Shown: piece by piece, positions 1-25,626 of the stretch
Layout: the number at the start of each line of letters is the position of its first letter
Numbering within the stretch: position 1 is the first letter of the stretch
Assembly (NCBI GenBank): GCA_051942245.1
Contig: JAVECL010000030.1
Location: 62,001 to 87,626, forward strand
Source of the DNA: Trypethelium eluteriae
Taxonomy: Eukaryota
DNA: 25,626 nucleotides
Direction: 5' to 3'
Notes under the pieces: generated by a model
Database searches by the model: none
What the model was told of the DNA's origin: nothing
What the model saw: only the letters and a program-made list of their open reading frames with translations
Made by a program: the position numbers and the translations under genes

Positions 1-1
1 G

Positions 2-1024
2 CGCACCATTGAGATTTTAGAGCAAATGGGAAGATACTACGACAGGGTTCAAGACCATTGGCGAACCCTCGCATATCGGCGCGCTATCACTAGTCTGAAG
101 CGAGAAACTCGCAAAATCACCACGAAAGAAGAGGCTGTCCTCCTCCCCTTCATTGGCGAACGTCTCGCTGCCAAAATCGAAGAGATCGTCTGGACCAACC
201 GCCTGCGTCGTCTTGAGAACGCTCAACTCGACCCGACCGATAGGATCTTGCAACTCTTCCTTGGTATCTACAGCGTCGGTTTCGCCCAAGCCTCGCGCTG
301 GGTCCGCCAGGGCTACCGGACCCTCGCCGACCTTCTCCATCGTGCACCGCTCACCACCAACCAACGCATCGGCATTGCGCACTACGACGACTTCGCCTTG
401 CGCATCCCACGCAACGAGGTCACACAGCACGGCGCAATCGTGCGCGACGCCTTGCACGCCCTTGACCCAGACTTCGAAGTCGTAGTCGGGGGTTCGTATC
501 GCAGGGGGGCACTTACTTGTGGAGACATCGACTGCATCATCACACATCCAACACATTCGCTTTCCACGATCCGCGCCCTGGTGTTTGATACGCTTGTCCC
601 GCAGCTCTTTGAGCAGGGCTACCTCCGAGCAAGTCTCGCTGCATCTACGTCGGCGTCCAGTACGGGGACGAAGTGGCACGGTGCTGCGGCTCTACCTACC
701 TCGCCATCCGGCGATTTCGTCGGTAGGCAGAAGAAGCTGGAGGAGGGCCCGTGGAGGCGGATCGATTTCTTGCTAGTACCGCAGGAGGAGACAGGCGCGG
801 CGCTTATATATTTCACAGGGAACGATGTCTTCAATCGCAGTATAAGGCTGTTGGCGAGTCGGAAGGGAATGCGATTGAATCAGCATGGGCTATTTCGTGA
901 TATCATGAGGGGTCCAGGAAGGGTAAAAGTGACTGATGGGATTCTGGTTGAGGGACGTGATGAGAGGAGGATATTTGAGGTATTGGGGGTGCCTTGGAGG
1001 GAGCCGGAGGAAAGAATTTGCTGA
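2..1024 (+). CDS. POL4: DNA polymerase X family (Pol lambda/Pol4-like), 5'-partial; 8-kDa and catalytic domains
   Basis: Frame is open from the window edge (RTIEILEQMG...). PolX motifs GSYRRG..CGDID, RRIDFL, ALIYFTGND.FNRSIR and C-terminal PWREPEER. Stop TGA at 1022-1024. Confidence 0.93.
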   Translation, partial: RTIEILEQMGRYYDRVQDHWRTLAYRRAITSLKRETRKITTKEEAVLLPFIGERLAAKIEEIVWTNRLRRLENAQLDPTDRILQLFLGIYSVGFAQASRWVRQGYRTLADLLHRAPLTTNQRIGIAHYDDFALRIPRNEVTQHGAIVRDALHALDPDFEVVVGGSYRRGALTCGDIDCIITHPTHSLSTIRALVFDTLVPQLFEQGYLRASLAASTSASSTGTKWHGAAALPTSPSGDFVGRQKKLEEGPWRRIDFLLVPQEETGAALIYFTGNDVFNRSIRLLASRKGMRLNQHGLFRDIMRGPGRVKVTDGILVEGRDERRIFEVLGVPWREPEERIC

Positions 1025-1500
1025 CAGCACGCTGACGGCACGCTGACATGCAATTGCGACAACTGCAGACGCAGAAGATGAGCATCGCGGTCAGCCGAAC
1101 CAGCTATACCATATATGGTGTCCAGCGATTTGCATATTAGATTCATGGAATACCCCATTGGAAAGATAGTGCATCAACAGTGTTGCACCATAGAAAGAGC
1201 AAGAATGCTCCCACCTTCTCGGATAGACATTGAACTGAACAGATATGAGTCTTAGCCATCACCACCCCTATTTTCCTTCCTGCAAAGAATACTCCTACGA
1301 TTTGGATAATATGCCGCTGATCCTCGCTGGCGCGTCGATAGGTTAGAAGCGCGAAATGAGGGCTGAGCCTCCAAAATTGCCCCTCACCTCCCCGCGAGAC
1401 CTCTCCGCCGCCGCCTGGATGACAACATCCAAATCGACCTCATCGCCAATCCTCACCCCTGCATACCCTCGCGCGCTTACTCTCACTTCTCGTCGTCAAG

Positions 1501-2185
1501 ATGGGGAATTGCTTCGGCAAGCAATCCTCCTCCGAAGAAAACTTTTCCGGCCCTGGGCGAACGCTTGGCTCCGCCCCAACACCAGGCTCAGAACCAATTG
1601 CTCGACCCACCATACCCGCACGCTCATCCGCTGGGAAGACATTAGGCGGAGGCGATGCCTCGAGTGACGACCCGCGAAGCGCCGCGGCGAAAGCAGCAGA
1701 GGTGGGTGGCTCTTCCTTGAATAATGCAACAGCACGCAAGATCGTGGACAAGCATGCGCCAAGAGAAGGAAGATGGAGTAGATTCGCGACGTTGGTGTGG
1801 TTATGGCGGATGGTGAAAGATGCCGCCGGTGCGAAGAACCAGAGAACAGAAAGAAAAGCAGAATTTGCTGCCAAGGAGACATCAGAATATCATCGAGTCC
1901 CTTTCATTCACGAAGGCCACCGTGGCAAGCACATAACACAGGTCTCGCTTTTGTCTACGGACCGGAGAAGACGTGCTATACATTATCTTTCACTACGCTC
2001 ATTGCGCTAATGAATATGCTATCTCACAGGAGCGAGCAGCCAAAGGCCCGAACAAGGGCGTCCTAGGCAAGAAACTCGACGCGCAACGGCAGCAAACACG
2101 GACGAATACACTTGACGAAGCAAGTCGAGAGACCAGGTTGCAAAGGGACGCGGACGAAATAGCGCAGACAAGGAATTGGGACTGA
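1501..2185 (+). CDS. Small (118 aa) predicted myristoylated/palmitoylated Cdc48/p97-interacting protein, SVIP-like; exons 1501-1701, 2030-2185
   Basis: N-terminus MGNCFGK. SHP-box-like FSGPGRTLG. Intron 1702-2029 (GTGGGT...GCTAAT...CAG). Splicing creates RSAAAKAAE|ER, matching the VIM consensus Rx5AAx2R. Confidence 0.8.
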
Positions 2186-2570
2186 CGAATGCGTCAATCC
2201 TTGTACGATAATGAGGCATGTCCAATATAGACAACGATTCGGCGTCCAAATTTAGGATGGGCGGGTTTTGTTCTGCGCAGCATCGCGTAATCAGACCTTG
2301 GTTAGCTCACATCTGAGCGCGAGTGTTTAACAATCGAGTGACTTTGAGATTTGAGCTATTCTTGTGTCCCAGTGTGTACACAACTGTTCAAGATCACAAA
2401 TTGCCTCCATTCCGAAAAGTCATCCGTTCCCTCGCCCACCGCATAACACCCATGCCTATTGAAACGAGAGTATCCGAGGGACTGTCCTCGCCACCATCAC
2501 ACCTACAGATAATCCCCAGCCATCCCACCTCCCAAGCCTTCGCCAATCTAGTGAAAAGCTCCCCAACATC

Positions 2571-5500
2571 TCACACCACATTATACCTCCCACTCGCCGG
2601 CGCCCTCGCATCCGACGTCGCCGCCGCCTCAATCCCCTCCCGCAACAAGCGCATGAGATCGCGCATCGCCTGCGTAACCACCAACTCGGTATCGCCCTCG
2701 ACGAGGATATACAGCTTGGGCGCCTCGGTAGGGCCGGGGGTCTTGCCCGCGGCGTAGAAGTTGCCTTTGGTGGTGATGCTGGTGCCCGTGGCCTCGAGGA
2801 TCTTGGCGACGTTGGTGCGGTTCGTGACCGCCCAGCGCGCCTGTCGCGGGTGGTCGTTGATCTCGAGCGTCGCGTGGTATGCGCCTGCGTCTGGCCCTTT
2901 GTTGTCGACGGGTACGCCGGGTCGCAGCGTGCTGGACTGTGTGAGGCGTCCGCGGATGGCGGCCGCGGCTTGGTTGACGGCGGCGAGCTTGTCTGCGGCG
3001 CCGCTGCCGCTCGACGCAGGTGCGGTTTCGGTTTTGTGGACGACGATGTTTTGGTCGAGGTCGGGGACTGGGGTGCCGGGTTGTTTGGAAGAGGGTGTTG
3101 GCTCTGCCGGAGCGGCCCCGGATCCCTTGACGTTGATGCTGGGCTCTTCGGCGTCCTTGTCTTCCTTGTCCTCCTCCTCCGGCTCATCACCGGTCTTGTA
3201 TAGTTGGCGTTCACGAGTTCGAGCAGCATCGCGTTCCTGATCGAGTCTCTCTAGGCCTTTACCACCAAAGCCGAAACCTGCACTGTGCTCTTTACCCGCT
3301 TTCACTCTGACCAAAAAGTCATCCGCTAGCTTTTGCACGTCGTCTGGTACGTCTGCTCCGCTCTGCTTCATGGCTTTCACAATATCGACAGAGAATCTCT
3401 CCTGTTCCTGCGTAATGAAAGTGACAGCGGTGCCCTTATTGCCTGCTCTTCCAGTTCGTCCGCAACGATGCACATAGTCTTCCATATGGTTTGGCACATC
3501 GTAGTTGATGACGAGTTTCAATTGCTTCACGTCCAATCCTCGAGCGGCGACTGACGTCGCAACCATGACAGGAATGGCTCCAGACTTGAAGTCACCAATG
3601 GCGGAATCTCGATCAATCTGATCTTTACCACCATGAATCGAGTTACATGGATAACCCTTCTTCATGATTTCGGAGAGCAAGTGATCGGCGGTGTCTTGCC
3701 TCTCCACGAAAACCAGAGTCCGAGCGTCTTCATCTACGTCATTCAATTCACCTAACAGCTCCAGAGTCCGGTTAAACTTTTCTTTTTCCGGACGAATCTC
3801 AACGATTTGTTTAATATCAGATCCCACGACGCTTTTGCCACCACAAATGACCTCAGCCGTAGCGCCCTTACTCAGCGCCTTTTTGGCCAGACTCTCCATA
3901 TTCTTAGGAAATGTTGCGCTGAGCAGGATTGTCTGGCGGTCCGGTCGGATGTTATTCAGCAACTTCATGACCTGTGGCTCAAATCCCATGTCAAACATGC
4001 GATCAGCCTCGTCGAGAACCACATATGTAACGCGGCGCAAGTTTGTAACACGTCCAGAATTGGCAGCCAGAAGGTCGATAATGCGTCCAGGTGTAGCAAC
4101 AATAATTTCCGCGCCCTGTTTGAGCTCTGCAATTTGATCCTTGATCGGTGCGCCCCCGTAAGCACACACTGCTCTTAGACCAAGCGCTTTGACGAATGGC
4201 CGGCAATCCCGATGAATTTGCGTCGCCAGCTCTCTCGTAGGTGCCATTATCAATCCTATGGGGCCATCCAAGCCCTCCAAAGGTCTTTGGTCTCTGATGT
4301 GCCTCATTGCTGGCAGAATATAAGCCAATGTCTTGCCTGAACCGGTTTTCGCAACGCCAATTACATCAAACCCTGCCATTATAGCTGGTACCGCCTGAGA
4401 CTGGATAGGTGTAGGCGAGGTAAACCCCAATTTGTTGATTACCTCCAAGGTGACGGCTCCCAGCCCAAATTGGGAGAACTTAGTGACTGGCTTGGGCACG
4501 TTGACGCCTCTGACTTGGATTCCATCGAGTCTGAAACGTAAATTTCTGACATCATCGTCAGTCATCTCAGCAAGCTCGGCAGGTTCGGTGTAGAATTTCT
4601 TCCGGAAGGGCTCGTAGTTCATCTTGTCATGATTGACCGTCGGCATGTCTTTTTTCTTTTTCTTGGCAATGTTTGCCATGACATCATCCAACCCATCCGT
4701 GACCGCCTCCAGACCGTCTTCATCATCGTTGAAGAGGGCCTGAGGTTCCTGCTGCTTCGCTTTGGACTTCCCTCGCAAATCTCTAAGAGATTTGATGGGT
4801 TTTGGAGCATTTGACGTCTGCTCAAGGTCGTTCATGAATGCGTCCAGTGGATCTATTTCTTCATGGTCAACCGCAGAAGGCTCTTGAAATCCATTAGTCA
4901 TCTGAATGTCGCCGTTCGTGACTTTATTATCCACGGCTCCTTCTGCTCGATCAGTCGACGCATCAATCATACTCTGCTCCTGGAGGCGGTCTTCCCGCTT
5001 CTCGGCTGCCCTTCGAGCCGCAGCGACTTCCTCTTCTTCCGTACCGATTTCAGTCATGTCAACATCATCCTCGGCATCCGCGCCTTTATCTCCATCAGTC
5101 GATGCAAGAACCTCTTCTTGAATTTGGTTATCGTCGTCAGGAAGTATAGGCAGTGGCAGTTTTCCGAGTTTACGAGTGGACTCCTCGTCTTCCCCCATCT
5201 CCAGGGCGTTTTTACTTGATATTTTGTCGACATCATGGTGAGTTTTTCCACTAAACCCAAAGCCGCTGACATTTCCACGCGCCTTCAAAGGCTGTGCAGG
5301 AACCGTCTCATTCGCTTGTGGGACAGGATTCAGGCTCGTTGAACTGGAAGACTTGGCGGTCACTGGCACAGAAACATCACTGCCAAGGGTAGCTGAAGAT
5401 GACGCTTTGTCAATTGTCTTCTTACCGATTGCTTTGGGATCGAATTTCCCGGCATATGTTGCAGTTGTGTTGCTATCTGCTTGAGGACCGGGCGAGGGTG

Positions 5501-6263
5501 ACGTGGCGGTATCTGGACTGTTGGTAGCTTTCTTCTCCATCTCATCAAGAAGACTACGAGTTGTATTTGGAGTGCCTTCTACCCTTTTTGCCTGTTCTTC
5601 TTGCCTCTTTGCTTTCCAGGCATTAAGCTTGGCTTGACGCTGCTCTTGGAGCCTTTTCTGCTCATCGTCGTCTGACTTGAGGACAGGCGGCTTGCTGGTC
5701 TGGACACATGTCCTTTTAGCTCTGCTGGAAGAAGGAGGTTGACGATGACGTACTCCGCTATCCTTTACCCCGTTCACTTTCGATGGACCATCCCTAGAGT
5801 CATCTTTCCTTGCCTTTCGGCTCGTTTCCACGGAGTCCTCTCGGCGCCTCTTAGTTCGATCTCGAGAATCGTCACGTCTATCACGATAATCTCTGTCACG
5901 ACTACGATGTCGGCGATCCCTCAAGGGTGATCGTTCACGAGCTCGGTCACGTGAACGGTCCCTCCTGCTTGAACGATAGGCGTCGTCATCACGACGGCCG
6001 CCTCGCTTATCGTAGGAGCGATCCCGTCGACGATAGTCTTGGTCATGGTGTTTGCGCTGCAGAGAGGTTAATTCAATAGGTCGGATTGGAAGATGGCGGC
6101 GGGTGGAGTAGAGTCTTACGTCGCCACTTCGTGATCTGCTTCGATATCGATGGCCTCTGTCGAATTTTCTATCCCTGGCATATCGATCGTCCTCGCGACG
6201 GCTGCGCCGTGAGTAAGAGCTTTCTGTGGGTGATGGTGAGCGAGTGTCCCCTCGGCGAGCCAT
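2571..6263 (-). CDS. PRP5: Pre-mRNA-processing DEAD-box RNA helicase Prp5 (DDX46); exons 6263-6120, 6056-5754, 5699-2571 (about 1191 aa)
   Basis: RS/RD-rich N-terminus, DPLD motif ([10 protein letters not shown]), [31 protein letters not shown] and C-terminal LEIND..QARW region. Two in-frame introns (6119-6057 GTAAGA..CAG; 5753-5700 GTACGT..CAG) are hidden inside the 1259-aa ORF. Confidence 0.96.
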
Positions 6264-6663
6264 GGCGGCTCGAAGAGGCCAGTGGAAATTACCTTGCCAA
6301 CGTGGATAGGCAAGTAGCGACAAAAAGCACGACTGGTAAGCTGCAGTCAAATTGGACGGCTACTCCGCGTTGCCAAGTGAGTGGGGGACTGAGGATGATG
6401 AATGGCGGAAGAGGCGTGAGAGGTCAGAATCTTAAGCTCGCAGGTGGAGTGAAGCGCACGGATCAACGAAGCGCCGAAGTGAGTCAAACACGCTTGCCCG
6501 ATTTGGCACCTCGTCGAGCACCAGCCACGCGACAGCTCCAACCTCATATCCGTCGCATTACGGGGGACCGAGCGTTGCGTCCTGTGCTCTCCTCTGTTCT
6601 GCTCTGCTGTTTGTGGAGCAATTGCCTCGACTTGTCCGTCCACCCTCAATTCAGTCCGTCAGT

Positions 6664-7811
6664 ATGCTAGGTCGCTCGTTCTTGGGACGCTTGTCGACAC
6701 GGCTCCACCATACGCGTCCCCGTAACGTTACCCACCTCTCGCAGAAGCTTGTTCGCTTTGGCATCGCCCCGAATGTTGCCGTAGCATCCTTAACCTACCT
6801 CTTGCACAGTTCTCGTTCATTTCACAGCTCAATTCGGTATACAGCATCTCGAAGCGCTGCAAAGACCCGTAAACCGGCAAAGGCTGGACGACCCACATCA
6901 GATGGTACTGCATCCAAGCGAGCCCCAAGGAAGAAGGCTGCCTCTGGCAATAAATCACGCGCTCGCAAGAAAGCAGCCCCGAAAGCTACTGAAAAGTCGA
7001 CCAGGCGGGTGGTTTCCGAGAAGACTAAGGCACGGCAGGCTGCCAAAACGCAGCGCGACGAGATAAGGGAGCTCAAGGAGACTGCGCTCTTAAAGTCGGA
7101 ACCTCAAGATTCTCGTAGACTTGATGTTTGGAAGCTTATAGTGACGGAGGCCTGGCGAGGATCAAAACAAGGCCCTTCCCCTTTAAAGGAAGCATCTGAA
7201 AGATTTCACAATCTCAGCCCAGAAGAACGAGAGGTGCGTAGAAGGGATTGGTTTACAACCAAGCTTACATTAATTGCCTTCATTGTAGCATTACAATCAC
7301 CTTCTCAACGAGAAAAAGGCCAATTACACGTCTAGTTATCGCGAATGGGTCCATTCCCACACGCCAGAACAGATCAGACAGGCGAACAAGGCGCGGGTCA
7401 CCCTAAGACGCAAGCTTACCACTACCACTCCGAATCCAGGCCACAAGAAACGTCCCAAGTCTCACGGCAGAGTCATTCGTCCCATTACGGATGATCGTAC
7501 AGTTAAGGGACCACGCAGCTCACTCACCTACTTTACCAGGGACCGTCATCAGAGCGGTGATATGAAAGGGCTACGCGTTTCGGAGGCAGGGAAACTGATC
7601 GCAAATGAGTTTAATGCTTTGACTGCTAGCGAGAAAGAGGTGAGTCTTGCTGGTGTTCTCCGTGCAGACATAGTTTTCTGTTAATCTCTGACCCAAACAG
7701 AAATACGAAATCATGCAAAAAGAGGATGCTGCCCGGTATGAACGCGAATTCAAAGATGTCTATGGATATGATTCTCCCAGACGGACTCGAAGACGCTCGA
7801 ATGCTGCGTGA
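6664..7811 (+). CDS. HMG-box protein, probable mitochondrial nucleoid protein (Abf2/TFAM-like); exons 6664-7233, 7289-7639, 7701-7811 (343 aa)
   Basis: Arg/Ser-rich acid-free presequence-like N-terminus and Lys/Ala-rich linker. Two HMG-like segments (ASERFHNLSPEEREHY..YREWVHSHTPEQIRQAN; KGPRSSLTYF..EFNALTASEKEKYE). Canonical introns 7234-7288 and 7640-7700 keep the frame. Confidence 0.85.
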
Positions 7812-8069
7812 AGGACGAAGCTGAGTGACTTTGAACGGCGTTTTTGGCTTTTCACGTTCCCGGAATTCGATGATTTGGTTCCCGCTGGCTGGTATACCCA
7901 TCTAGTTTCAGTACGCCTTTTCTTTGCAGTTGGCCGTCTATATTTGTGTTGGGAGGGTCACTGGTGGACGTGTATACAAATCTGCTGAAATGCGCTGCTT
8001 GGCTTTAGCCCTTCGTAGCGTTGTGTTTAAGGCTATGTCTAAACGAAGAGGACTCGATGTATCCTAACT

Positions 8070-9347
8070 TCACAAGTGATCCATCGGCCATTGCCACGTC
8101 AAGACATCTCGTCCAGCATTCAATACGCTATAGCCTCCGCCTTGAAATCCACATACACTCAGGGCAAACCAGTCCTGCCCTGCCTGTCTTCGCGCATTCA
8201 TGAATAGCTTCTCCACAAAAGATGACGGCATAAATCCACGCCACTTGATGTTGACTAAGTTTCTCGTGCTCACTTCTACCTCCTTGCCCTCGGCATCCTG
8301 ACTAACAGGGACGACGTAACGGCTAAGGTAGGAATCGATCGAATCGTCAGCGCGAATCCTTGGAGAATCTAGCAGCGCCAGCCCAAGCCATTCGAGTAGC
8401 TCCGCCGCGTATTCATAGTCCTGAAGGCCGGTAGCTGGAAAGAAAGCTGGTATCCTTGCGCGCTCGATATGGTTCACTTGAGGCTTGACGGTCTCGTGGA
8501 ACGGATGATGTTTCGCAAGAGGCGACGCTGCGTCGGCCTCAGAAGACTTTGTCGGCGTGTAAAGATCGTAGAATAGCCAAGAGGGTGTGTTATTGAGCAC
8601 ATTCTTGAAAGCCCACTGGACCCGATTGAATCCCTTCTTGCCATGGACCATCGAGGACAGACGGAGGTCAATTTCGATTACTAGATCGCTTCAGTGTTTT
8701 AGCCCGTTCGTAGACCTGTAGAAGAGACTTACGAAAACGCGCCTTTTGATGTTTACGACCTCCAGATGATGTGGGTCTACCAACCAGGCCAACTCGTTCA
8801 TACGTCGGCCGGTCCAGTTCGAGCCGGAGTACGCCTTTTACATTATAAGTCTCGAACAAAGCTAGCTAGACGAAGGATACAAAGCACCATCTTGAAGACT
8901 GAAAGTATTGTCCACTTTTGGGCGCCCTTCTGATAACATCATGGCTTTACCTGTGTCAATCGTCAATAAGTCTTCCACGAGTCGTGAAATTCACTTCTGG
9001 GTACCGGTCTTGACGTATTTGTTGAAGAAATCCTTCTCGATGATATCTCCGAGCGACATGTAGACGCGGAAATATGGCTGAGAGTATTCATTATTGTGGA
9101 GCTTTTGCTCGATAAGATGGTATACTTCTGCGGGTAGCAACAAGTCGATCTAATGTTTCAATCGGTAAAATTGATTTTGAACTCGCTATAGGATCGTACT
9201 GACCGTATAATTATGGGTCTGTGATGCAAACGTCGAAAATGGCTTCCGCTTCGATGGCGGCTGATTTTCATCAACAAATGCCGGCAAGCTACTGTGTACG
9301 AAGGCGCATTTTGCAGATAGAGGTGCTTCTTTGGTGAAATTGAGCAT
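8070..9347 (-). CDS. RPP40: RNase P/MRP subunit p40 (Rpp40) family protein; exons 9347-9204, 9149-9005, 8950-8888, 8834-8733, 8680-8070 (354 aa)
   Basis: Four 52-54 nt GT-AG introns give a continuous frame with HNYTIDLLLP, MMLSEGR..DNTFSLQDGVLRLELDRPTYERVGLVG, IEIDLRLSSMVHGKKGFNRVQWAFKNVL and ELLEWLGL..DSIDSYLSRY, typical of fungal Rpp40. Confidence 0.87.
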
Positions 9348-9676
9348 GTTGTTTGAGACTGTGGTGTCCTAGATTCTTCGTTGAGACGTGCTGATAGGTA
9401 TTGAGAATGCGGGCAAGGTCCTCACGGAACTTGCAATGTCACTCAATGAATGATCCTCTGCTTTGTATAGATGTATACCTGGTACCAATTCTACTTGTGT
9501 TCATTTCGGCCACAGCCGGCTGTCTAGCGTATACAATGCAATCGACAACGGGGTATCTAACATGACTCTACATGCAAGTCGTCAAACGCTAGAAAATGCT
9601 CGCCAGTGGTAAAACCATAAGATTGATCATTTCCATGCCGAAAAACGCTCTCTCAGATACTCGTCCGTGAAGGTAC

Positions 9677-11371
9677 TCAGTTCGAAGAATTAGGCACTGA
9701 ATAGACCTTACATCGGCCTTCATGGCCCTCACAAGGCACAATGACATTTGCTTCATCGTGGGAAATCATGTCATGGTTTAGTTCCCAATCAGCTCTCTTG
9801 CATAGTTCGGACACAATGGTGTCGCACTGACCGAGGAGGGTTATATCAAAGTTGATGTGATGGACAGGCTCATCAGTCATTAGCTTACCAGCCCTTTGCC
9901 ACTGAATGGCTGACTTACATCAAGTGAGATATAGATATGTGGTACCATTGGGGGCATGATGCGCGGGATCTCAGAGACCGGGGCGACCTTCATACTCGTG
10001 CCAATCACCAGCACGAGGTCCACCTTTTCAAGATCGTGCTGAGTGATGCGATCAAAGAACATGTTAGGTAGAGGCTCGCCGAAGAAGGTGATGTCAGGCT
10101 TATCCCATCAGCAAAGCTGGATCATATCGATTGGTATATACTCTCAGGGCTGCCCACCTTCATGACGCCAGGTTCGGGAATATCATAACGGCCATCGTCA
10201 TCGTCGTCGGAATCGTCCCTGCTTTTCTTCCGTTTCTTGCCGTCATTGGAGCTTCGCTTTCGTTTGATGCCTGGCCGCTCGTTCTTCATCCGTTGAATGC
10301 AAACTCTGCATTTGGCAACTCTCTTCGCCTTCACGTCCTCGAAAATGTCACTGCCGGGCACTTTCCAGCCACACTTACGGCAAGTTGCTGTAGCCCATGA
10401 TCCATGACATTGTATGAGCTTCTCTGTAGAGATTCCAGCATTGCTTTCGAGATTGTCAATATTTTGCGTATAATTCGTCAAGAGTTTGCCTTTCTGCTGC
10501 AGCAAATGAATAAACTCGTGAGTTGGTGTCCATTGCTTCAAATCCGGGACAATGCTCCCCGCAAGTTCGTAGAAAGTTCTACAGAGAAGGGAACGGAGGT
10601 CAGAAATGCAAGTGCGACATCGGGCCGGCTCACCTTGGATCCTCGTCAAAATTATGGATGTCGAAGACCTCTTCCGGATCAGTGTAGCCCATTTCAAGTA
10701 ACTTCGAGTAAAACCCAGTGTGTTTTGACCGGAAATCAGGAATCCCGAGGCTTGTAGAAATGCCAGCTCCAGTGATCACCACAACATTTTGCGACTTGTT
10801 TAACAAAGTCGCAGCGTCGTCGATGGTGTTGAATTGAGGAAGTTTCTGACGCTTGCTGAGTTCGTCAGTGATGAGTTTTCCCAGTAAAGGATAGAGGTCC
10901 TCGTCTGGTGCTTCAAGAAACGGCGTGATGTTTATGCCGAACGCTGTGCAAAGTTTCTTCACTGTGACATTTCCGGAAGTGACAGTCTCGAGGACGAAGT
11001 GCTCTGCCCCAATTTCGTGAAGTCTCTTCCGATAATTGGCTGCCTCTTCCGCACCGCAACAATTGGGACCTACGTTGGAGATCAGTAGAAGCTTCGAACG
11101 GGCAGAGGTATTTGATAATCAAGATACCAGAGACCAGCTGCATCTCAGCTGCATTTTCAAGGAGGTCATTCAAAACAGAATCATTTTCCCAGTCATCAGC
11201 ATCACTGGCAATGCTGATGTCTGGCTTGTCCTCATTTTCTGTAAGCGCTTGGCGTTTGACGCGCTTCTGCACGCGTTGAGGACTTGGTTCTTCATCATCC
11301 GAAGAAAGGTCTATCACACTGCAAGATGACTTCTCTAGCTTTGTTCGACTCTGCAAGTTAGTCAAGGCCAT
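9677..11371 (-). CDS. SIR2: NAD-dependent deacetylase, Sir2/Hst1 class I sirtuin; exons 11371-11128, 11069-10634, 10578-10158, 10098-9919, 9868-9677 (490 aa)
   Basis: Motifs [30 protein letters not shown], CxxC..Cxx[11 protein letters not shown] and [10 protein letters not shown]. Four 50-59 nt introns maintain the frame. Confidence 0.94.
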
Positions 11372-12521
11372 TTTCCCGCTAGAGAGGAGTTGGAGCACGA
11401 TGTTATACTAGGTGTGCTCGTGGTACTCCGTGTAGTAATTAGAATCGCCGCATATCCGCATCGAGAAGATCGGGGCCACTTGCTTTTGCCGATCGACCAA
11501 TCACAAGAGCCAAATTTGCGAACCCACCAAACCCTTGGGGATATTATTTACAGGGCCGAAGGGGATCACCCACCTACCGGTCGCAATGCAGAAATCCACT
11601 ACATGAGGTATTTGCTGACGCTGCTCTTTCTCTCCAATTCCAACCTTGACTTCCCCTCAGTTCGCCTGTTCTGTATCTGTCCGATATTATGGATCGCACT
11701 GATGCGTTGCTGGACGGGCGTGTCCTGAGTCTTGTGTAGCTACATACCGCCCCTTGGTGACTACTCCGTACCTATGCTGAAGCCTCTGCAGCAGGGGCCT
11801 CCGAGAGCTGACTCGGAGCTGCTCCTTGAATCGCCAGGAAGCGAGATGTCTGCAACACGGGCGCCAAACTTTCAAGCGCCAGAACACCAACGAACTACTT
11901 TAACGACATTTCCGGATTTCCGGAGTTCCACCAGATCAAGCCATCTGGACTGCCATGTATTGACGGGCAGTGCACACCAGCAGAAAGCTCCACAGGCAGG
12001 CAAATACTTATGCATGATTTACTTAGTATTGTATTATCGCATGGTCTCACGAATGCCTTGTCGCTTGACGGGCAGGCGGTGCTAGACGTGCACTTTTCTT
12101 CATGCGTAGCGTAAGCCAGTGGAGCTAAAAGGCGGCTGTGAAGCCCCAGAGCTTGTGATGATTGGGCGAATTCTTGATGAAGGGTAGCTTTCGCCATAAA
12201 TCGCCACATCCGACTGCGTGGCTTCCAGTCCTTCCCCTGTCCGACTTTACCTAAAGCTTCACCTCGTCACGCTTGTCTTGCGCTAGCAGGCTTCTGGCCA
12301 TGTTTCGGCACACCAATACTGGGATGGACGGGCTGAAGGGTGGAGTTTACTTACCGTATTTATCCTACTCCGTCCGTTGAAAAGGGCTTCCCTCCTGATC
12401 CACTCGTACTTGAAGTATTTCGAAGCTGCCACTGTCGTTCCTCGTCTCTATATTGAGTTGCATTGCATTGCACTATCATCCTCACATTCGTTCAATTTAC
12501 TATTTCGATACATCTATAATC

Positions 12522-13217
12522 ATGCAATACAAAAATCTCGCTGTTGCGGCCTTCGCCGCCACTGCCTACGCATCTCCAGATCTTGTTGAGAGACAAGCGA
12601 GCTCTTCAGGCTTGAATCAGTGAGTATAGGAATCATCTCGGTGCAGAATCCAATCGTCTGACTTTTGAACCAGGCTCTCTGTCTACCAGGTCCTTCAGAC
12701 TGCGCTGCCTCCCTCCCTCATTTCTCTCGCCACCAATGATCCTGCCGCTGCTTCCTCAGTGATCGCGTCTGAGTTTGCAGGAGGACAGACTCCATCGTGG
12801 TTCACCGCCTTGCCAACGGATATCCAGACCTACCTCGTTCCGGCTGCGACTCCTGCCAGTGTTGCCAGTGCTGCTGCCACCTCCGGCGCCGGCTCTATTT
12901 CCTCTGCACTTGGCTCTCTCACTTCTGCCGCAAGCTCTCTCATCTCATCCGCCAACTCCTCTATAAGTGCAGCTGCCAGCAATCTGACAGCAACCGCCGC
13001 AAACATTACAGCTACCGCGACCGGCAGAAACAGCAGCTCTTTGATCACGTCCACCTCCAGCACCCTGGGCAGTACCGCTAGCTCTGGTGGCTCCACTGGT
13101 GCCAGCAGCGCAGCTGCCGGTTCCTCGAGTTCATCGGCGGGTGCCGCTCTGCCTACCGCTGTCATTGGCGGTGGCCTCGCTGGTGCCCTTGGATTGATTG
13201 GAATGCTTGCGCTATAA
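12522..13217 (+). CDS. Ser/Thr/Ala-rich GPI-anchored cell-surface/wall protein; exons 12522-12619, 12674-13217 (213 aa)
   Basis: Signal peptide MQYKNLAVAAFAATAYA, VERQ processing-like site, short folded region with PSWFTALPTDIQTYL, S/T/A stalk and hydrophobic GPI signal AGAALPTAVIGGGLAGALGLIGMLAL. Intron GTGAGT..CTGAC..CAG at 12620-12673. Confidence 0.9.
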
Positions 13218-14010
13218 AACTGCGTGCTTGAATCTTGTGAGACTTTTGAAATTGGACTTTTATTCTGGTAGAAAAGGCTTGGACACAGTGGCTTTGGGCG
13301 GGACATTTACTGTCTGCATTCTGGCCGGACTTAATATAACCTTTTAATATTTTGTAGTAGTGAGGGCTGATGGGTGAAGATTGGACAATGTGTTGTATAA
13401 AAGATGAAACGCTTGGATGACACTATCTTACAATCTCGCACTTATCAATAGTTCCGACAATCCCAAATCTTTCACAAATATATGTGTCTGTTGTGCTTAA
13501 TTCATTCGGAACGTAATTGAACATCAAGAGAAGTGTTGTGTGGATATACACCGAGTAGCTTGGTCATACAGGAGGATTCCATACGGGAGGATTCCGTTGC
13601 CAAGCTGCTTGATTTATGACCTGCATGGGTGGCCGCAGAGGCACAGCACTAAACCACTCAATAAAAGCATTACTGTCGCCTCCCCTAGTAATCTTTGGTG
13701 CCTAATACTCAGGAGAAAAGGAATGGATATTTGTTTTAGGACTTCAGATCATTCTGTCGGCAGTTTCGCAGCCCATCACCGGTAATTCCATCCACCGCAC
13801 AGATCTTCCGAAAGGATGTAGAGCCACTGTGCTGCGCACCTCTAGATCCTCCGTTTACGTCATGCTAATTGAAGATTCCTGGACATCGAGCAATCACCCA
13901 ATGATGCCAATAAAGAAAGACGGCTTGTTTCCTTCCTCGACTTCTACGTTGACCCATTACTTCAATTCGTGTGGCTGGGCTGATTTCGTACCTGATAACT
14001 ACGGAGTACT

Positions 14011-15449
14011 ATGGCTTCAAGCACACTTTGCTTCAGGCAATTGACGCGGCGAGCCACCTGCCAGCCGTCTCCGCAACGGCAGTCACGTCGACTGGCTTCG
14101 GCATACGCTGGAACCACATTCAAGCTCAATACAGGGCACGAAATACCTGCTCTTGGTTTTGGCACATGGCAAGATAAGGATGCACAGGAGGCTGCAGTTA
14201 CCACCGCACTGAAGCATGGATACCGGCATATTGATACTGCGAGAGTGTAGGCCATCTTTACAAGAATACTACTTAGAAATACTTCCCAGAATGCTGAAGC
14301 AACCTGGACTATTATAGATACGGTACGGAGCCAGCAGTCGGTCAAGCAATCAAGAAATCTGGAGTGCCTCGTAGCGATCTCTTCATCACCACGAAATTGT
14401 GGAATAACAGCCATCACCCTGATGATGTTGCGAAAGCTTTAGATGCCTCTCTAGAAGACCTTGGCCTCGACTACATCGACCTCTATCTCATGCACTGGCC
14501 ATCCCCCTTCGCGCGCAGTGATTCACTCAATCCCAAGGATAAAAATGGCGAGAACATTCCGGGGGATACAGATTATGTTGATACTTATAAGGCAATGGAG
14601 AAATGCTTGGATTCAGGCAGGATCAAAGCTATTGGCGTTTCCAACTTCAGTAGAGGGGAGATGGAGAGATTACTCCGGGAGACTACCAAGGTAACTTCTA
14701 TCTTCCTCGCACGCGATTGCAACCACCAAGGCATGCAATAAGAAATGTCGGCGGGGCGGACAAGTCTCTTATGCTTTGCTGGGTGCCTCCTAGATGATGA
14801 AGCAGAAAAAGGGTATTTAAGAGCCTCCTACCGGCTCTTTCTCAATATCTTAATAAGTTCTTCATCTTATGTTTAGAGAAGAATCTGTTGAGAGAACCGC
14901 GTAATTCACAGAAGCATAGGAGGCCAAAAAATTAGCTGCTTCAAATACTGAAGCACCGACATTTCTTGTTACACTCCCTAGCGCAACATATCAGAAGCTG
15001 ACTCCAACTTATAGGTACCTGCGGCGCACCAGATAGAGCTACATCCCTATCTTCAACAACATTCCTTTACCGACTGGCACAGGAGTAAGGGAATTCACAT
15101 CACACAATATAGTCCATTCGGAAACCAGAACGAGGTATACAGTGCCGGGAAAGGGATGGATAAATTAATAGATGATGCTATACTGTCTGAGATAGGGCAG
15201 AAGCATGGTAAGAGTGGCGCACAGGTTGCACTCGCATGGGGCATTGCGAAAGGCCACTCGGTCATTCCCAAGAGCAAGACGGAGTCGCGAATCAATGCGA
15301 ATATCCAAGGGGACTTCAAACTGGATGCAGAAGACGTGAGGAGGATTGATGAGATGGATAGGAAACTACGCTTCAATGATCCTTCAAAGCGTTTTGGGTG
15401 GAACTTCTACTCTGATTTGGATGGGAAGAAATCAGAAAATCTACTATAG
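14011..15449 (+). CDS. Aldo-keto reductase (Gcy1/Ypr1-like); exons 14011-14246, 14318-14690, 15015-15449 (347 aa)
   Basis: [20 protein letters not shown] (catalytic D/Y), [38 protein letters not shown] and IPKS motifs. Confidence 0.95.
14794..14951 (+). ncRNA. Candidate orphan box C/D snoRNA or other structured RNA in the 324-nt intron 2 of the aldo-keto reductase
   Basis: ATGATGA at 14794-14800 and CTGA at 14948-14951, 50 nt before the branch A (15001). Perfect 12-bp flanking inverted repeat 14740-14751/14956-14967. No rRNA target recognised. Confidence 0.45.
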
Positions 15450-15737
15450 AATATGTCGTCTGACATTCTTCGAATTACCAATCGCTTTGATTTATGAGGC
15501 ATTCATTCAACCACTCAACCATGGGCGAGGGTGGGACAGGATTAGTGTTTGGAGGCCCGAGCTTCCGCACACACGTCAAGGCACATCCATTCCTTTTCTT
15601 CTGCCCATCTTCCATGATCATCCTCGTGAGGAGTCTGCACGGCTTCGCGCTTCACTGGGTGAGTGTGATCATGATATCTACGAGGGGCACAGTGGTAAGT
15701 CTCTTGTCTTAACCTTTGCGTCTCGCATGCTACTCAT

Positions 15738-15805
15738 AGGATGACCACAACAATCCAACTCCGAAAGCGTCATGCAGGAAACAAACATCTCTAGAATTAC
15801 TCTGA
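15738..15805 (+). ncRNA. Box C/D snoRNA with two guides (U45/SNORD45-like 18S target and SNORD69-like 25S target); coordinates box C to box D
   Basis: C AGGATGA 15738. Guide AACAATCCAAC 15749-15759 + D' CCGA pairs 25S GUUGGAUUGUU. Guide CTCTAGAATTAC 15789-15800 + D CTGA 15802 pairs 18S GUAAUUCUAGAG. Confidence 0.88.
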
Positions 15806-16084
15806 TCGCCATGCATGCTCAATCTTGCTCTTAATCTCTATTTTGCATTAGCATGTCGCTAATCGCAATTTTCTATCAGTAGCTTTGAAACGCATCGCCG
15901 TCAATGCTGTCCTTCCACTCAAATACATTCTCCACCGACCCCTTTAAGCTTGATGGTATGGACTGAAGGCTTTGATATGTGGCTCAAAGCCTCGTGATAG
16001 GACATGGAAGCATACAGGAGTGGCCTTGGAGCTTGGTGTATCTATGAAAGGTACGGAAATTTTTTTCTACCGATTTTGGTTATC

Positions 16085-16168
16085 ATGATGATCAATCGAC
16101 ATTGGAAAGGCATTCCTCGAACAGAACTTATATTGTTGAATTGTCTTACTAGTTTCAGCCTTGTCTGA
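16085..16168 (+). ncRNA. snR41: Box C/D snoRNA snR41 homologue (18S Gm1126)
   Basis: C ATGATGA 16085, D CTGA 16165. The 13-nt guide AGTTTCAGCCTTG (16151-16163) is complementary to 18S CAAGGCUGAAACU; D+5 falls on the G after CAA. D' CAGA at 16122 with guide AGGCATTCCTCG. Confidence 0.92.
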
Positions 16169-16286
16169 CCCCTTCCAATTTCGTCAAATTCCTTCATTGA
16201 TCTTCTGTTGATCCTGGTTCACTAACATGCCCCTTCGAACAGGTAAACCCTCGTGAACTTTCTTCTCCTCTCTTTCATCCTTTTAC

Positions 16287-16410
16287 ATGAAGAAGATTTG
16301 AACGTACGGGCGGACAGAACGTGCTCCTCACTCGTAGTCCACTACAAGCAGAGCGTACAACTTTGCGGGCCACCGAGTGGGGGGAAACTTGTTGAGGATA
16401 CGTCACCTGA
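16287..16410 (+). ncRNA. snR70: Box C/D snoRNA snR70 homologue (18S Cm1639)
   Basis: Variant C ATGAAGA 16287. Guide ACGGGCGG 16306-16313 + D' CAGA 16315 pairs 18S CCGCCCGU, with D'+5 on the C equivalent to E. coli C1402. C' TTGAGGA 16392, D CTGA 16407. It sits between snR41 and snR51, as in the yeast cluster. Confidence 0.85.
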
Positions 16411-16533
16411 TCGAAAGCACACCTGCTGGAGGAGATCTTGATTCTTATCCAAGGAAAATTTGCTGATATTGCTAGACAGGTATCTTGATCGTTCATTCCA
16501 TCCATGACCGCACGTTCTGTTCACCATCACTAC

Positions 16534-16688
16534 ATGATGATTCTTATTCACACTGTTTGAACGGATTGCCTTGTAACGAGGGCATGTCCGGAGATGATCT
16601 ATCAACACTGAAAATTCTGATTTAATGAGGCACGTTACCATCGTCTACTCGTACCAGACGTACGGACTAACTGATGACTTCAGCCTGA
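16534..16688 (+). ncRNA. snR51: Box C/D snoRNA snR51 homologue, interrupted by a nested intron (16630-16683), with two alternative D boxes
   Basis: C ATGATGA 16534. D' guide ATTCACACTG + TTGA (25S Um2729). ACACTGAAAAT + CTGA 16617 (25S Um2724). CTGATTTAATGAG|C + CTGA 16685 (18S Am100) forms only after removal of 16630-16683. Confidence 0.9.
16630..16683 (+). other. Nested 54-nt GC-AG spliceosomal intron inside snR51
   Basis: GAG|GCACGT donor, GACTAAC branch point 16665-16671, TTCAG acceptor. Length equals the commonest intron length in this window. Removal extends the 18S complementarity and restores exact D+5 spacing. Confidence 0.8.
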
Positions 16689-16871
16689 AATTAGATGGTT
16701 CCATTTTTACATGCGCATTCTGCTTCTCAGCTAATTTGTCTCTGAAACTCTACTAAATGGAAGTTCATAGGCTTACTGCCTTCGCCCACGCGTAGACACG
16801 GGCTTGATGCCCAGGTAGCTTCAGGTACGTATTATGACCACCGGACCGATTTCCTCGACGATTTACTTTAT

Positions 16872-16940
16872 GTGATGATTCCTCTATCTTAGCGGATTCC
16901 ACTGCAACATCATTGAAGATTTTAACAGACCCTTTTCTGA
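16872..16940 (+). ncRNA. Box C/D snoRNA with a guide to the 25S GTPase-associated region
   Basis: C GTGATGA 16872, C' TTGAAGA 16913, D CTGA 16937. The 13-nt CTTAGCGGATTCC (16888-16900) is complementary to 25S GGAAUCCGCUAAG and is followed by a degenerate D' (CTGC). Located in intron 16825-17010. Confidence 0.82.
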
Positions 16941-17094
16941 CCTTTTAGCCCTGGCCGTTGGAAAAGTGAAGATCACCGTCCTTGCACATTGGCTGATTTT
17001 TCGTGCCTAGGTTTAGAAGTAGTCACGTTTGGTCGGTACCATACCCTCTTGAAAAGGTAATGCTCCTTGCCCGGTCCATGATTTGAGCGGCATC

Positions 17095-17166
17095 ATGATG
17101 AATTCATAAATCGTTGTGTTCTTTCCGAATATTTTTGAAGAAACGCATATCATCTTGGAGAACTGA
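17095..17166 (+). ncRNA. Box C/D snoRNA with two guides (U55/SNORD55-like 25S target; 5.8S A43 target)
   Basis: C ATGATGA 17095, D' CCGA 17125, C' TTGAAGA 17135, D CTGA 17163. TCATCTTGGAGA (17150-17161) pairs 25S UCUCCAAGGUGA with 1 GU. TCGTTGTGTTCTT (17111-17123) pairs 5.8S AAGAACGCAGCGA with 2 GU. Confidence 0.86.
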
Positions 17167-19566
17167 CATCAGTCCCTTTCACCAAGCATATCAAAAGTCC
17201 AGCCGACTTTGGAGACGAGGTAGCTGATGACTAGTTCAGGCAAACGCGATCCAAATTGGGAGCGGCTTCTCTGGCAGGTCACTGTGTGGCAACTGTCTAG
17301 AACTCCGCAGAACGATTCGGAGATCTTATTGTGCACGAGGAGCATCAAGAGCTCCCCATTAGAGCCACGAAATCTGCAAGACAGATCTCTCTCACCCCAG
17401 ATGAGTCCAGTATTTCTTCGATACTGCCCAACAGAGCCCATCGCTGGCAGCAGGACGGCGGGCAGAAGATTGGGGTTTTCAAGGTCATCATTCTCATAGA
17501 GTCATAGACATGTACCAAAAAACTTCCCCCTATCCTTATGAATGACAAATTCGCAAATCGTCATGATTGGGGGGGAACTATACGTCATCTATTCGTAAAG
17601 CCAGTGAATACATCATCACACCTGCACCTCATTACAAAATTGTGGCTTTGAGGGGCGTATCGGGCGATCAGGATAGCGGAGGAAGACCTCAGGCGACCAT
17701 GCATTCACCCCTTGAAAATGTAGCCAGGGTCAGCCCGTGCCTCGTGGAAATTACCGATGGCCTCACCTCTCCATGGAATACATGGTGACATTTGTATGTA
17801 TCTGACGAAATGACGTTTCTCATGCATAGAAGTTTGGAGTCCATGAAAAAACAGGCACGCCATTTACGTAATCTTGAATATGCGTTGATCTTTTCTGAAA
17901 TTTTGAATGTAGTCCTGCCATAATCAAAGATCTCTACCTCATCTATGTGATGAACCTAGGAAGAAGCACGTCCTACCTACCCATCATCTCACCTTTCGCT
18001 GGCCGAGGATCGCATCGCGATTCCAAGCACGTGGATTTTAATACCTAAGCTCGCATACTCTTCCTACATACGGTCCAACTGCGGCGGTCCGATAAGGCGA
18101 GATAAATGGGACGTACCGGTAGCCGAGGGTCAAAATAATCTGCATCAGTTGCTGTCATGCTCATGCGACGGCTGACACGTGCTCTAAGATTAGAAAATAG
18201 AACGAAACGGAGCTGGCCGTACGCATGAGCATGCACTGCGGCCCGTCCGATAATCGGGAGCCAACGGCGTGCCCACAACATGGAGCTGCCCCTCCGAACA
18301 GCGCCGCAATCCGCAGGGCAAAGGACTCCCTTGCGAAGAAAATATTCGGAGCGGGGACAAACCTTTCAGACCGATCTTAGGAAAACAGCCGGCGGCGTCA
18401 GAAAATTTGGTAGGTCCGAGGTGACGTTGCTCTACGCTCCGGTGCTCCAACTGCATGACGACAGTCAACTACTTCGTACCGAAGACACTTGTCCACAGAA
18501 GGGAGTCAGCTTTTTCCGGAGCAGGATTACACAAGAGCTTGGATAGAAAGCCTGGCTCTTCCGCATTCCGAAAACCCTCTAATCATCCACTCTGTCACCC
18601 TGTATGGACTAGTGATCTCGCACAACGTGCGATGGTACGTAGCTGCTAGCGTCAATCGATGGCACTTCTGAGTTCTGATCGCCGCTCGCATCCTCAAAGC
18701 CAGGAGGACATGGCGTGCACCACTGGGCTGGAACATGAAGAAACGTCTCCGGAGCCAATCATGGGGCATGTAAGCGCAGCGAGCCAATTAGAGTTTGGAT
18801 AGTCAGGAACAAGAGCCGGCAGATGCACGCGTGAAAACAGGGCAGCCGGCCGGTCCTGAGTTCCGAGGCACGAATTAGCCCATCCGTCATGACACCAATC
18901 CAGGGGTATCCTTATGCCGGCCCATGCTCGGCTGGGGTGAGGCCCGGCAGAAGGCTCTAGTCCACTTGCGACGCAAGAAAAGGGGCACTCCGTAACTCGT
19001 CTAAATTGCCTGTGATTTCCGTGAAGCTTCTAATCAGGACCCCAGTAGGTACGGAGTACTTTCGGGGGTGATAACAAAGCCCCCCACAGCGAGCGTGGGA
19101 GTCCCAGAAGTGACTCCAACAAGGCTGCTGTTCATTCTCATGCGGCTTCTATTATTATGGTCTGACGGATGGGCCAACATGACATGCAGCATCGCAGACT
19201 TGCGGAAAGAAAACATGGTGAAGCAAGCCAGAATTTGGGGTACCAAGGCAGAGGGCTAAAAAGCAGAGGACCACCAACGCGACAAAACAAATCATAGGCG
19301 TGAAAGTGATTCGCGGGCGAGATGGCGGGCAGAGGGCGATGACGCCGGGGGCGGAGATGGTGACAATGACATTTGATCCGAATTGGGCTAGATGGGCAAG
19401 ATACTTAGCCTGGAAAAGCCGCCAATAAACTGGATAATCAGCATAATTTCCGTGGCATCGGTGGCATAGTGGTAGTGTGGAATCGTGGATGGTGTGCACG
19501 TTCAGAAGGGGCAGTGGTGGAACAGCGGGAGCCCGGAAGGCAACCTTCCTGTGCATCGCTCCTGCC

Positions 19567-19584
19567 CTGCTGCTGCTGCTGCTG
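19567..19584. repeat. (CTG)6 microsatellite
   Basis: Read directly: ctgctgctgctgctgctg. Confidence 0.8.
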
Positions 19585-21165
19585 CGTGTTCTGGGGTCTC
19601 CCTCAGCTCGCGCGCAAGGCTGACCAGCTCCAGCACAGCTTCGTTAGCAAAACGTCCTCTCTGCACTAGCTACACTACTATCTAACGTCACTAACTTCAC
19701 TGACTGCCGGCGCGCTTTGCAAAACAAATCAGGCCGCTGGCTGACTGAGCAGGAACCCGGTGGCCAGACGCGCACCAACTGCAGCGGGCTCTGGACGCGA
19801 CTGACAGCGGGCAATCGGGGGCTGCCACGCGCAGTGCCAAAAGCTGCCAGCGGCCAGCTTCCAACTAACGCTGCTGCATGCCTCGTCACCGTCTGCCCTG
19901 CCATAGTTAGTTATAGTCAGGAGCGGCACTGCTCGAGCTGGCCGGGGCCAAGCTTTGAGCTTCTGCTTGTCTCGGTCACACACACTCTGCCCGTCTCGAC
20001 CTTGGACTTCGACTTCGACCTTTCCTACTCACTACTGCTATTGACACCTTCCTCGTGCCCAACGCCGCGTTAATCACCTCTGCTCCACTTGGCTTTGACG
20101 CCGCCGGCTTTCGGTTCGCTGGCCCGCGCAGCTACCACCGCAATCTCATCCTCTCGTCTCACGCTTGGACCGGTCCGAAGACTCCACCGCCGCCGTCGTC
20201 GCGGTGAAGCTGGCCTCTCCCCAGTCCTCTGTGCTGGCATCCACCAGCCTTTCCTGGCCCAGCAACACACGACTCAGCCAGCAACGGCGCACACCACGAA
20301 TCCCTTCTCACACCCGTACGACTGCGCTCCTGCCTTCATTAACATCTTCAGATTATTGTTCGTTACTTATTCCCGACAGCCACGTTCTTCATCTCACTCG
20401 TTTCCGCCGCCCCGTGACGCAGGGCCCCCTAAAGTCGCAAGCATCCCCCCCGGACTCAACTTGACCTAAAACCAGTCCGAGATAGGAAGGGAACGATTCA
20501 TGCTCTGTGCTTTCCACGACCAAAAATCTTATCCACTTGGAAGGAAGCTAGCACTTGTTGCATTATTATTATTGTTACCCTGATCCTCTCACCCAGGCGT
20601 CAGTACTCCTTCTTTCGCGACTGCCGGTATCCTTGGTCCGCCAAAGTCGTCATTTTCCACCCAGTTTCAGAACGCCCACGTTTCCAGGTCTCGACAGGTA
20701 CTCCCCCTTTGGAAAAAAGCTTGTCCTTCGATCCTTCTTCATCACATCTGGCGCATTCTAGCGGCGCGCGATCCATCCTTACTCAAGCCACCCCACGCCA
20801 ACGACTCACTCTCCTTGCCCATCGATCTACCCAAGTGGAACCTGTCTGGTGGAATCGCACCCGCGTACCGTAGTGCTGGTCCTCTCCACGGGTATCCCAT
20901 CTCTGCAGTACCCTTTTCCTGACTGCCTACACTCTTTTATTCCCTTTTACTACGTACATCACTCGTTAGACCCTTCTGCACTCCACCGCCTCCTCCACAT
21001 CTTCACCGCTCCCCAGCCGAAGCTCCTAGCTGGACCACGCCGATAACTACCTTTTTCCTATTCCTGGACATCTTTCTGGCATTCACTCATTATCCAACCT
21101 TATCCATGAACACAACTCTCACCACCAGTCTTTTGTGACGCTACCAAGCGCTCACCATATTCCAA

Positions 21166-21230
21166 GTAAGTATCATGTACCAATTCTCCTGGACTGTTCA
21201 ATGTAACATCAAATACTCACATAATGACAG
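21166..21230 (+). other. Probable 5'-UTR intron of IME2
   Basis: GTAAGT donor, TACTCAC branch point 21214-21220, CAG acceptor, 65 nt. It removes the ATG (21224) that starts the listed 104-aa ORF. Confidence 0.7.
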
Positions 21231-21334
21231 CAAAAAACAAAAAAAGCATCTTTGTGCAAAGGAGCGGCGGCCTGTTGTACCACCAGGCTGTTGAGATTCT
21301 TGAGCACGCACGCTATACCAGTAGTACAGTGATC

Positions 21335-23878
21335 ATGACAGTCTCGTACGATATGTCCTACCGGAGCTGGCCTCACGGTTCACACGGTGCCGTGTGTCTG
21401 GAGGATAAGTTCGAAGTCCTCAAGGAGATTGGCGATGGCAGTTTCGGAAGTGTTGCCCTCGCACGCGTCCGAAGTGCAGGTGCACACATCGCACGTAGGG
21501 GTACTCTAGTAAGTTATTCTTCCTCCTCGAGAACGTGATTGGTCCGTAATTGACAGTGTTCAGGTCGCCGTCAAGACGATGAAGAAGCAGTTTGAGACTT
21601 TCGCGCATTGTCTGGAACTGCGTGAGGTCATCTTCATGAGGGCGTTGCCTGCTCATCCGCACCTCGTACCAGCTTTGGATATTTTCTTGGATCCTCTTAG
21701 CAAAAAGCTTCACATTGCAATGGAATATATGGATGGGAACCTTTACCAATTGATGAAGGCTCGAGAGCACAAGCGACTCGACCCGAGCAGCGTGAAGAGT
21801 ATCTTATATCAGATCCTCGCCGGCCTGGAACATATCCATGAGCACAGTTTCTTCCATCGCGACATCAAACCCGAAAACATCCTCGTCTCCACTTCTGCGC
21901 CACAGGAAAACAACGCTTTCAAGCGATACTCATCTTTAGTCACTCCCCCATCGACACCGCCTTCGTACACGATTAAGATTGCCGACTTTGGTCTCGCTAG
22001 AGAGACGCACTCAAAAATGCCTTACACGACATACGTTTCGACGCGTTGGTATCGTGCACCCGAAGTCCTTTTACGTGCTGGCGAATACTCAGCACCGGTG
22101 GATATCTGGGCTATTGGTGCTATGGCAGTCGAAATTGCGACCCTCAAACCATTGTTCCCTGGAGGAAATGAAGTCGACCAAGTATGGAGAGTGTGCGAAA
22201 TAATGGGCAGCCCAGGATCATGGGTCAACAAGCATGGATCTAGAGTTGGTGGTGGTGAATGGAAGGATGGTATCAAGTTGGCGCAGAAGTTGGGGTTCTC
22301 ATTTCCAAAGGTACGTACCGAAATGCGCGCTTGTATGACGCAGACTGACAGGAATCATGATAGATGGCTCCCCACTCTATGGACACTATTCTGCAAGCAC
22401 CGGAATGGCCAGCAAGCCTTGCAAGCTTCGTTACCTGGTGTCTAATGTGGGACCCTAAAAGCCGACCGACTTCAACTCAGGCAATGCGGCATGAATACTT
22501 CACTGACGCGTTTGATCCCCTCCGACCAAAGTCAAATTCATCATCAAGGCTACTCGGTCGCAAGCATTCTACCGCCGAAAGTAAGGACGGATTGGATCAT
22601 GGGTTATCAACGAAAAGCTCGTGGTTCAGACGTTCCCTCGTTGCAAGGGAAAGTGCTCCAGCGGTACCGCAGCACGTCCCTACCAACCAGCCGTTGTCTC
22701 CAGAACAGTCACCCATTCCAGAAAACGCTCCGAGCACTACACAGCAGGTTCACGTCAAACAACCTCGGCCGGGTGCGACAAAACGATCCACTTGGACTAA
22801 CGGTGTGCCGAATAATGGCGCACCAATACCGATACTTCCCTCTATCAAGCCTATATCGCCTCTTTCGGACGCAGTGACAGCTCAAGCCGACTCGAGACCG
22901 CCTGCAAGAGATGAAAATCCGGCGAAGAAGATCGGTCGGCAACTCTCTGTTGCTTCGCACGGCAATCACTACGCCGACATGCATAGACAGGAGGCTGAGC
23001 GAGCTCTGAACGGTCACGGTGGACTTGCCTCCCCCTTGAACGGACAAAAAGAGAGCTTCTTCTCCCATCTCCGAAAACGGGCAAGAAGATTCTCAGGCCG
23101 GCATCAGACACCAATGTCGCCCAACGCAGATGATATCGAAGCGAATGCTGGTTGTGCTCCTTGGGCCAGCAGCAACCGTAATTCAATGGTGATTGATCCT
23201 CCCGCAGTTCCCAGCGCACCCACAAGCAACGCCGAGATTTCGAGCCTCGATCTCGACCTCGACAAGGCCCTCCAAAACGTGAGGTATAGCTTGGATGCTG
23301 CCTCCAACACTCAAAGTACACCTAGCTCGACGAAAACTCCAGGACGAGTCGCCAGTAATCCAATGCTTAAAAGGCATCACTCGTTACCTCACGGGCCAGA
23401 AGCTCGCAACACTGAAGCTGCAGGCGGATCGGGTCAAGGCCCGATTTCTAGTCGTACGCGGAGGGCCTTGCAACGGAGCACGCAGCTGGTGCATCGTTAC
23501 GAGACGCCAGATGAAGAGGACGAACTATTGGATGAGGTCCTTAATTCGGCCCACAAAGCTGCGAAGAAATTGGATCGACAAACGAATCAACCTACTGGCC
23601 TCGCAAGCGGCAGTGCTAGCCGACCACCCATCAACCAATCGAACACCGATCCCGGGTATCCTGCGCCTTACCTTACTCCTTCCCCGTCGGCGAACAAGAA
23701 TGGTATCAGTTTTGGCAGTGATTCAAACATCACTCCTACAAAGCCACTAGACATTATCAAGAACGGGCCCAAGAATGAGCACTTGACATCACAATGGCCG
23801 ACTCCTCCATATGAGGAAAACGATTGGGCTGCTGCAGCCTCTGCCAGCATATTTGCAGCGCAGACGGCCTATCGATGA
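21335..23878 (+). CDS. IME2: Ime2/MAK/ICK family Ser/Thr kinase; exons 21335-21508, 21564-22310, 22364-23878 (811 aa)
   Basis: IGDGSFGSV, VAVK, HRDIKPEN, IADFGLARE, activation loop YTTYVSTRWYRAPE (TxY), long disordered C-terminal tail ending WPTPPYEENDWA. Introns 21509-21563 and 22311-22363. Confidence 0.96.
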
Positions 23879-24784
23879 ACATCTCATCGAAATTTTTCTT
23901 ATTTCATCTCGCTGGCTCGACATCTCTTTTACAGTATTTATTTTAATAAGATTGGCAATCTACGGAACGGGAAGACCCTCATTCAAACGGGCTCCGATGG
24001 CGTCAAACGCAGACCTTCACCGGAAACCGGGAAATCTTCGCCGCCTGAAAAAAACCTTGTCAACCTGTACCACCAACTATTTCCTTTGTTCAGAAAACCC
24101 TTCTAGACGGCTATTGGTGTAGACTGGCACATTGGCTTGAGATACTCCGCTTGGTTTTTGATCACTACACACAGATTGTTGTGTTTGCTTCATACCCCCA
24201 CAGCCTGATGTCACCCAGTTTCCAGGCTTCGTTATTTTCCTTGAACTAGACCGAAATCCACCATTTGATTTGGTATTCTGGCTCAAAATATTTGTATTTA
24301 TGGGGCAACATACCTTTTTTGTCATTTTCTTTTTTAAGCTAGTTTGTACAGCACTAAACTGGACCTCATTTTCTTTGCATCGGTTCTCTATGGTTTTTGC
24401 TACCTGTCCGCTCGCTCGCTCTGTTCTCTACGGGTGTAGCGCCGCTAGGTGGAGTCTGTACTATTTGCTTCAAACCCTGTTAATGGATGTCCGGTGGAGC
24501 GGGACTGGGTGACTCTCTCCTTGTACTTCTGATCTTGCGCCTGAGTTTCGGAACGGCCTGGAAATGGGAGGGGCAAGGCGAAGGGCGTGTTTCGAAACTC
24601 TGGAATTTCACCTAAAGCTCTTTAGCTGAGCGATAGATTAAGCAAATGGAATCGGGCTTCAAGGCCTCAATTTCAACTCCCAAGTGATCTTTCTTCGTTC
24701 GCTTCTCAGTGATCTTGTCGACCCGTTGTTAGGTGATAGTGAAGAGGCCTTGGGGTTTCTGGCTCCGATCTCCTGGATCGCTAA

Positions 24785-25624
24785 CTATGGCAAAGACTTG
24801 TTCGAACGGATCAGGAGGTACAACCAATGCTGGATCCTGGGCGGATGAACAGCGCCATTGCTCCGCTCGTCTGATCCCGGGGCGTCCAGCGCCTCCTTTC
24901 GCTCCACCCTCCAGAACCGCTTCGGATCCAGCTCACTCGGCCTCTCAGCATACTCCCTCGCCCCATCACTTTCATCCACCCTGGGATCCGTACCACCTTC
25001 GAGAAACCAAAATCGCTCCCGCGAGTGCGACACCGCAATCCAGGTCCCACCCGCCACCGTCACCGCCGCCAGATGCAGCGCCAGCACGATCATCGGATCC
25101 AGCAAATCCCCACCACGTTTCAGCTCCGACTCCCGGTCCTGCAGCTCCACCACCCGCGCATACGCCTCCGGATCTAGCATCGCGGCGTCCATGCCCAGCA
25201 GCGCGTCGGCGGCGGGGATGCTCTCAGCGCACGCCACGGCGTCGGACGTGCTCTTGTCGAGCACCACGCTGAACCGGCTCGCCGCCGTGGTGCCCCCCAC
25301 CGCTTCGACGAGCGAGCCGAACGAAAGCAGGTCCGCCGTCGCCCAGCGCATCCCGCCGCCCTCCTCCCGCGCACCGATCTCGCTGCTCCCGTCGCGCTGC
25401 CATGCCTCGGCGCTGGAAAGTGCGTCGGGTTCGGCGTGCTCCTCCGGGTACAGGTCTGCCTCCTTGGCGCGGCCTAGTGCGATGGCTGTCTCGGAGAAGT
25501 CGAGGTTGAGTACTTGCGAGGGGTGGGCGACGTGTGCGCGGAGGTGGAAGGAGAGCCAGGAGGTGCCGCAGCCGATGTGTAGGATTTGGGGGAAGGGGGG
25601 TTCTGCGTGGGAGGCGAGGGTGGT
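24785..25624 (-). CDS. Class I SAM-dependent methyltransferase (EEF1AKMT4/ECE2-METTL13-like), 5'-partial
   Basis: Frame is open to the window edge: ILHIGCGTSWLS (motif I), VLNLDFSETAI, MRWATADLL, FSVVLDKSTSDAV and GGTWIAVSHS. Confidence 0.85.
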   Translation of the reverse strand, partial: TTLASHAEPPFPQILHIGCGTSWLSFHLRAHVAHPSQVLNLDFSETAIALGRAKEADLYPEEHAEPDALSSAEAWQRDGSSEIGAREEGGGMRWATADLLSFGSLVEAVGGTTAASRFSVVLDKSTSDAVACAESIPAADALLGMDAAMLDPEAYARVVELQDRESELKRGGDLLDPMIVLALHLAAVTVAGGTWIAVSHSRERFWFLEGGTDPRVDESDGAREYAERPSELDPKRFWRVERKEALDAPGSDERSNGAVHPPRIQHWLYLLIRSNKSLP

Positions 25625-25626
25625 GC

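Follow-up and report, generated by a model that had tools for sequence, protein, structure and literature searches.

Abutting introns at two zero-length exons in a snoRNA host gene of Trypethelium eluteriae: a probable further instance of recursive splicing in the snR41-snR70-snR51 cluster

Does a snoRNA host gene whose introns adjoin one another, with no exon left between them, still splice those introns one at a time? The locus considered here raises this question twice, at two places where an intron end is directly followed by GT. It lies in a stretch of 25,626 nt from Trypethelium eluteriae (GenBank assembly GCA_051942245.1, contig JAVECL010000030.1, positions 62,001 to 87,626 of the forward strand), which we call the window and number from its first letter. 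The arrangement itself is already known: it is the "intron-intron-intron" complex intron of the snR41-snR70-snR51 cluster III, published in 2013. The design of this gene cluster has been in print since 2010-2016, and the window adds a further instance and not a discovery. Taking the letters of the window together with their conservation in relatives and with the literature, we think it quite likely that positions 16051-16770 hold three end-to-end spliceosomal introns that are spliced out stepwise.

The host is apparently a non-coding snoRNA gene, on the plus strand, of a filamentous ascomycete. When we scanned for box motifs and splice signals and read the hits against the sequence, six box C/D snoRNAs emerged on that strand, one per intron (Table 1), and the exons between the six introns measure 171, 0, 0, 54 and 46 nt. 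Rfam places two of the six, Afu_455 and Afu_294, which are of the A. fumigatus type. A Pfam scan of six ORFs of 62-132 aa, taken from both strands between 15346 and 17499, returned no family at threshold, one ORF having a sub-threshold TSP_1 match (E 0.026), and the host therefore looks non-coding.

The first snoRNA is called U45-like in part for what we take to be its 18S target; its sole Rfam match, SNORD45, is non-significant (E 9.9), and its guide motif occurs upstream of snR41 in 18 of the 34 long loci among the relatives described below. The snR70-like RNA matched no family in an Rfam scan, its guide and boxes are kept in relatives, and its name too draws on a target, presumably the decoding-centre C of 18S. 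The GTACGG at 16304 was considered as an alternative donor and ruled out, as it lies inside the snR70 guide. Both names follow the available text of Luo et al. (2013, PLoS One 8:e58547, PMC3596301), from which we take U45 for the snoRNA at ~15733-15810, and snR70 for the one placed between snR41 and snR51. The snoRNA at ~16867-16943 gave weak, non-significant Rfam matches only, and its guide motif is present in 2 of the 34 long loci, the window included, which suggests an addition confined to certain lineages. The TAG that closes its intron at 17010 is followed by GTTTAG, which supplies the letters AG/GT (the stroke marks the splice site) and a possible second acceptor 6 nt further on; this GT is not part of a GTA.

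Table 1. Features of the snoRNA host gene in the window, in order along the plus strand; splice sites and snoRNA boundaries are those predicted from the scans described in the text.
Feature	Position	Strand	Signals and remarks
Upstream snoRNA intron	15695..15879	+	donor GTAAGT; branch GCTAAT 15858-15863; acceptor CAG 15877-15879
U45-like box C/D snoRNA	~15733-15810	+	C-like AGGATGA 15738-15744; D CTGA 15802-15805
5' exon, 171 nt	15880..16050	+	ends GAAAG
Intron I, 192 nt	16051..16242	+	donor GTACGG; branch ACTAAC 16221-16226; acceptor CAG 16240-16242
snR41-like snoRNA (Rfam Afu_455)	16081-16170	+	60.8 bits, gathering 48
Junction 1, zero-length exon	16242..16243	+	CAG/GTAAAC
Intron II, 237 nt	16243..16479	+	donor GTAAAC; branch GCTGAT 16462-16467; acceptor CAG 16477-16479
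snR70-like snoRNA	~16279-16417	+	C-like ATGAAGA 16287-16293; guide ACGGGCGG 16306-16313
snR70-like boxes	16315-16318; 16407-16410	+	D' CAGA; D CTGA
Junction 2, zero-length exon	16479..16480	+	CAG/GTATCT; 4-nt exon ACAG if the acceptor is TAG 16475
Intron III, ~291 nt	16480..16770	+	donor GTATCT; branch TACTAAA 16751-16757; acceptor likely TAG 16768-16770 (AAG 16763 possible)
snR51-like snoRNA, two pieces	16530-16629 and 16684-~16692	+	C ATGATGA 16534-16540; D CTGA 16685-16688
Nested intron ("intron B" of Luo et al.), 54 nt	16630..16683	+	GC-AG: donor GCACGT; branch ACTAAC 16666-16671; acceptor CAG 16681-16683
Exon, 54 nt	16771..16824	+	starts GC; strong donor GTACGT follows at 16825
Intron with a box C/D snoRNA lacking a family name	16825..17010	+	branch GCTGAT 16992-16997; acceptor TAG 17008-17010
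Box C/D snoRNA of that intron	~16867-16943	+	C GTGATGA 16872-16878; D CTGA 16937-16940
Exon, 46 nt	17011..17056	+	ends GAAAAG
Last snoRNA intron	17057..17239	+	donor GTAATG; branch GCTGAT 17223-17228; acceptor CAG 17237-17239
snoRNA Afu_294	17091-17169	+	70.9 bits, gathering 43

The two junctions had been pointed out in a sequence-only reading of the window, and their letters are as it gave them. At junction 1 the ACTAAC with branch A 16225 precedes the CAG, and GTAAAC begins at 16243; at junction 2 the GCTGAT with branch A 16466 precedes both a TAG (16473-16475, the alternative acceptor of intron II) and a CAG, and GTATCT begins at 16480. Branch sites thus stand 13-17 nt upstream of both AG/GT junctions. 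In the window alone, the chance that two acceptors are each followed by GT is about (1/16)^2 = 0.004. At the level of sequence, splicing at both junctions would form GAAAG/GTAAAC and GAAAG/GTATCT, each a regenerated 5' splice site. Neither abutting donor of the window has a G at +5, so that both are weak, and this counts against the stepwise model.

To see these junctions among relatives, we used the 3'-terminal 18 bases of the snR41-like RNA as a query against metagenome contigs; this gave 105 loci, 80 of them with flanks. A snR70-type guide lies 90-300 nt downstream in 76 relatives and in the window, and a snR51 guide follows in most. The order snR41-snR70-snR51 is found again in relatives. 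From the set made up of the 105 loci and the window, 29 loci were dropped for the counts at junction 1, either for having no snR70 guide motif within 300 nt or for having it at less than 90 nt (L012); for those at junction 2, further loci went out because they lacked the snR51 guide motif or the D-box pattern or reached the end of the contig. Spacers were clustered at 70% identity, by which the independence of the metagenome relatives is only approximated. Six loci (L001, L003, L026, L043, L086, L097) have the 18-base snR41 3' end in different surroundings: other snoRNA-like boxes lie upstream, and the snR70 guide is missing downstream. They probably belong to other groups of eukaryotes.

Between the snoRNAs the spacers have diverged beyond alignment, and what they have in common is a branch site, about 15 nt, and an AG directly followed by GTA. 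The series of a branch-like motif, 3-42 nt and AGGT was recovered from 49 of the 51 clusters at junction 1, and there from 65 of 67 distinct spacers; in shuffled spacers it turned up 3.0 times on average and 8 times at most. For junction 2 the figures are 33 of 39 clusters and 41 of 49 distinct spacers, against 2.9 on average and 7 at most after shuffling. As a control we took the last snoRNA intron of the same host gene. A branch site with AG/GTA is found in 49/51 clusters at junction 1 and in 30/39 at junction 2, as compared to 2/26 in the control (Fisher P = 2e-15 and 3e-8, respectively). Since AG/GTA has been kept while the spacers are otherwise unalignable, both GTs appear to be under selection as donors. 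A stricter rule, which takes the first AG lying 5 nt or more past the branch A and asks that GT follow this very AG, was passed in 41/51 clusters at junction 1 and 22/38 at junction 2, and these figures count against the stepwise model; the rule fails wherever an AG sits very near the branch, as it does at junction 2 of the window, where TAG 16475 precedes CAG 16479. In one relative (L018) junction 2 reads AG/GC, its close relatives having AG/GT.

The control bears also on a third case that had been suggested at the end of the last snoRNA intron, where CAG 17237-17239 is followed by GCAAAC at 17240. The letters are present, but the bases after this acceptor vary freely in relatives, and in the two control clusters that do have AG/GTA both sites end a short exon rather than adjoin the acceptor. 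Downstream of 17240, up to 17790, there is no C box, snoRNA or strong splice signal. The suggestion is therefore dropped, and we read GCAAAC as the start of the next exon and not as a donor.

A few relatives appear to retain an exon at one of the junctions. By eye, this is so at junction 1 in L025 (~60 nt) and L052 (4 nt), and at junction 2 in L016, L048, L068 and L078; the retained exons (L068/L079 being listed together) span 4 to ~70 nt. In these six relatives GT follows the acceptor in 0/6, and a donor of its own closes the exon (again by eye), which suggests that the GT is present only where it is needed as a donor.

According to the available text of Luo et al. 2013 (PMC3596301), intron I alone was missing from 18 of 42 ESTs, introns I and II from 14, and all three from 10, with no EST in which II or III had gone before I. 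From this they concluded that splicing proceeds stepwise from 5' to 3', noting that the same products would arise if one donor chose among three acceptors, and that their 42 ESTs and RT-PCRs leave room for the latter. In the window, the corresponding alternative would be that only the donor at 16051 works, paired with any of the acceptors at 16242, 16479 and ~16770, that the lariat would hold one to three snoRNAs, and that the internal GTs are unused. The absence of G at +5 from the internal donors of the window and most relatives (see below) would suit such a scheme. It would, however, leave unexplained both the GTA that follows the internal acceptors in nearly all clusters at junction 1 and most at junction 2, so rarely matched in the controls, and its disappearance from the exon-keeping relatives; in addition, exonucleolytic trimming of a lariat with several snoRNAs would require extra endonuclease cuts. 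We consider a single working donor unlikely. That GTA is kept after the internal acceptors, and is absent both from the control and from the relatives that retain an exon, favours stepwise splicing over it.

The distance from each snoRNA to its splice site points the same way. In relatives, the end of the D box lies a median of 71 nt (64-100) from the 3' splice site at both junctions; in the window the distance is 74 nt at junction 1 (counted from 16168) and 69 nt at junction 2, and across all six introns it ranges from 69 to 82 nt. With the branch point ~15 nt before the AG, this places the snoRNA ~55 nt upstream of the branch point. The optimum for splicing-dependent assembly of box C/D snoRNPs is given as ~50 nt upstream of the branch point in the available text of a review (PMC8162545). 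A fixed spacing so near the known optimum argues that each internal AG serves the snoRNA before it as its genuine 3' splice site. The earlier proposal that exons had shrunk to nothing and that the AG/GT junctions serve to give each snoRNA an intron and lariat of its own is supported from three sides: by the conservation of GTA against the control, by this spacing of ~71 nt, and by the published work on the cluster.

Alternatively, tiny exons might persist, either through use of the acceptor TAG 16475, which would leave the 4-nt exon ACAG, or through use of the donor GTGAAC 16254, which would leave an exon of 11 nt. The TAG is the first AG past the branch A, at 9 nt; L052 appears to keep an exon of just 4 nt; and exons of 1 nt have been reported in Candida clusters (Donovan et al. 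2016, PMC5033589, in the available text). Against this, the branch-to-AG distance has a median of 15-16 nt in relatives, which favours CAG 16479, at 13 nt, over TAG 16475, and the GT at 16243 stands in the very place of the GTA found in 49 of the 51 junction 1 clusters, whereas GTGAAC 16254 lies in unconserved sequence. Tiny exons strike us as less likely still than a single donor. The sequence-only reading had left junction 2 with an exon of either 0 or 4 nt; the letters of both acceptors are indeed there, and the spacing in relatives speaks for 0 nt.

That 16051 to ~16770 is one large intron, from which endonucleases free three snoRNAs in a plant-like manner and without internal splicing, is very improbable: its mature RNA would look identical, and rice intronic snoRNA clusters are mentioned in the available text of Liu et al. 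2009 (PMC2780460), but the splice signals inside it (branch sites, acceptors and donors) have been conserved, each set at a fixed distance from its snoRNA, and in related species ESTs reveal that the internal acceptors are used (Luo et al. 2013, PMC3596301, likewise).

If splicing is stepwise, as we prefer, the weakness of the internal donors calls for comment. Abutting donors are nearly always GTA, and G at +5 is found in only 17 of 79 (10/49 at junction 1, 7/30 at junction 2). By comparison, it is found in 62 of the 71 first donors of the complex, in 37 of 38 donors of the nested intron described below, and in 5 of 6 donors that still stand behind an exon, these last judged by eye (Fisher P against the abutting donors 9e-17, 4e-16 and 0.004, respectively). 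The exon end before intron I is conserved and A-rich: in 71 loci it is CAAAAG in 25, TAAAAG in 16, GAAAAG in 6 and AAAAAG in 6, so that 53/71 have AAAAG. In the window, GAAAG precedes intron I (16046-16050) and GAAAAG precedes the last snoRNA intron (17051-17056). It is possible, if rather doubtful, that the abutting donors are kept weak on purpose, being ignored as long as they lie behind a pyrimidine tract and YAG and becoming usable only when an A-rich exon end has been ligated to them. If this were true, donor weakness would hard-wire the 5'-to-3' order of the ESTs and keep U1 off the overlapped acceptor. We found no mention of donor weakness or strength in the available portions of the main text of Luo et al. 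2013 (PMC3596301).

Intron III holds a complication of its own that was absent from the earlier reading. Its snoRNA is matched weakly as snR51 in a permissive Rfam scan (16530-16636, 32.9 bits, below gathering), and a nested intron sits inside this RNA, between the guide TTTAATGAG and the D box; excision would give ...TTTAATGAG/CCTGA. The guide and D box being split in this way, the D box would be restored only after the nested intron has been removed, and since the D box lies past the nested intron the outer intron must end beyond it. We place that end at TAG 16768-16770 as the likely site, 82 nt past the D box, the median in relatives being 80 nt. Of 38 loci, 37 have a GT donor after the snR51 guide TTTAATGAG, with a branch site and CAG/CCTGA further on; the window alone has GC as its donor. 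This GC, at 16630, is either the donor of a functional GC-AG intron or a sign that the snR51 D-box guide fails in this genome. At the other end of intron III, the acceptor is itself followed by GTA in 13 of 30 relative clusters, despite an exon of ~40-60 nt and a strong donor thereafter; in those relatives this exon may be optional or heading to loss. The window has AG/GC at this acceptor.

We propose, then, the following course of events. The two interior exons having been lost, the acceptor AG of one intron directly adjoins the donor GT of the next, and the exon at 15880-16050 would act as the 5' exon that is joined in turn to each later donor. Intron I (16051-16242) would leave first, which would join ...GAAAG to GTAAAC; intron III (16480 to ~16770) would be removed likewise, later than intron II; and the nested intron at 16630-16683 would also be taken out, restoring the D box of snR51. 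Recursive splicing of this kind, stepwise from 5' to 3', would yield one lariat per snoRNA, and each snoRNA would be freed by debranching and exonucleolytic trimming. For this genome we infer the order of the steps, the separate lariats and the trimming. If the proposal holds, the locus is a clean natural case of recursive splicing with zero-length exons that gives each snoRNA a lariat of its own, and it shows that non-coding host exons can disappear while their splice signals stay.

In animals, the consensus of the ratchet points of recursive splicing is a strong GTAAGT donor. The window shares with the ratchet points of Drosophila and vertebrates, and with Cryptococcus BOT1, the juxtaposed AG/GT, the zero-nucleotide exon and the removal of an intron piecewise (bioRxiv 10.1101/224170, in the available text). 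The same source describes the BOT1 case, in Cryptococcus neoformans, as a zero-nucleotide "pivot point" in one intron of 375 nt. Ratchet points there subdivide very long introns, or in Cryptococcus the single one of 375 nt, of protein-coding genes, and the available text of that source (bioRxiv 10.1101/224170) reports no cargo in the pieces. The animal features of a strong GTAAGT donor and a very long intron are not those of the window, where donors weak at +5 (GTAAAC, GTATCT) go with introns of 192-291 nt and a snoRNA in each piece.

Plants are not known to use internal splice sites when they free clustered intronic snoRNAs. Their clusters resemble the window in that several snoRNAs lie between two host exons (Liu et al. 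2009, PMC2780460, in the available text). They differ in that each snoRNA of the window comes with a full set of splice signals, the internal branch sites and AG/GT being present and conserved.

Closer parallels are found in yeasts. In the snoRNA polycistrons of the Candida clade and Debaryomyces (PMC5033589, in the available text, and Mitrovich et al. 2010 cited there), snoRNA introns are separated by exons of 0 or 1 nt, and it is the upstream exon that regenerates the 5' splice site; the window resembles them in both respects. Donovan et al. 2016 (PMC5033589) use the term recursive splicing, the exon size being zero, and in the same available text state that cluster III of D. hansenii needs recursive splicing because its snR41-snR70 exon is zero. 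Unlike the window, these loci belong to yeasts; their branch sites are TACTAAC, and some of their junctions overlap, which makes the exon size negative (PMC5033589, likewise).

The closest counterpart is cluster III itself as described in the available text of Luo et al. 2013 (PMC3596301), where it lacks the two interior exons in all Euascomycetes sampled and where introns associated with U45 and U55, as well as an intron B that holds no snoRNA, are added to the cluster. The window agrees with it in the order of the snoRNAs, the two missing interior exons, the upstream U45-type intron, the intron nested in snR51 between guide and box D, and the apparently non-coding host (PMC3596301, in the same text). 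A few of the metagenome relatives keep an exon at one junction, as compared to none in the Euascomycetes that the available text of Luo et al. (PMC3596301) covers; these relatives do not necessarily contradict the "all Euascomycetes" of that study. The window differs from cluster III in having one more snoRNA intron (16825-17010), which is missing in most relatives, and in having a nested intron whose donor is GC, where the 37 other loci have GT. What the analysis adds to the published texts, in their available parts, is the conservation of AG/GTA over ~50 diverged lineages, the lack of G at +5 in the abutting donors, and the GC-AG nested intron.

Follow-up and report, generated by a model that had tools for sequence, protein, structure and literature searches.

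Can a box C/D snoRNA work as a guide when an intron separates one of its guides from the box that positions it, and what does such an RNA gain from a further guide lodged just upstream? These questions are raised by a locus in a 25,626-nt stretch of Trypethelium eluteriae DNA (contig JAVECL010000030.1, positions 62,001 to 87,626; hereafter the window). Positions 16530-16690 of the window are, on alignment, the Pezizomycotina orthologue of the box C/D snoRNA snR51, known as Afu-277 in A. fumigatus and CD6 in N. crassa. A sequence-only reading had recognized three rRNA guides and a nested intron here, and reading the letters ourselves we found every one of its motif coordinates to be correct (Table 1). 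The region around the snoRNA, about 15.7-17.2 kb of the window, is a non-coding host gene made up of a string of five or six intronic box C/D snoRNAs. Two of these pass their Rfam thresholds: Afu_455 scores 60.8 bits at 16081-16170, and Afu_294 scores 70.9 bits at 17091-17169. The three introns that carry the first members abut, each acceptor being followed directly by the next donor; CAG 16477-16479, for example, adjoins GTATCT at 16480 with zero exon between them. The donor of the third of these introns, which we call the outer intron, is weak, without G at +5, and the intron is predicted to end at TAG 16768-16770 or possibly at AAG 16761-16763.

Table 1. Features of the snR51 locus and its host introns (window coordinates)
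Feature	Position	Strand	Remarks
Intron I	16051-16242	+	Carries the snR41-type Afu_455
Intron II	16243-16479	+	Carries an snR70-like RNA
Outer host intron ("intron III" of Luo 2013)	16480-16770	+	Donor GTATCT; end point in the window predicted
External terminal stem, 5' arm ACCATC	16523-16528	+	5 nt before box C; pairs with 16694-16699
Box C, ATGATGA	16534-16540	+	Read in the letters and in the Rfam alignment; marks a box C/D snoRNA
D' guide TATTCACACTGT for 25S Um2729	16545-16556	+	Rfam snR51 alignment; A16552 lies 5 nt upstream of D'
D' box, TTGA (non-consensus)	16557-16560	+	Position read in the letters
C' box, AGATGA	16592-16597	+	Lines up with (G)TGATGA / ATGAAC in relatives
Third guide ACACTGAAAATT, equal to the snR67 D guide for 25S Um2724	16605-16616	+	Rfam snR67 alignment
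Embedded CTGA	16617-16620	+	First four bases of the Am100 guide; candidate alternative D box
18S Am100 guide, part 1, CTGATTTAATGAG	16617-16629	+	Rfam snR51 alignment; C16684 completes the guide after splicing
Inner nested intron, 54 nt ("intron B")	16630-16683	+	Donor GCACGT; GACTAAC 16665-16671; CAG 16681-16683
Terminal D box, CTGA	16685-16688	+	Adjoins the Am100 guide once 16630-16683 is removed
External terminal stem, 3' arm GATGGT	16694-16699	+	5 nt after the terminal D box
Outer-intron candidate branch sites	16730-16735 (GCTAAT), 16751-16757 (TACTAAA)	+	Predicted

Based on Rfam alignments, the gene has the guides of snR51 and part of a second family. The snR51 model (RF01214) aligns to 16530-16636 with 32.9 bits at a relaxed threshold, the genomic sequence staying below the gathering score of 44, and it matches both the D' guide (UAUUCACACUGU) and CUGAUUUAAUGA, that is, the D' and D guides of the family. 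The D' box of snR51 is divergent yet active (van Nues 2011). The D guide for Am100 meets its box only after splicing; at the place of the yeast snR51 D box, the window reads GCACGU. When 16629 is joined to 16684, T16626 comes to lie five nucleotides upstream of CTGA, in the same register as the corresponding U of the yeast snR51 consensus. The 3' end of the snR67 model (RF01177; ...ACACUGAAAAUUCUGA), which comprises its D guide and D box, aligns to 16604-16620, where A16612 sits five nucleotides upstream of the embedded CTGA; the rest of that model does not fit, its 22.4 bits falling short of the gathering score (55). Compared with the Rfam consensus, each of the three guides equals or nearly equals an snR51 or snR67 guide string and stands in the right register. 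The window contains a single copy of the 25-nt double guide ACACTGAAAATTCTGATTTAATGAG, and none of 100 shuffles matched it even with three mismatches. These alignments, together with conservation in the relatives listed below, support the presence of three guide elements at one locus.

To place the window among relatives, we searched metagenome contigs for pairs of D' and Am100 guides spaced 35-65 nt apart. The scan gave at least 116 loci and, with the window, at least 117 matches; four that have no box C (L017, L029, L057, and L066) were dropped as chance, which left at least 113 snoRNA-like matches. The 113 listed comprise 94 with the intron layout (G/G[TC]NNNN ... NAG/N-C[TC]GA, where the slash marks a splice site), 16 that are intronless (D box directly after the guide), and three (L011, L051, and L069) that break off shortly past a GT donor because the contig stops there. 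With duplicates removed and the window included, at least 94 distinct sequences remain, of which 77 are intron-bearing, 14 intronless, and three incomplete. The metagenome loci come without taxonomy and are related to one another, so the p-values given below are approximate. Taxonomic placement by way of a neighboring DEAD-box helicase in a protein atlas reached no finer level than Eukaryota.

Among the matches listed, all 77 introns are at exactly the position seen in the window and are followed by one base and a CTGA-type box, and no complete locus falls outside the intron and intronless classes. The 77 inner introns listed are 46-68 nt long (median 54), and all but one contain a CTRAY branch motif (76/77). 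Their acceptors are CAG in 35, TAG in 21, and AAG in 21, and the D box is preceded by C (59 loci), G (12), A (five), or T (one). The D box after the intron reads CTGA in 76 of the 77 listed and CCGA in the other, a regularity that is partly by construction, as the class pattern demands NAG-N-C[TC]GA. The lack of exceptions among complete loci and the tight range of intron lengths are independent of how the classes were defined, and the predicted arrangement of donor, branch, acceptor, and N-CTGA is far beyond chance. The nested intron that the sequence-only reading had proposed, with conserved donor position, branch, and CTGA box, is thereby recovered in 77 of 94 distinct sequences among the matches listed. 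The GC donor, in contrast, is not a conserved, tuned site: 75 of the 77 donors listed are GT and only two are GC (GCACGT in the window and GCAAGC in L064). Most simply, the GC donor of the window would be a tolerated rare variant.

Could this rare donor instead mean that the inner intron no longer splices? A T-to-C change at donor position +2 may have disabled it, in which case only a short Um2729/Um2724 RNA would be made, and the Am100 guide, the terminal D box, and the terminal stem would be recent relics. This would agree with the scarcity of GC donors (2/77 listed) and with the score of the window, which lies below the Rfam snR51 threshold. However, the remaining parts look sound: GACTAAC, CAG, C + CTGA, and the 6-bp terminal stem are all intact. 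The donor itself, GAG/GCACGT, is a weak GC donor that retains A at +3, G at +5, and T at +6, the branch A of GACTAAC lies 13 nt before the end of the intron, and C + CTGA follows directly 3' of the acceptor at 16684-16688, which together is what is expected of a U2-type GC-AG spliceosomal intron. GC-AG introns are normally spliced, by the ordinary spliceosome. The unrelated locus L064 likewise has a GC donor with its other parts intact. Altogether, we find a disabled intron improbable.

The low Rfam score can be accounted for by the presence of the intron, because intronless relatives pass the snR51 threshold of 44 (52.1 bits for L093 and 46.3 for L065) and intron-bearing sequences fail it (38.6 bits for L084, 33.7 for L064, and 32.9 for the window). 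The nested intron thus explains why snR51 is under-called in filamentous fungi by Rfam and by homology pipelines.

The relatives also show the predicted spliced product directly in DNA. Eight of the 14 intronless sequences listed read GAGCCTGA, which is the exact junction predicted for the window; of the others listed, five read GACTCTGA, the budding-yeast type, and one reads GAGACTGA. L093, on a 55-kb contig, is a near relative of the intron-bearing L084 from which nothing but the intron is missing, and the pair looks like a case of precise intron loss.

In the window, a terminal box D flanked by a 6-bp stem with symmetric 5-nt spacers exists only if 16630-16683 is removed. Across loci, the 16 nt upstream of box C and the 22 nt after the post-intron D box pair with a mean longest run of 6.05 bp, compared with 4.72 bp in cross-locus controls (909 pairings; Mann-Whitney p = 2e-9, approximate as the loci are related), and the mean duplex energy is -8.4 kcal/mol for a locus's own flanks versus -5.0 kcal/mol for controls. 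The same 5' flank paired with the start of the inner intron gives a mean run of 4.35 bp, which is at the control level. The sequences of the terminal stems differ by locus, from 13 bp in L004 to 8 bp in L007, 7 bp in L002, and 6 bp in the window. A terminal stem across the post-intron D box supports the spliced RNA as the form under selection.

Relatives likewise indicate that the whole snoRNA lies within a larger intron. In 74 of the 77 intron-bearing relatives among the matches listed, box C is preceded at a distance of 33-58 nt by a YAG/GT junction. On the other side, 72 of the 77 (again among the matches listed) have an outer CTRAY branch and an AG 3' of the D box, with the acceptor 43-170 nt from the end of the D box (median 75.5; 71 of the 72 at 43-88 nt and one at 170), which places the D box inside the outer intron. 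The proposal that removal of the inner intron rebuilds the Am100 guide beside its D box within a host intron is therefore upheld by the relatives, the stem, and the outer intron. At the level of sequence, comparison among loci shows the presence and place of the intron, the D box that its removal restores, the terminal stem, and the conservation of the three guides.

We then considered the third guide. In 40 of the 77 intron-bearing sequences listed, (A/G)CACTGAAAA(T/A)T stands directly before the embedded CTGA, and among the matches listed it is also present in one of the 14 intronless sequences and one of the three that stop at a contig end. The 40 loci listed correspond to 23 groups at 90% identity; in all 40, the 11-12 nt of the guide are invariant, and the four nucleotides upstream vary in at least 15 combinations. 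The string is the D guide of snR67 in Rfam and the guide of N. crassa CD49. Conservation of this kind is good evidence that the third guide is functional in the lineages that carry it. If it is functional, the known rules of box C/D guides require that the embedded CTGA act as a D box in some particles, and we conclude that the D box of the third guide is probably a CUGA that lies within the Am100 guide. One gene would then address three rRNA sites through two alternative particles. We found no literature linking a nested intron with a Um2724 guide or describing an embedded CUGA as an alternative D box, and no paper on RiboMeth-seq in filamentous fungi.

Another explanation is that the long, spliced snoRNA alone is functional and that the Um2724-type stretch is inactive, kept by ancestry, or used for something other than guiding. 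Consistent with this, the N. crassa clone runs 9 nt past the embedded CTGA (in the accessible part of Liu 2009, PMC2780460), and a short form shows no sign of terminal pairing of its own: the box C 5' flank set against the fixed TTTAATGAG gives a mean run of 4.15 at third-guide loci listed and 4.57 at those without the guide. Against it stand the 11-12 nt that do not vary in 40 distinct loci or 23 groups listed while adjacent bases do, and the identity of the stretch with the snR67 D guide and the CD49 guide, always directly before CTGA. The guide for 25S-2724 also resides in different snoRNA families by lineage, according to the accessible part of Canzler 2018 (PMC5824354): snR67 carries it in Saccharomycotina and snR54 in Sordariales, and it is a conserved D target of snR51 in Onygenales and part of the Dothideomycetes. 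This fits snR51 as the carrier here, and we regard this explanation as improbable. Extra base-pairing, as understood by van Nues 2011, was weighed as a further role for the third guide and rejected by reasoning: the rRNA bases that it addresses overlap those addressed by the D' guide, so that the two cannot pair simultaneously. A box-C-like TGATG motif within the inner intron (16672-16677 in the window) occurs in six of the 77 loci listed, compared with 2.6 expected from shuffles, and is unconvincing.

Taken together, the account that we favor, with a probability of about three in four, is of an snR51 gene with a nested intron that is spliced out first, after which the RNA is trimmed to an snoRNA for Um2729 and Am100, with an extra Um2724 guide that could work through the embedded CTGA. 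The inner intron (16630-16683) would be spliced out of an RNA that still contains the outer intron (16480 to about 16770), joining ...TTTAATGAG to C-CTGA. ACCATC (16523-16528) and GATGGT (16694-16699) could then form the terminal stem and the core proteins assemble, and exonucleases would trim the excised outer intron to an snoRNA of about 105-110 nt. In this mature RNA, the D' guide would direct 25S Um2729 and the D guide 18S Am100. The Um2724 guide would act only if box C sometimes pairs with the embedded CTGA rather than with the terminal D box, and such pairing would yield an additional particle, probably a shorter one. Three points here are inferred: the order in which the introns are removed, that the additional particle exists and how large it is, and what determines how much of each particle is made.

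The sequence-only reading had assigned the choice between guides to splicing itself. In that proposal, the donors at 16480 and 16630 (GC) compete for the acceptor at 16683, the outcome being either a short Um2724/Um2729 RNA or a long Am100/Um2729 RNA, and the competition balances methylation of the two ribosomal subunits. All the necessary splice signals are present and all three guides are conserved. Among the matches listed, moreover, weak splice sites tend to accompany the third guide: the inner acceptor is AAG in 19 of 40 third-guide loci and in two of 37 without it (10/23 versus 2/24 when counted by 90%-identity groups, Fisher p = 0.008), inner donors match the consensus in 23/40 versus 30/37 (p = 0.03), and both GC donors fall in third-guide loci. 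By 90%-identity groups, however, the difference in donors among the matches listed is not significant (13/23 versus 19/24, p = 0.12), and the association of splice-site weakness with the third guide is confounded by shared ancestry. In addition, 75 of the 77 inner donors listed are ordinary GT, and the upstream-first splicing of cluster introns reported in the accessible part of Luo 2013 (PMC3596301) does not favor a switch.

One relative bears on this choice in particular. The intronless L065 is found by itself within an ordinary intron that belongs to another transcript, with a terminal stem of 7-9 bp and all three guides contiguous; it retains the three guides with no intron at all, which makes the third guide independent of a splicing choice. 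Use of one or the other of two CUGA boxes may be an equally good or better explanation than the splicing switch, and a simpler one. We consider the switch unlikely. A kinetic variant of the favored account keeps some role for splicing. In roughly half of the filamentous-ascomycete lineages sampled, a single snR51 gene might produce two mutually exclusive particles, box C joining either the embedded CUGA (for Um2724) or the spliced-in D box (for Am100), with the nested intron as a delay that sets their ratio and with weakened inner splice sites (AAG, GC) tuning large- versus small-subunit methylation. We offer this only tentatively and hold it to be doubtful; if true, it would be a new coupling of splicing kinetics to rRNA modification.

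The arrangement, which the sequence-only reading had no means of checking against the literature, is for the most part not new. In its accessible portion, Luo et al. 2013 (PMC3596301) describes a nested "intron B" between the Am100 antisense element and box D in snR51 of Euascomycetes, within a cluster III of snR41-snR70-snR51, and dates its origin to the Euascomycete ancestor. In the same source, all Euascomycetes are without the two interior exons, which gives an intron-intron-intron order with U45- and U55-type introns in addition. The window agrees with cluster III in the site of intron B, the abutting introns, and the order of snoRNAs, but its inner donor is GC, not GT. From 42 ESTs, Luo et al. 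concluded that cluster introns are removed 5' to 3' or that the first donor alone is used, and for cluster III downstream donors were never seen used before the upstream introns were gone. Such an order would delay the use of the donor at 16480 and may thereby give the 54-nt inner intron a head start. The Um2724 guide, the embedded CTGA, and the terminal stem, described here for the window and its relatives, are not discussed in the accessible portion of that paper, and the 25S-2724 target of snR51 itself appears in Canzler 2018 (PMC5824354, accessible part). What is new here is the guide-embedded CUGA as the probable D box of another guide and, possibly, its kinetic competition with splicing; the rest has mostly been published.

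Two cloning studies, each cited here from its accessible part, had already recovered the RNA. Afu-277 was obtained from A. fumigatus as four clones of 100 nt, encoded between Afu-455 and Afu-294, with predicted targets Um2706 in 26S, Am97 in 18S, and Cm47 in 5.8S (Jochl 2008, PMC2377427). Since a Snoscan call of Am97 needs the guide beside a D box, the Afu-277 cDNA is probably the spliced form, an argument made from the published targets rather than from the letters of the clone. N. crassa CD6 is the snR51 homologue, listed as a 76-nt, "exon-encoded" RNA with 26S-Um2687 as its only (D') target, and its cloned letters end at ...CUGAUUUAAUGAG, where the genome goes on with "gua" (Liu 2009, Additional file 1, PMC2780460); no N. 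crassa snoRNA is assigned there to the site equivalent to Am100. We infer that the Afu-277 and CD6 clones are both spliced RNAs. In common with them, the window has its snR51 gene placed in the cluster between Afu-455 and Afu-294 and carries the same D' and Am100 guides, and the N. crassa genome resembles it in having a donor (gua) right after ...AAUGAG. Unlike the window, CD6 has no Um2724 guide, which in N. crassa lies in CD49, and in A. fumigatus the corresponding Um2701 is assigned to Afu-380. As far as the accessible parts go, neither Jochl 2008 nor Liu 2009 reports a split gene. The nested intron explains both the "exon-encoded", single-target entry for CD6 and the Am100 guide left unassigned in N. 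crassa; these annotation points, like the under-calling of snR51, follow from work already in print.

S. cerevisiae snR51 agrees with the window in the order of boxes, in the D' guide, and in the Am100 guide with its register relative to box D. It differs in being intronless, in deriving from an unspliced polycistron, and in having an A-rich spacer where the window has the Um2724 guide. S. cerevisiae snR67 has its guide and D box string in common with the window, but it is a separate gene. Spliceosomal introns in fungal U3 snoRNA genes were reportedly described by Canzler et al. in 2017. U3 is transcribed from its own gene, and the mature snoRNA is produced through spliceosomal splicing; its intron, unlike the inner one of the window, lies outside any host intron and does not come between a guide and its box. 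In fungal stwintrons, an intron lies inside another intron and the inner one is removed first. There, it is a splice signal of the outer intron that the inner one interrupts, whereas here it is the snoRNA that the outer intron carries. The snR51 locus would be a rare case in which an intron-borne guide RNA must itself be spliced before it can work, which would impose an order on two nested splicing events.

A minimum-free-energy fold of the whole outer intron was uninformative (z = +1.06, with 172 of 200 shuffles folding at least as well). When window positions 15500-17600 were compared by blastn with all loci listed, alignment was confined to the snoRNA bodies (15745-15807, 16083-16171, 16285-16412, 16530-16636, and 17096-17170), the introns being otherwise unalike; one further segment, 16886-16919, aligned in a few of the loci listed.

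Two exons of the non-coding snoRNA host gene have zero length in the window, at 16242/16243 and 16479/16480, where an acceptor CAG abuts the donor of the next intron (GTAAAC at 16243 and GTATCT at 16480). Such abutting sites suggest either recursive 5'-to-3' splicing or the use of a single donor with several acceptors, and both are discussed by Luo 2013 (PMC3596301). The same YAG/GT junction is present in 74 of the 77 relatives, that is, the distinct intron-bearing snR51-type sequences among the metagenome matches listed, with the window counted in.

Besides the snR51 orthologue, Afu_455 and Afu_294, the introns of the host gene hold three box C/D snoRNAs or candidates, none of which found a match in Rfam (searched with E up to 10 for the one in intron II, 16243-16479). 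The intron II snoRNA has a variant box C, ATGAAGA (16287-16293), and a CTGA D box (16407-16410), and its block is kept at 70-91% identity across many relatives in the blastn matches listed against the metagenome loci. Its guide, taken to be that of snR70, and the order of the snoRNA cluster in Luo 2013 (PMC3596301) make it probably snR70-type.

In the upstream snoRNA, box C reads AGGATGA (15738-15744) and the D box lies at 15802-15805; the snoRNA is conserved among relatives in the metagenome matches listed. By eye, it resembles Neurospora crassa CD17 (U45 type) as given in Additional file 1 of Liu 2009 (PMC2780460). The gene that precedes the host gene looks like an aldo-keto reductase type from its sequence.

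The downstream candidate carries GTGATGA (16872-16878) and CTGA (16937-16940), and is conserved in few loci only (L052 and L058 from the metagenomes, 88% over 16886-16919 in the blastn matches listed). Since the TAG of its intron ends 8 nt downstream, the CTGAC of the D box may also serve as the branch site.

Features in and around the snoRNA host gene, in window coordinates.
Feature	Position	Strand	Location	Basis
Long DEAD-box RNA helicase with KH_12 domain	2571-6350	minus		protein atlas score 0.99
Putative aldo-keto-reductase-type gene	14500-15450		just upstream of snoRNA host gene	sequence reading alone
Box C/D snoRNA, U45 type by likeness	15734-15808		intron 15695-15879	boxes and conservation
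Probable snR70-type box C/D snoRNA	16285-16412		intron II	boxes and conserved block
Further candidate box C/D snoRNA	16872-16940		intron 16825-16948	box motifs

Among the metagenome matches listed, the acceptor of the intron within snR51 and the base ahead of the D box vary with the third, Um2724-type guide: the acceptor is AAG in 19 of the 40 loci with this guide versus 2 of the 37 without it, and C precedes the D box in 39/40 versus 20/37. Shared ancestry may lie behind both associations.

In one metagenome locus (L065, 771-989, minus strand), snR51 has moved out of the snoRNA cluster. It sits singly there, within an ordinary intron. The inner intron is gone, and the Um2724-type and Am100 guides are both retained ahead of two successive CTGA boxes.
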